From Vulcanimicrobiota bacterium (GTDB lineage: Bacteria; Vulcanimicrobiota; Vulcanimicrobiia; Vulcanimicrobiales; Vulcanimicrobiaceae), in NCBI GenBank assembly GCA_963820825.1, contig CAWGBN010000009.1, positions 224,001 through 288,000 on the forward strand: DNA of 64,000 nt, in the 5' to 3' direction. The notes under the pieces were generated by a model. The model searched no databases. It was not told the origin of the DNA and worked only from the letters and a program-made list of their open reading frames with translations. The position numbers and the translations under genes were made by a program. Of the stretch, positions 1 to 64,000 are shown piece after piece. Position 1 is the first letter of the stretch; every line of letters begins with the position of its first letter.

Positions 1-266
1 GGCAGGGCGTGACCAACGTTCAGCGTTCCGGGTATGCGCTCGTCGGGAACGAAGCGCAGAAACTTATAGAGCGACGTCGTCGTCGCAAACGAGCCGATCC
101 CGAGTGTGTCGAAGAAGTTCGTTACAAAGCCTATCGCCGTCGCGATCGCGCCGCTTTTCGGCGTGAGCGGGAGCGGATGATATCGGGGTACCGCGCGCGC
201 GAGGGCGACGATCAGCATCAATGCGACGATCGCCAAACCGACGAACAGGATCGTGTGAACCGTCAT
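1..266 (-). CDS. TauE/SafE-family (sulfite exporter-like) membrane protein, N-terminal part, frameshifted, runs off window edge
   Basis: Manual translation: ATG at 266 gives hydrophobic MTVHTILFVGLAIVALMLIVALARG. Shifted frames continue AIGFVTNFFDTLGIGSFATTTSLYKF / LRFVPDERIP / TLNVGHALP, a recognisable family motif. About 3 single-base indels. Confidence 0.65.
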   Translation of the reverse strand, partial: MTVHTILFVGLAIVALMLIVALARAVPRYHPLPLTPKSGAIATAIGFVTNFFDTLGIGSFATTTSLYKFLRFVPDERIPGTLNVGHAL

Positions 267-335
267 TTTGGGAGACGGTACGCCCACAACGTGCCGCGGC
301 CTGCTACGAAGCGCATATCGGCCTCGAGCCGCCGG

Positions 336-3300
336 CTACGACGCGGCGAGCTCGCGCGTCGCAGCGGCGTTGAAGTACGCCGCCTGCGGATGGTGCATGA
401 CGATCGCCGCGGTCGATTGTTCGGGGACGATTTGGAAGCCCTCGGTCAGCGTCACGCCGATTGCCGCGGTTGCGTCGAGCAGACGGAAGACGACCGCGTG
501 CTGTTCGAGATCCGGACAGGCGCCGTATCCCCACGAATAGCGCTTACCGCGCGCCGCGTCGAGTCCGAGCTCGCGACGGATCCGGCGGTGCGTATACTCG
601 GCGAGCGCCTCGGCGGCTTGCACCGAGAAACCGTGCAGGAAGTAGGATTCGCTATACTCACCCGCCGCTTGCAGCGCCTCGATGCGCTGCGTCGCCTTCG
701 ACCCGACGGTGACGATCTGCAGCGCGACGACGTCGCTGCCCGCACCCTCGCTTGGGTCGCGCAGATAATCGGCGAGACTCAGGTGTTCGCCGCCGGCCTG
801 CCGCGGAAACGTTAGACGCGCGATCTCGGTGCGCGCGTCGCCGGGGTCGTAGAGGATGACGTCGTCGCCGGCTCCCGCAGCGGGGAAGTAGCCGTAGACC
901 ACGCGCGGTTCCAAGACGTTTCCGCCGAGCGCTTCATCTTGATAGCGGCGCAGCCGCGGATCGAACTCCTCCGCGACGAGCCGGTCGAAGGCGCTCCCCT
1001 TGGTATTCGATCCGCCCCACGAAAGCCGATAGAGACTGCGCAGGTCGAAGCACGGCCACAACTCGCGTAAATCGATCCTTCGCGCTTCGACTTCGCTCGG
1101 CGTGAGACTGGTTCGGTCACCGCCAAGGACACGAGCGCCCCAGAAAGGCGGCACAGGCACGTCGGCGCGGTGCTCCTTGATCGCGGAGCGTACCGCCGTC
1201 GCGACGCGTACCGGCGCCTCGCGCCGCCGCTGCAGCTGCTCGAACGCCTCGCGTTTGGTGCGCTCGACGAGCTGCTCGCGCCGCTGCGGATCGCTCGTCA
1301 ACGCATCGATCAGCTCGAGTCCTTCGAAAGCGTCGCGCGCGTAGAACAATCCCGGTTCGAAGAAGCGGCTTCCGTTCTCGAGCAGAGCGATTCGCCGGCC
1401 GAAGTCGCGGTTGATCGCTGCACCGCCGACGATCACCGGAAAGCGCAGACCGCGGGCATCTTGCTCTTCGAGACAGATCGGCATCTGCTTGCTCGTCGAG
1501 ACGAGCAGCGCGGAGAGGCCGATCGCGTCGGCGCGCACTTCGACCGCCTTCTCCAAGATCGTGTTGACCGGAACTTGCTTACCGAGGTCGTGGACCGTGT
1601 AACCGTTGTTCGCAAGGATCGTATGCACGAGATTCTTGCCGATGTCGTGTACGTCGCCGAAGACCGTTGCGAGCACGACGGTGCCTTTCGTCGCTCCCTC
1701 GCGCCGCTCGAGAAACTGCTCGAGGTGCGCGACCGCCTTCTTCATCACTTCGGCGCATTGCAGCACGAAGGGCAGAATCAGCTCGCCGCGCCCGAACCGG
1801 TCGCCGACGTCTTTCATCGCCGGCAGGAGGATCTCGTTGAGCACCTCGACCGCCGTGTAGCGTTGTAAGGCCTCGTCGATCTTCGTCTCGATTCCATCCT
1901 TGCGCCGATGAAGAATCGCGCGGTGGATCCGCTCCTCGATCGTACCCTTCGACTCGTCGCTGCGCTCCTCGCTCAGGACTGCGCTTCCAGCGGGCCCCTC
2001 TGCCTCGAAATGCTCGATGAGCCGCGTCAGCGCGTCGGGGCGGCGGTTGAAGACGAGATCGTCGCAGAGCTCGCGGATCGCAGCGTCGATCTCGAAGTAC
2101 GGGACGATCTCTTTGGGGTGAACCAGCGCGCAGTCGAGACCGGCTTCCACGCAATGGTGCAGGAAGACCGAGTTCAGCGCCGCGCGAGCGTTGGGTTTTA
2201 GGCCGAACGAAACGTTGGAGATTCCCAGCGACGTGAGCACGCCGGGCAACTCGCGCTTGATCCGGCGAATTCCCTCGATCGTCTCGAGGGCCGACGCGGC
2301 AAACTCGGCCTCGCCGGTCGCCAGCGTGAACGTCAGCGCATCGAAGATCAGCGCACCAGGGGGCAGGCCATACTCGCCGGTCACGATATCGAAGATGCGC
2401 CGCGCGACCTCGGCCTTATGCGATGCGCTCTTCGCCATGCCGCTCTCGTCGATCGTCAGCGCCACGACGGCGGCGCCGTGCTCGCGGGCGATGGGCAGCA
2501 CGGCATCGATCTTCGCTCGCCCCGATTCGAGGTGAACCGAGTTGAGAATCGCACGTCCCGGATAGTTCTGCAACGCGAGCTCGAGCACTTTGGGTTCGGT
2601 CGAGTCGATCGCCAGCGGAGCTTCAATCGATTGAGCGAGGCGCCGCACGACCTCGCGCATCTGATGGTCTTCGTCGGGACGCTCGGTCAGCGCGCAGCAG
2701 ACGTCGAGCACGTGCGCACCGCCCTCCACCTGTTCGCGGGCGACGAGTACGATGTCGTCGTAGCGCTCCTCGAGCAAGAGGCGCTTGATCTTTCGCGATC
2801 CCTGCGCGTTGATGCGCTCGCCGACGATCAGCGGCGCCGGCTGCTGCTCGAGGGCGACGGCCGTAATCGCGGAGGCGACCTCTTCACCGCGTTGCCCCGG
2901 CGCGCGCCGGGGCTTGCGCGCGACCGCATCGATTGCGGCACGCAGCGCCGCGACGTGCGCGGGCGTCGTACCGCAACATCCGCCGACGACGTCGACACCG
3001 AAGTCGCGCACGAATGCGACGAGCTCCCGGGCGAGCTCTTCGGGCCCCTCCGGATAGATGGTCTCACCCTGCGGCCCCATCAAGGGGAGGCCTGCGTTGG
3101 GAATGACGCTGACGAATGCGCGCGAGCGCTCGCAGAGATATCGAATCGAGTCGCGCATCTGTGCCGGACCCGTCGAGCAGTTCAGCCCGACGACGTCGAC
3201 CTCGAGCGCATCGAGCACCGCGCAGATCGCGCGAATATCGGTGCCGAGCAGCATGCGCCCCTCGGTGATCAGCGTCGGCTGCGCCTGAATCGGTACCCGG

Positions 3301-3863
3301 CGCAGGCCGCGCGCGAATTCGCTGCGGATTCCGGCGATTGCCGCTTTGAGTTCGAGCAGATCCTGCATCGTCTCGAGGATGAGCAGATCGACGCCGCCGT
3401 CGACGAGCGCGCGCGCCTGCTCGGCGTAGACGTCGCGCAGCTGCACGTAGCTGACGTTGGAGAGCATCGGGTCGGAGGACGAGACCAGCATGCCGGTCGG
3501 TCCCATCGAGCCGGCGACGAAGCGCGGATGCTCGGGCGTCGAGAACGTGTCGCAGGCCGCACGCGCGATCTCCGCCGCGCGCAGATTGATTTCGCGGGTA
3601 CGCTCGCCGAGTCCGTACTCGTCGAGCTTGATCCTCGATCCGGTGAATGTGTCGGTCTCGACGACGTCGGCGCCGGCGGCGAGATACGATTCGTGGATCG
3701 CGCGAACGATTGCGGGGCGCGTAAGCACGAGCCCTTCGTTGCACCCGTTGTAGGCGGCCCCGCCGAAATCGTCGGCAGAGAGCTCCAGCGCCATGAGTTG
3801 CGTGCCCATGGCGCCGTCAAAGAGCACGACCCGCTCCTCGAGGCGACGCAGATACTCAGGCAT
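336..3863 (-). CDS. metH: Cobalamin-dependent methionine synthase
   Basis: DGAMGT, GLNCSTGP and GGCCGT (Hcy/Zn domain); IVGERIN pterin-binding domain; GDVHDIGKN B12 motif; RYSWGYGACPDL. ATG 3863 overlaps the upstream stop. Confidence 0.97.
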   Translation of the reverse strand: MPEYLRRLEERVVLFDGAMGTQLMALELSADDFGGAAYNGCNEGLVLTRPAIVRAIHESYLAAGADVVETDTFTGSRIKLDEYGLGERTREINLRAAEIARAACDTFSTPEHPRFVAGSMGPTGMLVSSSDPMLSNVSYVQLRDVYAEQARALVDGGVDLLILETMQDLLELKAAIAGIRSEFARGLRRVPIQAQPTLITEGRMLLGTDIRAICAVLDALEVDVVGLNCSTGPAQMRDSIRYLCERSRAFVSVIPNAGLPLMGPQGETIYPEGPEELARELVAFVRDFGVDVVGGCCGTTPAHVAALRAAIDAVARKPRRAPGQRGEEVASAITAVALEQQPAPLIVGERINAQGSRKIKRLLLEERYDDIVLVAREQVEGGAHVLDVCCALTERPDEDHQMREVVRRLAQSIEAPLAIDSTEPKVLELALQNYPGRAILNSVHLESGRAKIDAVLPIAREHGAAVVALTIDESGMAKSASHKAEVARRIFDIVTGEYGLPPGALIFDALTFTLATGEAEFAASALETIEGIRRIKRELPGVLTSLGISNVSFGLKPNARAALNSVFLHHCVEAGLDCALVHPKEIVPYFEIDAAIRELCDDLVFNRRPDALTRLIEHFEAEGPAGSAVLSEERSDESKGTIEERIHRAILHRRKDGIETKIDEALQRYTAVEVLNEILLPAMKDVGDRFGRGELILPFVLQCAEVMKKAVAHLEQFLERREGATKGTVVLATVFGDVHDIGKNLVHTILANNGYTVHDLGKQVPVNTILEKAVEVRADAIGLSALLVSTSKQMPICLEEQDARGLRFPVIVGGAAINRDFGRRIALLENGSRFFEPGLFYARDAFEGLELIDALTSDPQRREQLVERTKREAFEQLQRRREAPVRVATAVRSAIKEHRADVPVPPFWGARVLGGDRTSLTPSEVEARRIDLRELWPCFDLRSLYRLSWGGSNTKGSAFDRLVAEEFDPRLRRYQDEALGGNVLEPRVVYGYFPAAGAGDDVILYDPGDARTEIARLTFPRQAGGEHLSLADYLRDPSEGAGSDVVALQIVTVGSKATQRIEALQAAGEYSESYFLHGFSVQAAEALAEYTHRRIRRELGLDAARGKRYSWGYGACPDLEQHAVVFRLLDATAAIGVTLTEGFQIVPEQSTAAIVMHHPQAAYFNAAATRELAAS
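1074..1108 (-). repeat. REP-like repeat copy inside metH
   Basis: Minus strand GTCTCACGCCGAGCGAAGTCGAAGCGCGAAGGATC resembles intergenic copies at 4864, 9114 and 58491. Confidence 0.55.
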
Positions 3864-4869
3864 TCTCAGGGACAATCGCTCGAACTTCTCCTACCACGTC
3901 TCCGGCCCGATTATACACTGCGGGGTGCGCAAACCGCTCGAGCTGAGCGATCTGCCGCTCGTCGAGAACCCCGATCCGCTGCAGTACGGCAAGCGTCGAC
4001 GGTCCGCGGGCGCGCGAACCGCCGTCGATCACTTTCGAGACGTATCCGTACTCTCGCGCGATCGCAGCGACTGCGTGAACTCCCTCCGCACCCGCCTTTG
4101 CGGCGATCGTGCCGCGCCCTGCGAGCATCAGCTCGGTGTCGAACTGGTTGGTTCCGGCGACGTACTCGGGATGAGCGACCATTGCGTCGCGCACGATGCG
4201 CAGCGCCTCCGCATCGCGATCGCCGACTCCGTGCAGCGACGCAAATCGTGCAAACGATCGGGCCGCCCGGCGCAGGCTGGTCGCGTAGACGGGGATGCCG
4301 CAGCCGTCGACCGCAATCGGCCAGACCGCCGGATCGTCGTCGGAGAGGCGCGCGCAAAACTCCAAAATCCGTCGTTGTGCCGGGTTGCGCGCTTCTAAAT
4401 AGGTGCCGGGATCGGCACCGATGATCTTGCAGAGGGCGAGAATGCCGGCGTGTTTTCCCGAACAGTTGTTATGCAGCGCGGTCGGCCGTTGCCCGGAACG
4501 CAGAAGTTCGCTCGCCGCGGCTTCGCCGTACGGCAGATGCACGCCGCATTGGAGCGCCGATTCATCCATGCCGATCTTCTCCAGTATCGAACCCACCGCG
4601 CGAACGTGCATCGGCTCGCCGAAGTGAGAGGCCGCCATGACCGCAATCTCCCGCTCGTCGAGACCGAACGCGTCGCGCGCGCCGGCTTCGATTACGGCGG
4701 CGGCGATGAACGGCTTTGCCGCCGAGCGCAGGTAGACCGGCACGTCGACGTCACCGGCGGCATACACGGTTCGATCCGCCGCATCGACCGCGCAGGCGGC
4801 GACGCGATGGACCGACTCGACGAGGTCCCCTCGCATTACCTCAACTAAGATGGCGCGGCCTGTTGTCAC
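3856..4869 (-). CDS. L-asparaginase II (Rhizobium AnsA-type)
   Basis: RGDLVESVH, RSAAKPF, SHFGEPMH, NNCSGKH, DGCG and AKAGAEG motifs. Confidence 0.9.
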   Translation of the reverse strand: MTTGRAILVEVMRGDLVESVHRVAACAVDAADRTVYAAGDVDVPVYLRSAAKPFIAAAVIEAGARDAFGLDEREIAVMAASHFGEPMHVRAVGSILEKIGMDESALQCGVHLPYGEAAASELLRSGQRPTALHNNCSGKHAGILALCKIIGADPGTYLEARNPAQRRILEFCARLSDDDPAVWPIAVDGCGIPVYATSLRRAARSFARFASLHGVGDRDAEALRIVRDAMVAHPEYVAGTNQFDTELMLAGRGTIAAKAGAEGVHAVAAIAREYGYVSKVIDGGSRARGPSTLAVLQRIGVLDERQIAQLERFAHPAVYNRAGDVVGEVRAIVPENA

Positions 4870-4888
4870 CCTGAGCCTGTCGAAGGGT
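4864..4888 (+). repeat. REP-like repeat between cysK and asparaginase
   Basis: TGTCACCCTGAGCCTGTCGAAGGGT; includes the putative GTG start of the asparaginase on the minus strand. Confidence 0.6.
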
Positions 4889-5850
4889 CAAACCAGCGCT
4901 GGTTCGACGATCGTCGCCTCTTGTTCGGCGAAGACGGGATTGCTCAGATAACGCTCGCCGGTGTCGCAGCCGATCGTGACGACACTCTTCCCACGCATTG
5001 CGGGGCGCGCCGCAACGGTGAGTGCGGCCCAGACGTTGGCGCCGGTCGAGATGCCGACGAGCATACCCTCCTCGCGTGCCAACCGGCGCGTGGTCGCGAT
5101 TGCATCGGCATCGGTAACGCGAATCACTTCGTCGTAGATCTGCGTGTTGAGCACTTTTGGTACGAACCCCGCGCCGGTGCCTTGAATCTTATGCGGACCG
5201 GGCTTGCCGCCGGAGAGGACGGGCGAGGCGTCGGGTTCGACGGCAACGATCGTCACGCCGGCCTTACGCGCCTTGAGCACCTCACCGACGCCGGTCATGG
5301 TTCCGCCGGTGCCGATCGCCGAAACGACGACGTCGACCGCGCCGTCGGTATCGCGCCAAATCTCCTCGGCGGTCGTACGGCGATGAATCTCCGGATTCGC
5401 CGGATTTTCAAACTGCTGCGGCATGAAAAACTTCTCGGCGCCGCCGGCGAGGATCTCATTCGCGCGGCGAAGCGCGCCCGGCATCCCCTCGGCGCCCGGC
5501 GTGAGCACGACTTGCGCTCCGTACGCCTTGAGCAGATTCCGCCGCTCGATGGTCATCGTCTCCGGCATCACCAGAATGAGCGGATATCCCTTCGCCGCGG
5601 CGACGAAAGCCAGCGCGATGCCGGTATTCCCGCTCGTCGCCTCGAGGATCGTCATGCCCGGACGGAGGCGGCCGTCGCGTTCGGCCGCTTCGATCATCGC
5701 GACGCCGATCCGATCCTTCACCGAGCCGGCCGGGTTGAACGACTCCATCTTCACCAATACGGTTGCGGGAAGATCGCGCGCCATTCGGGGGAGTTTCACC
5801 AGCGGCGTATTGCCGAACGTGTCGGCGAGATTCTCATAGATTCGTGCCAT
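4888..5850 (-). CDS. cysK: Cysteine synthase A
   Basis: NPAGSVKDR (PLP lysine), [25 protein letters not shown]. Confidence 0.96.
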
Positions 5851-5907
5851 AGTACTCGGACTTAACCCTCACTAGGAGTCGGCCGTTGCAACTGAGTATC
5901 AGCGGCC

Positions 5908-7650
5908 ATGCGGTTACCCTCCTTCGCCACACGAGCGGCGCTCGTTGCAATCCTCATCTCGTGGACGCTCCCACCGGCTCCCGCACCGGCGGCCGGCGAG
6001 CCGACCATGGAGGCCGCACTCGACGCCATCGCGGCTTTCGCACCCGAAGCGATGCGCCGCCAGGGCACGCCGGGACTCTCCGTCGCCGTAACCGACCGCA
6101 CGCGGACGCTGCGCGTTATTACGCTCGGCTACGCGAATCGCGACGCGAGCCAGCCGGTCACGCCGCAGACGCGGTTCGCGATCGGATCGATCACCAAGTC
6201 GATGACGGCGCTCGCGCTGCTGCAGCTTCACGATGCCGGGCGCGTCGATTTGAACGCGCCGGTGCCCCGATATCTTCCGTGGTTCGCGATCGACAGCGGT
6301 GGAAAGCCGATCCTCATTCACGAGCTGCTCTCGCATACCGCCGGCATCCCCGACGATTTTGCGGCGGAGGCCGGATACCGGTACGACATCCTCGCGCTGC
6401 GTCGCGCCAAGACGCTCTTCGCGCCGGGAACGGCGTGGTCGTATTCGAATGACGGCTATGCGACCGCCGGAGCGATTCTGGCGCGGCTCGACGCACGCTC
6501 TTGGCCGGCATCCGTTACGGCGCGCGTCTTCGAGCCGCTCGGCATGACGAACAGCTCTGCAGTCTTCACGCCCGCGGCGATGAGCGGCGCGGCGATCGGC
6601 TACCAGTTCCGCGATAACGACCGCCCCGCACCGCAGAATCCGGCACTCGTTGCATCGCCGCCTCTCGACTTCGTCGATCCAGCCGGTTCGGTGCTCTCGA
6701 CGCCCGAGGACATGGCGCAATACATGCGCTTTTACCTCAACGGCGGACGCACGGCGAACGGAGACCAGCTCATTGCGCCGGCAACCTTTGCGGCGATGAC
6801 GCACTCGGACCGCCTGATCGATGGAAAGCCCGCCGGCTCGCCCGGCGCCGAACTCGCCGAGTGGCCGGAATTCTACCGCGGCTATGGATTCGGCCTATCG
6901 ACGTTCGATGACGGCGGCGATCATCTCGTCGGCCACACCGGGGGAATCTCCGGATACACCGCCTGCATGCAGATGAACCTCTCGCGCGGCTTCGGCGTGA
7001 TCGCGTTTGCCAATCTCGTCGAGGCGCCGCTCCACCCGTGCGCGATAGTGCGCTACGCGATGCAGGTGCTGCACGCGCAGAACCTCGGTGAAGCGCTTCC
7101 GGCGCCCCCGGCGCCGGACGACCCGATGCACGTCGCCCACGCGAACGAGTACGACGGCACGTATACGTCGGCCGACGGTACGTCGCTGCGCGTCGTGAGC
7201 CAAAACGATCGCGTGCAGCTTCTCGACGGTTCCAAGACGATCGCCCTCTATCCGCGCGGACCCGATCTCTTCTGGGCCGACGATCCGAAGTACGCGCTCT
7301 TTGCCCTCGCCTTCGGACGCGATCGCAACCGGTCGGTCGTCGAGATGACCTTCGGCTCGCTGTGGTATCCGAACGAGCGCTATCGCGGCCCACGCACGTT
7401 CTCGCATCCCGCGTCGTGGGACGCGCTCGCCGGACGCTACGAGAACACGTTCTTCGGGGAGCCGGCGGTCACGCGCGTTCTTATCGTAAAGAATCACCTG
7501 ACCTTCGACGGAACCGACGAGCTTAAACCGTTGGCCGACGGCAGCTTCGCGCTCGGGAGCTCCGTCGTTCGCTTCGATTCGTACGCCGGCAGCGAGCCGC
7601 AGCGCGTCTGGCTCGACGCGACGCCGCTCTACCGCGTCGAGCTGCCCTAA
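5908..7650 (+). CDS. Secreted serine hydrolase, beta-lactamase class C/AmpC-like family
   Basis: Signal peptide; GSITKS (SxxK), LLSHTAG, YSN, GHTGG. Confidence 0.88.
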   Translation: MRLPSFATRAALVAILISWTLPPAPAPAAGEPTMEAALDAIAAFAPEAMRRQGTPGLSVAVTDRTRTLRVITLGYANRDASQPVTPQTRFAIGSITKSMTALALLQLHDAGRVDLNAPVPRYLPWFAIDSGGKPILIHELLSHTAGIPDDFAAEAGYRYDILALRRAKTLFAPGTAWSYSNDGYATAGAILARLDARSWPASVTARVFEPLGMTNSSAVFTPAAMSGAAIGYQFRDNDRPAPQNPALVASPPLDFVDPAGSVLSTPEDMAQYMRFYLNGGRTANGDQLIAPATFAAMTHSDRLIDGKPAGSPGAELAEWPEFYRGYGFGLSTFDDGGDHLVGHTGGISGYTACMQMNLSRGFGVIAFANLVEAPLHPCAIVRYAMQVLHAQNLGEALPAPPAPDDPMHVAHANEYDGTYTSADGTSLRVVSQNDRVQLLDGSKTIALYPRGPDLFWADDPKYALFALAFGRDRNRSVVEMTFGSLWYPNERYRGPRTFSHPASWDALAGRYENTFFGEPAVTRVLIVKNHLTFDGTDELKPLADGSFALGSSVVRFDSYAGSEPQRVWLDATPLYRVELP

Positions 7651-7661
7651 CCGGTGTCATC

Positions 7662-7937
7662 CTAACTACCGACGTCCCAGAGCAATCCGAGATCTTTCTT
7701 CGAGAAGGACCGGAAGGCGATCAGCGTCTCGGTGCCGAGGATCCCTTCGAGCGCCGCGACGCGGTCGGTTACCAGATCGTTGAGCTCCTCGTGCTGCCGG
7801 ACGCGTGCGACCGCGATGAGATCGTAGGGACCGGCGACCGAATAGACTTCGGCGATGCCGTCGATGGCGAGCAGATCGTCGGCAATCGAACGCAGGCGCG
7901 GGCGCTCGACAGTCATGAGAATGAATGCAGTGACCAT
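7662..7937 (-). CDS. Lrp/AsnC ligand-binding (RAM) domain protein
   Basis: MVTAFILM...EVYSVAGPYDLIA...TETLIAF; stand-alone domain with no HTH. Confidence 0.85.
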   Translation of the reverse strand: MVTAFILMTVERPRLRSIADDLLAIDGIAEVYSVAGPYDLIAVARVRQHEELNDLVTDRVAALEGILGTETLIAFRSFSKKDLGLLWDVGS

Positions 7938-7938
7938 G

Positions 7939-8100
7939 CTATGCGATCCCGGCCGGTGCGGCGAGCGCACCGTTGCAGTTCGGGCAGCGCCCGTTCATCT
8001 CGTCAGCACAGACCTCGCAGAACGTGCATTCGTACGAGCAGATTCGCGCATCGGTGCGATTCGGCAACGGCCGGGCGCACCGTTCGCAGGAGCTTTTCAT
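7939..8100 (-). CDS. DUF1272-like small Cys-rich protein (53 aa, below ORF-track cutoff)
   Basis: Manual translation MKSSCERCARPLPNRTDARICSYECTFCEVCADEMNGRCPNCNGALAAPAGIA; the ICSYECTFC...CPNC signature. Confidence 0.8.
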   Translation of the reverse strand: MKSSCERCARPLPNRTDARICSYECTFCEVCADEMNGRCPNCNGALAAPAGIA

Positions 8101-8160
8101 TCAGAAGCCTATATGCCGCCAATCGCAGCGGCACCTGGCGCGTTTGAGAGGAGCGAGTGC

Positions 8161-9102
8161 ATGCAAGCCGTCGTCGTCGAGCATCGCGGAGAAGCCGGAT
8201 CGTTACGAGAGATCGCCGCGCCCGAGCCGGGACCGCACGAAATTCTCGTTCGCGTCACGGCGGCCGGAGTCAATCCGATCGATTGGAAGCTGCGCGACCG
8301 CGACGACCGCCGTTTTCCATTCGTTCTGGGACAGGATTTCGCCGGCGTCGTGAGCGCGACGGGCGGCCGGGTTACGAAGTACCGAGAGGGCGAGCGCATA
8401 TTCGGAATCGCCCGCGACCATGGCGCTTACGCGCAGTACACGATCGTTCCGGAAAACGACCACGAGCAACCCGTCGCCAAAATTCCCGACGCCGTCGGCG
8501 ATGCCGATGCCGCAGCGCTGCCGACCGCCGGCTTGACGGCGCTGGCCGCACTCGAGGCGCTGCACGTCGCAAAGGGAACCACGCTGCTCGTTCTCGGTGC
8601 AACCGGCGGCGTCGGCGGCTTTGCCGTCCAGATCGCGCACGACCGCGAAGCGCGCGTCATCGGCACCGCCGGATCGGCAAACGAGGCTGCGGCGCGTTCG
8701 CTCGGCGTCGACGAGTTCGTCGCGTACGATCGTCAAGACGTTGCAGCGGCGGTGAAAACCGCACATTCGGAAGGCGTCGACGCCGTGCTCGATCTCGTCG
8801 ACGATGCGAAGGCGATCGAGGCGATGGCCGGCGTGATTCGTCCCGGCGGCAGCATCGTTTCCACAATCGGCGCGGCCGGCGTGGATTGGTTCACGCAGCG
8901 CAAGATCACCGCGCAGAATCTCGTCATGACTCAGACGCCGCAATCCTCGCACGCCGGGTTACGCACGCTGCTCGAGCTCGTCGAGCAGGGGCGAATGCGC
9001 GTGACCATCGCCGCAGAGCGTCCGCTCGCCGAGGCCGTCGACGCACTCGAACGGCTCAAGCGCGGATCCGTCACCGGCAAGATCGTGATCACGGTGGATT
9101 AA
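8161..9102 (+). CDS. NADP-dependent oxidoreductase (MDR/quinone oxidoreductase family)
   Basis: AAGVNPIDWK, LGQDFAG, GATGGVG, GKIVI; GAGGAG RBS before ATG 8161. Confidence 0.9.
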   Translation: MQAVVVEHRGEAGSLREIAAPEPGPHEILVRVTAAGVNPIDWKLRDRDDRRFPFVLGQDFAGVVSATGGRVTKYREGERIFGIARDHGAYAQYTIVPENDHEQPVAKIPDAVGDADAAALPTAGLTALAALEALHVAKGTTLLVLGATGGVGGFAVQIAHDREARVIGTAGSANEAAARSLGVDEFVAYDRQDVAAAVKTAHSEGVDAVLDLVDDAKAIEAMAGVIRPGGSIVSTIGAAGVDWFTQRKITAQNLVMTQTPQSSHAGLRTLLELVEQGRMRVTIAAERPLAEAVDALERLKRGSVTGKIVITVD

Positions 9103-9113
9103 TGGAAGAGCTA

Positions 9114-9138
9114 CTTCGCCGCTTCGCTCAGGATGAGA
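9114..9138 (-). repeat. REP-like repeat between convergent genes
   Basis: Minus strand TCTCATCCTGAGCGAAGCGGCGAAG. Confidence 0.6.
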
Positions 9139-9171
9139 ACTGTGGAGCCGCGCCGCTAGGACGCGCCGAAC

Positions 9172-10029
9172 CTACTTGTTCTTGAAGCGGGCGACGCGCT
9201 TTTCGTTGTAGGCCGCGAGCCCTTCTTTTGCATCCTCGCTCTTGAAGAGCAGCGACTGCAGTTCGCGTTCGAGCGCGAGCGCATCTTGCAACGGAAGCTC
9301 GGCGCCGGTCTGCACGCTGCGCTTGATGTGGCCGACGGCCATCGGAGCTTTGTTCGGCGAACAGAACTGCTTGGCGTAATCGAGGATCTGCTCGCGAAAC
9401 TCTTGCGCGCTGCCCTCGAAGAGATCGTTGAGCATGCCCCATTCGAGCGCCTGTTCGTAACTCACCGTCTTGCCGGTGGTCATCATCTCGATCGCGCGCG
9501 ACTTGCCGACGAGGCGTGCGAGGCGCTGCGTTCCGCCGGTACCCGGAAGCACGCCGAGCGCGACCTCGGGAAGGCCGATCTTTCCCGCGTCCTTGCGGGC
9601 GATGCGCAGATCGGCAGCCATTGCGATCTCCAAACCGCCGCCCACGCAGTGGCCGTTGAGAGCCGCGATCACCAGTTTCGGCGTCTGCTCGAGACGTTGC
9701 AGCGTCTCGTTGGCATGCAGACAGAACATGTACTTGAACTCGGGCGTTACCTGATTGAGCATGCCGATGTTGGCGCCGGCCGAGAAGAACTTCTCGCCCT
9801 TGCCGGTCAGCACGATCACTTCCACGTCGGAGTCGAAGCGCGCGTCCAAGATCGCTTCGTCGATCTGGCGCATCATCTCGTGCGTGTACGTATTTGCCGG
9901 CGGATCGTCCATCTCTACGAACGCGACGTGCCCGTCCTTCCAATAGTTGATGACGCGCTTGCCGTCGAACGGACGCGCCTCGCGTCCGAAGGGCGTCTGC
10001 TGGGCTGCTCTATCGACCGTCGTGCTCAT
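9172..10029 (-). CDS. Crotonase-family protein resembling one domain of BoxC (ring-cleaving dihydrolase)
   Basis: FSAGANIGML, FKYMFCLHANET, GGGLE, LPEVALGVLPGTGG; translationally coupled to the upstream diiron oxygenase. Confidence 0.8.
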   Translation of the reverse strand: MSTTVDRAAQQTPFGREARPFDGKRVINYWKDGHVAFVEMDDPPANTYTHEMMRQIDEAILDARFDSDVEVIVLTGKGEKFFSAGANIGMLNQVTPEFKYMFCLHANETLQRLEQTPKLVIAALNGHCVGGGLEIAMAADLRIARKDAGKIGLPEVALGVLPGTGGTQRLARLVGKSRAIEMMTTGKTVSYEQALEWGMLNDLFEGSAQEFREQILDYAKQFCSPNKAPMAVGHIKRSVQTGAELPLQDALALERELQSLLFKSEDAKEGLAAYNEKRVARFKNK

Positions 10030-11147
10030 GCAAGTTTTCCTTTGGGTGCGATCCAGTTCGGATCCTTAAAGTACTCTTTGAGTTTCGTTTCGTCGGCCTG
10101 CGTCGGGAGAACGGTCGGCGCGTAGGCCTCCCATTCGGCATCCGTCAGAACTCGGCCGTCAACGCCATAGTGCTCTCCGGCGTAGTCGCCGATCTTCCGG
10201 TTGAAGCGCATGTCCGGAATATAGAGCTTCGTTTCGCTCGCGTTTACTTCGTTGACGCGGGCAACCGTCGAGAGCGCTTCCTCGTAAAACTGCGTACGCG
10301 CGCGCTCGTTGAGATGCTCCTTGTCCGGCTGCTCGCCGGCTTGATCCTCGTCGACGCGCCCCTTGATGCCCCAGGTATAGGCCCACTGTGCCGAACCCGA
10401 GTGATCGGTTCCGAAGAGATCGAGCGATCCCGAGAACCATTTGTTGTAATATTTCTGCTGGATCTCAACCGGGATGACGCCGGCTTTGGCGATGCGGCGC
10501 AAGCCGGTGATGCCCGTTCCCATGTGAAAGGACTCTTCGCGAAGCATCGGCCCCATCGACGCGGCGAGCGGAGCGAAGCTCGAATGCGAGAGCATCGTGA
10601 GCTGAAACTTACCGTCGCGGTCCATGAAGTTGGTGTAGGCGAAAAAGTCGAGCCAATGCGTGACGTCGTCGTTGAAGGCGTTGAGCAGCCGGTTCTTCTT
10701 TCCGAAGGCACGGCGCTCGAGCATCTTCTGCGCCTCGATCTTCCCTTCGCTGCCGAAGTGATTCACCATCAGGTGGCACATCTGATATCCATGACGAGTC
10801 TCTTCGACCATAATCCGCACGAGCGCGGCGAGATCGTACTCGCTCGGCGCGTTGTTGACCAGGAATCGCTGCTGCTCGTTTGAGGCGAACTCGGTGTCGC
10901 CCTGATAGACGACCATGTTGAGCACCGCGTCGCGCATGCGCTGGTCGGGAATCTCCCGCACGCGATCCCAGCGGCGGTCGCCTTTGAAGTCGCCGAAGTA
11001 GATCTCGCTGGTCGGCAGCTCGCCGTACTTCGCCTCGAACTCATACCCCGGCATGAAGCGGTCGACCAGCTCGCGGTCGAGGCCGATGTCGTGCCTCCAC
11101 TCGTCGAGCATCGTAATCCAGTCGTCAAAGGTCGAGATGCGGCTCAT
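10026..11147 (-). CDS. BoxB/PaaA-like aryl-CoA epoxidase catalytic (diiron) subunit, 373 aa
   Basis: VYQGDTEFASNEQQ, EETRH, FMDRDGKFQL, EESFH, LDLFG. Start placed at 11147 (RBS GGAAGG) because the ATG at 11201 overlaps the -10 box. Confidence 0.85.
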   Translation of the reverse strand: MSRISTFDDWITMLDEWRHDIGLDRELVDRFMPGYEFEAKYGELPTSEIYFGDFKGDRRWDRVREIPDQRMRDAVLNMVVYQGDTEFASNEQQRFLVNNAPSEYDLAALVRIMVEETRHGYQMCHLMVNHFGSEGKIEAQKMLERRAFGKKNRLLNAFNDDVTHWLDFFAYTNFMDRDGKFQLTMLSHSSFAPLAASMGPMLREESFHMGTGITGLRRIAKAGVIPVEIQQKYYNKWFSGSLDLFGTDHSGSAQWAYTWGIKGRVDEDQAGEQPDKEHLNERARTQFYEEALSTVARVNEVNASETKLYIPDMRFNRKIGDYAGEHYGVDGRVLTDAEWEAYAPTVLPTQADETKLKEYFKDPNWIAPKGKLA

Positions 11148-11199
11148 TACCTGCCTTCCAGCGTATAACGGATTTTCGTCGATCGTCGGGAATACCGTC

Positions 11200-11228
11200 A
11201 TACTAAATGCCCGCTGAGCGTGTGTCAA
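11200..11228 (-). promoter_or_regulatory. Sigma70-type promoter of the boxB-like operon
   Basis: Minus strand TTGACA-N17-TAGTAT. Confidence 0.75.
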
Positions 11229-11278
11229 GTCAGAATTCCTTAACGACTGCGTATAGCGCAGTCCAGAGCGAGACGCCG

Positions 11279-12121
11279 GTGCGCCGAGTTAAAGGGGCGA
11301 GCGAACGGCAGGTCGCGCGCCCAAATTCCTTTATCTTCACGCTCTACGGCGACATGGTCCATCGCCGCTCGGGCGACACGTCGCTCTGGATCGGGGCCCT
11401 GATCCGCCTGATGGCCTCGTTCGGCGTCTCGCCTGCGGCCGTTCGCCAGGCCGTTTCGCGAATGGCGCGCCAGGGTTGGCTGGTCGCTCGCCGGGAGAAA
11501 AACCGGGCATTCTATAGCGTCACCGAGCGCGGGCGGCGACGGATCGAAGAGTTGAGCCCGCGGATCTACGGGCCGGTCATCGAGTGGGACGGCCGCTGGC
11601 GCTTGCTGACCTATGCGATCGGGGAGGCCCACCGCAAGCGACGCGAGCGCCTGCGCAAAGAGTTGAGCGCGCTGGGATGGGCGCAGCTCTCGCCGACTGC
11701 CTGGATCTCGCCCTCCGATACGCTGGCCGCCGCTCGGGCGGCCGCGGACGCGACCAAGACGCTCGACGCGGTCAACCTCTTCACCAGCGAGTACCGCGGC
11801 CCGCGCAGCGATCGGGAGCTGCTCGAGCGATGCTGGAACGTAGAAGAGATCGCGGCCGCCTATCGGGCCTTCATCGCCCGCTACCAGCCGCGGCTTCGTC
11901 GCGAGCGGGAGCGCAGCGGTTTAAGCGACGAGGCGGCGCTCGTCGAGCGGCTCTGGCTCGTTCACGATTATCGGAAGTTCGTTTACGTCGACCCGGGACT
12001 TCCCAGCGAGCTCTTGCCGGCGCACTGGCCCGGGACCGCCGCCGCCGCGCTCTTTCGCGAATACTACGCGGCGCTCGACGCGAAATCACAACGATACTTT
12101 CATCAATGTACGACGGCGTGA
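11279..12121 (+). CDS. paaX: PaaX-family transcriptional repressor
   Basis: FIFTLYGD, AVRQAVSRM, WDGRW, DPGLPSELLPAHWPG. Start uncertain (11207 or 11279). Confidence 0.9.
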   Translation: MRRVKGASERQVARPNSFIFTLYGDMVHRRSGDTSLWIGALIRLMASFGVSPAAVRQAVSRMARQGWLVARREKNRAFYSVTERGRRRIEELSPRIYGPVIEWDGRWRLLTYAIGEAHRKRRERLRKELSALGWAQLSPTAWISPSDTLAAARAAADATKTLDAVNLFTSEYRGPRSDRELLERCWNVEEIAAAYRAFIARYQPRLRRERERSGLSDEAALVERLWLVHDYRKFVYVDPGLPSELLPAHWPGTAAAALFREYYAALDAKSQRYFHQCTTA

Positions 12122-12159
12122 AACGGGGGCGCGCGCCGGCGCGTCGAAGCGACCCGCCC

Positions 12160-12548
12160 ATGCCCAAAAGCCTGCTCCTCGCGCTCGCCGTCGCCGCGCT
12201 CGCCATCGCGGCATGCAGCAACAACTCCGCCTCGCCGAGCCCGAGCGTCTCGCCCGGATCGCCGATGCCGGACCCCTCGATCACCACGGCCAAACTCTTC
12301 GTCTCCGTCAACGGCACCCGGCAGCAAAAATTCCCGTGGAGATATCGACGCCCAAGAACACGGCGAGCCCGCGTCCGGGCACACCCTTCGAGACCAAGGA
12401 TACCGGCAAGAAGGGACTGGTGAAATTCAAAGATCTCAAACCGAGCAAGATCTACTGCTGGGTCGCGATCATCGCGCCGAGCTTCAAATCGTCCGAGTGC
12501 GCCGGATGGCAAATCTGGCAGGGCAGTACGATTAATCTAGGGACTTAG
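12160..12548 (+). CDS. Putative lipoprotein, frameshift near 12318
   Basis: MPKSLLLALAVAALAIAAC lipobox; continues in the frame of ORF 12213..12548. Confidence 0.6.
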
Positions 12549-12871
12549 CTGTCATCGTCGTGTAAGTGAAGGTGGCAGCCATCTTCCGCTTCCGATAGCA
12601 CGTCGCGCGCTTCGGAGAGGACCGCCGTCGATAACGGACGGCTCGGCGGCTCGACCGAACCCGACTCGGCCAAGAAGTCGACTTCGCTCCAATCCTCCCA
12701 CGTCTCCAGCGGCTCGGCGTCTTTGCTCGCGGGGAAGCGCACGCAGAACCCCTGGTCGAGGTGAAGCCCGACGACGGTCACTTCGGTGCCGCGCGGGAAG
12801 TACGTTCCGTCTTTCCAGAGCGTCCCGTACGTCGTGCTGTACTCTCCGCCGATTTTGAGCGGTTCGTCCAT
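12545..12871 (-). CDS. Hypothetical acidic protein
   Basis: 108-aa ORF directly downstream of the aldehyde dehydrogenase, same strand. Confidence 0.6.
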   Translation of the reverse strand: MDEPLKIGGEYSTTYGTLWKDGTYFPRGTEVTVVGLHLDQGFCVRFPASKDAEPLETWEDWSEVDFLAESGSVEPPSRPLSTAVLSEARDVLSEAEDGCHLHLHDDDS

Positions 12872-12881
12872 AATCTCTCGT

Positions 12882-14378
12882 CTATACCCCGAATGGGTTC
12901 ATCGGTTTCTCGCCGATGTAGGTAAGCACGCTCTTGGTCTCGGTGTAGAGTCGCATCGTCTCCATGCCAAGCTCGCGGCCGTACCCGGATTGCTTGTAAC
13001 CGCCGAACGGTACGCCCGGAAAGACGGCGTACGGCGTGTTGATCGCGACGGATCCGCTGCGGATCGCGCGCGCGACGCGATTCGCGCGTCCGAGGTTCGT
13101 CGACCAGACGCTCGCCGCCAAACCGTACTCGCTTGCGTTCGCGAGTGCGATCGCCTCGGCTTCGTCGGCGAAGCGAACGAAGGTCGCTACCGGACCGAAG
13201 ATCTCTTCGCGAGCGATGCGGTGCGTGTTCTGCGCCTCAAATGCGGTCGGACTCCAGAACGTTCCGGCAGAAAACGCATCGCCGAGCTCCGGCGGTGCAC
13301 CGCCCAAAAGCACCTTCGCCCCTTCGGCGACGCCGATCTCGCAGTACGTCGCTAATCTTTTGGTGCTGGTCGCGCAGCGTGATCGCACCGATCTGCGTCG
13401 CCGGATCTTCGGGATCGCCGAGCCGCAACTGTTTTGCCTTCTCGGTGAAGAGCGCGACGAAGCGATCGTAGATTCCGCTCTGAACGAGAATCCGCGAACG
13501 CGCTTCGCAGCACTGGCCGGCATTGTAGTAGACGCCGTAGAGCGCGCCCGCGACGGCCGCGTCGATATCGGCATCGTCGAAGACGACGGCTGGCGATTTT
13601 CCGCCGAGCTCGAGCGTGACGCGTTTGAGGGTCTTCGCGGCCGCCGCTGCGACGTTCTTTCCCGTCTCGGTCGAACCGGTGAATGCAATCTTGTCGATGC
13701 CGGGATGCTCGACCATCCACGCGCCGATCGGCCGCGTCCCGACCGGTGAGCACGTTGAGCACGCCTTCGGGGACGCCGGCTTCGAGTGCGAGCCTCCCCA
13801 ACTCGATTGCCGTGAGCGGTGTTACCGACGACGGCTTCAAGACGATCGTGCAGCCGGCAGCGAGTGCGGGCGCGACCTTCCACGACGCGAGCAGCAGCGG
13901 AAAGTTCCACGGAACGATCGCGCCGACCACGCCGACCGGCTCGCGCACGGTGTCGGCAAGATATGGTTGGAATCGGTGGCGGAAGCGTCTCGCCGTAGTT
14001 CTTTGTCGCCGCGCCCGCATAGAATTCGAAGCAATCCACGATCGCGCCGACTTCGCCTTTTGCCGTCGCGATGGTCTTGCCGTTGTCGCGCACCTCGAGC
14101 AAGGCGATTTCGGCCGCGCGCTCGCCGATCAGTTGTGCGAGCTTGTAGACGATCTTCGCGCGCCGCGAGGCGGCCATCGTCGGCCAGCGCCCGGCATCGA
14201 AAGCCTGGCGCGCGGCGGCGATCGCCGCATCCACGTCCTCGCGCGTCGCGTCGGCGACGTCGGCAATCTTCGCGCCGGTCGCCGGATTGAAATTTTCGTA
14301 AATGCCGCCGTCGGCCGCATCGCGCCACTGCGAACCGATCAGCAGTTGCGTTTTGGTCATCGTTGAGGTCGTGGTCAT
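12882..14378 (-). CDS. Aldehyde dehydrogenase (possible BoxD/PaaZ-like role), 3 frameshifts
   Basis: Motifs are split over three ORFs: [48 protein letters not shown]. Indels near 13965, 13740 and 13352. Confidence 0.88.
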
Positions 14379-15589
14379 GTCGCTGCCTTCAACTCCACGC
14401 GCTCGAATACCGTTGCGATCCCCTGGCCGACCCCGATGCACATCGTCGCCAAACCGTACCGTCCCCCGCGCCGGCGCAGTTCGTGCAACAGGGTAGTCGC
14501 GATGCGCGCGCCGCTCGCGCCCAAGGGATGGCCGAGCGCGATCGCACCGCCGTTCGGGTTGGTGCGCTCGCGATCGAAAGCGAGATCGCGTATGCAGGCA
14601 ATGGCCTGCGCCGCGAAGGCTTCGTTGATTTCGATCACGTCGAGGTCGCCTGCCGCAAGACCGATGCGATCGAGCGCTTTACGTGTCGCGGGAATCGGCC
14701 CCAAGCCCATGACGTCCGGTGAAACGCCGGCCGCAGCGCATCCGGCAAACCGCGCCATCGGTGCGAGTCCCAACCGGAGCGCCGTACCGGCTTCGCAGAG
14801 CAAGAGCGCCGACGCGCCGTCGTTGATTCCCGAGGAGTTCCCCGCGGTCACCGTACCGCCGCTCTTAAAGGCCGGAGCGAGCTTGGCGAGCCGATCGAGC
14901 GTCGTCTCCGGACGAGGATGCTCGTCGCACGTCACGAGATCCTCGGCGCCTTTGGCATCGGGTATCGAAACCGCGACGATCTCGTCGTCGAACGCGCCGC
15001 GTTCGATCGCCGCTTTGCATTTCATCTGCGACTCGAAGGCGAAACGGTCTTGCTCCTCGCGCGCGATGCCGTATCGTTCGGCCACCTTCTCAGCCGTCTC
15101 GCCCAATGCGATCGTCCACTCCGCGGGCATTGCGGGATTGACCATCCGCCAGCCGAGCACCGTATCGAAGAGCTGCTGCTTTCGCCCGAACGGCGCATCG
15201 CTCTTCGGCAGAACGTACGGCGCGCGCGTCATCGACTCCACGCCGCCGGCGATCATAACGTCGCCCTCGCCGCAGGCAATCGCCTGCGCCGCGGAGTTGA
15301 TCGCCTGCAGGCTCGAACCGCAGAGACGATTGACCGTCGCTGCGGGAACCTCGACCGGAAATCCCGCGAGCAGCACCGCCATACGGGCGACGTTGCGATT
15401 ATCTTCGCCGCTTTGATTCGCCGCGCCGAGATAGACGTCGTCGATCGCCGACGGCGAGATACCGTTGCGCTCGACGATCGCACGAAGCACGAGCGCGGCG
15501 AGATCGTCGGGTCGAACGCCGGCGAGCGCTCCGCCGTATCGTCCGATCGGCGTGCGAACCGCATCGATCACCCAAACCTCGCGACTCAT
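14375..15589 (-). CDS. 3-oxoadipyl-CoA thiolase-like acetyl-CoA acyltransferase (PaaJ/PcaF)
   Basis: [46 protein letters not shown]. Confidence 0.92.
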
Positions 15590-17183
15590 TGCGGCGCCTC
15601 TTCGGCCGGCGTCTCTTCAGCCGGCGGCTGTTCGGCGACGTCGAGCGTCCAAAGGGCGCGATGCGGGGCAAACGCTTCGCCTTCGGCGGCAGCCAGACGC
15701 TCAGAATTCGGCTCACGCGCGCTCCGCCGATCTCGCGCCCCCATTCGACCGGCCCGATGGGATAGTTTGCGCCGAGCCGCATCGCCGTGTCCACGTCCTC
15801 CGGCGAAGCGACGTCTTCGCTCACGGCAACGACCGCCTCGTTTACGATCGAGCCGATCGTCCGTCCGAGAAAGAGCCCCGGAGAACTCTCAACCAAGATC
15901 GCGCCCTTGCCGAGCTCGGCAAAGAGCTCTTGCGCGAGTTCGAGCGCGTCGTCGGAGACCTCTTCGGCATCGACGATCTCGACGACGCTCTGCGCTTCGA
16001 GGCTGCCGAGGATGCCGTATCCGACGAGCCGCTCGGGATGGCGCATTCGCCGCGCACAAGCGGCGAGATCGGTTCCGTACGCATCGACGAAGAAGACGCA
16101 CTCCGTGCCGAGCAGCGAATCGAGAGCGGCCACGACGTCGCCACGATCGGTCGCTGCGTCTCCCGCATCGATTACGATCGTCGAATCGGCCGAGAGCTCG
16201 TCGAGAAAGTCGTCGTTTTCAATGCGCCGTACGTGAGCGTACCGGCGCTCGAGCCGTTCGGCGAACTCGTCGGCGCGCGCGCCAAAACCCACCACCGCAA
16301 CGAACTCCTCGGCGTTGCGTTCGCCCTGCGGCTCCTCGACGACGGGGTCGAAACGCTCGGCTTTACCATCGCGGTAGACGTAGAACCCGCGACCGCTCTT
16401 GCGCCCGAGGAGTCCTTGGGCGACCATTGAGCGCTGCAAATCGACCGGGGCGAAGCGTTCGGCTTGCGTGCGCTCGTAGATCGACTCGCTCGTCGCGAGA
16501 TTGACGTCGAGACCGATCAAATCCATCAGCTCGAAGGGGCCCATGCGGAAGCCGGCGCCCCGCGCGAGCGCGTCGAGCTCCTCGATCGAAGCGACGCCGC
16601 GCTCGAGCGCGTGCAATGCCTGGAGGTAATAGGGACGGGCGACGCGGTTGACGATGAATCCCGGCGTATCGGCGGCAAGCACGGCGGTCTTGCCCATCTG
16701 CTCGGCGGCCGCAAACGCTCGCTCGAGCGTCGCATCGCTCGTCTGCGGCGCGGCGACGACTTCGAGCAGCGCCATACGCGCCGGCGGGTTAAAGAAATGA
16801 AGGCCGACGACGCGCTCCGGATTCGGCACGGTGCCGGCGAGTTCGCCAACGGCCAGCGACGAGGTGTTCGTCGCAATCATCGCTTGCGGCGAGAGCGCGC
16901 GCCCGAGCGCGGCCAAGACCTCGCGCTTGAGATCGAAGCGTTCGGGTACGGCTTCTATCGCAATCACCGCGTCGCTCGAGCTCGGAATCGCATCGAGCCA
17001 AGCGATGCGCGCGCCGATTGCGGAATCGCCGCAGCGTTGCGCCTCGCGCTCGATCAGCGCGTTGCTGCGTTCGCGGGCGGCAGGCTGCGGTTCGACGATC
17101 TCAACGGCGTAGCCGCCGCGGGCAGCGACGAAGGCGATGCCCGCTCCCATGGTTCCGCCACCAACGACGAGGAAACGTTCCAT
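15586..17183 (-). CDS. 3-hydroxyacyl-CoA dehydrogenase (PaaH-like), frameshift near 15700
   Basis: [35 protein letters not shown]. The corrected C-terminus ends at the TGA overlapping the thiolase ATG. Confidence 0.88.
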
Positions 17184-17239
17184 CGGCTCGGGTTTCGGCG
17201 AGAGGAGGTTCAAACGCCTCGCCGGAGGATTGGCTCGCT

Positions 17240-17788
17240 ATGGAAAAGCCCCAATGGCGCCTGCGCGCGTCGCGCTACGTCGTCGATTCGCCCTATATGC
17301 GCCTGCGAATGGACGAAGTCGAGCTTCCCAATGGAACGGTCGTGCCCAACTACTACGTTCGCGAGTCGCGCGGATACTCAGTCGTCGTCGCCTTGACCGC
17401 GGACGAGCACGTCGTCCTCGTCCGCCAGTATCGCTACGGGTCCGACGCGATCCACCTCGAGCTGCCGGCGGGGCTGCTGAACGAGGACGAAGACCCACGC
17501 GAGTGCGCGTTGCGCGAACTAGCCGAAGAGACGGGTTACGAGGTCGACCGCTGCGAGCTGGTGGGAGCGTTTCTCCACGAACCGGTCCGCTCGAACGCGC
17601 GCGCCTACGTTTATATTGCCGCGGGCGCCCGCAGCGTCCGCGCCCAGAACCTCGACCCGACCGAGCATCTCACTGTCGAGCTCGCGCCGCTTGGCCTCTT
17701 TCGGACGATGCTGGGGGACGGACGGATCGACGCGGGCGGCTCGATCGCGGCCGGCTACCTCGCGCTCGACAAGCTGCACGCGCTTTGA
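17240..17788 (+). CDS. NUDIX hydrolase (ADP-ribose pyrophosphatase-like)
   Basis: LVRQYRY, ELPAG, Nudix box ECALRELAEETG. Confidence 0.9.
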   Translation: MEKPQWRLRASRYVVDSPYMRLRMDEVELPNGTVVPNYYVRESRGYSVVVALTADEHVVLVRQYRYGSDAIHLELPAGLLNEDEDPRECALRELAEETGYEVDRCELVGAFLHEPVRSNARAYVYIAAGARSVRAQNLDPTEHLTVELAPLGLFRTMLGDGRIDAGGSIAAGYLALDKLHAL

Positions 17789-17825
17789 AACTTCCCGCTT
17801 GGGGCTCCGGTAACGGAGAGGTACC

Positions 17826-18038
17826 ATGAAAAACGTGACGAGGCCAAGGCTCAATCCGCTGCTCGCGCTCTTCTTGAAGGTGACGGCAGCGGTCACGATC
17901 GCGATCGTCCTGCTGCTCCTGCTCTGGCATCTCGTGAAGATTATCTTGATCGCCGCGGTGATCGCCGCAATCGCGGTCGGCGGGCTTCTCCTCTACAACC
18001 TCGTGCGCCGGCGCTCGAACACGCCCGCTATTCGATAA
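17826..18038 (+). CDS. Small membrane protein
   Basis: GGAGAGG RBS; two hydrophobic segments. Confidence 0.7.
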   Translation: MKNVTRPRLNPLLALFLKVTAAVTIAIVLLLLLWHLVKIILIAAVIAAIAVGGLLLYNLVRRRSNTPAIR

Positions 18039-18825
18039 GCCACTCCTCGAGCGCCGCGGTAACGCGCTCCGGTTCCTCGAGCATCGGCAGGTGTCCACTC
18101 TCCTCGCAAACGACCAGACGCGCGCGCGGAAACGTCGCGACGATCGAACGCGCTTCGGCTCGATCGACGACGCGGTCTGCGCCCCCGGCTACGAATAGAA
18201 CCGGAACCGTCAAATCTTCGGCGATATCCTCGGCCGGCGAACGCAGGGCCATGCCGCGCAGCGCTCCGGCAACGCCCGCAGGCGAGTTCGCTCGCGCGAT
18301 CGCGTAGGCGCGTTCGACGACGCCGACGCGCCGCGCGATCGTGCGCGGTGCGAGCAGACGCGGCAGATACGACTCGATGACCGGTTCGACGCTGCCGTCA
18401 CCCTCGACGCGATCGGCGAGGTTTCGGCGAGCCGCCGCCTCGTCAGGGGTATCCGCACGCAGCCGGCTTGCGACTAAGGCCAGCCGCGTTACGCGCTCCG
18501 TGAACATGCGCGCAAAGGCCAGCGCAACGTATCCACCCATCGAGTGACCGACGAGCGCAGCACGCTCGATCGCGAGTGCGTCGAGCAGCACCGCAACGTC
18601 GGCCGCGAGCCGTTCCATCAAGTACGGACCTTGCGGCGCGGCAGATTCTCCGGCACCGCGCAAGTCGGGACGAAGCACCTGCGCGGTCGGCGCGAGTGCG
18701 TCCGCTTGCGCTTCCCAAATCGCGCGCGTGAACGGAAAACCGTGGATCAGAACGACTGCGTTTGCGTCTGCGCGACCCGCGACGCACACGTCGATGCACG
18801 CGCCGTCATCGGCGAAAACTTGCAT
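18028..18825 (-). CDS. Alpha/beta hydrolase (enol-lactonase-like)
   Basis: LIHGFP, PDLRGAG, GHSMGG, GHLPMLE. Confidence 0.9.
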   Translation of the reverse strand: MQVFADDGACIDVCVAGRADANAVVLIHGFPFTRAIWEAQADALAPTAQVLRPDLRGAGESAAPQGPYLMERLAADVAVLLDALAIERAALVGHSMGGYVALAFARMFTERVTRLALVASRLRADTPDEAAARRNLADRVEGDGSVEPVIESYLPRLLAPRTIARRVGVVERAYAIARANSPAGVAGALRGMALRSPAEDIAEDLTVPVLFVAGGADRVVDRAEARSIVATFPRARLVVCEESGHLPMLEEPERVTAALEEWLIE

Positions 18826-18848
18826 TGAAGGGCGTAATACTGTATAAG
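18820..18848 (+). promoter_or_regulatory. Putative sigma70 promoter of the basic repeat protein
   Basis: TTGCAT-N17-TATAAG. Confidence 0.55.
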
Positions 18849-18903
18849 GTAGGCAACACCCCTGGTCGGTTGCCGACCAGAGAAAGGATGACTCGTACCA
18901 ACG

Positions 18904-19230
18904 ATGGCAGTTCGAAAGAAAGCCGCGCGCAAAGCGGCCGTCAAGAAGGCGGTCGCAATCGCGTTGGTTCGCAAGGCGATTCGCAAGCGCGTTCGCCGAA
19001 AGGTGGCCCGCAAGGCGGTCCGTCGTGCAGTAGCTCGAAAGATCGTTCGTAAGAAGGTACGCCGTAAGGTAGCTCGCAAGGCGATCCGCCGCAAAGTAGC
19101 CCGAAAGGCAGTACGCCGGAAAGTGGCCCGAAAGAAAGTCCGACGTAAGGTAGCGCGGAAAGCCGTTCGCAGGAAGGCCGTCCGAAAGGCGGTTCGCAAG
19201 CGAGTTCGACGAAAGAAGGCCTCGAGCTAA
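18904..19230 (+). CDS. Histone H1/protamine-like highly basic repeat protein
   Basis: 108 aa, 57 Arg/Lys, no acidic residues, five exact RRKVARK repeats; own promoter and terminator. Confidence 0.8.
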   Translation: MAVRKKAARKAAVKKAVAIALVRKAIRKRVRRKVARKAVRRAVARKIVRKKVRRKVARKAIRRKVARKAVRRKVARKKVRRKVARKAVRRKAVRKAVRKRVRRKKASS

Positions 19231-19276
19231 TTCCCAATCCATGACTCCGCTCGGTGTAGTACCGGCGGAGTTATTT

Positions 19277-19309
19277 AAGCGAGTCGCGTCGTTCGCGACT
19301 CGCTTTTTT
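19277..19309 (+). terminator. Intrinsic terminator
   Basis: AAGCGAGTCGCG-TCGTT-CGCGACTCGCTT followed by a T run. Confidence 0.85.
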
Positions 19310-20531
19310 ATACCGTGCGCACGATCGGACGCAGCGCCCAGATTCCAAGGAAGAGCACGACGCACAGCCCGCCGGCGAGAACGAACGTTTCGCGCAGGCC
19401 GATCGCCGTCGCAATTGCGCCGTCGAAGAGCGCCCCGAGCGGAACGACGCCGATCGCAATCATCGTGTAGATCGAGAGCGCGCGCCCGCGCACGTCGTCG
19501 GGAGAGAGCATCTGAATCAGCGTGTTCGTCGCCCCGAGCGATGCGAGCGTTCCGACGCCCGCGGCAAAGAGCACCGGCAACGCGAGCGCGAGCGTCGGCA
19601 CGAAACCGAGTGCGGCGACGCCGGCCGACATGAGCAGACCGGCTTGAAACCAGAGCTTTGCGCGGCGTTCGCGTTGGGCGAAATACGCGGTCACGAGCGC
19701 GCCGCCGAAACCGCCGATGCCGATCGCCGAGACCGCCCAGCCGAGTCCGTGCGCGCCGGCGTGCAAGATATTCACGGCGAGCGCGGGTACGAGCAGAGTG
19801 TACGGGCGCGCCAGCAGCGCCGAGACGAGTTGCGCGAGCACGATCCAGCGCAATACGGGATGGCGCGCGACGAACGCGACCCCGTAGCGCATCGCCGCAA
19901 GTGCGGGTTCTCCGGCGCGCTGCGATGCCGGTGACGGGCGCATCATCATCACGGCGACGACGACCGCGAGCGTCGCGGCGGCATTAAAGTAGAAGGCGCC
20001 CGCGACCCCGATCCAGACGATGAGCGCACCGGCGAGCGCGGGACCGATCACGGCGGGCGCATTGAACGCGACGGAGTTGAGTCCGACCGCGTTGCCGACG
20101 TACTCGCGATCGACGAGCGTCGGCACCCAGCTCTGGCGCGTCGGCGAATCGAAGGCCATCGCTGCGGCACTGATGGCGGAGATCACGACCAGGCCCGGCA
20201 TGCCGAGCCGATGGAGGGTCGCGAGAATCGCGAGCATGAACGCCGCCGATGCCATCGTCGTGTTCGTGACGAAGAGCACGCGCCGGCGCGGCAGGCGGTC
20301 GGCGACGACTCCCGCGAGCGGCGAGAAGAGCAAGACCGGCATCGCCCGCGCGGCTCCGATGATCCCGAGATCGAACGCGGCGCGATGGGGCGATCCGGCC
20401 ATTCGGGCAACGAAAAAACCCATCGCGGTGAACTGCATCCACGTGCCTAGGTTCGAAACGAGCAATCCGATCCAGAGCAGACGAAAGTCGCGATAGCGCA
20501 GCGCCGTCAGAATGGACGCGCGCTGAATCAA
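19308..20531 (-). CDS. MFS transporter (DUF894/EntS-like)
   Basis: ALRYRDFRLLWIG, SNLGTWMQ, GVVADRLPRRR; ~12 hydrophobic helices; TTG start overlaps the upstream stop. Confidence 0.9.
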   Translation of the reverse strand: MIQRASILTALRYRDFRLLWIGLLVSNLGTWMQFTAMGFFVARMAGSPHRAAFDLGIIGAARAMPVLLFSPLAGVVADRLPRRRVLFVTNTTMASAAFMLAILATLHRLGMPGLVVISAISAAAMAFDSPTRQSWVPTLVDREYVGNAVGLNSVAFNAPAVIGPALAGALIVWIGVAGAFYFNAAATLAVVVAVMMMRPSPASQRAGEPALAAMRYGVAFVARHPVLRWIVLAQLVSALLARPYTLLVPALAVNILHAGAHGLGWAVSAIGIGGFGGALVTAYFAQRERRAKLWFQAGLLMSAGVAALGFVPTLALALPVLFAAGVGTLASLGATNTLIQMLSPDDVRGRALSIYTMIAIGVVPLGALFDGAIATAIGLRETFVLAGGLCVVLFLGIWALRPIVRTV

Positions 20532-21154
20532 TTGCCGCGGGCTCGCACTGCTGCAACGATGACTGCGGCGCACCCGTCCGGCTCGAACCGCGAGGCGTCG
20601 ATGCAGAGATCGTAGTTGTGCGGATCGCCGAACGTCAGCCCGTACCAATCGCGCAAATGCGCGGTGCGCGCGCGGTCGATGCGGTCGATCTCCGCCTCGG
20701 CCGCGTCGCGGCGCGCTCCGGTCGTTTCGGCGAGACGCGCGATCCGCCAATCGCGCGGCGCGTGAACGAATACCCGCAGCACGTCTTCCCGAGCGCCCAA
20801 GATCGCCGAGGCGCCGCGACCGACGATGACGACGCTGCCGCGCGAGGCGCACTCGCGCACCGCGTCCTGAACCGCACGCAGCCGGTCCTCGTCGAGCGAC
20901 TCGCCCGAAGCGGCGGCGAGTTCCGGCGTCGCTCGCTCGAGGACCGTCAAGAAGCGCTCTCCGAGTGACCGCTTTGCATCTTCGCCCGCCGCACCCGCCT
21001 CGCGCCGCACGCGTAACCGCTTGGCGACGACGACGGGAAGCTGCTCGTCCACGTACTCGAAGCCGAGCGCCGCCGCGACCCGCTGCGCGACCGCGAGGGC
21101 ACCCGACCCGTACTCGTTGGAGAGCGTTACGACCACCGGAGAAGGAGTACGCAA
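20528..21154 (-). CDS. Cytidylate kinase-like family protein
   Basis: VTLSNEYGSG, VIVGRG, YDLCID. True start may be a GTG slightly downstream. Confidence 0.85.
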   Translation of the reverse strand: MRTPSPVVVTLSNEYGSGALAVAQRVAAALGFEYVDEQLPVVVAKRLRVRREAGAAGEDAKRSLGERFLTVLERATPELAAASGESLDEDRLRAVQDAVRECASRGSVVIVGRGASAILGAREDVLRVFVHAPRDWRIARLAETTGARRDAAEAEIDRIDRARTAHLRDWYGLTFGDPHNYDLCIDASRFEPDGCAAVIVAAVRARGN

Positions 21155-22179
21155 TGCCGAACGCAGGTGTCCTGCCGATCGTAGCCACGCGCGATTTGCG
21201 CAAAGTCTTTCGCACCCGCAAGCGCTCGGAGGGGACCCTCGGTGCGCTGCGATCGTTTTTCGCCGGCGGCTACGAGGAACGCGTGGCCGTCGACGACGTC
21301 ACCTTCGCGCTCGAGCCGGGCGAACTGGTCGGCTACATCGGACCCAACGGCGCCGGCAAATCGACCACGATCAAGATGCTGACCGGAATCCTGGTTCCGA
21401 CCTCGGGCGAGGTCCGCGTCGCCGGACTCGTCCCTTGGAAGCAGCGGCGCGAGAACGCGCGGAATATCGGCGTGATCTTCGGCCAGCGCAGTCAGCTCTA
21501 CTGGGATCTCCCGCTGATCGAATCGTTCGAGCTCTTGCGGGCGATCTACGGAGTTCCGCGCGACCAGTACCGGCGCAACCTCGACGAGTTCGTCGAGATC
21601 CTCGACATGACGAGTTTTCTGCGAACTCCGGTTCGCCAGCTCTCGCTGGGTCAGCGGATGCGCGGCGACTTTGCCGCCGCGCTGCTGCACAGCCCGCAGA
21701 TCGTCTATCTCGACGAGCCGACGATCGGACTCGACGTCGTCGCGAAGGAGGCGATCCGCGAGTTCATCGCGCGCATCAACGCCGAGCGCGGGGCGACGAT
21801 CGTGCTGACGACGCACGACCTGGCCGACGTCGAGCGGCTCTGCAAACGCATCGTACTGATCGATCGCGGCACGCTCATCTACGACGGCGACATCGACCGC
21901 ATCAAGAGCGAGTACGGGCGCTTTCGCACGCTGATCGTGCGCTTCGCCGAACCGATCGCCGATCCGCATCTCGACGGCGCGCAGCTCGCCGGCATCGAGG
22001 ACTCGAGCGCGCGGTTCCGCTTCGACCGCAACCTGCAGCGGGCCGATCTGCTCGTGCGCCAAGCGAGCGAACGTTACCGCGTCGAAGACGTCAGCTTAGA
22101 AGAACCGGACCTTGAATCGATTATCCGCCGCATCTACGTTGAAGGATACGGCCAGCAATCCGAGGAGGGCGCGTCATGA
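21154..22179 (+). CDS. ABC transporter ATP-binding protein
   Basis: GPNGAGKST, LSLGQRMR, YLDEPTIGLD, TTHD; GGAG RBS. Confidence 0.95.
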   Translation: MPNAGVLPIVATRDLRKVFRTRKRSEGTLGALRSFFAGGYEERVAVDDVTFALEPGELVGYIGPNGAGKSTTIKMLTGILVPTSGEVRVAGLVPWKQRRENARNIGVIFGQRSQLYWDLPLIESFELLRAIYGVPRDQYRRNLDEFVEILDMTSFLRTPVRQLSLGQRMRGDFAAALLHSPQIVYLDEPTIGLDVVAKEAIREFIARINAERGATIVLTTHDLADVERLCKRIVLIDRGTLIYDGDIDRIKSEYGRFRTLIVRFAEPIADPHLDGAQLAGIEDSSARFRFDRNLQRADLLVRQASERYRVEDVSLEEPDLESIIRRIYVEGYGQQSEEGAS

Positions 22180-22937
22180 TTCTATCGAGCGGTGCGAAGA
22201 GACCGAAGATCCATTCGAGCACCTACGTCGCGCCGAGCGCGACGATCGGCGGCGACGTGACGATCGGCGCCGATTGCGCGATCCTGCACGGAGCCGTGAT
22301 CACCGCCGAGGGAGCGCCGGTAACGATCGGCGCGCAGACCGTCGTCATGGAGAACGCGGTGCTCAAAGCGAGCGGCGGAAGCGCCTTGCAATATCCGCTC
22401 TCGATCGGCGACCGGTGCATCGTCGGACCGCACGCCTACGTCGTCGGCGCCACGATCGGTGACGGCTGCTTCGTCGCCGGCGGCTCGAAAATTTTCAACG
22501 GCGCAACGCTCGGGGACGGCAGCGGCGTCGCCCTCGGCGCAATCGTCCACGTGAAGGCTCGCCTTCCGGCCGCTGCCAGCGTCCCGATGATGCACGTTGC
22601 CTATGGCGATCCGGCGACGATCGTTGCGCCCGAGCGCGCGCCGGAGGTCCACGCCAAGGTCGACTTCTACGCCGACGTCTTCAATCTCGAGGCGGGCGAC
22701 GACGTTCGCGCCCGCGCCGCCGAGACGTACGCGAAGTTCCTTCGCAAGGTCCACGCACAGGACACGACGCTCGAAGAGCATCGCAACGTGAAACCGGCTC
22801 CCCGCCGGCGAGCCGGCGAGGAGCCGCCCCCGACGCAAGCCACCGAGGTCGACAAGGTCGTCGACGTCATGATGCTCGAGCTCGAAGAGATGGAACATCG
22901 CCGGCAGCAAGCGATCCGGCGACAGAAGGGCGGCTAA
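22176..22937 (+). CDS. Gamma-carbonic-anhydrase-like left-handed beta-helix protein (PaaY/CaiE-like)
   Basis: PKIHSSTYVAPSATIGGDVTIG hexapeptide repeats. Confidence 0.8.
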   Translation: MILSSGAKRPKIHSSTYVAPSATIGGDVTIGADCAILHGAVITAEGAPVTIGAQTVVMENAVLKASGGSALQYPLSIGDRCIVGPHAYVVGATIGDGCFVAGGSKIFNGATLGDGSGVALGAIVHVKARLPAAASVPMMHVAYGDPATIVAPERAPEVHAKVDFYADVFNLEAGDDVRARAAETYAKFLRKVHAQDTTLEEHRNVKPAPRRRAGEEPPPTQATEVDKVVDVMMLELEEMEHRRQQAIRRQKGG

Positions 22938-22958
22938 CTCCTTGCGAGAGTCGCGCGT

Positions 22959-23750
22959 TTGAATCTAGAGCCCTACGTCGAGTTCGCGAAAAAAGCGTTC
23001 TCCCGCGAGGCGACCTACCGCATGGAGGTGGTCACCGAGGTGGGGTCGCTCGTGCTGCGCGTCTACATTCTGCGCGCGCTCTGGACCGCGCTCTACGCGC
23101 AGAATGCCGCTCCGACGAATCTCCCGCTCCACAGCATGATCACCTATGCCACGATCGCGATGCTGATGTCGCTCATTCTCGAGGTCGACGGCACCCGGAT
23201 GATCCGCGAGAAGCTTCGCGAGGGAACGATCGCGACCGATCTGATGAAACCGATCAGCGTGCCGCTCTACTTCTTCAGCGACGGAATGGGACAGACGCTG
23301 CTGCACGCGTTGCTGGTCGTACCGTCGTTGCTCTGCGCGTTGCTGCTCGTCCGCATCGACGTACCATCTCCGGCAACCTTCGCCGCCTTTCTCTTGGCCT
23401 TCGTCATCGGATACGGCGTCAATTTCTTCTTGAATTTCCTGATGAACTGCGTGGCGTTCTGGACGCTCGAGACCTTCGCGGCGCAGCTCATCGTGCGCTG
23501 GGTCTCCGATCTGCTCTCGGGTCAGATCATTCCGCTGACCCTCTTCCCCGGCATCCTCGGCAGGATCGTCTTCGCGCTGCCCTTTGCCGCGATCTACTCG
23601 ACGCCGTTACTGATCTACGTCGGCGTCATTCCGCCATCGCAATGGGCCGCCAGCATCGCGGCGCAGATCGCGTGGCTCGTGCTCTTCGCGGCCGGCTCGT
23701 CACTGGTCTGGCACGCGGCTTCGAATCGCGTGATCGTTCAGGGCGGATAG
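22959..23750 (+). CDS. ABC-2 family permease (DUF990-like)
   Basis: REGTIATDLMKP, LSGQIIPL, C-terminal VQGG. Confidence 0.88.
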   Translation: MNLEPYVEFAKKAFSREATYRMEVVTEVGSLVLRVYILRALWTALYAQNAAPTNLPLHSMITYATIAMLMSLILEVDGTRMIREKLREGTIATDLMKPISVPLYFFSDGMGQTLLHALLVVPSLLCALLLVRIDVPSPATFAAFLLAFVIGYGVNFFLNFLMNCVAFWTLETFAAQLIVRWVSDLLSGQIIPLTLFPGILGRIVFALPFAAIYSTPLLIYVGVIPPSQWAASIAAQIAWLVLFAAGSSLVWHAASNRVIVQGG

Positions 23751-23752
23751 CT

Positions 23753-24484
23753 TTAGGAAGCGATACCCGGAAGATCCCAGAGTACGAGCTCGCCGCTACC
23801 GTCGACGTCGAGTCGCGGCACGTCGTAGAGCCGGATCGAATCTCCCGCTTTGAGCTCCTCACCGTTCGCCCGAGCCGTGCCCTCGGCAAGGAAGAGAAAA
23901 CCGTACCGCTGCGGAGCGAAGTCGAGAGCGATCGCCGAGCCTTCCAGTCGCGCGACGCGCAGCGTCGCGTTCTGCGTGATGCGAATCGGCGCGGTGACCT
24001 CGGGCGCGCCGCTTACCACCGTCAACCAGCGATTGCGCCGATCCTCGACGCCGAATGCCATCTCGCCGTACGACGGCGTCGTGCCGGTGCGCCCTGGAAT
24101 CACCCACATCTGAACGAGATGCAGCGGTTCGGTGGCGCTATCGTTGAACTCGCTATGCCGCACGCCCGTCCCGGCGCTCATGAATTGGATTCCGCCGGGA
24201 CCGACGACGCCGTGATTGCCCATGCTGTCGCGATGCGCGAGCTCGCCGGAGAGAACGTACGTCACGATCTCCATGTCGCGATGCGGGTGCGGCGGAAATC
24301 CCGATGCGGGTGCGATCCGGTCGTCGTTGAAGACGCGCAGCGCGCCCCAGTTGACGTTTGCGGGATCGACGTAATCGGCGAAGCTGAACGAATAATAGGT
24401 GTCGAGCCAGCCGTGGTCGGCGTGGGCTCGCTCCTCGGAACGCACCAGGGTAAACGACGGGGAATGCAGTGAGGTTGGAGTCAC
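23753..24484 (-). CDS. Pirin family protein (YhhW-like)
   Basis: DHGWL, SFSFADY, HPHRDMEI, HRDSMGN, MSAGTGVRHSE. Confidence 0.93.
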   Translation of the reverse strand: MTPTSLHSPSFTLVRSEERAHADHGWLDTYYSFSFADYVDPANVNWGALRVFNDDRIAPASGFPPHPHRDMEIVTYVLSGELAHRDSMGNHGVVGPGGIQFMSAGTGVRHSEFNDSATEPLHLVQMWVIPGRTGTTPSYGEMAFGVEDRRNRWLTVVSGAPEVTAPIRITQNATLRVARLEGSAIALDFAPQRYGFLFLAEGTARANGEELKAGDSIRLYDVPRLDVDGSGELVLWDLPGIAS

Positions 24485-24499
24485 AAATCATGCGACCGT

Positions 24500-25408
24500 T
24501 CAGCGCGGCGCGAGGTTGCGAAGCCGGCCGAGCAGCAGATGGTAGTAGAGCATCCCCTTGACCGGCCCGAGCCGTTCGAGGAGCTCCGCCTGATCGACGT
24601 GCGCGCGGCCGGCGAGCGTCGCCAGCGTGCGCGCGACGCCGGAGTCCCGCAGTGGAAAGGTATCGAGCCGGCCGAGCCCGCGCAGCAGGATGACCGCGGC
24701 ACTCCAAGCGCCGATGCCGCGAATCGCGCAGAGCCGTTCCGCCGCCTCCGGCGTCGAGAGCGCCTCCAGTTCCGTCTCGTCGAGCCGTCTCGAGGTGACG
24801 GCCTCCGCGACGCTGCGCAGATGCGCGATCTTATTGGTCGAGATCCCAACGCCGCGCAGCTGCGCGCCGCTCGCCGCGAGCCAGCGCTGCGGCGGTGGAA
24901 ACGCGACGCACCGGACGGCGCCCGCGGCGATCTCGTCGCCGAGCAGCTCGACGGCGCGGCGCATGATCGCCGCCGCCGCGTGAATCGAAATCTGCTGAAA
25001 GAGGATCGCGTGCGCGCAAGCCTCCCAGAGCGTCGCATACCGCGGCGGCTTGAGCCCTCGCAACGCATCGGCGATCGGGACGAGCCAATCGATCTGACGG
25101 CTGCGCGCGTACCACGGGCGCAGGTCGACTTGCATCCCGAGCATCCGGGCCACGACCGGCAGCCAGCGTTCGGTGCGCCGGCCGGTCGCCCGAACCTCGA
25201 CGCTCGCCGCGCTATGCGGGCGCACCGCAACGACCTCGGTGCCGTCGCCGTCCTGCAGCGCGCGATAGTACGTACCGTCCGGACCGACGACGTCGACGGC
25301 GTTGCTCGCGAGACGGCGCAGCGCGTCGACGGTCAGGTCCAACCGAAAGGGCGGGCGCGCGGGTACCCTTCGCGCAATACCGAAACGCCTTAGCGGTGCT
25401 GGGCGCAT
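24500..25408 (-). CDS. DNA-3-methyladenine glycosylase II (AlkA family)
   Basis: ILFQQIS, FPPP, HhH motif LCAIRGIGAWSA, FPLRD; start uncertain. Confidence 0.85.
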   Translation of the reverse strand: MRPAPLRRFGIARRVPARPPFRLDLTVDALRRLASNAVDVVGPDGTYYRALQDGDGTEVVAVRPHSAASVEVRATGRRTERWLPVVARMLGMQVDLRPWYARSRQIDWLVPIADALRGLKPPRYATLWEACAHAILFQQISIHAAAAIMRRAVELLGDEIAAGAVRCVAFPPPQRWLAASGAQLRGVGISTNKIAHLRSVAEAVTSRRLDETELEALSTPEAAERLCAIRGIGAWSAAVILLRGLGRLDTFPLRDSGVARTLATLAGRAHVDQAELLERLGPVKGMLYYHLLLGRLRNLAPR

Positions 25409-26194
25409 ACATCGAATATTGGCGAATCAATCTGCTGACGCTGATCGAGTACCGGACGAACTTCGTCATGTGGTTCGTCTTTACGATCGTCTATCACGGC
25501 GTCGCGCTCGGCGCGCTGTGGGTGACGATGCACCAGTTTCCGTCGATGAACGGGTGGGACTTCCGCCAGATGGCTCTTCTTTACGGGCTTTGGATGCTCG
25601 GGCATGCAGCTGCACAACACGTTCTTCTTCACCGTCGGCAACGTTCCCGATTACGTCCGCGAGGGCCGCTTCGACCGCTTCCTCGTGCGTCCGCTCGACA
25701 CGCTCTTCCAAGCGCTTACCGTGCCGCAGCAGATCGTGGCCGGACGAGCTGATTCTTGCGTCATCACCTTCGCGCGGCGACCGTGTACGGCGAACGTCCA
25801 CGTCGATTGCGGCGTACATTGCGTTCGTGCCGCTCGTCGCCGCGGGTGGCGCGCTCATCGATTTCGGTATATCGCTGTCGTCGCGACGCTGCTCGTTTCT
25901 GGTTCATTCGCATCGATACGCTGCGCTGGGTGGTGATGTCGCTGGAACAAGACTTCACCCGCTACCCGATCAGCATCTACACGCGCGGCGTGCGCTTCGT
26001 GCTGGCGTTCGTTCTTCCGTTCGCGTTCATGAATTACTTTCCGGCCACGTATCTGCTTCACAAGACCGACACGGGACTTTCGCTGTCACCGTGGGTGGGT
26101 TTACTGACGCCCGTCATCGGCCTTGCTTGGGCGCGGCGCCGCCTACGCCTTTTGGCTCTTCGGCCTTCGCCATTATCAAGGGACCGGCTCGTGA
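25396..26194 (+). CDS. Second ABC-2 family permease, multiple frameshifts
   Basis: Fragments IEYRTNF, GRFDRFLVRP, RYPISIY, LPFAFMNYFPA and YQGTGS* lie in different frames. Confidence 0.8.
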
Positions 26195-27072
26195 GACGCG
26201 GCGCGTTTCTGGGTTGCGCCGGCGCGGCGCTGCTCGCATCGCACGCGACGCGCGCCGATGCCGCGACGGTAACTGCGAAGATTCGCCGGATCGCGCGCGC
26301 GATGCCCGGAAGGATCGGCGTCTACGCCCGCACGCTCGCCCCCGGTGCGCCGATCGTTGCCTACGACGCGTCGCACCGCTTTCCGACCGCGTCGATCATC
26401 AAAGTACTGATCATGACGACCGCATACGCGGTCGACGAAACGGAGCCCGGAGCGCTCTCGGCGCGGGTGACATACCATAGCGGCGAGCTGATCGGCGGCT
26501 CCGATTTCATGAGTCAGGCCAGAGACGGCAAGCGTTTCACCGTCCGCGAGCTCATCGTTCCGATGATTCAGTTGAGCGACAACACCGCCGCGAATATGCT
26601 CATCGGTCACTTCGGAGTCGCCACCATCAACGCCGTCGGGCGGCGTGCCGGCTTGAAGCGGACGCACCTCGCGCGCCAATTCATGGATTTTGCGGCAATC
26701 GCGCACCACAACGACAACGTCTCGACCCCGGCCGATATGGGGCATCTCCTCTATCTGATCGAGCGCGGCGCGCGCGAGGGCTTCGGCACGATCGTTTCGG
26801 CACGCCACTGCCGCGAGATGGTCGCGATCATGCTCGGCCAGACCGACCGCGACGGAATTCCGGCGGCGCTGCCGCACGGAACCTCCGTTGCGAATAAGAC
26901 CGGCGAGGTCGACGGGACGCGCAACGACATCGCGATCGTCGAACCGTTCGGCGACTCACCCTTCATCCTCGCGATTATGACCGCCGATGCCTACGACTAT
27001 GCAGCGGCGTACGCGGCGATCCACGCCGTGACGCGCGCGACCTATGCCGAGGCTGCCCACTCTTACGAGTGA
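26191..27072 (+). CDS. Class A beta-lactamase-like serine hydrolase with Tat-type signal
   Basis: GTG 26191 MRRGAFL; TASIIK, SDNTAAN, NKTG. Confidence 0.87.
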   Translation: MRRGAFLGCAGAALLASHATRADAATVTAKIRRIARAMPGRIGVYARTLAPGAPIVAYDASHRFPTASIIKVLIMTTAYAVDETEPGALSARVTYHSGELIGGSDFMSQARDGKRFTVRELIVPMIQLSDNTAANMLIGHFGVATINAVGRRAGLKRTHLARQFMDFAAIAHHNDNVSTPADMGHLLYLIERGAREGFGTIVSARHCREMVAIMLGQTDRDGIPAALPHGTSVANKTGEVDGTRNDIAIVEPFGDSPFILAIMTADAYDYAAAYAAIHAVTRATYAEAAHSYE

Positions 27073-27350
27073 GGCGTTTCCCGGTAGATCTTGCAGCCGT
27101 ACGCCTCGCCGCTTCGAAGCGTCGCGAGCTTCGCCGCGCGCGATAGCCGTTTGAAGCGCGCTTCGTGCGACTTCGCATCCGCGAAGGTTGGCGGGTGCCA
27201 CCAGGCAACGAGCGCGACCGGCAGGCGGCCGCGCGTGTATTTCGCACCTTTGCGGCGGCCGTGCGCCGCGAGACGCCGCGCGAGGTCGGTCGTCGCGCCG
27301 GTATAGAGCGACCCGTCCCGGCAGGCGAGCACGTAGACCGACGGCTTCAC
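27063..27350 (-). CDS. GIY-YIG nuclease family protein (UPF0213)
   Basis: VYVLACRDGSLYTG, GAKYTRGRLP. Confidence 0.88.
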   Translation of the reverse strand: MKPSVYVLACRDGSLYTGATTDLARRLAAHGRRKGAKYTRGRLPVALVAWWHPPTFADAKSHEARFKRLSRAAKLATLRSGEAYGCKIYRETPHS

Positions 27351-27410
27351 GCCGGTCACGTTCTCCGCGGGCGTCAGGAGCTCCGACCCGCTGCGTACAA
27401 CTTTGGAAGG

Positions 27411-28748
27411 ATGAAGATGCTCGCGCTCGGCGGCGCGCTGCTCCTCGGCGCGACCGGCGCCGATGCGTCGCTGCCCTCTCTCACGCCGTATCCGCCGGTC
27501 ACGGCCATGGTCGCCGCCGTCTCGGCCGATCGCCTCAAGAGCTCCGTCGACCGGCTCGTCGCGTTCGGAACTCGCAACGATTTCTCCGAGCGCAGCTCGA
27601 CGCCGGAACACGGCGTCTTCGGCGCCCGCGATTGGATCGCGCGTGAGTTCACCGCGATCGCGGCAACGACGAACGGCCGGATGAGCGTCAAGCTCGACAC
27701 CTATCTACAGGCAAAGACCGCGCGCACGCCGCGGCCCGTTCTCGAATCGAGCGTCATCGCAACGCTGGCAGGAACGGCACCCGGGCGCATCTACGTCATG
27801 TCGAGCCACTTCGACGATTGCGACGGCCACTGCACCGACGGAGCCGGAACCGCTCCCGGCGCGGACGACAACGGCTCGAGCGTCGCCGCCGTTCTGGAAG
27901 CGGCGCGGGTAATGGCCGCGACGCCGTTCCGCGGCACGATCGTCTTTGCGTGCTTCGACGGCGAAGAGCTCGGGCTCTGGGGTTCGGATCATTACGCGCG
28001 CGAGCTCGCCGCCGCGCACGCGCCGGTTCTGGCAGTTCTCAACGACGACATCATCGGCAACTCGGTCGGTGGTGACGGCGCGTCGGAACCCAACGTCGTC
28101 CGCGTCTTCAGCCAAGGGTTGCCGGCGGGTGCGGATATCGCGCGCGTCAATCTGGTCGGCTCCGAGAACGATTCGCCGTCCCGCGAGCTTTCGCGCTTCA
28201 TCGCCGAGCTGGTCCCGGTCTACGTGTCGGGATTCGAGGTTCGGCAAATCTTTCGAGCCGATCGCTTTCTGCGCGGCGGCGACCAAGAATCGTTTCAGGA
28301 CGCCGGCTACGCCGCGGCGATACGGTTCGTCGAGCCGCACGAGAACTTCGCGCACCAGCATCAAGACGTTCGCGTCGAGAGCGGCGTGCAGTACGGCGAT
28401 CTGCCGCAGTATATCGACGCGCAGTACCTTACGCGCGTGACCCAAGCGAACGTTGCGGCCCTCGCGACCCTCGCGCTGGGACCGGCGGCGCCGAGCGGCG
28501 TCCAGATGGTTCTTCACCGGCTCGGCTACGACTCGACGCTGCGATGGAAGCCCGCGTCCGATGCCGTCTCCTACGAGGTTCTCATGCGCACGACCGACGC
28601 ACCGCAGTGGGAGTACGCCCGCAACGTCGGCGACGTCACGCAGGCAACCGTTCCGGTTTCGAAGGACGACTACGTGCTCGGCGTGCGCAGCGTCGACGTC
28701 AACGGTCTGCGCAGTCCGGCCGTCTATCCCGTCGCGACGCGCGAATAG
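27411..28748 (+). CDS. Secreted M28-family metallopeptidase with C-terminal Fn3-like domain
   Basis: SHFD, GADDNGS, GEELGLWGS, RGGD. Confidence 0.88.
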   Translation: MKMLALGGALLLGATGADASLPSLTPYPPVTAMVAAVSADRLKSSVDRLVAFGTRNDFSERSSTPEHGVFGARDWIAREFTAIAATTNGRMSVKLDTYLQAKTARTPRPVLESSVIATLAGTAPGRIYVMSSHFDDCDGHCTDGAGTAPGADDNGSSVAAVLEAARVMAATPFRGTIVFACFDGEELGLWGSDHYARELAAAHAPVLAVLNDDIIGNSVGGDGASEPNVVRVFSQGLPAGADIARVNLVGSENDSPSRELSRFIAELVPVYVSGFEVRQIFRADRFLRGGDQESFQDAGYAAAIRFVEPHENFAHQHQDVRVESGVQYGDLPQYIDAQYLTRVTQANVAALATLALGPAAPSGVQMVLHRLGYDSTLRWKPASDAVSYEVLMRTTDAPQWEYARNVGDVTQATVPVSKDDYVLGVRSVDVNGLRSPAVYPVATRE

Positions 28749-30142
28749 TCCAGCTCGCCCTTCGTCGCCGCCTCCGGCGGCCAGACGGCGCGCAGCACCG
28801 CTTTGAAGCGCGCGCGCTTGGCGATCGGCTCGAACAACGGCAGGGTACGCAGCATCAACAATGCGGGCTCGCGATGTTTCAATCCGCGCTCGAGATGTTC
28901 GAGCGCCTCTTCGAGCCGGCCCAAGCCGACCGCGACCGTCGCGAGGTTGAAACCGACGACGTACTCGGTCCGCGCCAACTCCAGAAGCGTTTGATAGATC
29001 GCTGCCGCGCGATCCGTGTCGCCGCAATCGGCGTACGCGCGGGCGAGCAGCGGCAACCGTATCGCGATGTCCTCGGCGCGATCGTGCGGGAGCAGCAGCA
29101 GATCGGCAAGCGCCTCGGCCGGCTGCCCGTTCAGAATGAAAGCCTGCGCGCGGTGACGCCGCGCGATAAAGAAATCGGGACCCGTCTCGATGAGGTTCGA
29201 AAACGCGTCGATCGCGCGCTGATACGCTCCGGCATGCAAAAAGAGCCGCGCCAAAAAGAGCTGCGGTACCGGCGACGACGGGTCGACCTGCAAGGCACGC
29301 TGCATCTGGCGCAGCGGATGGTCGCCCGAGCCCTTGCACATGTAGAACCACGCCGCGTCGATGTAAACCGAGGCCGATTTCGGGTTCGAGCGAATCGCCG
29401 TTTCGATCTCGCGCTCGGCCTCGGCCCAGTTCCAGTCGCATAAGAGAAGGATGCCTAGCGTCGCGCGCGCTTCCGGTGACGACGGATCGATCTCGAGCGC
29501 GCGGACGATCGCGGCCTTCGCCCTGGGAAACGTGAAGGAGCTGGGAGCGTACCAGTATCCGGCCATCAGCGCGTGCGCGCGAGCCAATCCAATCAGCGCC
29601 GGAACGTAGGAGCTCTCGACGCGCAGGGCCGCTTGGAACTGTTCGGCGGCAGCGGCGAGTGCGCTCGCGGTTCGTTTTTCGAGCAGGTAAGCACCGCGGC
29701 AATAATGATGGAGCGCTTCGGGCGCGCCGTCGAGGAGTACGTCGGCGATACCCTCCGCCGGAACCGTCAGCTCGGCAACCTGCGCCGGCGCCACCACGCT
29801 GACCGGAGCGACGAATCGGTATCCCTTCCCGCGCACGGTCATGACGTAGGCGCGATCCCGCGCCCGTTCGTCGAGGAGCTGGCGCAGCATGTACATATGC
29901 TGCGAGAGATTACCGTCGCTCACCGCGCTCTCGGGCCAGACCCGCGACGCGATCGTCTCTTTGTCGATGACGTCGCCGTTGGCATGAATCAACAGGCCGA
30001 GGAGTCGCGCCAAACGCTCCGGCAACGGCACGACCGAGGCACCGTGCGAGAGCAGACCGCGCGCGGGATCGAAGCGAAACGAGCCAAATGCATAGACCGG
30101 CGCCCGCGCGACGTACGGCTGCATCTCCGGTTGCCAGTTCAT
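28724..30142 (-). CDS. OmpR-type winged-helix plus TPR transcriptional regulator
   Basis: N-terminal FGSFRFD...VWP...NLSQHMYMLR...TVRGKGYRF followed by TPR helices. Confidence 0.88.
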   Translation of the reverse strand: MNWQPEMQPYVARAPVYAFGSFRFDPARGLLSHGASVVPLPERLARLLGLLIHANGDVIDKETIASRVWPESAVSDGNLSQHMYMLRQLLDERARDRAYVMTVRGKGYRFVAPVSVVAPAQVAELTVPAEGIADVLLDGAPEALHHYCRGAYLLEKRTASALAAAAEQFQAALRVESSYVPALIGLARAHALMAGYWYAPSSFTFPRAKAAIVRALEIDPSSPEARATLGILLLCDWNWAEAEREIETAIRSNPKSASVYIDAAWFYMCKGSGDHPLRQMQRALQVDPSSPVPQLFLARLFLHAGAYQRAIDAFSNLIETGPDFFIARRHRAQAFILNGQPAEALADLLLLPHDRAEDIAIRLPLLARAYADCGDTDRAAAIYQTLLELARTEYVVGFNLATVAVGLGRLEEALEHLERGLKHREPALLMLRTLPLFEPIAKRARFKAVLRAVWPPEAATKGELDYSRVATG

Positions 30143-30353
30143 TAACTTTCAAATGTTTATCAACGCTCGATTGTGACGCGCAACCAGCACGTTGCGCGCA
30201 AGCGTGAACGTTCTTGATGCGAAAGTCGCGCGAACGGCGTCTCTTTCAACACATATCAAAAGGTCGCACTCGCGACGTTTCGTGAAGCCGAGACGAACGC
30301 GCCGATAAAGGCGCTACAACTCGGATTACATCGAGAGGAAAATAACTCAATCA

Positions 30354-33300
30354 ATGAGAGTGCAACGAACGATCCGTTGCGCGACCGCAGCCGTTATGCT
30401 ACTAGGCATCTTCCTCTGCCAGGAAACTTGGGCACTGGCGGGAGTCACCGGTAACATCGCAGGCACCGTTCGCGACAACACCGGAGCCCCCGTTGCCGGC
30501 GCAAGCGTACAAGCAACCTCCGTCTCGCAGGTCGCCAAGACGACGACCGACGCGCACGGACACTTCGTATTGCTCGCACTCGTACCGGATACGTACACGA
30601 TCACCGTCGCCAAAGAAGGCTATCAGCCGACCTCGTTTCCGGGCAACTCGGTCTTTGCCGATCAGACCCAGCAGGTCGTCTTTACACTTGCGAAGACGCT
30701 CAAGACGATCGTGCGCGTCACCTCGCAGGCCGGCGCGTCGCTCGTAAAGTCCGGCGTCGGCGGCGACATCTACAGCGTCAATGCCGCGCAAGCGGCCGCA
30801 GCCGCGACGCTGGGCGGCGGCGGAAGCCTGCAAAGCGCCTATTCCGCAATGGCCTCGGTACCCGGCGTTCTCGTCGGTATCGGCCAGATGGGCTGGATGC
30901 AGCCGACCTTCATTCGCGGACAGAACACGTACTACACGGGCTTCGAGTACGACGGCATTCCCGTCAACCGGGCCTTCGACAATTACAACACCTCGACCGA
31001 ATCGAGTCTTGGCTTGCAAGAGCTGCAAGTCTACACCGGCGGCGGTCCCGCGTCGATCTCGACGTCGGGCACCTCGGGTTTCATCAATCAAGTGATCAAG
31101 ACCGGAACCTATCCGGGCTACGGAAGCTTTAGCGGAACGATCGGCACGCCGACCTTCTACCATCAAGCCGAAGTCGAAGCCGGCGGCTCGACGCCCGACC
31201 GGAACTTTTCCTATTACGTCGCGCTCTCCGGCTACAATCAAGCGTTCCGCTTTCTCGACAACCAGAACGGAACGAGCCTCGCCTCGATGCCCGGACCGGA
31301 GGCGCTCTACGCCGGCGGCGGCCCGATCAGCCAGGGCGTCACCGCGCTCTGCAACGACGTGACGGGTGCACCGCCCGCGGTCTATAGCCAAATGCCGTGG
31401 GGCAACGGCGGGTGCTTCATCGGCCTCAGCGGTATCGCCGCGGTCGTGAACCTCATCACCGACCGCGAAAACATCATCAACCTGCACTTCGGCATCCCGC
31501 AGAAGAACGGGCTGCGCGACGACATTCAGGCGCTCTGGAGCGCCTCCGCGCTCAATACCTACAACTACGACACGCCGTCGCAGCTCGGCGTCTATCCCTA
31601 CACCTTGATCAACACGGGGTTGCCGTATTGCACGAACCAGGCCGGATGCACCGGCGGCGTCTACGGCAGCGGAAAGTATCCGTATAATCCCGGCGTGCCG
31701 TGGCTCGACAGCATCGTCTACAACAAGCCGTTCGGCACGTCGATCGCATCGAGTCCGACGAGCATTACCCCACCGAACAACTACTACTTTCCGTCGAGCC
31801 CGTCGAATCGGGCCCTCTTCGCGCCGGCTCCGCTCAATGCGGGAACGACGCTCAACAACGATACCGGCATCGAAAAGCTCCAGTACACGCATGCGTTGAG
31901 CAGCAGCGCCTATCTACGGGTCTTCGGCTATTCGTTCTACTCGGATTGGCTGATCAACTCGCCCGAAGCACTCGCCTTGGCACAAGGCGCATACGACTAC
32001 GAGCTCGATACGCACACCGCCGGCGGCGAGCTCCAGTTCTCGGACCAAATTACCGACAAGAATCTGCTCACCTTCACGACCAACTATACGACTGCGAACG
32101 TGATGCGATTCAACAACGGCACCGTCGGCGCGGTCTCGCCGATCGGGTACTGGTCGGGATCGGGCTCGTCGATGACCTGCCGCAATCCATCGAGCGGCAG
32201 CACCGTGCCCTGCTCGCCGAGCAGCTATTGGGATACCGCAAGCGGCGGCCTCGTCAATCCATCCTGCGCGAGCGCGTATCCCTCGGCAGCATGCTGGACG
32301 AGCAACGCGGCGAGCGGACCGACCGGCTTCGCGCCGGGGTCGAAAGCGACGTGGAACACGCTGTGGTCGGGCGAGGTTACCGGTTCGCTGAACACCGTGC
32401 TTCCCAAATTCACGTCGGTCTCGCTTACCGACCAGTTCAGACCGAGCGACAAGTTCATGCTCGACGGGGGCATCCGTTTCGACAACTACACATACGACCT
32501 GCCCACCTCGGCGAATCCGGCGACGGAATTCTACGCAAACGTCATGGCAAACTACACCTGCTACAACGTCTTGACGCACCAGCTCTTGACCGAACCCATC
32601 ACCCCGTCGCTCGCTCCGCCGATTCCGCCTCCGCCCTTCTACGTCAACGGTGACTGCAACACGGCGGTCGATCAATCCGAGCAGACCAGCGGCGTTAAGG
32701 GATGGGTGCATCCCAATGGAAAGACCCAGGACGGTTTCGCGGCGCCGAGGTTTACCGCGAACTCGCCGAACTCGTACGGCCTTAGCTACTGGTCGCCACG
32801 CATCTCCGGCACGTACACGCAATCGCCCGACACCGTCTGGCGCGCGTCGGCAGGGCGTTTCGTACAGCCGCCGCTCTCGGCCTCGGTCCAATATCTATCG
32901 GCAAGCGGCGACAACCGAAGCGTCTGGGCGTCGAGTATGAATCTCGGGTACTTCACCCCGTTTCATCCGATCCCGGGCATCTCGTCGGGTCAGTACGACC
33001 TCTCGCTGGAGCGTCACATTCGCGGAACGGATTGGAGCTTCAAACTAACGCCGTTCTTCTCCGACGTAACGAACTGGCAGACGCAGGTCTTCATCGGACG
33101 CGGATTCGTTACGCAGATCCCGTACGGCGAAGCGGAGAATATGGGCGCCGAGTTTCAGATCAGCAAAGGCGACTTCAGCCGCAACGGCTGGTCGGGCCAA
33201 GCCTCCGTCACCTATACGAATGCGATCGTGCAGTTCCAAGGACTGGGCGGCGCGCCGAACCAGATCTCCGTGCTCAATAACGCCGTCAGCTACTTCAACG

Positions 33301-34166
33301 CGCTGACCAAGGCGGGGGGAGGCTCTCCGTGCTACACGCCCGCAAACGCCACGACCGGCAAGTTCGGCCGCGGAACGACGCACTGCGGGTCGGGATCGGC
33401 GAACATCCTCAATCCGTACTACAACATGTCGCCGCAGCCGTTGGAGAGCCAGTCGGCGTGGTACCCGGTTCCGAACATCGGCGTCGGCCCGAGTCTGAAC
33501 TACATTCCGAACCTCTATCAAGCTCCGTGGGTCACCAGCTTGCTCCTCAACTACCGTCACAACGGGTTGGCGATAACGCCGAGCCTTCAGTTCGACTCGG
33601 GATCGCGCTACGGCGAACCGATGGACATCATCGGCGTCGATCCGCGCTCCTGCGCGGCGAACTCGCTGACGAGCAAGGTCCCGGGAGCCGGCGTCTCGTT
33701 CCCGGCGACGCAGTGCAACTACACCAGCGCGATCGCGCCCGGCGCGAGTCCGTACGGGTACCTCTACATACCGAATCCACAGACCGGCACGTTCGCCAAC
33801 TTCGGCCAATACGTGGCCCCGAGCATCATCGTCGGAAATATCTCGCTGAGTTACGACCTCAATCCCAAGATCCGCTTGCAGGTAACGGCGACGAACCTCT
33901 TCCACGACTGCTTCGGCGGCTCGGTGGAACCATGGACGCGCGCCTATCCGGCGGGCGGGAATGTCTGCAGTTACATCCCGCAAGGAAATAACTTCGACAA
34001 CCTCTACGTCTCGAATTTCTACAACGGCACCGGCCCGAACGATAAAAAGGCCAACGGCATCACTCCACAGCCGTGGCAACTCCAATCGTACGGTCCCGGA
34101 AACGGGCTCTTCAACGTCATCCCGCCACCGCTCAACATCTACCTCGGACTGCAACTCAAGATCTAA
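30354..34166 (+). CDS. TonB-dependent receptor-like outer membrane protein with N-terminal carboxypeptidase-regulatory-like domain
   Basis: Signal peptide; GTVRD..GAPVAGASV; plug YDGIPVN and SGFINQVIKTG; SPRISGTY; amphipathic terminal strand YLGLQLKI. Confidence 0.85.
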   Translation: MRVQRTIRCATAAVMLLGIFLCQETWALAGVTGNIAGTVRDNTGAPVAGASVQATSVSQVAKTTTDAHGHFVLLALVPDTYTITVAKEGYQPTSFPGNSVFADQTQQVVFTLAKTLKTIVRVTSQAGASLVKSGVGGDIYSVNAAQAAAAATLGGGGSLQSAYSAMASVPGVLVGIGQMGWMQPTFIRGQNTYYTGFEYDGIPVNRAFDNYNTSTESSLGLQELQVYTGGGPASISTSGTSGFINQVIKTGTYPGYGSFSGTIGTPTFYHQAEVEAGGSTPDRNFSYYVALSGYNQAFRFLDNQNGTSLASMPGPEALYAGGGPISQGVTALCNDVTGAPPAVYSQMPWGNGGCFIGLSGIAAVVNLITDRENIINLHFGIPQKNGLRDDIQALWSASALNTYNYDTPSQLGVYPYTLINTGLPYCTNQAGCTGGVYGSGKYPYNPGVPWLDSIVYNKPFGTSIASSPTSITPPNNYYFPSSPSNRALFAPAPLNAGTTLNNDTGIEKLQYTHALSSSAYLRVFGYSFYSDWLINSPEALALAQGAYDYELDTHTAGGELQFSDQITDKNLLTFTTNYTTANVMRFNNGTVGAVSPIGYWSGSGSSMTCRNPSSGSTVPCSPSSYWDTASGGLVNPSCASAYPSAACWTSNAASGPTGFAPGSKATWNTLWSGEVTGSLNTVLPKFTSVSLTDQFRPSDKFMLDGGIRFDNYTYDLPTSANPATEFYANVMANYTCYNVLTHQLLTEPITPSLAPPIPPPPFYVNGDCNTAVDQSEQTSGVKGWVHPNGKTQDGFAAPRFTANSPNSYGLSYWSPRISGTYTQSPDTVWRASAGRFVQPPLSASVQYLSASGDNRSVWASSMNLGYFTPFHPIPGISSGQYDLSLERHIRGTDWSFKLTPFFSDVTNWQTQVFIGRGFVTQIPYGEAENMGAEFQISKGDFSRNGWSGQASVTYTNAIVQFQGLGGAPNQISVLNNAVSYFNALTKAGGGSPCYTPANATTGKFGRGTTHCGSGSANILNPYYNMSPQPLESQSAWYPVPNIGVGPSLNYIPNLYQAPWVTSLLLNYRHNGLAITPSLQFDSGSRYGEPMDIIGVDPRSCAANSLTSKVPGAGVSFPATQCNYTSAIAPGASPYGYLYIPNPQTGTFANFGQYVAPSIIVGNISLSYDLNPKIRLQVTATNLFHDCFGGSVEPWTRAYPAGGNVCSYIPQGNNFDNLYVSNFYNGTGPNDKKANGITPQPWQLQSYGPGNGLFNVIPPPLNIYLGLQLKI

Positions 34167-34181
34167 AATCGTTCGTGCCCC

Positions 34182-34207
34182 GGGCCCGCTCGACCGCGGG
34201 CGGGCCC
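34182..34207 (+). terminator. GC-rich hairpin after the receptor gene (terminator or stabiliser)
   Basis: GGGCCCGCTCG-ACCG-CGGGCGGGCCC; no clear T tract. Confidence 0.45.
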
Positions 34208-34255
34208 TACCCTCTGCTTCCGTCACAAGCCTCACGAGCGGGGCGTTACGCGCAT

Positions 34256-35338
34256 ATGAGGCTCTCTGTGCGCGTCTGGGCGGCCGCGGCGGCCTGCTTC
34301 GTCGTCTCCCTCGTCTCGCTTCCGCAATCGGCGATTCCCGCATCGTCGAGTCAAATGCCGAGTTTCGATGGCAACGTCGGCTGGATCAACAGCGATCCGC
34401 TGACGCCCGAGCAACTTCGCGGTAAGGTCGTGCTCGTCGATTTTTGGGAGTATACCTGCATCAACTGCCTGCGGACGCTCCCGTATCTGCGCGAGTGGTA
34501 CCGGCGCTATCGCGATAAGGGATTCGTTATCATCGGAATCCACACGCCGGAGTTCGGATTCTCGGGACAGCGCGCGAACGTGGAGGCGGCCGCCAAGCGG
34601 CTCGACGTCACCTGGCCGGTCGTGCTCGACAGTAAGTACGCCGTCTGGAAGCGCTACGACAACGCGATCTGGCCCCACGAGTATCTCTACAACCAGAACG
34701 GGGAGCTCGTCGAGAGCGTTCTCGGCGAGGGTGTCTACCAGCAGACGGAGGCGCGCATTCAAACGCTGCTGCGGGCCGGAAATCCGAAGCTCGTCCTTCC
34801 GCCAGTCATGGCGCTGCTTCCCCAGGATAGCTACGACAAGCCGGGAGCGGTCTGTTATCCGAAGACCGACGAAATTCTCGTCGGGCATCAGGGCGTCGCC
34901 GACCCGGCATCGGGCGAACCCGGTCGGAACGCGAACTACGTCGGGAATACGAGCGATCCGAAGGACGGCGAGGTCTACCTTCAGGGTTACTGGCGGCTCA
35001 CGCCGCAGGCGGCCGTTTCGGCTGAGAGCAGCGGCTCGCTAACGCTGCGCTATCACGCCATTCAGCTCGTCGCCGTGATGAAGCCGGAGAACGGCGGCTC
35101 GACGCGCGTGGACGTTATGCAAGACGGGCACCCCGTTGCCAAGAGCGACGCCGGAAGAGATATTCGCTACGACGACCACGGGACGTCGTACGTCACCGTC
35201 AACGCGCCGCGAGCGTACGATCTCATCATGAACGAGCACTTCGGAACCAAGACGCTACAGCTTTCCCCCAAGGGCGATGGCGTGGGCTTTTACGATTTCG
35301 CCTTCGAGTCGTGCGAGGTACCCGGCAGCAAAGGGTAG
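34256..35338 (+). CDS. Exported thioredoxin-like redoxin (DipZ C-terminal-like)
   Basis: Signal peptide; GKVVLVDFWEYTCINC, GIHTPEF. Confidence 0.87.
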   Translation: MRLSVRVWAAAAACFVVSLVSLPQSAIPASSSQMPSFDGNVGWINSDPLTPEQLRGKVVLVDFWEYTCINCLRTLPYLREWYRRYRDKGFVIIGIHTPEFGFSGQRANVEAAAKRLDVTWPVVLDSKYAVWKRYDNAIWPHEYLYNQNGELVESVLGEGVYQQTEARIQTLLRAGNPKLVLPPVMALLPQDSYDKPGAVCYPKTDEILVGHQGVADPASGEPGRNANYVGNTSDPKDGEVYLQGYWRLTPQAAVSAESSGSLTLRYHAIQLVAVMKPENGGSTRVDVMQDGHPVAKSDAGRDIRYDDHGTSYVTVNAPRAYDLIMNEHFGTKTLQLSPKGDGVGFYDFAFESCEVPGSKG

Positions 35339-36594
35339 ATCGCATCGAGCGACGCGGCAATGGCGTCGAGCGTCTCGGTTACGTCGCGCTCGGAGTGCGC
35401 GGTCGAGACGAACATCACCTCATTTTGCGACGGCGGGAGCAGAATGCCGCGCTCGAGCATGGCCCGGTAGTAGGCCGCATAGGCGCGCCGGTCGGCGCGC
35501 CGGGCATCGTCGAAATCTCGATTCGGTGCGCCGGGGCGAAACTTGAAATCCACGATCGATTCTTGCGCGACCACCGCATACGGCAAGTTCCGGCGGGCGA
35601 GGATCGAGCGGATTCCCTCCGCGAGCTGCTTGCCGAGCCGGTCCATCGCCGCGTAATACTCCGGATGCGACTCGAGGAGATCGAGAACGCGGTGCGCCAT
35701 CGCAACGCAGAACGGATTGCCGCCGTGGGTGCCCCCGGTAAACGTCTGGCCGCGCGGGGCGAGCACCGCCATGATCGCCTCGCGGCCGCCGAATGCGGCG
35801 ATCGGCGCACCGCCGCCCACGATCTTGCCGAGCGCGGTGAGATCGGGCGTAACGCCGAGCCGCCCTTGCGCCCCCGTTAAGCCGAACCGCAGCCAAGTGA
35901 TCACCTCGTCGAAGATCAGCACCGCGTCCAAGCGGCTCGCGCGCTCGCGCAATCCTTGCAGAAAGCCCGGCGCGGGCGGTACGAAGCCCATGTTCGCGCC
36001 GATCGGCTCGACCACGATCGCGGCCAAATCCGCGCCGATCTCGGTCAATAGCTCGTCGACCGAGCCGAGATCGTTATAACGCGCGACGGCGACGTCGCGG
36101 CGCGTTCCCTCGGGAATTCCGCTACGGCCGGCGCCCGCCGAGGCCCCCGCGTCGAGCAGCGCGAGATCGAAGTGCCCGTGATAGTTTCCCGCAAACTTCA
36201 AAATCGCCGAGCGCTCGGTGAAGGCGCGCGCGACGCGGATCGCGCTCATCATCGCTTCGGTGCCGCTCGTCACGAAGCGCATGCGCTCCATCGACGGAAG
36301 ATGGCCGCGAATGCGTTCGGCCAACCGAATCTCTTCGCCGTGCGTGCTTCCCCAGACGAATCCGCCGCTCGCCAGCGCGTCCAAACCGGTCGTTAGTGCC
36401 GGGTGGGTATGCCCGAAGAGCAGCGGCCCGTAGGCCATGACGTAATCGACGTATCGGCGGCCCTCTTCGTCGAACGCATACGCTCCGCGCGCCGAGGATT
36501 GAACGAACATCGGCGCGGAGACGCCCCAGCCCGAGCGCACGGGAGAATCGCAGCCGCCTGCGAGGACGCCGCGAGCGCGTTCGATAAGGTGCAT
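35290..36594 (-). CDS. hemL: Glutamate-1-semialdehyde 2,1-aminomutase
   Basis: GGCDSPVR, SGTEA, YHGH, FDEVIT, LGKIVGGG, PPSQNE. Confidence 0.9.
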   Translation of the reverse strand: MHLIERARGVLAGGCDSPVRSGWGVSAPMFVQSSARGAYAFDEEGRRYVDYVMAYGPLLFGHTHPALTTGLDALASGGFVWGSTHGEEIRLAERIRGHLPSMERMRFVTSGTEAMMSAIRVARAFTERSAILKFAGNYHGHFDLALLDAGASAGAGRSGIPEGTRRDVAVARYNDLGSVDELLTEIGADLAAIVVEPIGANMGFVPPAPGFLQGLRERASRLDAVLIFDEVITWLRFGLTGAQGRLGVTPDLTALGKIVGGGAPIAAFGGREAIMAVLAPRGQTFTGGTHGGNPFCVAMAHRVLDLLESHPEYYAAMDRLGKQLAEGIRSILARRNLPYAVVAQESIVDFKFRPGAPNRDFDDARRADRRAYAAYYRAMLERGILLPPSQNEVMFVSTAHSERDVTETLDAIAASLDAIYPLLPGTSHDSKAKS

Positions 36595-36629
36595 ACCGAC
36601 GCGCGATTCGAAGGTTCAACGGAGAAGCC

Positions 36630-37721
36630 ATGCCAGCCGCCGAGATCGAAATTTCCCCGCAGACGAACATCAAAGAGCTCGTCGTGCAGCTTCCCATTGC
36701 CGCCGAGGTCATGAACGCCTTTGGGCTGGGGTGCAGCGGCTGCGGCGTCAGCAAGTATGAAACGATCGAGCAAGGGGCGCGGGCGCACGGATTGCGAGCC
36801 GAACCGATCGTCGCCGCACTCGAGCAGGCGCGCCGCACTGGCAACCTTCCTACGATTCGCGAAGAGGACCGGCAGCCGGAACGGCGAGCGCCGGGGAGCT
36901 TCAGCGGACGCGCGCAGATCGCGCACGTGGTGCCGATTATGTCCGGAAAGGGCGGCGTCGGGAAATCGCTCGTCACCGCGCTGCTCGCGATCGGTCTGCG
37001 GCGGCGGCACTTTCGCGTCGGGATATTGGATGCAGATATCACCGGGCCGTCGATTCCCAAAGTATTCGGCCTGCACGAGCCGCTCTCGATTTCGGCCGAC
37101 CCCGTCAAGCGAACGCCGCGCGGAGAGCCGCAGCCGCTGATCGCGCCGGCCGTTTCGCGCAGCGCGATCGAGATCGTCAGCTCGTATCTACTCTCCGACA
37201 ACGAGGATACGGCGATGGTTTGGCGCGGTCCGATCGTTGCCGGCGTGATCCGCCAGTTCTACGAGCAGGTGACGTGGAGCGATCTCGACTACCTGCTCGT
37301 CGATCTGCCGCCGGGCACCTCGGATGCCCCTCTGACGGTCTTGCAATCGCTCTCGATCGACGGCGTCGTACTGGTGACCATGCCGCAAGCGCTCGCAACG
37401 ATGGTCGTGCGCAAGGCGGCGAATCTCGTCCATCAGCTCCAGAAACCGATTCTCGGCGTCGTCGAGAACATGTCGTACTTTGAGGCGCCCGACACCGGCA
37501 AGCGGTACGAGATCTTCGGGCCATCCTACGCGCAGCGGGTCGCCGAGCTCGCGCACGCGCCGGTCTTCGCGCGGATTCCCATCGATCCGGCGAAGGCCCG
37601 GCTCGCCGATGAAGGGCGCATCGAAGAGCTCGACGATCCGATCTGCGACGCGCTGTGCGAACGTCTGCTCGCCGCGATCGAAGCACATCCGAAGCCCAAG
37701 GAGACGATATCGATTGTCTGA
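36630..37721 (+). CDS. Mrp/ApbC (NBP35) ATPase with N-terminal DUF1858-like domain
   Basis: GLGCSGC...ETIEQGARAHG at the N-terminus; SGKGGVGKS, DADITGPS, WRGP, DLPPGT, ENMS. Confidence 0.9.
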   Translation: MPAAEIEISPQTNIKELVVQLPIAAEVMNAFGLGCSGCGVSKYETIEQGARAHGLRAEPIVAALEQARRTGNLPTIREEDRQPERRAPGSFSGRAQIAHVVPIMSGKGGVGKSLVTALLAIGLRRRHFRVGILDADITGPSIPKVFGLHEPLSISADPVKRTPRGEPQPLIAPAVSRSAIEIVSSYLLSDNEDTAMVWRGPIVAGVIRQFYEQVTWSDLDYLLVDLPPGTSDAPLTVLQSLSIDGVVLVTMPQALATMVVRKAANLVHQLQKPILGVVENMSYFEAPDTGKRYEIFGPSYAQRVAELAHAPVFARIPIDPAKARLADEGRIEELDDPICDALCERLLAAIEAHPKPKETISIV

Positions 37722-37749
37722 AGCGTCGCGGCGGGTAGAATGAGCCATC

Positions 37750-38022
37750 ATGGCAGGCAAGTACTGGTCGAAAGCGGTTACCGAGCAGAGCAACGCGCTC
37801 GAACTGGGTCGGGACGTCTTTGCGCAGACGGATCCCAAAGCGATCGCACGCTCGTTGAAGCGATCGGCGGATCGAAGCCGGCGCCGCAAGAGCTCTCCGT
37901 ATCGCGCGGCGATGTCGATGCTGACGTTTTACATCAACCGCGCCGGCAAGAATCTCCCGAAAAAGCAGCTCAAAGTGCTCGAAGCGGCAAAGGGCGAGTT
38001 GCGCGCCGCCTACGGACGATAG
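37750..38022 (+). CDS. DUF3175-like small basic protein
   Basis: WSKAVTEQSNAL, IARSLKRSA, AMSMLTFYINRAGKNL. Confidence 0.8.
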   Translation: MAGKYWSKAVTEQSNALELGRDVFAQTDPKAIARSLKRSADRSRRRKSSPYRAAMSMLTFYINRAGKNLPKKQLKVLEAAKGELRAAYGR

Positions 38023-38041
38023 CTTTGCGCGAGCGCGGGCA

Positions 38042-39226
38042 ATGAACGTCCGCAAGCTGTTTTTGGGCGCCGGCACCGGACTCGCCGCGGGCTACGCGGC
38101 GCTGCGCGCGATGCAGGCAGTGCGCGAGTGGCAGCGGCCGTCGCCGGCGCGAACGCCCGACGCGGTGGCGTACGGCGCGATCCGCCGGAGGCTCGAAGTC
38201 GCCGAGACGCTGCGGGGAACGATCGGTTTTCTCGCCTTCGCTTACGGTCCGCTCGCGCGAAGGCTCGACAGCGTCACCCACGGCGTGCCGGCCTGGCTGC
38301 GGCCGGCACTCTTCTTCGCACCGCTCTCGCTCGTCTCGTCGGCCGCCGATCTTCCGATATCGTTCGTTGCGGAGTACACGCTCGAGCGGCGCTTCGGTTT
38401 GAGCGAGCAGACGCGACGCGCGTGGCTGGGCGAGTACGCAAAGAGCGCGCTACTCGGTACGGCCTTGAGCGCTTTCCTCGCGACGCTGCTCGGCGAGGCG
38501 CTCCGCCGGGCGCCGCGCCGTTGGCCGTGGCTCGCGAGCCTCGGCACGCTGCCGCTCCTCGTCGCGGGCAACGTCATCGTACCGCTCTACGTGCTCCCGC
38601 TCTTCAACAAGTTCGAGCCGGTGACCGGCTCGCTCGAAGAGCGTCTGCGCAAGCTCGCCAAGCGATTCGGCGTCGGCGACGCGGATATCTTACGAATGGA
38701 CATGAGCCGGCAGACGCGCAAGGCGAATGCCTTCGTGACCGGCATCGGACGAACGCATCGAATCGTGCTCGGCGACACGCTCATCGCAGCCTTTCCCGAG
38801 AACGAGACCGAGTTCGTCGTGGCGCACGAGCTTGGCCACTACGTCAACAAGGACACGTGGCGCATCATCGCGCTCGGCGAGGTCCTGGCGGCGACGCTCT
38901 TCTTCCTCGCCAACGCCGGCGCGTCGAAGCAGGTGCGCGAGGAACTACGCGACCGGCCGCTGCTGGTCGCACGTATATACGCGATCATGCTCGTCGCCAC
39001 GCAACTCTTTCGACCGCTGCTCTTCGCTTTCTCGCGTTCGCGCGAGTGGGCTGCCGACCGCTTCGCGATCGCCGCAACCCGCGACCCGGCGGCCGGCGCC
39101 TCCGCGTTCCGCCGGTTACGCGATCAGAATCTCGCCGACGAAGATCCGCCGGCCTGGTACGAGTTCTTCTTCGCTTCGCATCCGTCGCTGCGCGCGCGCA
39201 TCGCCGCGCTGGACCGCTCGGGCTAG
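38042..39226 (+). CDS. M48 (Ste24/HtpX-like) membrane metalloprotease
   Basis: ANAFVTG, HELGH, SRSREWAAD, SHPSLRARI. Confidence 0.92.
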   Translation: MNVRKLFLGAGTGLAAGYAALRAMQAVREWQRPSPARTPDAVAYGAIRRRLEVAETLRGTIGFLAFAYGPLARRLDSVTHGVPAWLRPALFFAPLSLVSSAADLPISFVAEYTLERRFGLSEQTRRAWLGEYAKSALLGTALSAFLATLLGEALRRAPRRWPWLASLGTLPLLVAGNVIVPLYVLPLFNKFEPVTGSLEERLRKLAKRFGVGDADILRMDMSRQTRKANAFVTGIGRTHRIVLGDTLIAAFPENETEFVVAHELGHYVNKDTWRIIALGEVLAATLFFLANAGASKQVREELRDRPLLVARIYAIMLVATQLFRPLLFAFSRSREWAADRFAIAATRDPAAGASAFRRLRDQNLADEDPPAWYEFFFASHPSLRARIAALDRSG

Positions 39227-40641
39227 GGTAAGACCGCCGAGGGGCGAGTGCCAAGCCAAGCGGCGAGATCGGTGCGATTCGCGGACGAGCCGTCGCGAAG
39301 CTCGGCGCGCAGCTCGCCGAAGAGCCCGAAGCCTTCGGCGAAGGCGTCGTGCTTGTGGATCGACTCCTCGTTCACTTGACTTGCGAAGACAAAGGTCTCG
39401 TCGCCCAGGTCGGCATACATGTCGAGCGCGCGCGCGAGTATCCCGCGAACGACGTCTTCGACGAACCGCGGATTGTGATGGGCCTTGTTGACGACGAAAA
39501 ACTCGTCGGGGCGCTTCAGGAGATCGTAGGTCTCGCTCGACATCGAGTTCTCGACGATCTCGACGAGATCTTCGGCACGAATCGCTTCCGAGTGCGCTTC
39601 GTCGAGACCTAACAGAATCGCCCCACGGCCGCGCTGGTTGTGCGTCGCCACCGGGAGCGCGTCGAGCGCGCGCGCGGCATCGGATTCGCTGAACCCCGCG
39701 TCGATCAGCTCGGCCAGCGCGTGTTCGCGCACCATCGCTTGCGCGCAGGGACAGGCCGTCATTCCTTCGGCTTCCACGCCGATCACGCGGCGCGTGCCGT
39801 ACGCGTCGGCGTGCGCGACCCCGACCAGCGTATAGGTCTCCTCGCCGCGCTTGCCGCTCACGGGCGTCCATCGTTCCAATCCGAACTCGGCACGCAGTCG
39901 CACGTCGGCGCGCACGGCGCGATGACTGCGCACGACCTCGCAGGCGATCGCTTCGACGAGACGCTCGATTCGAGCGGGCCGCACGTCGCGCGCCAAAACG
40001 TCGAGCGCCGCTTCTTCCAAGATCTCGGCGAAGCGCGACATATGCACGCCCGATTTGTCGGCCGCCAGATCGGCGACCATGGTGAACTCGCCGTTGTAAA
40101 CGCGCGCGCGTCCGTCCACTTCCAAGTGCACGACGCGGCGCACCCGCGAGACGCCCGCCCGATTGAGCGCGAGCCGAACCTCGGGCGCCTCGGATTGCCG
40201 GTCGGTATCGAAGCGCAGCCCGCGTTCGCGCCGCCGGACGCCGCCGTTGACCGGCGTCGTGACGAGATGCGGCGCGATCTCCGCGAGCGGCGCGAGATTA
40301 TAGGGACGCCCTTCGAGATGCGGCTGCACGACGGTGCCGTCGTAGACGAGCAAATCGAGGTCGATCGGTCGCGGCTCCAGCTTGGCGCTCGAGCGTGAAC
40401 GGCCTACGGCGAGCTCGACGTCGCGCGCAAACCGCCTGAATGCTTCGAGATCGAGCTCGGAGCGCAGCGCTGCGGCCACGTTGAGATAGGCGGGCCCATC
40501 GGCGCCGCCGGCCGCGGGCGACTCGTAGAATGCCGAGACCGCGGAGATCTGGGCACGCGCGCGCAGGCGTTGGAGCGCGGCGAGGATATTGCCCTGCCGG
40601 TCGCCGAGGTTCGAGCCGATTCCGACATAAAGGTCGTGCAC
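39223..40641 (-). CDS. Fusion of FolK (HPPK) and GTP cyclohydrolase FolE2/MptA, 472 aa
   Basis: N-terminal YVGIGSNLGDR...YLN...PRPIDLDLL; C-terminal GVHMSRF, GMTACPC, THNQRG, LLKRPDE, FVEDVVR, ESIHKHDA. Confidence 0.88.
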   Translation of the reverse strand: MHDLYVGIGSNLGDRQGNILAALQRLRARAQISAVSAFYESPAAGGADGPAYLNVAAALRSELDLEAFRRFARDVELAVGRSRSSAKLEPRPIDLDLLVYDGTVVQPHLEGRPYNLAPLAEIAPHLVTTPVNGGVRRRERGLRFDTDRQSEAPEVRLALNRAGVSRVRRVVHLEVDGRARVYNGEFTMVADLAADKSGVHMSRFAEILEEAALDVLARDVRPARIERLVEAIACEVVRSHRAVRADVRLRAEFGLERWTPVSGKRGEETYTLVGVAHADAYGTRRVIGVEAEGMTACPCAQAMVREHALAELIDAGFSESDAARALDALPVATHNQRGRGAILLGLDEAHSEAIRAEDLVEIVENSMSSETYDLLKRPDEFFVVNKAHHNPRFVEDVVRGILARALDMYADLGDETFVFASQVNEESIHKHDAFAEGFGLFGELRAELRDGSSANRTDLAAWLGTRPSAVLP

Positions 40642-40704
40642 CGGCTCAACCTTCGCGCCGTGCTGCCGGAATTCCGCACGAGCGCCGCGTATCGTAGGCG
40701 GCGA

Positions 40705-41766
40705 GTGGAACGCGATACGATCTATCCCTACGTCCTCGATCCGAAGCTCACGACGCAGGTGTGGGGAGGCGACGAATTGGTTCGCCTCTACGGCAAGCAC
40801 GGCGATCCGCAAGCGCGGTTGGGCGAGTCGTGGGAGTGCTGGGATACCGATCGCGTCGTCAATGGGGCATTGGCCGGTTCGAGCGTGGCCGAGCTGCGAT
40901 CGAAGCTGGCGCACGAATTTCTCGGCGATCTCGACCCCGCGAAGATCTTTCCGGTGCTCACGAAGATCATCACCGCACACGATTGGCTCTCGGTTCAAGT
41001 CCATCCCGACGACGCGTACGCGCAGCGTGTCGAGCATCAACCATTCGGAAAGACGGAGTGCTGGTACGTGCTCGACGCCCAACCGAACGCGGAGATCGTC
41101 TACGGGTGGACGCGCGACACCTCGCGTGCCGAATACGAACGGCGCGTCGCCGACGGCACGCTCGGCGAGATCCTCCGTCACGTCACGCTCAAGAAGGGCG
41201 ATACCGTCTACATTCCGCACGGCATGGTGCACGCGATCGGACCGGGACTGACGGTATTCGAAACGCAGCAGGCATCCGATTTGACCTATCGCATGTTCGA
41301 CTACAACCGCGTCGGCCTCGACGGGAAACCGCGCGAGCTCCACGTACGCAAGGCCGCGGACGTTCTCGATTACAGCGCCACCACGACCGGCACGCTCGCT
41401 CAGATCTCGTACCGGTTCGAAGGGCTCGAGCGAACCGCGCTCATCGCCGACCAGCACTTTGTCGTCGAGCGAATCGTCGCCGGCAGCGAGCCGGCCTCGA
41501 TGGCGACGCAGGGTCGTCCGCTCATTCTGATGTCGCTCGACGCGCCGCTCGAGGTGACCGCCGGCGAAACGGTAGCGAAGCTGACTCCCTATCAGACCAC
41601 GCTGATCCCCGCCGCGGCCAAATGGTGCACCGTCGCGGCCACCGCGGGAGACTCCGCGCCGTTTATGTTCGTAACACCGCCGGAAGACGGCGAGCGGCTT
41701 GCGGCACGCCTGCTCGCCGCCGGGATCGCTCAATCCGCGATCGACGCCTTCATGGCGCAGTTTTGA
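40705..41766 (+). CDS. manA: Mannose-6-phosphate isomerase, type I
   Basis: VWGG, GESWE, LSVQVHP, GKTECWY, HAIG, QQASDLTYRMFDY. Confidence 0.92.
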   Translation: MERDTIYPYVLDPKLTTQVWGGDELVRLYGKHGDPQARLGESWECWDTDRVVNGALAGSSVAELRSKLAHEFLGDLDPAKIFPVLTKIITAHDWLSVQVHPDDAYAQRVEHQPFGKTECWYVLDAQPNAEIVYGWTRDTSRAEYERRVADGTLGEILRHVTLKKGDTVYIPHGMVHAIGPGLTVFETQQASDLTYRMFDYNRVGLDGKPRELHVRKAADVLDYSATTTGTLAQISYRFEGLERTALIADQHFVVERIVAGSEPASMATQGRPLILMSLDAPLEVTAGETVAKLTPYQTTLIPAAAKWCTVAATAGDSAPFMFVTPPEDGERLAARLLAAGIAQSAIDAFMAQF

Positions 41767-41805
41767 GATGAATCCGGCCGGCGCGCTGCGGCGTTATAAA
41801 TGTGT

Positions 41806-42300
41806 ATGACGCCGCAAACCGCGCAAACCGCAACCTTCGCAGCCGGTTGTTTCTGGGGGGTCGAAGACGCCTTTCGCCGGATTCCCGGCGTGCTCGAGGC
41901 CGTTTCGGGCTATACCGGCGGGCAGGTCGATAATCCGACGTACCGCCAGGTCTGCGGCCACGCCACCGGCCACGCCGAAGCCGTCGAGGTTACCTTCGAT
42001 CCGCAACGCGTGAGCTACGACGACCTGCTCAAAGCCTTCTGGCAGATTCACGATCCGACCCAGCTCAATCGTCAGGGACCCGACGTCGGCGATCAGTATC
42101 GCTCGGCGATCTTCACCCACGGCGAGGAGCAGGAACGGCTTGCGATTGCCTCGCGCGATCGCGAGCAGAGCAATCACGCGCGTCCGATCGTGACGCAGAT
42201 TCTTCCGGCACCGCGCTTCTGGCCCGCCGAAGAGTACCATCAGCGGTACTTCGAAAAGAATGGCGGCGCGTGCCACATCGTGCCGAACCTTTCGCGATGA
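41806..42300 (+). CDS. msrA: Peptide methionine (S)-sulfoxide reductase
   Basis: [31 protein letters not shown]. Confidence 0.96.
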
Positions 42301-42770
42301 AACGCGCCGAGTTCGCAGCGACGTTGGGCGGCCTCGCCATATTCGGATTGGCCGTACGCTGCGGCGCGGCGCAAAACTATGCGGTAGTCCATACCGACGC
42401 GCAATGGCGCGAGCTGCTCGGTCCGGAACGGTATGAAATTCTCCGCCAGGGTGGAACGGAGCCGGCCTTCTCGAGCCCGCTCATCAAGGAGTCGCGCGCC
42501 GGCGTCTATCGCTGTGCCGGATGCGGACTCGCGCTCTTCTCTTCGAAGGTCAAGTATGACAGCGGCGACGGCTGGCCGTCGTTCTGGGACGTGCTGGCAG
42601 ACGCAACGCGCAGCCAATCCGACTACGCGCTGATCGAGCAGCGCACCGAAGTCCACTGCCGGCGCTGCGGCGGCCATCTCGGCCACATCTTCGACGACGG
42701 TCCGGCGCCGACGCACTTGCGCTACTGCATCGACGGCCTTGCGTTGCGATTCGTGCCGGGCACGGCGTAG
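42297..42770 (+). CDS. msrB: Peptide methionine (R)-sulfoxide reductase with N-terminal signal-like sequence
   Basis: [34 protein letters not shown]. Confidence 0.93.
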
Positions 42771-43538
42771 TTGCGCATTCTCATCACCAACGACGACGGA
42801 ATCGATTCGCCGGGAATCCACGCGCTCGTCGACGCGCTAGTCGCCGATCACGCGTTGATCGTCGTCGCGCCGTCGGGAAACCGCAGCGGCGTCTCCCACG
42901 CGATCACTGCCGATGAGGCGATCACGATCGAGCGCCGGCACGACGCCTCCGTTCCATCATATGCATGCTCCGGAACGCCGGCCGACTGTGTCTTTCTCGG
43001 TTCGACCGAGCTCGCGTCGCGTTCTGAGCTGGTCGTCAGCGGAATCAACCATGGGCCGAACCTTGCCGATGACGTCAACTACTCCGGAACCGTCGCCGGC
43101 GCCGTGGAGGCGTCGCTCCTGGGCATTCCCGCGCTCGCGGTCTCACTCGCGTCGAATCACGAAGACCCGGCCGGCCGCCGCTACTGGGAGAGCGCCGCGG
43201 AGATCGTGCGGCGTTGCGTCGAAACGGCCTACGCGAACCTGCGCGACGGAGCTTCTTACTGGAACCTGAACGTTCCGAATCTGCCGCTCGATTCGATTGC
43301 CGGCATCGCCGTGACGCGGCTCGGGCGCAAACGGATCTGCGGGCGGATCGTCGGCCAAGAACACGACGGGGCGATTCGTTACTATCGTGCTTGGGAGTCG
43401 CCGTTCGAGACGGATCGCGAAACGCTCGGCACCGATATCGGCGCCGTACACGCCGGCTATGCCAGCTTGACGCCGCTCTTGCTCGATCGCACCGCGGAGT
43501 CGGGACTCGACGCCTTGCCGGCGCTGACCATGCGGTAG
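42771..43538 (+). CDS. surE: 5'/3'-nucleotidase SurE
   Basis: ILITNDDG, GTPADCV, SGINHGPN, YSGTV. Confidence 0.93.
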   Translation: MRILITNDDGIDSPGIHALVDALVADHALIVVAPSGNRSGVSHAITADEAITIERRHDASVPSYACSGTPADCVFLGSTELASRSELVVSGINHGPNLADDVNYSGTVAGAVEASLLGIPALAVSLASNHEDPAGRRYWESAAEIVRRCVETAYANLRDGASYWNLNVPNLPLDSIAGIAVTRLGRKRICGRIVGQEHDGAIRYYRAWESPFETDRETLGTDIGAVHAGYASLTPLLLDRTAESGLDALPALTMR

Positions 43539-44386
43539 CGCTTGGGCAATCGCCGGCCCGCGATCTCGGCGACGGGTCCCAACCGATGCATAAGCTGTTC
43601 GAACTCCGCGCAGTTGAGCGACTGCGCTCCATCCGATAGCGCGTTTGCCGGATCCGGATGCACCTCGATCAAGAGTCCGTGCGCGCCCGCCGCGATGCTC
43701 GCAACCGCGATCGACGGAACCAGGCGCGCGATTCCGACGGCGTGCGACGGGTCGACGACCACCGGAAGATGGGTCATCTCTTCGAGCAACGGAACCACCG
43801 AGATGTCGAGAACGTTGCGCGTCGCCACGTCGAACGAGCGCACGCCGCGCTCGCAGAGCACGACGCCGTCGTTGCCTCCGAGCAGGATATATTCGGCGGC
43901 CAGCAGCCACTCTTGAACCGTCGCCGATAATCCGCGTTTGAGAAGCACCGGGGTGCGCGCGGCGCCAACCTCACGCAAGAGCGGAAAGTTCTGCATGTTG
44001 CGCGCGCCGATTTGGAGCATATCGGCGTAGCCCATCACCATCTCGACGTCGCGCGGATCCAGGACCTCGGTCACGACGCCCAACCCGTACCGGTCTCCCG
44101 CGTCGCGCAGCAGCTTGAGCGCCTCTTCGCCGAGGCCTTGAAACGAGTACGGCGAGGTACGCGGCTTGAATGCGCCGCCGCGCAGCACGTTTGCGCCGGC
44201 TGCGGCGACGGCACGCGCGGCGGCTTCGAGTTGCTCGGCCGATTCGACGCCGCACGGACCCGCGCAGATCGCAACCTCGTCGCCGCCAAACGTCGCACCG
44301 TTGCGAAGCCGCACGACCGTCCGCTCGGCCCGTGCGTCGCGACGGACCAGCCGATACGATTGCGGCACGTTGACGCCTCGCTCCAT
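43457..44386 (-). CDS. aroF: DAHP synthase class I-beta lacking an N-terminal regulatory domain
   Basis: AGPC, GGAFKPRTSPYSFQG, QIGARNMQN, LLKRG, CERG, DPSH, EVHP, SDG. Start at 44386 or GTG 44368. Confidence 0.92.
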   Translation of the reverse strand: MERGVNVPQSYRLVRRDARAERTVVRLRNGATFGGDEVAICAGPCGVESAEQLEAAARAVAAAGANVLRGGAFKPRTSPYSFQGLGEEALKLLRDAGDRYGLGVVTEVLDPRDVEMVMGYADMLQIGARNMQNFPLLREVGAARTPVLLKRGLSATVQEWLLAAEYILLGGNDGVVLCERGVRSFDVATRNVLDISVVPLLEEMTHLPVVVDPSHAVGIARLVPSIAVASIAAGAHGLLIEVHPDPANALSDGAQSLNCAEFEQLMHRLGPVAEIAGRRLPKRYRMVSAGKASSPDSAVRSSKSGVKLA

Positions 44387-44459
44387 GCGGCCCGCTTCGA
44401 CGCCTCGCAAGGGCTTCATCCTGCTGCTCGCGGCAGGCCGCAAGCGTGGCGCTGCATGA

Positions 44460-45681
44460 ATGAGAATGCCAATGGAGCACGTGGCCGTTACGGGGCTGGG
44501 GATCGTTTCGCCGATCGGCAGCACCACCGAATCGTTTTGGCGCCATTTGCTCGCAGGAAGGCTCGCGATCGCTCCGATGGGCGGCCGCGAGCGTCTCACG
44601 GGCAACGGCTTCTGGGCCGCCGTGGGCGACGACTTTCTTCACGCGAGCGCGCTGCCGCGCGCCGCGTTGCGCAACACCGACCGTTTCACGCAGTACGCGA
44701 TGGTCGCAACGCACGAGGCGCTCGCGCAGGCGGCACTCGATCTGCCGGCCGATTCGACGGCGGTGATTCTGGGCAACACGATGGGCGGCTTTCCGTTCGT
44801 CGCCGAATCGCAGACGCGGTTTCTGGACGCGGCGCGCAACGTCACGCCGAAACTCATGGCCCTGGTCATCCCGAACATGGCGAGCGCGCGCATCGCGATG
44901 CATTGGGGAGTTCACGGCCCGCAGCTCGCAATCAGCACCGGCCTGCGCCTCGTCGCTCGATGCGATCGGCCTCGCAGCGGGAATGATCGAACGCGGCGAG
45001 ATCGAGGCGGCGATCGCCGGCGGGAGCGAGACGCTGCTCAGCCCGCTCGTTTACGAGAGCCTCGTCCGCGCCGGCGCGCTTTCGCGCAATCCCGACCCCA
45101 CCGGCGCCTCGCGCCCGTTCGACGTCGATCGCGACGGTTTCGTGATGGGAGACGGAGCCGGTATCGTGATTCTCGAGCGCAGCGAACGCGCGCGAGCGCG
45201 TGGCGCCGCGATCCTCGCCCGAGTTCGGGGATATGGTTCGCGCGCGGATGCTTACCACATCACCTCACCCGAACCGTCGGCTCGCTACGAGGTGCGCGCG
45301 ATGCGCGACGCGATCGAAACCGCCGGCGACGCCGGCGCGGCCTGCCGCGTCGTCTACGCGCACGCCACCGGCACGATCGTCGGCGACGCCGCCGAATCGA
45401 AGGCGATCGATGCCGTCTACGCCCAGCAGCCCGCGATCGTGACCTCGATCAAGGGGCACCTCGGACATAGCATGGCGAGCGCCGGCGTGATGTGCGCGAT
45501 CGCCGGCATCAAGGGGATGCACGAAGGCTGGATTCCACCGACGCTGGGAACGCAACGCGTCGATTCGAAGACGCGCTTCGATCTCGTGCTGCGGGAGCCG
45601 CGTGCGGAATCGTACTCCGCCTTTCAAGTCAACGCGTTCGGATTCGGCGGACAGAACGCGTCGCTGATTCTCTCGCGATGA
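44460..45681 (+). CDS. Beta-ketoacyl synthase (FabF-like), frameshift near 44940
   Basis: VAVTGLG, IPNMA; removing one G restores STACASS (catalytic Cys); SRPFD..RDGFVMG, AHATGT, KGHLGH, FGFGGQN. Confidence 0.88.
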
Positions 45682-45748
45682 CGCCGAGCAGGGCGCTTTC
45701 AACCGCACTAGGAAGGTTCCGGGCGGTTTCTACCGAGGTGCGACGCCG

Positions 45749-48700
45749 ATGAATCTTTTCGTGAAAGGCACGAGCGGGCCGTTGACCGGTGAGGTGCTGG
45801 TCCCGAACTCAAAATATCACGCGCACCGCGCGTTGATCCTGGCCTCGCTCGCGCCGGGAACGAGCCGGATACTCGGCCTCTCCGACGCTCGACACGTGCA
45901 GTACACGATGGACGTACTGCGCGCGCTCGGCACGAAGATCGAGGTCGACCAAGATACCTTGCTCGTCACCGGCGGTCGCTACCACGTCAAGCGCAAGGTC
46001 GTCTCCGTCGGCAGTTCCGGCTCGACCCTCTACTTTATGATCGGATTGGCCGCGCTCGCCGACGCGCCGATCACCTTGACGGCACAGAAGTACTTCCGCC
46101 GCCGTCCCGTCGGGCCGCTGTTGGAAGCGTTGGCGGCGATGGGCGTGCGATTCGAGTCGGCAGACGGCTGTCCGCCGATCGCGGTTCAGCCCGGAGACCG
46201 CGCGGCGGCACGATCGTCATCCCGGGGATGCTCTCGCAGTGGATCTCCGGCCTGCTGCTGCTCGCGCCGTTTGCGACGGAGCCGACCGTCATCGAAGTCG
46301 AAGGCGAGCTCAACGAGCGCCCGTACATCGCGCTCACCATCGCGATGATGCGCACCTTCGACTTGCAGGTGCGCATGGCGCCGAATTGGCGCCGGTTCGA
46401 GATCGAACCGGGACAGCAGGCACGGCCGGCGACCGTCGAGCTTCCGCCCGACATCGGCTCGGCCGCGTTCGGCCTCGCCGTCACCGCGATCCATCCGTCG
46501 AACGTGCTCTTTCGCGGCTTGCACCAGCTCCCCGGAGAGCTGCCCGACCATCCCGAGGGCGCGTTCATGGAGATCGTTGCCGAGATGGGCTTGCCGATGA
46601 GCTACGATGCGCACGAGAAGGCCGTACGCGTGAAGCACGACGGCATCGAGCTTCGCGGTATGCGCGTCGATTGCCGCGACATTCCCGACATGCTTCCGAT
46701 TCTCTCGACCCTCGGCACCTTTGCAAAGGGGGAGACCGTCCTGGAGAACATCGCGCACGTCCGGCTCAAGGAATCCGATCGCGTCGCCGCGATGCTGCAG
46801 CTCAATCTCATGGGCGGAGATCTCGAGCTGCACGACGACCGGCTCGTCGCACGCGGCGTTTCGAAACTCTTCGGAGCGCGGCTCTCCTCCTTCAACGATC
46901 ATCGAATTGCTGATGTCACTGGCGGTGGCCGCGTCGCGCGCCGAAGGATCGAGCACGCTCACCTATCCCAACGCATACCGCATCTCCTATCCGCGCTTTC
47001 TCGAAGCGATGCGCAGCATCGGCGTGCCGATGTCGATCGCCAAGGTCCCCGCGAGCGGAGAGGTCACCGCACCGAAGGCGGCCCGGCCGATGCTCAAACC
47101 CGATCGCGCGGCCGAGATGACGCTCGACGAGCTGCTTCGCCGCCTCGCGCGCGAGCGGCCGCTCGAACTCGCGGTCGTCGAGACGCGCGACGAAACCGAT
47201 GCGGCGCTGACCTGGCAAGAGCTGCTCGATCGCGTCGAACGCACCGCGATGTTTCTGTTCGATCTCGGCGTGCGTCCGGGCGAGTGCGTCGCTTATCAGC
47301 TCCCCAACTGCATCGAGTTCGTCGTGATCTCGCTGGCTGCGCTGCGGATCGGCGCGATCTGCTGTCCGCTGATGCCGATCTTCCGCGAGCGCGAGATGGC
47401 CTTCTGCCTGCGCCGTTCCGGGGCGCGCGTTCTCGTCGTGCCCGACGAGGCGCGCGGCCGCCATCCCGCCGGCGAGATTGCGTCGCTGTTGAGCGAGGCT
47501 TCGATCTTCAGCGGCGCGCTTCCATTGCGCCTCGAGCACGTCATCGTCTCGGCGAGCGGGCGCCGCGCCCATCCGTTACCGGCGGCCGATAATGCGAACG
47601 GCAGCGTGAACTGGATTCGTCTCGAAGATGCGCTCAAAACCGTCAGCGTGGATGCGCAAGCGCTCGACGCGCGGCGCGTCAAACCGGCCGCGCTCGCGCA
47701 GCTCCTCTTCACCTCGGGAACCTCGGGCGAACCGAAAGGCGTTCTCCATCGCAACGACGTGCTGATGCGCGCCGCCGCAATGGAGGTCGAGCACCTCGGG
47801 CTCAACGCGGAGGACCGCGTCTTCGTCCCCTCCCCGCTCGCCCATCAGACCGGTTTTCTCTACGGCATGTGGCTGGCGATCGTCATGGGCGTCCCCCAGA
47901 TCGTGCAACCGATTTGGAACGCGCCTCGCGCGTTGCGCGCGCTCAACGATTGGGACGGAACGTTCGTTCAGGCGGCGACGCCGTTCTTGGCCGATATGGT
48001 AAAGGCCGTCGAGGATGGCGCGCTGCCGCCCGCGGCCCTGCGGATATTCGTCGCGACGGGCGCGGCGGTGCCGCGCGGACTCGCCGAGCGCGCGACGCGC
48101 ATTCTCGGCACCGCCGTCTGCGGCGCGTGGGGAACGACCGAATCGTGCCTCGGCTCGCTCTCGGCGCCGGGCGATGAGGCCGCAAAGGTCTGGGGGACCG
48201 ACGGCCGCGCGCTGCGCGGAATTCGTTTGCGCATCACCGATTCCGAGGGCCGCATCTTATCGCCGGGCGCGGAAGGACACTTCGAGATCTTCTCGCCGAC
48301 GATGTTCGAGGGTTACGCCGATCACCCCGAGTGGACGGCGGCAGCCTATACGCCCGACGGGTGGTTTCGCACCGGCGATCTCGGCGCGATCGACGAATCG
48401 GGATACATCCGCATCACCGGCCGCGTTCGCGACGTGATCAATCGCGGCGGCGAGAAGATTCCCGTCGCCGAGGTCGAGCAGCTCCTGAGCGACCATCCGG
48501 CAGTCGCGCAAATCGCAATCGTTGCGATGCCCGATCCGCGCTTAGGCGAGCGCGCCTGCGCGTTCGTCGTCTTGCGGCGCGGTGCGACGCTCGATTTTGA
48601 CCGGATGCAGCATTATCTCGACGCCTGTCAAGTCGCCAAGCAGTACTGGCCCGAGCGGCTCGAAATCGTCGGCGAACTCCCGAGAACGCCCTCGGGGAAG

Positions 48701-48775
48701 GTGCAGAAGTACGTACTGCGCGAGCGCGCCCGTGAGATGCGGCCGCACGAGCGCGTGAAGGAAGCGATATCGTGA
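45749..48775 (+). CDS. EPSP-synthase-like/acyl-CoA ligase fusion (AnsJK/PlmJK-like), ~1008 aa, two compensating indels
   Basis: AroA fold: PNSKYHAHRAL, RRPVGPL, LSQWISG, KESDR, DHR, SYPRF. This runs without a stop into an ANL domain: FTSGTSGEPKG, WGTTE, WFRTGD, RGGEKI, PSGKVQK. Indels near 46197 and 46908. Confidence 0.85.
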
Positions 48776-49944
48776 AGCAACTCGACCGCGCAGCGTTCGA
48801 CGAGGCCGCGTTTGCCGCATTGAAGGAGGAGATCGCGGCATACGTTGCCGGTCCCGGCGAAACGTGGGCCGCCCGCATCGAGCGCGAGCGCCGCGTGCCG
48901 CCGGAGCTCTGGGAAGACCTGCGTGCGCGTGGATATCTCTCGCTCGCCGCGCCCGAAGCCTATAGAGGGCGCGGCATTCCCTTCACCCGCTTTCTCGAGC
49001 TGATCGAGCTCTTTTCGATGTCGCACGCGTCGATCCGAATGATCGTCCACGTCGTCAACGGCACGTGGCGAGCGATGGACCGATTCGCGACGCAGGAGCA
49101 GCGCCGACAATTCGTAGTTCCCTCGGTTCAAGGCGCGGTGAAGATCGCATTTACGCTCACCGAACCGACCGCCGGGACCGGCGCCGACCTTCGCTGCAGC
49201 GTCGTGCGCGAAGGTGATACCTATTACCTGAGCGGCGAGAAACACCTCATCACCTTCGGAACCATCTGCGATTACTGGCTGCTCTTCGCGCGGCTCGCCG
49301 GTACGCGCGGCGCCGAGGGAACCGTCGCGCTCCTCGTCGACCGGAACTCGCCCGGTGCGACAGTCGTCGAGATGGACGAATCGATGGGCGTGCGCGGAAC
49401 CGACCACGCCCGCTTGCATTTCGACCGCACGCCGGTTCCCGTTGCCAATCGCCTCGGCGACGAAGGCGAAGGGTTGGCAATTGCGCTCGGCGGATTTCTG
49501 ACGCCCAGCCGCATCTCCGTCGCGATGAGCTGCGTCGGTTTGGCGCGGCGCGCGCACGAGCTTGCGGTGGCCTATGCCGGCAAGCGCGAGACCTTCGGCA
49601 AGAAGCTCGAAGCGCGGCAAGCGATTCGATTCATGATCGCCGAGAATGCGACCGATATCGAGGCGGCGCGCCAACTCGTGTTACACGCCGCGCGCCAATG
49701 GGAGAGCGGAACTCCCGACGCGCCGATGCTCTCCTCGATGTCGAAGCTTCAAGCCGTCGACATGCTCACCCGCGTCACCGACAAGGCGCTGCAGATTCAC
49801 GGCGGCATCGGCTTCTGGCAGCCCAACGCCATCGAGCGCGTCTATCGCGACGCGCGGGCGCAACGCTTCGAAGAGGGCACGAACGAAATCCAAAAGACCG
49901 TCATCGCGCGAGCGCTTCTCGGAAGCGCGGGAGGCGGAGCATGA
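48772..49944 (+). CDS. Acyl-CoA dehydrogenase family protein (AnsL/PlmL-like)
   Basis: [43 protein letters not shown] overlap with the upstream gene. Confidence 0.9.
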
Positions 49945-50747
49945 GCCGCCGGTTCGAGAACAAGGTCTCGCTCATCACCGGCAGTTCGCGCGGGATCGGC
50001 CGGGCGCTCGCCTTGACGCTTGCGCGCGAGGGCGCCTCGGTCGTCGTTAACTACGTGCGCAACGCCGATCTCGCGGCACAAACCGTCCGCGATATCGAGG
50101 CGCTCGGCACGCGGGCAATCGCCGTGCAGGCGAATATGGAGACGGTCGAGGAGATCGATCTGCTCTTCGACGCGGTCGAAGCGGAGTTCGGCCGGCTCGA
50201 TCATTTCGTCTCGAACGCCGCGGCCAGTTCGTTCAAGAAGATCCTCGACCTCAAAGCGAACAATCTCGATCGCTCGTTCGATCTGAACGTTCGCGCCTTC
50301 GTCCTCGGCGCGCAGAGGGCCGTCAAGCTGATGAAGGACGGCGGACGCATCGCCGTACTTTCGAGCTATGGAAGCATTCGCGCCTATCCCACCTATGCGA
50401 ATCTCGGCTCGAACAAGGCGGCGGTCGAAGCATTCGTGCGGTACATGGCCGTCGAGTTCGCGCCGCGCGGCATCAACGTCAACGCGATCAACGGCGGGCT
50501 TATCGACACCGAATCCTGCGCCTACTTCTACGAGCGGGTTGCGGGGATGGCACCGATCGAGTCGGTGCTCTCCAAGGTCCCCAAAGGGCGCATGGGCACG
50601 ACGCAAGAGGTCGCCGACACGATCGCGTTCCTGCTCGCTCCCGAGTCGGAGTACATCACCGGTCAGACGATCTGCGTCGACGGCGGCTTGAGCGTTATCG
50701 CGCCGCCGTTTTACTCCGATACCTCGCCGCCCCTCTCGCTGACGTAG
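49941..50747 (+). CDS. chcA: 1-cyclohexenylcarbonyl-CoA reductase-like SDR
   Basis: [57 protein letters not shown]. Closely matches my recollection of Streptomyces ChcA, and the gene position agrees. Confidence 0.8.
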
Positions 50748-50755
50748 CCGCGCTG

Positions 50756-52774
50756 GTGTTCGAACACGCGCTCGCGGCGGGTTCGATCGGCTCGCTGCGA
50801 CTTCGCAATCGCATCGTGATGGGCTCGATGCATTTGGGCATCGAGCGAGACGGCGCGGCGCTGGCCGCCTTTTACGCCGAGCGCGCGCGAGGCGGCGCGG
50901 GCTTGATCGTCACCGGCGGCTCGTCGGTCAGCCGGGTCGGCGCAGGCGGGCGCAACTACAGCTTCATCAACGATCCGCAGAGCGCCGCCCCGCTGCGCCA
51001 AGCCGTAACGGCCGTGCACGAAGCGGACGGGCGAATTGCGTTGCAGCTCTTTCATGCCGGCCGTTACGCGCTCTACGCATCGTTCGGATTGCAGCCGGTC
51101 GCGCCGTCGGCGATTCCATCGCGCTTCTCCCCCGATCCGCCGCACGCGCTGAGCGACGAAGAGATTCACGAAACGATCGGCGATTTTGCGCGCGGGGCGG
51201 CGCGCGCGCGCGAGCTCGGCTTTGACGCGGTTGAAGTGATGGCTTCCGAGGGCTATCTCCTCAACGAGTTTCTCTCGCCGCTCACCAACCGCCGCGACGA
51301 CGCCTGGGGCGGCGACTTGCAACGGCGCATGCGCCTGCCGCGCGAGGTCTTAGCCGCGATCCGCGCGAGCGCCGGCGCCGATCTTCCCGTCATCTTCCGA
51401 ATCTCCGGTGCCGACCTAATGCCCGACTCGACGAGCCCGGGCGAGACGCTCGATTTTGCGCGCGCGCTCGCCGCGGACGGCGTCGACGCGCTCAACGTCG
51501 GCATCGGCTGGCACGAGTCGGCCATTCCTACCGTCCAGCATCTCGTCCCCAGCGGCGTCTGGGTCCGGTACGCGGCTGCAGTCAAAGCTGCCGTCGGCAG
51601 CGTTCCGGTGATCGCCAGCAATCGCATCAACTCGCTCGCCGCCGCGCAAGCCGTACTCGCCGCGGGGAGCGTCGACTTCGTCTCGATGGCGCGTCCGTTT
51701 CTCGCCGACGCGCAGATCGTTGCCAAGGCGGCGCGCAACGAATCGCAGCTCGTCGACACGTGCATCGCCTGCAATCAGGCATGCATCGATCTCTCGCTGC
51801 TCGATGCGCCGGTCTCGTGCATGGTCAATCCTCGCGCCGGCCGCGAACTCGAGTTCCCCGAACCCGGCAGCGCGCCGGAGCGGCCGCGCCGGTTTGCCGT
51901 GATCGGCGGCGGGCCGGCCGGAATGGAGAGCGCGCGCGCCCTCGCCGCGCTCGGGCATCGCGTCGAACTCTTTGAAGCGCAAGGCGAGCTCGGCGGCCAG
52001 TTTCGAATGGCACGGCGCATCCCCGGCAAGCGTGACTTCGGCGAGACGATTCGTTACTTCACCAACGAACTCGCTCGACTCGGCGTGGTGGTGCATTTCG
52101 ATTGCCGGCTTCGCGACGCGAGCGCACTGCGCGCGTTCGATGCCGTTGTCCTCGCGTCGGGAGTGCTGCCGCGGCGAGTCGCGCTTGAAGGAAGCACGCT
52201 TCCGCACGTCGTTTCGTATGCCGACGTCCTATCGAACGGTTGCGCGGTCGGCGAACGCGTTGCCATCGTCGGCGCGGGCGGAATCGGCGCCGACGTCGCG
52301 CATTTCTTGAGTTTCGGAGAGGTAAACGTCGACGAGACGACGCGCTTCCTTTACGAACAGGGATTGGCGGCGCCGGCGGACGGCGCGCTGCTGGTGACCG
52401 GACGCAAGCGCGTTGCGCTGATGCGCCGCGGACCGACCATCGGTGAAGGCATCGGCAAAACGACGCGCTGGGCCGTCGTCCGCGCGTTACGCGCCGCGGG
52501 AGTCGAGGCGCTGCCGAACGTCGCGTACGAAGCGATCGTTCCGGGCGGCATTCGCGTGCGAGCCGCCGACGGTTCGTCGCGAACGATTCCCGCGGATACG
52601 GTCGTGATCGCGGCGGGTCAGGAACGAAACGACGCGCTGCTCGAACCAATCCGCGCGCTCGGGGTTCCGTATCGCGTCGTCGGCGGCGCGCGAGAGGCGA
52701 TCGAACTCAACGCCGTGCGCGCATTCGAAGAGGGTCTGCGCGCCGCGTACGAGCTCGCACGCTTCGTCTCCTAA
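50756..52774 (+). CDS. 2,4-dienoyl-CoA reductase (FadH-type; AnsM/PlmM-like)
   Basis: NRIVMGSMH, EGYLLNEF, GIGWHE, CIACNQACID Fe-S motif, GGGPAG, GKTTRW. Confidence 0.92.
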   Translation: MFEHALAAGSIGSLRLRNRIVMGSMHLGIERDGAALAAFYAERARGGAGLIVTGGSSVSRVGAGGRNYSFINDPQSAAPLRQAVTAVHEADGRIALQLFHAGRYALYASFGLQPVAPSAIPSRFSPDPPHALSDEEIHETIGDFARGAARARELGFDAVEVMASEGYLLNEFLSPLTNRRDDAWGGDLQRRMRLPREVLAAIRASAGADLPVIFRISGADLMPDSTSPGETLDFARALAADGVDALNVGIGWHESAIPTVQHLVPSGVWVRYAAAVKAAVGSVPVIASNRINSLAAAQAVLAAGSVDFVSMARPFLADAQIVAKAARNESQLVDTCIACNQACIDLSLLDAPVSCMVNPRAGRELEFPEPGSAPERPRRFAVIGGGPAGMESARALAALGHRVELFEAQGELGGQFRMARRIPGKRDFGETIRYFTNELARLGVVVHFDCRLRDASALRAFDAVVLASGVLPRRVALEGSTLPHVVSYADVLSNGCAVGERVAIVGAGGIGADVAHFLSFGEVNVDETTRFLYEQGLAAPADGALLVTGRKRVALMRRGPTIGEGIGKTTRWAVVRALRAAGVEALPNVAYEAIVPGGIRVRAADGSSRTIPADTVVIAAGQERNDALLEPIRALGVPYRVVGGAREAIELNAVRAFEEGLRAAYELARFVS

Positions 52775-53521
52775 CTAGGCGTACCGCTTTCGTTCGTCGC
52801 GCCGGTAGCCGATCGCCGCAATCGCCGCGAAGGTCGCCGTGTAGAGCGCCAGCCCCGCGAGCGCGCGCATCGCGTTACTATCGCTGCCGATGACGCTCCA
52901 TAAGAGATCGGCGAACTGCCGCGTCGGCAGATACGGTGAGATCTTGGCGACGGCGCTCGGAAGCTCGTCGGGCGGCATCCAGAGGCCGCCGGCGTAGGCG
53001 AGCAGCAGATTGGCGGCCGTCGCGATCGGCACGGCGGCGCGCGCCGACGTCCAATAGCCGATCGAGATGCCGATCAGAACGAACGGCACCCCGCCAAAGA
53101 ACGCGTAGATCAATACGCGCAGCCACTGCTCGAGCCCGAGATCGATCGGGGTAAAGGCTCGCGCGACGAGCGCGACGACGAGCGCGGTCAAGATTCCAAA
53201 GAGCACCGCGGTTAGGATGCGCGCGGCGAAACGAACGAGCACCGGAACGGCGAGCGTGCGAAGATAGCGCTCCCACGGGCGGCCTCGCTCCTGCGCGATG
53301 CCGACGCCGAACTGATAGAGCGTCACGCCGACGATTGCGAAGACGATAAACGCCAGCGTCGTGAAGTTCGCGATCTCGGCGCTGCGACGCGCAAACGGCA
53401 GGTCGAATAGTACGAAGAACATCGCCGGAAAGAGCACGGTCGGCACGACGTAGCCCGGCCAGCGAAGGAGATCGAGAAAGTCGATCCGCGTATGGGCGCG
53501 CAGCAGCGTGAAAGAACTCAT
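52775..53521 (-). CDS. ABC-2 exporter permease
   Basis: Six hydrophobic helices, GGLWMP, YLPT. Confidence 0.85.
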   Translation of the reverse strand: MSSFTLLRAHTRIDFLDLLRWPGYVVPTVLFPAMFFVLFDLPFARRSAEIANFTTLAFIVFAIVGVTLYQFGVGIAQERGRPWERYLRTLAVPVLVRFAARILTAVLFGILTALVVALVARAFTPIDLGLEQWLRVLIYAFFGGVPFVLIGISIGYWTSARAAVPIATAANLLLAYAGGLWMPPDELPSAVAKISPYLPTRQFADLLWSVIGSDSNAMRALAGLALYTATFAAIAAIGYRRDERKRYA

Positions 53522-54345
53522 TGGACACTCCCGGTGAGCGAGAGAAATGCTTCTTCGAGCGACGGATGCACGATCTCGAGCTCCGAAAACGCGATTCCAT
53601 CTGCGACCATCGCGCGCACGTAGGCGTCGGCGTCGCCGGTCGACACGGAGACGGGGCCGTCGCTTCCGATGTAGGTCAGTCGCCGGCCGCCGACGCGTTC
53701 GCGCAACGCCTGCGGCGTGCCGTCGAAGAGCAGCCGGCCGCGATCGATGACGACGATCCGAGTGGCGAGCTCGTGCGCCTCATCGAGATAGTGCGTCGTA
53801 AAGAGAACCGAGCGGCCCGAACCCAAATCGCGTACCGCCTGCCAGAGCCTGCGCCGCGATTCGACGTCGAGTCCGGTGGTCGGCTCGTCGAGGACGGCCA
53901 ACTCCGGATTCCCCGCGAAGGCCAATGCAAGCGCGAGGCGGCGCGACTCTCCGCCCGAGAGCGTTCCGGCGCGCCGTTTTGCGAGCGCCTCGAGGCCGAA
54001 CCGCGCGAGCGTTTCACCGGCGGCCGCCGGACTCGGATAATGTGCCGAGACGAACGAAACGATCTCGTCGACGCGCAGCATGTCGGGAAAACCGCTCTCC
54101 TGCGGCGTGACGCCGAGGCGCCGGCGAGTGGCGACGTCGCGCGGCGAGCCGCCGAAGAGGGCGACGCGACCGGAGTCAGCGCCGCGCAGGCCAAGTGCGA
54201 TCTCGAGCGCAGTCGTCTTACCGGCACCATTGGGGCCGAGCAGGGCGACGATCTCGTCGCGGCAGACGTGCAACGTCAGCGAGTCGAGCGCGCGAATCTC
54301 GCCGTACGACTTCGAGACGCCGTCAAAGGCAAGAATGCTCTCCAT
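53518..54345 (-). CDS. ABC transporter ATP-binding protein
   Basis: GPNGAGKTT, LSGGE, LDEPTTGLD, TTHYLDEA. Confidence 0.94.
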   Translation of the reverse strand: MESILAFDGVSKSYGEIRALDSLTLHVCRDEIVALLGPNGAGKTTALEIALGLRGADSGRVALFGGSPRDVATRRRLGVTPQESGFPDMLRVDEIVSFVSAHYPSPAAAGETLARFGLEALAKRRAGTLSGGESRRLALALAFAGNPELAVLDEPTTGLDVESRRRLWQAVRDLGSGRSVLFTTHYLDEAHELATRIVVIDRGRLLFDGTPQALRERVGGRRLTYIGSDGPVSVSTGDADAYVRAMVADGIAFSELEIVHPSLEEAFLSLTGSVQ

Positions 54346-54348
54346 CGT

Positions 54349-54627
54349 CTACGTGGCTTCTTTCAACAGCGCTTGGAGTTGGCTCACGTGCGCGGCAAAG
54401 GCGTCACGCCCGCGTTGTGTCAGCCGATAGCGCGTGAGCGGCCGGCGATTGACGAAGCTCTTCTCCTCCTCGACGTACCCGGCGTCGACGAGCTTGCCGA
54501 TATGCGCGCCGAGATTGCCGTTACTGACGTCGAGCGAGCGCGCGAGCTCGGAGAACGCGACCCAGTCGAAGTTCAAGAGCTCGGCAACGATGCCGAGACG
54601 CACTTTGGAGAGGAGCAGCTCGTCCAC
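54349..54627 (-). CDS. Small winged-helix transcriptional regulator
   Basis: RLGI, GNLGAHIGKL, GYVEEEKSF..RRPLTRYRLT..GR. Confidence 0.85.
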   Translation of the reverse strand: MDELLLSKVRLGIVAELLNFDWVAFSELARSLDVSNGNLGAHIGKLVDAGYVEEEKSFVNRRPLTRYRLTQRGRDAFAAHVSQLQALLKEAT

Positions 54628-54642
54628 GCGCTTGCGGCCGTA

Positions 54643-55221
54643 TTAGTCGCGAGCGAGCAGCTCGGCGACGCCGAAGCCGGCGTATCCCGCGAGCATGCCT
54701 GCGGCGAGAATATATGCGGCCATACCCGGTTGCGCGAAGTTCGCCGCGATCATCGAGACGACGACGAAGACTCCGGCAATCTGCGCGCGGCGATTACCGT
54801 GCATTCCGATATAGAGCAGGACGATCGCCTGAGCGACGCTCCAAATCGCCGCCGCGGCGATTCCGTTGAAGATTCGGTAGATCGCAATGTTCGCGATGAA
54901 GGCGAGCCCGAGCGTGAGCCAGAGAACGTTGAAGAACTCGCGCTGTAAGAGCGAGGTGCGCGCGAACGAGCGGCCCGTGCTGCGGCCGCGAAGGATCGAG
55001 AAGAGCACGGCGGCGGCGAGCACGACCGGCGTCGACCAGATCGCCGCACCGGGGATCCAGCCGATCCCGACGAGGTGAACGCAGAGCGTCACGTAGGCCG
55101 AGGCGATCCCCCAAACGACGAAGTACTCCCCGCCGGAACATAGGCGCGGCTGGGCCTCCGCCAAGATTCGCTCGACCATTTCGATGTGGTCGCGCGCCCG
55201 GGCAGCATCGATCCGTTCCAT
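54643..55221 (-). CDS. Membrane protein
   Basis: GGAGG RBS before ATG 55221; six hydrophobic segments. Confidence 0.75.
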   Translation of the reverse strand: MERIDAARARDHIEMVERILAEAQPRLCSGGEYFVVWGIASAYVTLCVHLVGIGWIPGAAIWSTPVVLAAAVLFSILRGRSTGRSFARTSLLQREFFNVLWLTLGLAFIANIAIYRIFNGIAAAAIWSVAQAIVLLYIGMHGNRRAQIAGVFVVVSMIAANFAQPGMAAYILAAGMLAGYAGFGVAELLARD

Positions 55222-55222
55222 C

Positions 55223-55426
55223 TCACACCTCCTGGGCGAGCAGAAGCCCGAGCGCGGCGACCCCGCAGACGACCCAAACGGCGACCTGAGCCAGTGCGTC
55301 GGGGCCGGCCAGACGCCAGAGTATCGCCGCACCGGCTCCGAAGAGCGCCCAGATCGCAAAGAGGCGGCCGAGGCAGAGCCTGGCGGCCGATCCCGGGACT
55401 CGGGTTTCTAGAATAATCTGTTTCAT
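55223..55426 (-). CDS. Small membrane protein
   Basis: 67 aa, two hydrophobic segments, first gene of the operon. Confidence 0.55.
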   Translation of the reverse strand: MKQIILETRVPGSAARLCLGRLFAIWALFGAGAAILWRLAGPDALAQVAVWVVCGVAALGLLLAQEV

Positions 55427-55436
55427 AGACTACTCT

Positions 55437-55478
55437 GTTTTAGCATAGCTTGAGGCCGGCGTCAAGATTTGCTATCGT
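55437..55478. promoter_or_regulatory. Overlapping divergent promoters within an imperfect palindrome
   Basis: Plus strand TTGAGG-N17-TATCGT, minus strand TTGACG-N17-TAAAAC; both have a TGn extension. Confidence 0.55.
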
Positions 55479-55487
55479 ACCGGGGTT

Positions 55488-55802
55488 ATGTACGCGATCA
55501 TTGAGTCGGGCGGCAAGCAGTATAAGGTTGCCGAGGGCGATGTAATCCGCTGCGATTTGGTCGCGAGCGAGGTTGGTTCGGATGTGACCTTCGACCGGGT
55601 CGTTCTCGCCGGAAGCGGGGAGACGGTCAAGGTCGGCGCCCCGACCCTCGACGGGGCCAGCGTTTCGGGCACCGTTTTACGGCAGGCGAAGGACAAGAAA
55701 ATTTTGGTCTTCCGCTACAAGCCCAAGAAACGGGTCCGCAAGCTCAACGGCCACCGTCAGCCTTACGCCGAAGTCAAGATCACCAAAATCACGCTTCCGT
55801 AA
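55488..55802 (+). CDS. rplU: 50S ribosomal protein L21
   Basis: MYAIIESGGKQYKV, FRYKPKK, GHRQPY. Confidence 0.98.
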   Translation: MYAIIESGGKQYKVAEGDVIRCDLVASEVGSDVTFDRVVLAGSGETVKVGAPTLDGASVSGTVLRQAKDKKILVFRYKPKKRVRKLNGHRQPYAEVKITKITLP

Positions 55803-55818
55803 CGGCTCTCTGCCGCCA

Positions 55819-56208
55819 ATGCTCGAGGTGACCTTCTACCGGGACGAACGCGATCGAGTCTCGGGCGTTTCGGCCCGCGGCCACGCCGATTACGAAGATC
55901 ACGGCAAGGACATCGTCTGCGCGGCGGTCTCCGCCGTTCTGCAGGCTGCGCACCTCGGTTTAAGTTCCTACGCCGGGGCGAAGGTCAGCGCCAGGCAAGT
56001 ACCGGGTGAGATGGAGTTGTCGTGGCCGAAGGATGAAGGCGATCGCGAGAGCGTCCGCGCAATCGTGGCAACGGCCGAGTTGGCGGTCGAGCAGATCGCC
56101 CGCCGGTTTCCCAAGAACGTTCGTTTGAAGCAGGTTCGCACGCCGGGACGCACGGGCGCCGGACGGGTAAGAGCCTTGTCGGACCGAAGGAGAGTTCACG
56201 ATGTCTGA
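55819..56208 (+). CDS. prp: Ribosomal-processing cysteine protease Prp
   Basis: GHA...G.DIVCAAVS catalytic motif; directly after rplU. Confidence 0.9.
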   Translation: MLEVTFYRDERDRVSGVSARGHADYEDHGKDIVCAAVSAVLQAAHLGLSSYAGAKVSARQVPGEMELSWPKDEGDRESVRAIVATAELAVEQIARRFPKNVRLKQVRTPGRTGAGRVRALSDRRRVHDV

Positions 56209-56488
56209 GAGTTTCCGCACCACGCCGCCGGACCAGCCTTGGTCGGGCACGTCGAATACCGGTAACGGCTACCAAGGCAGCCTCGGCGAGCGAGCCTCGC
56301 ACGACGCCGACGACGCCGGCGAGACCGGGAAGGTTCTACTGGTCGGCGTGCTCGGCGGATTGCTCTCCGCCGCGGGATATCTTATCTACCGCCGCCTCCC
56401 CGAGGAGCAGAAGCAGCGCATCCACGCGCAGGTTCGCTCGGTGGTGGCTCAGCGGATTAACGAGATTCGCCAGAATCTAAACCTTTAA
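56201..56488 (+). CDS. Hypothetical single-pass membrane protein
   Basis: AAGGAG RBS; one hydrophobic helix; not L27. Confidence 0.65.
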   Translation: MSESFRTTPPDQPWSGTSNTGNGYQGSLGERASHDADDAGETGKVLLVGVLGGLLSAAGYLIYRRLPEEQKQRIHAQVRSVVAQRINEIRQNLNL

Positions 56489-56765
56489 ACGGCAGTTCGG
56501 GCTGATTCTCCGGTGCGGCGTCTTGCGCCGCCGCACTTTCGTGCCAGGGCGGATCGTACGGCCCGGTCTCGCGCCACGGGGGCGGCGAAGCCGGCGGCTC
56601 GTGCGAGTCGGCGGCTCGCTCCATCTCCGCGATGAACGATTGCGACGTGTTCTGAACGTCGCGCATGAAGCGGCCCGCCTGGCGCATCACCTTCGGCAGC
56701 CGGTCGGGGCCGAAGAGCAAGAGCCCGAGGACGCCGAGTACGAGGATATCGGGTACGGAGAACAT
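56457..56765 (-). CDS. Twin-arginine translocase TatA/TatB family subunit
   Basis: MFSVPDILVLGVLGLLLFGPDRLP followed by an amphipathic helix. Confidence 0.88.
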   Translation of the reverse strand: MFSVPDILVLGVLGLLLFGPDRLPKVMRQAGRFMRDVQNTSQSFIAEMERAADSHEPPASPPPWRETGPYDPPWHESAAAQDAAPENQPELPFKGLDSGESR

Positions 56766-56814
56766 TGGATGGGAGGGCTTACCTGCGTAGCCGTGCAAGC
56801 ATCAGGGCCCGCCC

Positions 56815-57297
56815 GTGAAGATCATTTATACGCGCGGCAACCGCACCGAGACTCTTGCCTCGCTCGCGACGCTGCGGAAAATTCTCAACCGGTTTGTGGC
56901 GCACCGCGTCTTCTACGAAGTCTCGAGCCGCAGCAAACGCGGGCACGAGTTCTTTTCGGCCAAGAACGTCTTCGTGGTCGGGCTCATCGAAGTAACGAAC
57001 TTCGAGCATCTCAAGATTCTGTTCTTCGACGCGAACAGCCAGCAACACTCGCTCGAGATTCTCAATCCGCAGACGATGCGCATCTACGACGAGATGCCCG
57101 GACGCGGCTTTGCCGTTTCGTTCATCAGCGGTGACGGCGAGGGCGTTGAGACGCGCTGCTACATCCGCGACGAGGGTGCCGACGGCGACGCCATTCACGA
57201 GCGCACGGCCCTGGAGAAGATCACCTTGCCGCAGCTCTTCGAATACCTGGAAGAGATTACCGCCGCCGAGCCCGCTTCCAACCACGTACAGCGTTAG
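56815..57297 (+). CDS. Hypothetical protein
   Basis: 160-aa ORF with protein-like composition filling the gap. Confidence 0.7.
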   Translation: MKIIYTRGNRTETLASLATLRKILNRFVAHRVFYEVSSRSKRGHEFFSAKNVFVVGLIEVTNFEHLKILFFDANSQQHSLEILNPQTMRIYDEMPGRGFAVSFISGDGEGVETRCYIRDEGADGDAIHERTALEKITLPQLFEYLEEITAAEPASNHVQR

Positions 57298-57724
57298 CGC
57301 GGCGCTCGAGCCGCTGCGCGGTTCGTAACGCGCGCACGCCGTCGGCGATTCGCCCGGCACGCTTATAGGCGACTCCCAAGTTCAAATACGCGACTGCGTA
57401 ATCGCCGTCCGACGCAATCGCGCTCTCGTACCAAACGATCGCGGCCTCGACCCGGCCTTCTTCGAGCAGTAAATTCCCCAGGTTCGTCAGCGCCGGTGCG
57501 TATGCCGCACGTGCCTCCAGTGCAGCGGCGAAATCGGCGCGTGCGAGCTCCCGCAGGCTCAGCCCGATCCTCGCGACGCCGCGTTTGTTGAGCAGAAACG
57601 CGCGTTCGCCGGCAGCGAGCCGTTCCGAGGCGAGCAGCTCGTCGAGCGCGGTCTGCGCGCGCTCGAACTCGCGGCGATCGAGGGCCTGCAGCGCAAAAGC
57701 AAATCGAGGTTCATCCCGAAACAC
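57257..57724 (-). CDS. TPR-repeat protein
   Basis: GTG 57724 with GGAGG RBS; LNKRGVA, ALTNLGNL and AYLNLGVAY TPR motifs. Confidence 0.8.
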   Translation of the reverse strand: MFRDEPRFAFALQALDRREFERAQTALDELLASERLAAGERAFLLNKRGVARIGLSLRELARADFAAALEARAAYAPALTNLGNLLLEEGRVEAAIVWYESAIASDGDYAVAYLNLGVAYKRAGRIADGVRALRTAQRLERRANAVRGWKRARRR

Positions 57725-57733
57725 GCACCCTCC

Positions 57734-58444
57734 ATGTTCACGATCGACGTCGTCACGCTCTTTCCCGAGCTCTTCGCGCCCTTCGTCGGTCTCTCGATCG
57801 TCGGCCGTGCCGTCGAAAGCGGAACCGTCTGCGTCCGCTATCACCATCTGCTTGAGGAGCTCGCCGCGGAGGAGCGTGCCGACGATGCTCCCTTCGGGGG
57901 CGGTCCGGGCATGGTGCTTCGAATCGAGCCGATCGCCCGGGTACTCGACCGGATCGCCGGGGAGGCCCCGCTCAACGAGCGGCGGACGATTGCGGTGCCC
58001 TCGCCGAGCGGCGAGCGATTTACCCACGCGGTCGCACAGCGCTGGGCGGAGCTCGACCGGCTCGTCGTCGTCTGCGGCCACTACGAAGGCATCGACGACC
58101 GGCTCGCGCGGCTCTATCCGGTCGAGGAACACTCCTTGGGAGACTTCGTCCTGACCGGGGGCGAGATTCCGGCGCTCGCCTTTATGGACGCCACCGTACG
58201 CCTGCTGGCCGGCGCCCTTCGCCCGGGATCGCTCGAGAGCGAATCCTTCACCGGCGGCTTGCTCGACTACCCGAGCTTCACGCGGCCGGCGAGCTTTCGG
58301 GGTATCGACGTTCCGGCGGTTCTGCTCTCGGGCGATCACGCCAAAATCGCGCAGTGGCGCCGGGAACAGTCGCGCCAGCGCACTGCGGCGCGCCGTCGCG
58401 ACCTGCTCGACGATACCGCCTTGCAGGGCCCGGAAGGCCCATGA
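57734..58444 (+). CDS. trmD: tRNA (guanine37-N1)-methyltransferase
   Basis: TLFPE, DDAPFGGGPGM, CGHYEGID, GDFVLTGGE, LLSGDH. Confidence 0.96.
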   Translation: MFTIDVVTLFPELFAPFVGLSIVGRAVESGTVCVRYHHLLEELAAEERADDAPFGGGPGMVLRIEPIARVLDRIAGEAPLNERRTIAVPSPSGERFTHAVAQRWAELDRLVVVCGHYEGIDDRLARLYPVEEHSLGDFVLTGGEIPALAFMDATVRLLAGALRPGSLESESFTGGLLDYPSFTRPASFRGIDVPAVLLSGDHAKIAQWRREQSRQRTAARRRDLLDDTALQGPEGP

Positions 58445-58480
58445 TAGGATACGTTGGTTCTGCCGGGCTCCGCGCCCGGC
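58421..58480 (+). promoter_or_regulatory. Putative rplS promoter and leader hairpin
   Basis: TTGCAG-N18-TAGGAT with a TGn extension; hairpin GCCGGGC-TCCGC-GCCCGGC. Confidence 0.45.
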
Positions 58481-58490
58481 TCTTCCTTGC

Positions 58491-58532
58491 GCCCCTTCGC
58501 CTACGGCGCTTCGCGCCTCGCTCAGGATGACA
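58491..58532 (-). repeat. REP-like repeat upstream of rplS
   Basis: Minus strand TGTCATCCTGAGCGAGGCGCGAAGCGCCGTAGGCGAAGGGGC. Confidence 0.65.
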
Positions 58533-58540
58533 CAACTACG

Positions 58541-58894
58541 ATGAACGTGATTGACGTACTTAACCGCGAACAGCTCAAGGACGGCATTCCGGAGTTTCGC
58601 CCCGGCGATACCGTCAAGGTCTACTCCAAGGTCCTCGAAGGTGGCAAAGAGCGGACGCAGATGTTCGAAGGCGTCGTGACCGTTCGCAAGGGCGGCGGCG
58701 CCGGCGAATCGATCACGGTCCGGCGCATCGCGCACGGCGTCGGCGTCGAGAAGACGTTTCTTCTGCAGAGCCCGCGCGTCGAGCGCATCGAGGTCGGCAA
58801 GCGCGGCGTCGTTTCGCGAAGTCGGCTCTACTACCTGAGCGAGAAGGTCGGTAAGGCCGCGCGCATCAAGGAAAAGAAAGCCAAAGGAACCTGA
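58541..58894 (+). CDS. rplS: 50S ribosomal protein L19
   Basis: [39 protein letters not shown]. Confidence 0.97.
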
Positions 58895-58897
58895 CCC

Positions 58898-59578
58898 GCG
58901 ACACCACTGCAGCTCGTAGGCCTCATCGTCGTTTTGGGGATCGCGCGAGTCGCACTTTCGGTCGCGCCCTCGGCGCGCCGGTCGAACGGCGTCGCACGAG
59001 TCTCGCTCGACGTATTGATCGTCGCGGCGCTCCTGGCGCTCTTCTCGATTACGTTCCTCACCCGGACCTTCTACATTCCATCGGTATCGATGGTTCCGAC
59101 CCTGCAGATCGGCGACGTGCTGCTCGTCGACGAAATCGGCTACCGGTTTGCGTCACCGGGGGAGGGCGAGATCGCCGTCTTCACCCCGCCGTTCAAGCCA
59201 CGGGACGGCGATTTCGTCAAGCGAGTCATCGGAACTCCCGGTGAGGCGATTGCAATTTCGAATGGGGTCGTCTACCGGAACGGATCGGCGCTCCGCGAGC
59301 CGTACGAGAACCAGACGCCCTCGTACGATCTCGCCATCCGCAAGTACGGCATCTACGTCAACGGCAGCCCGCTCGACCCGCACGTCGCGAACGTTCCGGC
59401 GCCCGGGCTCTGGCAAGCTCCGGACCGCATTCCGAAAGGGTTTTACTTCGTGCTCGGTGACAATCGGAACTACTCCGACGACTCGCACGTCTGGGGATTC
59501 GTTCCGCGCACGGCTTTTGTCGGCCGAGCCTTCCTGATTCTGTGGCCGCTCAAACGGCTGCGCGCTTTGGAGAGATAA
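58898..59578 (+). CDS. lepB: Signal peptidase I, copy 1 (start codon unclear)
   Basis: IPSVSMVPTL, FVKRVIG, GDNRNYSDDSH. Confidence 0.88.
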   Translation, partial: ATPLQLVGLIVVLGIARVALSVAPSARRSNGVARVSLDVLIVAALLALFSITFLTRTFYIPSVSMVPTLQIGDVLLVDEIGYRFASPGEGEIAVFTPPFKPRDGDFVKRVIGTPGEAIAISNGVVYRNGSALREPYENQTPSYDLAIRKYGIYVNGSPLDPHVANVPAPGLWQAPDRIPKGFYFVLGDNRNYSDDSHVWGFVPRTAFVGRAFLILWPLKRLRALER

Positions 59579-59585
59579 GAGGCGA

Positions 59586-60320
59586 GTGACTCCTTACGAG
59601 CTTCTGGCAATCGTCGCCGTCATCGCCGTTGCGCGCGTGATTCTCTCGCTTCGCCCGGTCGTTGCCGGCTCGTCCGGACGCAGCACCGCGATCGCCCGCG
59701 AGTTTCTCGACCCCTTCATCATAGCCGGAATCGCGGCGTGGGTTCTCATCACGTTCGTCGCTCGCACCTACTACATTCCCTCAGGTTCGATGCTGCCGAC
59801 GCTGCAGATCCACGACGTCCTTCTCGTGGACAAGTTCGAGTACCGATTTCATCCTCCGCACGAGGGCGACATCGTCGTCTTCCCCCCGCCGGTTCCTACG
59901 CCCGACGACTTCATCAAGCGCGTTATCGGCCGTCCGGGTGACACGATGCGCATCGCCGGCGGCACCGTCTATCTCAACGGACGCGCGTTGGCCGAACCCT
60001 ACGTCGCCGAGCGGCCCGCGTATAACCTCGAGATACGCAACTACGGGATCTACATCAGCTATGGTGCCGGTTGGCAGCGCCTCGACTCTATTGACGGCAA
60101 CGTTCCGCCCGCGACGAAGTGGAGCGCGCCGGATCGAATTCCCCCGCACTGCTACATCATGCTGGGCGACAATCGCAACGATTCCGAGGACTCACACATC
60201 TGGGGCTTTGCGCAGGATTCCGGACGCTTCGCCAGCGGTCCGCGCTCCGGCGCGGGTGCCGGGTTCACCGGCCGTGCGTTTCTCATCTTCTGGCCGCCGT
60301 CTCAAGCCAAGATTCTGTAG
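59586..60320 (+). CDS. lepB: Signal peptidase I, copy 2
   Basis: IPSGSMLPTL, FIKRVIG, GDNRNDSEDSH. Confidence 0.93.
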   Translation: MTPYELLAIVAVIAVARVILSLRPVVAGSSGRSTAIAREFLDPFIIAGIAAWVLITFVARTYYIPSGSMLPTLQIHDVLLVDKFEYRFHPPHEGDIVVFPPPVPTPDDFIKRVIGRPGDTMRIAGGTVYLNGRALAEPYVAERPAYNLEIRNYGIYISYGAGWQRLDSIDGNVPPATKWSAPDRIPPHCYIMLGDNRNDSEDSHIWGFAQDSGRFASGPRSGAGAGFTGRAFLIFWPPSQAKIL

Positions 60321-60344
60321 CGAGCGAAGCGAAGTCGGAGCAAC

Positions 60345-60854
60345 GTGGTCCGCTTCGTCCGCTGGCGACCGGTTGCGAACCTCGCCCTGCAGCTCGCGGT
60401 GCTCGCGGCGATCATCGCGGCTTTCTTCGTCCGACTGCCCCAAGTCTCAGGACTCTCGATGGAGCCGCATATCCGCTCCGGCGAATACGTGATGATCAAT
60501 ACCTTCGCATATCGGGTCGGTAGCCCGCGGCGCGGCGACATCGTCGCATTTCGGCACGAAGGTGACGAACGCGCGATCTTCATTAAGCGCGTCATCGGCG
60601 CTCCCGGCGATCGTATTCGCATCGATCGCGGCCTCATCTACCTCAACGGAGCCAAACTCGACGAGCCGTACGTGCAGCACCCGGACGCCCGGTCGTTCGG
60701 CGAGATCGTGGTTCCTCCGGCCTCCGTCTACGTCTTGGGCGACAACCGTGCAGAGAGCGAAGACTCTCGCTTCTTCGGACCCGTCGGAGATGGATTGCTC
60801 GTCGGGCGCGCGATCGCCGGCATCTGGCCGCCGCGAATGCTGGGCGGATTGTGA
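60345..60854 (+). CDS. lepB: Signal peptidase I, copy 3 (short type)
   Basis: VSGLSMEP, FIKRVIG, GDNRAESEDSR. Confidence 0.92.
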   Translation: MVRFVRWRPVANLALQLAVLAAIIAAFFVRLPQVSGLSMEPHIRSGEYVMINTFAYRVGSPRRGDIVAFRHEGDERAIFIKRVIGAPGDRIRIDRGLIYLNGAKLDEPYVQHPDARSFGEIVVPPASVYVLGDNRAESEDSRFFGPVGDGLLVGRAIAGIWPPRMLGGL

Positions 60855-60892
60855 CCCTTCGATGCGAGTGCGCGGGAACTAGGAGTCCGTAG

Positions 60893-61693
60893 TTGGAGCG
60901 GCAGATCGCGTGGTATCCGGGTCACATGGCGAAGGCGTCACGCCACATCCGCGAGTACCTTCGCTCGATCGACATCGTCGTCGAGGTGGTCGACGCTCGT
61001 ATCGTGCGCAGCGGACGTAACCCCTTGCTCGACGAGCTCGGCGCGCGGCGCACGCGGGTGGTCGCGCTCAACCGTCAGGATTTGGCCGACCCTGCAACGA
61101 CGAAGCACTGGCTGCGTCAGCTCGACGAGCGCGGAACGAACGCCGTCGCCGTCGACGGCCGATCGCAGCGCAGCGTCGGACGAATCGCCGCTGCGATTGA
61201 AAAGGCGACGCCGGCGGGACGCAGGGGAATCTCCCGCGCGATGGTCGTCGGCGTCCCCAACTCGGGAAAGTCCTCGATCGTCAACGGATTGCTCGGCCGA
61301 GCGGCGGCGCGAACCGAAGACCGTGCCGGGATCACGCGACGCACGCAATGGTTTCGCCTATCGCCGAACGTCGAGCTGATGGATACGCCCGGAGTTCTGC
61401 CTCCAAAGATCGGGACGCGCGACGCGCAGTGGAAGCTCGCACTCTGCGGGGCCGTGCCGCGCGATCTCTACGATCCCGCCGAGGTTGCGGCGGCCTTCCA
61501 TCACTGGCTGCTCGCGCGCAATGCGAGAACGCAAGTGCCGAATCTCGACACGTTCGCGGCCCGGGGCGGATTCATGCGCCGTCGCGGCGAGATCGACTAT
61601 CACAACGCGGCGCAATCCTATATTCGCGCGTTCAACGACGGCGCGTTCGGCCGAATATCTTTGGAGGCTCCCGATGACCCCGAAGCAGCGTAA
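60893..61693 (+). CDS. rbgA: Ribosome biogenesis GTPase YlqF/RbgA
   Basis: IAWYPGHMAKA, EVVDAR, GVPNSGKSS, DTPG. Confidence 0.92.
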   Translation: MERQIAWYPGHMAKASRHIREYLRSIDIVVEVVDARIVRSGRNPLLDELGARRTRVVALNRQDLADPATTKHWLRQLDERGTNAVAVDGRSQRSVGRIAAAIEKATPAGRRGISRAMVVGVPNSGKSSIVNGLLGRAAARTEDRAGITRRTQWFRLSPNVELMDTPGVLPPKIGTRDAQWKLALCGAVPRDLYDPAEVAAAFHHWLLARNARTQVPNLDTFAARGGFMRRRGEIDYHNAAQSYIRAFNDGAFGRISLEAPDDPEAA

Positions 61694-62381
61694 GGCCAAG
61701 AACGCGTACGAGCGCGAGCGCCGGCGCCTCCACCGTCTGCATCATTTTGAGTACGCGGTACGCGAACGGGGCTTTACGCTCGTCGGCGGCATCGACGAGG
61801 TCGGCCGCGGACCGCTGGCCGGGCCCGTCGTCGCGGCCTGCGTCGTCGCGACGCAGCCGTTGATGATCAAGGGCTTGAACGACTCCAAACAAGTTCGCCC
61901 GGAGATGCGCGTCGCGATCGCCGAGATCGTCAAATCGCGCGCGACCGCCTGGGCCGTCGGGAGCGCCAGCGTTGCCGAGATCGATCGGCTCAACATCTAC
62001 TGGGCGAGCATTCTTGCGATGGAGCGCGCCATCGCTGCGCTGGCCGCGGCGCCCGAGTATCTCATCACCGATGCGGTCCGGATTCGCTCGTTCGGCGGTC
62101 CGCAAGAGCCGTTGATTCACGGCGATGCGCGCTGCGCGCTCGTGGCGGCCGCCTCGATCGTCGCCAAGGTTCACCGCGACGCGCTCATGGTCGAGCTGGA
62201 CCGAGAGGATTCGCGTTACGGCTTCGGGCTGCATAAGGGCTACTCGACGCCCCACCATATCGAGGCCTTGCGCGCGCACGGTCCGAGCGTGCATCACCGC
62301 GCGAACTGGGCGCGCGTTCGCGACGCGCAGCTCGCACTGGGCTTGGACTCGCTGGAAGCCTTCGAGAACGTTGCAGAGTAA
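61674..62381 (+). CDS. rnhB: Ribonuclease HII
   Basis: GIDEVGRGPLAGPV, LNDSK, AAASIVAKV, HKGY. Confidence 0.96.
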   Translation: MTPKQRKAKNAYERERRRLHRLHHFEYAVRERGFTLVGGIDEVGRGPLAGPVVAACVVATQPLMIKGLNDSKQVRPEMRVAIAEIVKSRATAWAVGSASVAEIDRLNIYWASILAMERAIAALAAAPEYLITDAVRIRSFGGPQEPLIHGDARCALVAAASIVAKVHRDALMVELDREDSRYGFGLHKGYSTPHHIEALRAHGPSVHHRANWARVRDAQLALGLDSLEAFENVAE

Positions 62382-62709
62382 CAGCGAGAAAGGGCGCCAA
62401 GGCGAGGACCGCGCGAGCGATTTCCTGCGTTCCTGCGGTTATCGCATTCTCGCGCGCAACGTGCGCGTTCCCGGCGGCGAGATCGACGCGGTCTGTTTAG
62501 ACGGGCCGACGCTCGTCATCGTCGAAGTGAAGCGTCGTGATTCGAGGAAGTTCGGATCGGCATTGCACGCCGTCGACGCGCGGAAACGCGCAACGCTGCG
62601 GCGTATTGCCGCCGATTACGCGCAGATCGTCGCGCCGTCGGCAAAGATCCGATTCGACGTGGTCGCGCTGGACGGCCGGCGGCTGAGTCTGCACCGAAAC
62701 GCGTTCTAA
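62371..62709 (+). CDS. YraN (UPF0102) family protein
   Basis: G..GE, GYRILARN, GEID, VEVKRR, RFDVV. Confidence 0.92.
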   Translation: MQSNSEKGRQGEDRASDFLRSCGYRILARNVRVPGGEIDAVCLDGPTLVIVEVKRRDSRKFGSALHAVDARKRATLRRIAADYAQIVAPSAKIRFDVVALDGRRLSLHRNAF

Positions 62710-64000
62710 TGGCAACGAAACGAGCCGGCCCCGAGCCGGAACTGCGCCGAAGCGTCACGCCCTGGGGATCGTTTGCGTGGGGATACTCCGACGTCGGCGC
62801 CGACATCTTCGTCGGTCTCGGCCTCGTGCTCGCGTGGGCCGCCGGCGCTTCCAACGTCGCCTTCCTCTTTGCCGGCGTCGTCTACGTCTGCATCGGTCTG
62901 GCCTACACCGAGCTGGCGGCGACCTACCCCGTCGCCGGCGGCGGCCAATACTTCGTGATGCGCGGACTGGGCGATATCTTCGGCTTCATCGCGGGTTGGG
63001 CGGTGCTGCTCGACTTCACCATCGACGTGACGCTCTTTGCCTGGAGCTCGGTCGATTATACGAGTCAGCTCGTCCCCGCGCTCGTCAACTCCGTCCACCC
63101 CTGGCTGCACTTCGTCGTCGTGCTCGGTCTCGTCATTGGGCTCTGCCTGCTCAACGTCATCGGCGTTCGCGAGAGCACCGCTTTCAACGGCGTCGTTTCG
63201 GCGCTCGACGTTCTCAGCGAAACTCTGATCCTCTGCCTCGGCTTCCTCTTCGCATTCCGGCCGCAGCTTCTGCTGCACGCGATGCACTTCAACTGGCCCA
63301 CGCCGTATGCGCTCATGCTCGGCACCTCGCTCGCGATCGTCTCCTTCGTGGGGCTGGAATCGATCTCGCAGGCAGCGCAAGAGACGCAGCGTCCCGCTTC
63401 AATCATTCCGCGGACCTCCGTCGCGCTGATTCTGACGATCCTCATCTTTGCGCTCGCCTATTCGAACCTTGCGCTCGGCCTGCACCCATGGCATCCGATC
63501 CTCGACGCCTCCGGCCATCCGCAGCAGTTCTGGCAGATCTTTCCGCATAACGCCGACAATCAAGGAAAGGCCGTCGCGCTGCTCGCAGCGCAGGTGCCGT
63601 ACTACGGCGCCATCGCGGCGCTCTACGTTCCGGTGCTCGGAGCGATATTGCTGTTGATTTCGTCCAACTCCGGCGTCTTCGGCAGCTCTCGCATCGCTTA
63701 CGCGATGAGCAGCAGCAATCTGCTGCCCTCGATCTTCCAGCGCGTGCACGCGACCTTCCGGACGCCGGTGATCTCGATCGTCTTCTTCTCGGCCATCGCT
63801 TTGATCGAGCTAATCTTTGCCGCGGCGCCGAGCCTCTACCCGCGCTCGGACTCGCTCTACGCCCGATTTTTCCACGGTGAAAACGGCCTTGGATTTCTCG
63901 CCGACCTCTATGCCTTCGGCGCGGCGACGAGCTACTCGTTCGTCTTCCTCGGATTGATCGCGTTGCGGTTCAACGATCCGTTGAGTCCGCGCAAGTTCAA
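62709..64000 (+). CDS. APC-family amino acid permease (partial, runs off window edge)
   Basis: Manual translation from ATG 62709: ELRRSV..GYSDVGADIF...YTELAATYPVAGG...FVGLESISQAAQE. Confidence 0.88.
   Translation, partial: MATKRAGPEPELRRSVTPWGSFAWGYSDVGADIFVGLGLVLAWAAGASNVAFLFAGVVYVCIGLAYTELAATYPVAGGGQYFVMRGLGDIFGFIAGWAVLLDFTIDVTLFAWSSVDYTSQLVPALVNSVHPWLHFVVVLGLVIGLCLLNVIGVRESTAFNGVVSALDVLSETLILCLGFLFAFRPQLLLHAMHFNWPTPYALMLGTSLAIVSFVGLESISQAAQETQRPASIIPRTSVALILTILIFALAYSNLALGLHPWHPILDASGHPQQFWQIFPHNADNQGKAVALLAAQVPYYGAIAALYVPVLGAILLLISSNSGVFGSSRIAYAMSSSNLLPSIFQRVHATFRTPVISIVFFSAIALIELIFAAAPSLYPRSDSLYARFFHGENGLGFLADLYAFGAATSYSFVFLGLIALRFNDPLSPRKF

Follow-up and report, generated by a model that had tools for sequence, protein, structure and literature searches.

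The chemistry that leads from shikimate to a cyclohexane ring is known, and the nearest described gene sets belong to Streptomyces clusters, among them AsuB1-B4, the asukamycin sub-cluster genes for cyclohexanecarboxyl-CoA (CHC-CoA). Streptomyces MycA1-A4 are described as building the CHC moiety from shikimate (PMC13304725), and the phoslactomycin cluster runs plm2-3, plmJK, plmL, chcA, plmM, plmR1, plmR2 (PMC5852498). CHC-CoA from the asukamycin cluster also enters fatty acids in S. nodosus, at only 3.1% (PMC4147253), and according to a review omega-cyclohexyl lipids occur in non-thermophilic, non-acidophilic organisms as well. What is new in the locus described here is its host and an extra chain-building enzyme.

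The locus lies in the window, the 64,000-nucleotide stretch of contig CAWGBN010000009.1 that we analyzed, and the suspected lineage held up as Eremiobacterota, Ca. Cybelea. Six genes have the order and orientation given in an initial annotation, a minus-strand DAHP synthase and then, on the plus strand, a ketosynthase (KS), an AroA-like/ligase fusion, a dehydrogenase-fold protein, an SDR and a FadH-like reductase (Table 1), and the FabF-paralogue KS does head the operon as its first plus-strand gene. The same annotation called this run mostly translationally coupled, which is true of two of the 4 plus-strand junctions, where genes overlap (48772-48775 and 49941-49944); a 67-nt gap separates KS from fusion and an 8-nt gap remains at the other junction. 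All seven segments recur in the same order in 58 of 60 loci (78 non-Streptomyces loci minus 18 on short contigs), so the arrangement is not a matter of chance. A promoter scan of 43400-46000 gave no sigma-70-like site and was uninformative.

Table 1. Genes of the candidate cyclohexyl operon and the adjoining DAHP synthase gene, with positions in the window.
Gene product	Position	Strand	Basis
AroF, class I-beta DAHP synthase, 309 aa	43457..44386	minus	PF00793; TIGR01361 above cut-off
KS, FabF paralogue	44460..45681	plus	PF00109 + PF02801, split over two frames
AroA-like/acyl-CoA ligase fusion, PlmJK-type	45749..48775	plus	PF00275 in two frames + PF00501/PF13193
PlmL-type flavoprotein, acyl-CoA-dehydrogenase fold	48772..49944	plus	PF00441/02770/02771
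ChcA-type SDR	49941..50747	plus	65% to ansatrienin-like-cluster SDR; tree; below FabL cut-off
PlmM-type FadH-like flavin/Fe-S reductase	50756..52774	plus	PF00724 + PF07992

Gene order, identities and trees agree with the first assignment of a plmJK-plmL-chcA-plmM type cassette, and the four core genes very probably constitute one for CHC-CoA. They are 51-66% identical to, and ordered as, cassettes in phoslactomycin- and ansatrienin-like clusters; because these references were recognised by cluster layout, with no experimentally named Plm, Ans or Asu sequence among them, orthology rests on that layout. In one reference locus (L115) the four genes lie directly downstream of a type I PKS and are followed by a pair of large divergent ORFs, of which the first encodes a LuxR-type ATPase regulator; this is the published phoslactomycin order (PMC5852498). 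In three others (L105, L109, L220) they adjoin an AHBA-synthase-like aminotransferase, AroQ, an NRPS and a thioesterase, which is the described myc (ansatrienin) layout (PMC13304725). In a tree of the four genes the cassette falls with actinobacterial cassettes of PKS/NRPS layouts (SH-aLRT 100), and identities are 51-72% to actinobacterial secondary-metabolite versions versus 42-55% to those of Alicyclobacillus.

The likeness to phoslactomycin plmJK-plmL-chcA-plmM (pnP1-P4, lmP1-P4) and to MycA1-A4 covers the four genes, their order and the fused AroA-like/ligase. Unlike the Streptomyces clusters, the Cybelea cassette has no modular PKS or NRPS and no LuxR-type regulators, carries a FabF paralogue at its head, is fixed across a genus and sits in a housekeeping neighbourhood beside the native aroF. 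Stand-alone cassettes in Microbacteriaceae and other Actinomycetota (Gryllotalpicola, Humibacter, Frondihabitans, Microlunatus, Acidothermus, S. albus group) likewise have the four-gene order and no PKS cluster. In Acidothermus and many Streptomyces a FabF paralogue accompanies them, but this KS lies downstream, carries Val at 108 and, in a quick tree, forms a clade apart. Gryllotalpicola and Humibacter are cyclohexyl-C17:0 producers; our literature search found no paper confirming the fatty acids of either. An actinobacterial donor was considered, as the SDR tree nests Cybelea there, but in the four-gene tree this node stays open, and monophyly of the actinobacterial cassettes survives the AU test (p-AU 0.42), so we name none.

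By analogy with known orthologues, the ligase domain is a putative shikimoyl-CoA synthetase that would make shikimoyl-CoA, and the PlmL-type protein (65-72% to actinobacterial cassette genes, 53% to an A. acidoterrestris protein) a putative FAD-dependent dehydratase that would strip the ring hydroxyls by dehydration. The PlmM-type protein (49-58% to most actinobacterial cassette genes at the same position) and the SDR, as putative dienoyl-CoA and 1-cyclohexenylcarbonyl-CoA reductases, would saturate the double bonds. That the SDR is a ChcA rather than a FabL held up: its score against NF005975, the FabL model, is 267 bits (cut-off 328), near the 245 and 243 bits of ansatrienin- and phoslactomycin-context SDRs, versus 372 for a FabL-like paralogue (L255), and it groups with the former and away from FabL-like paralogues in the tree. 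A search of solved structures found no ChcA or PlmJK chain.

The AroA-like marker occurs in 77/79 Ca. Cybelea genomes versus 3/321 other Eremiobacterota, and the KS in 56 of 59 high-quality Cybelea genomes; the cassette is fixed genus-wide. As the first reading had it for the locus, PKS and NRPS genes are scarce, with NRPS condensation domains in 4/59 genomes and modular PKS, seen as KS domains in long frames, in 1/59 (G204), which is itself without the cassette. Because NRPS and modular PKS are this rare in the genus, a fatty-acid product is the most likely one, and judging from gene content the cassette product probably enters fatty-acyl chains. A single stand-alone ACP is present in all 5 near-complete genomes, and a FAS II check confined to FabH, ACP and housekeeping FabF found all three in G000. 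CHC-CoA would prime a chain on this ACP, the operon KS, whose acyl tunnel Met108 would narrow, would carry this short, bulky primer through its initial condensations, and the housekeeping FabF (Ile108) would then elongate to about C17/C19.

The KS retains the Cys-His-His triad and the F400 gate, scores 353 bits on the FabF equivalog TIGR03150 (cut-off 494) and shares 38% identity with the housekeeping FabF on C6. Its back-gate residues are Thr107/Met108, against Ile108 in FabF, and Met108 recurs in 86/86 Eremiobacterota-type KS rows, which come from overlapping loci and are not independent; 5/5 Bacillota-linked KS rows, including the Alicyclobacillus-linked KS, have Phe108. I108F limits FabF to short chains (PMC9006962; bioRxiv 2026.02.26.708327), and a mitochondrial KS with Met at this position still permits long chains (PMC9006962). 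The back-gate Met suggests that the KS would work on short cyclohexyl primers. The KS is also kept without ring genes in G026, G027, G028 and four more distant genomes, so it may have another job, and G. ginsengisoli and Humibacter sp. combine the cassette with one FabF only, so a dedicated KS is not required.

Alicyclobacillus, whose chemistry was known beforehand and whose locus we found by homology, offers a link to lipid phenotypes. With phenotypes as listed in a review, the PlmL-type gene occurs in 9/12 cyclohexane producers, 0/5 'none' species and 1/5 cycloheptane species, the exception being A. tengchongensis. In Alicyclobacillus the gene adjoins ligase, FadH-like, SDR and DAHP synthase genes, with a FabF paralogue nearby in 5/18 loci. 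The likeness to Cybelea lies in the ligase, PlmL-type, FadH-like and SDR homologues (42-55%) and the linked DAHP synthase, but these cassettes form another clade with a divergent layout and add an ACP, a second ligase, a second dehydrogenase and a Zn-dehydrogenase; their KS is also bulky at 108 but, in the quick tree, not orthologous (36-39%). An AroA-like domain is present at 4/18 Alicyclobacillus loci, and none was found in the 5 named producer genomes searched.

The cassette is also found in Paenibacillus, Cohnella and Arthrobacter species, which are anteiso-C15:0 organisms. Together with the 3.1% in S. nodosus, this means that the genes do not imply a major lipid. We put a cyclohexyl fatty acid as a major membrane lipid of Cybelea slightly short of an even call; of the two roles suggested in the first reading, acid tolerance looks doubtful and heat tolerance, which is unsupported, very unlikely. 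As doubtful as the acid-tolerance role is the fuller picture in which omega-cyclohexyl fatty acids would be the main lipid and defining trait of Cybelea, the Met108 KS would load the CHC-CoA primer in place of FabH, the Phe108 KS linked to Alicyclobacillus and Scopulibacillus would be a separate solution, and the AroA-like domain would be dispensable or replaced in classic Alicyclobacillus producers. Our literature search found no lipid data for any Cybelea; for the only cultured relative, iso-C14:0 and hydroxy acids are on record, a comparison on the lipid side only.

Taken together, the lipids of Cybelea, a widespread uncultured soil genus, probably include fatty acids tipped with a ring. 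If so, an uncultured diderm lineage from soil would have, as a trait of a whole genus, a lipid known from thermoacidophilic Gram-positives and from some Actinomycetota; cyclohexyl fatty acids in lipid extracts of soil could then serve as a chemical marker of Cybelea, and would be no safe sign of Alicyclobacillus or heat. The comparison also singles out a candidate omega-cyclohexyl locus in Alicyclobacillus, raises the questions of what the AroA-like domain does, given producers without it, and whether FabF paralogues with a narrowed back gate load bulky primers, and offers, for possible use in engineering cyclohexyl lipids or CHC-primed polyketides, a compact operon that brings its own KS.

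CHC-CoA might instead be used mainly for a specialised product, a lipid or a small molecule, and contribute little to the bulk membrane lipid; the most plausible such products are cyclohexyl-tailed alkylresorcinols or pyrones made by a type III PKS and a methyltransferase-like neighbour. Such a PKS (PF00195) is found in 60/60 Cybelea versus 1/5 other genera of the family, a methyltransferase-like ORF, read by eye, follows it in L338, a short-pocket KS could provide short cyclohexyl acyl chains, and the cassette is nearer the actinobacterial secondary-metabolite versions than those of Alicyclobacillus. The type III PKS is unlinked, however, and G204 and G060, which have no working cassette, still carry it; we consider this outcome rather unlikely. 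As type III PKS enzymes take starters from the fatty-acid pool, it would in any case mostly extend, not replace, a fatty-acid product.

The first reading also overlooked three single-base frameshifts that leave neither the KS nor the fusion gene open in this assembly. The KS has an extra base near 44940, two codons ahead of the catalytic Cys; the fusion is one base short near 46191 and has one too many near 46909. A recent pseudogene in this genome, functional elsewhere in the genus, could look like this, with 3 indels in 9.1 kb versus 0.9 expected (Poisson P ~0.06), and true decay exists in G060 (without KS and PlmL-type gene) and in G026-G028. But every lesion is a single-base indel, the pieces are free of in-frame stops, and FabH and other core genes of this genome are broken likewise. 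None of the three indels occurs in the 5 relatives aligned, L001 having an unbroken 405-aa KS and 1008-aa fusion; background frameshifts affect 5/49 and 9/81 genes, ~0.1 per kb; and operon dN/dS (0.05-0.25) resembles that of flanking genes (0.08-0.17), the operon genes being under purifying selection. For these reasons the frameshifts are probably assembly errors, and a pseudogene is quite improbable.

Intact 1008-aa fusions of relatives comprise both AroA-like and ligase parts. Against E. coli S23, S169, S197, N336 and K411, the shikimate-3-phosphate pocket, the AroA-like domain has Y, gap or L, E, H and I; compared with solved AroA it retains K22, R27, R124, Q171, D313, K340, E341, R344 and R386. 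It thus lacks the canonical EPSP synthase pocket yet passes TIGR01356 (305 vs 287), and hardly any distant AroA-like protein received a name from a cluster look-up. This unexplained role, with Alicyclobacillus producers that lack the domain and carry an extra ACP, ligase, dehydrogenase and Zn-dehydrogenase, would leave room for a partly reduced or otherwise different ring, such as a cyclohexenyl or hydroxylated primer, but the four-gene set is that of MycA1-A4, and we hold such a product to be highly improbable. Least probable of all is breakdown of cyclohexane carboxylate by AliA/AliB/Bad-type catabolism, for although the related ligase has TIGR03208 (cyclohexanecarboxylate-CoA ligase) as its best NCBIfam match and JGI so labels many homologues, the check for catabolic grouping put ligase and dehydrogenase far under the AliA and AliB cut-offs (462 bits vs 792 on TIGR03208, 144 vs 575 on the AliB model), BadI is above cut-off in 0/5 near-complete genomes (best 142 vs 468), and the AroA-like fusion and a KS as operon head fit synthesis.

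Relatives carry an additional PF00275 gene of ~430 aa, judged by count and frame length. An idea prompted by G000, that Cybelea is without canonical AroA and makes shikimate for lipid alone, was rejected: at least 3 PF00275 hits occur in 40/40 high-quality relatives and aroC in 41/41. The DAHP synthase had been taken for a plmI-type addition, but it is the sole PF00793 gene in 26/26 genomes (class II enzymes lie outside this count) and falls within a clade native to Eremiobacterota; it would feed shikimate to both cassette and aromatic amino acids. Its start is at ~44386, not 44605. The idea that its regulatory domain was lost for the benefit of the cassette was also dropped, the same truncation occurring in cassette-less L316, L322, L325 and L327. 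The gene, without an N-terminal regulatory domain, is divergent from the operon, and its 3' end overlaps surE.

The six gene positions proposed in the initial annotation (DAHP synthase, ketosynthase (KS), AroA-like/CoA-ligase fusion, dehydrogenase, SDR and FadH-like reductase) were borne out by the window sequence and by domain matches. Orthology to known cyclohexanecarboxyl (CHC)-CoA clusters was judged by cluster context, with reference cassettes identified by layout and not by named Plm or Ans sequences. At a phoslactomycin-like locus (L115), the four core genes (51-66% identity) lie 3' of a type I PKS and are followed by a pair of large divergent ORFs, of which the first encodes a LuxR-type ATPase regulator, such that gene order equals the phoslactomycin-type order in Table 2 of PMC5852498 (lmB, plmJK, plmL, chcA, plmM, R1, R2). 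At three further loci (L105, L109, L220) the cassette adjoins an AHBA-synthase-like aminotransferase, AroQ, an NRPS and a thioesterase, surroundings that match the myc cluster as described in the available text of PMC13304725, where MycA1-A4 are credited with converting shikimate into the CHC moiety. The window SDR shares 65% identity with the L105 SDR and clusters with it, apart from FabL-like paralogues, which upholds its assignment as ChcA-type. Catabolism of the AliA/AliB kind is unlikely: scores against catabolic models lie far under cut-off, and a search of five genomes turned up no BadI. A concatenated tree of 32 loci joined Eremiobacterota and actinobacterial cassettes against those of Bacillota (SH-aLRT 100); naming a donor of the Cybelea cassette was not supported by tree tests. 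The ring pathway is already known, and what is new is its host, its genus-wide fixation and a KS with Met108.

Evaluating host range revealed that the closest named loci belong to Ca. Cybelea (phylum Eremiobacterota/Vulcanimicrobiota), with the AroA-like domain in 77 of 79 Ca. Cybelea genomes versus 3 of 321 others (400 genomes of the phylum). The ligase was present in all 24 Ca. Cybelea genomes searched and the KS in 56 of 59 high-quality ones, each also possessing a separate FabF (36-42% identity). The order DAHP synthase, KS, AroA-like, ligase, dehydrogenase, SDR, FadH was kept at 58 of the 60 non-Streptomyces loci judged (78 in all, 18 being left out as too short). Because these genomes are kin, the counts amount to evidence of a single acquisition that became fixed and do not document repeated independent gains. 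Searches for the AroA-like domain, KS and PlmL-type gene found none of the three in genome G204, and neither KS nor PlmL-type gene was found in G060 (C4; L311). Another genus (g2) holds the cassette in two genomes and the KS without cassette in three (G026-G028; L302-L304), two of which retain half a FadH gene beside the KS. Single MAGs labelled Chitinophagales, Rhodanobacteraceae and Opitutaceae (L172, L232, L236, L238; binning as labelled) also carry the cassette.

In the window copy, the KS is broken over two frames and the AroA-like/ligase gene over three; a relative (L001) encodes an unbroken 405-aa KS and 1008-aa fusion. DNA alignment with five relatives placed three single-base indels, none of which is common to any relative. 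Background breaks in the same genome affected 5 of 49 and 9 of 81 genes against two relatives (0.09-0.11 per kb, from overlapping gene sets in which a few rows are possibly shadow ORFs), and its FabH is frameshifted as well. About 0.9 breaks would be expected in 9.1 kb versus the three found (P about 0.06 by our own arithmetic), a number that is high yet compatible with the genome background. dN/dS was similar for cassette pieces (0.05-0.25) and flanking genes (0.08-0.17), and assembly error is the likely cause of the frameshifts.

Locations of features in the window and in related genomes
Feature	Location	Remark
TonB-dependent receptor	window 30354-34166	
FolK (HPPK) and FolE2 domains in one open frame	window 39223 to ~40640 (-)	apparent fusion
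DAHP synthase/surE tail-to-tail overlap	window 43457-43538	82 nt
Single-base indel	window, near 44940	+1
Single-base indel	window, near 46191	-1
Single-base indel	window, near 46909	+1
FabH, frameshifted	G000 (genome of the window), C2:13.5 kb	
Type III PKS (L337)	G000:C7:320103-321188	methyltransferase-like ORF 3' of it; also L338
Large NRPS cluster	G022, C1:1.22-1.27 Mb	

The DAHP synthase, initially set beside plmI, is not an added copy of that type: each of 26 genomes has it as its sole PF00793 gene, it falls within an Eremiobacterota clade, and it is absent beside the cassette of the second genus, which occupies a different site. It lacks an N-terminal domain, as do the DAHP synthases of cassette-less relatives. 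The gene is a housekeeping neighbour, with shared control of it and the operon possible across the ~70-nt gap. With one PF00793 match per genome, KdsA (Kdo-8-phosphate synthase) was not found in these 26 genomes; the lineage is reported Gram-negative despite this, and the window encodes a TonB-dependent receptor.

The AroA-like domain retains K22, R27, R124, Q171, D313, K340, E341, R344 and R386 and is altered at S23, S169, S197, N336 and K411, changes that, given the roles we assume for these residues, make an ordinary EPSP synthase unlikely. Relatives possess an additional PF00275 gene (~430 aa) and aroC, and a canonical AroA was not found in the 85% complete assembly of the window's genome. 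Nor was the AroA-like domain found in five Alicyclobacillus producers (hesperidum, fastidiosus, sacchari, acidiphilus, sendaiensis): loci examined by motif proved to be MurA or canonical AroA, and the 15 included no close match to the domain.

As to the fate of the product, initially proposed to be an omega-cyclohexyl fatty acid, modular PKS and NRPS are lacking in most genomes: condensation domains occurred in 4 of 59, and long-frame KS domains only in the cassette-less G204. Since such systems are rare and each of five near-complete genomes has one stand-alone ACP, this leaves fatty-acid synthesis or type III PKS as the consumer. The latter (PF00195) occurred in 60 of 60 Ca. Cybelea genomes and in one of five other genera. 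In three of the five near-complete genomes (G146, G128, G057), an open frame of ~630-655 aa also includes a carrier-protein domain. The cassette occurs in Paenibacillus, Cohnella and Arthrobacter as well, ordinary branched-chain organisms, which counts against a simple gene-lipid link. In the available parts of the sources, CHC-CoA yields 3.1% cyclohexyl fatty acids in S. nodosus (PMC4147253), and in A. acidocaldarius C17 makes up about 51% and C19 33% (PMC3035248).

The KS keeps its Cys-His-His triad and F400 and has Thr-Met at FabF Gly107-Ile108. Residue 108 is Met in 86 of 86 Eremiobacterota-type rows (overlapping loci), Phe in five Bacillota-linked KS, Val in most actinobacterial linked KS and Ile in housekeeping FabF, and the three linked groups form separate clades. 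In the sections available of PMC9006962 and bioRxiv 10.64898/2026.02.26.708327, I108F restricts FabF to C6-C8 chains, I108M disfavours longer ones in simulation, and mitochondrial KS with Met show a bimodal profile. From these pocket residues, we infer that short cyclohexyl primers may be what the KS works on. Counter-evidence is that it persists, still with Met, where the ring genes are gone, and that two cassette-bearing Microbacteriaceae lack an extra KS.

Against the species lists in Table 1 of PMC5023266, the PlmL-type gene was present, among the matches listed, in at least 9 of 12 cyclohexane, at least 1 of 5 cycloheptane and 0 of 5 'none' producers, a motif-bound tally in which misses do not equal absences. 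It occurred in 26 of 45 Alicyclobacillaceae genomes. In a candidate Alicyclobacillus omega-cyclohexyl locus (L253-L270; L173, L175), a ligase-PlmL-DAHP synthase arm diverges from one that reads FadH-SDR-ACP-second ligase-second dehydrogenase-Zn dehydrogenase. A Phe108 FabF, a thioesterase and a FabL-like SDR often lie close by; the AroA-like domain was part of the locus in only 4 of 18. A. tengchongensis (L258), a listed cycloheptane producer, has the genes laid out as in A. hesperidum. Literature searches, mostly outside subscription journals, found neither this locus nor a linked KS described, nor the cyclohexyl trait for Eremiobacterota, Vulcanimicrobiota, WPS-2 or Cybelea.

Cyclohexyl lipids are tied to heat and acid resistance in the available text of PMC5023266 and PMC10562698, the former adding that they are not essential and are found also in organisms neither thermophilic nor acidophilic. 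Nothing points to a heat role for the Cybelea operon, and a role in acid tolerance is plausible. For the Gram-negative relative V. alpinum, PMC9758169 gives iso-C14:0 together with hydroxy acids. Elsewhere, Arthrobacter (L143-L160, L217, L237, L248) splits the cassette over two sites, fusion-PlmL-FadH and SDR-ligase-KS. Clusters of Streptomyces, Kitasatospora and Lentzea (L077, L078, L096, L097, L099, L104, L127) combine it with an N-acetyltransferase-type amide synthase, two FabH and an ACP and, with no modular PKS seen within 20 kb, are orphan candidates for cyclohexyl-acyl amides.
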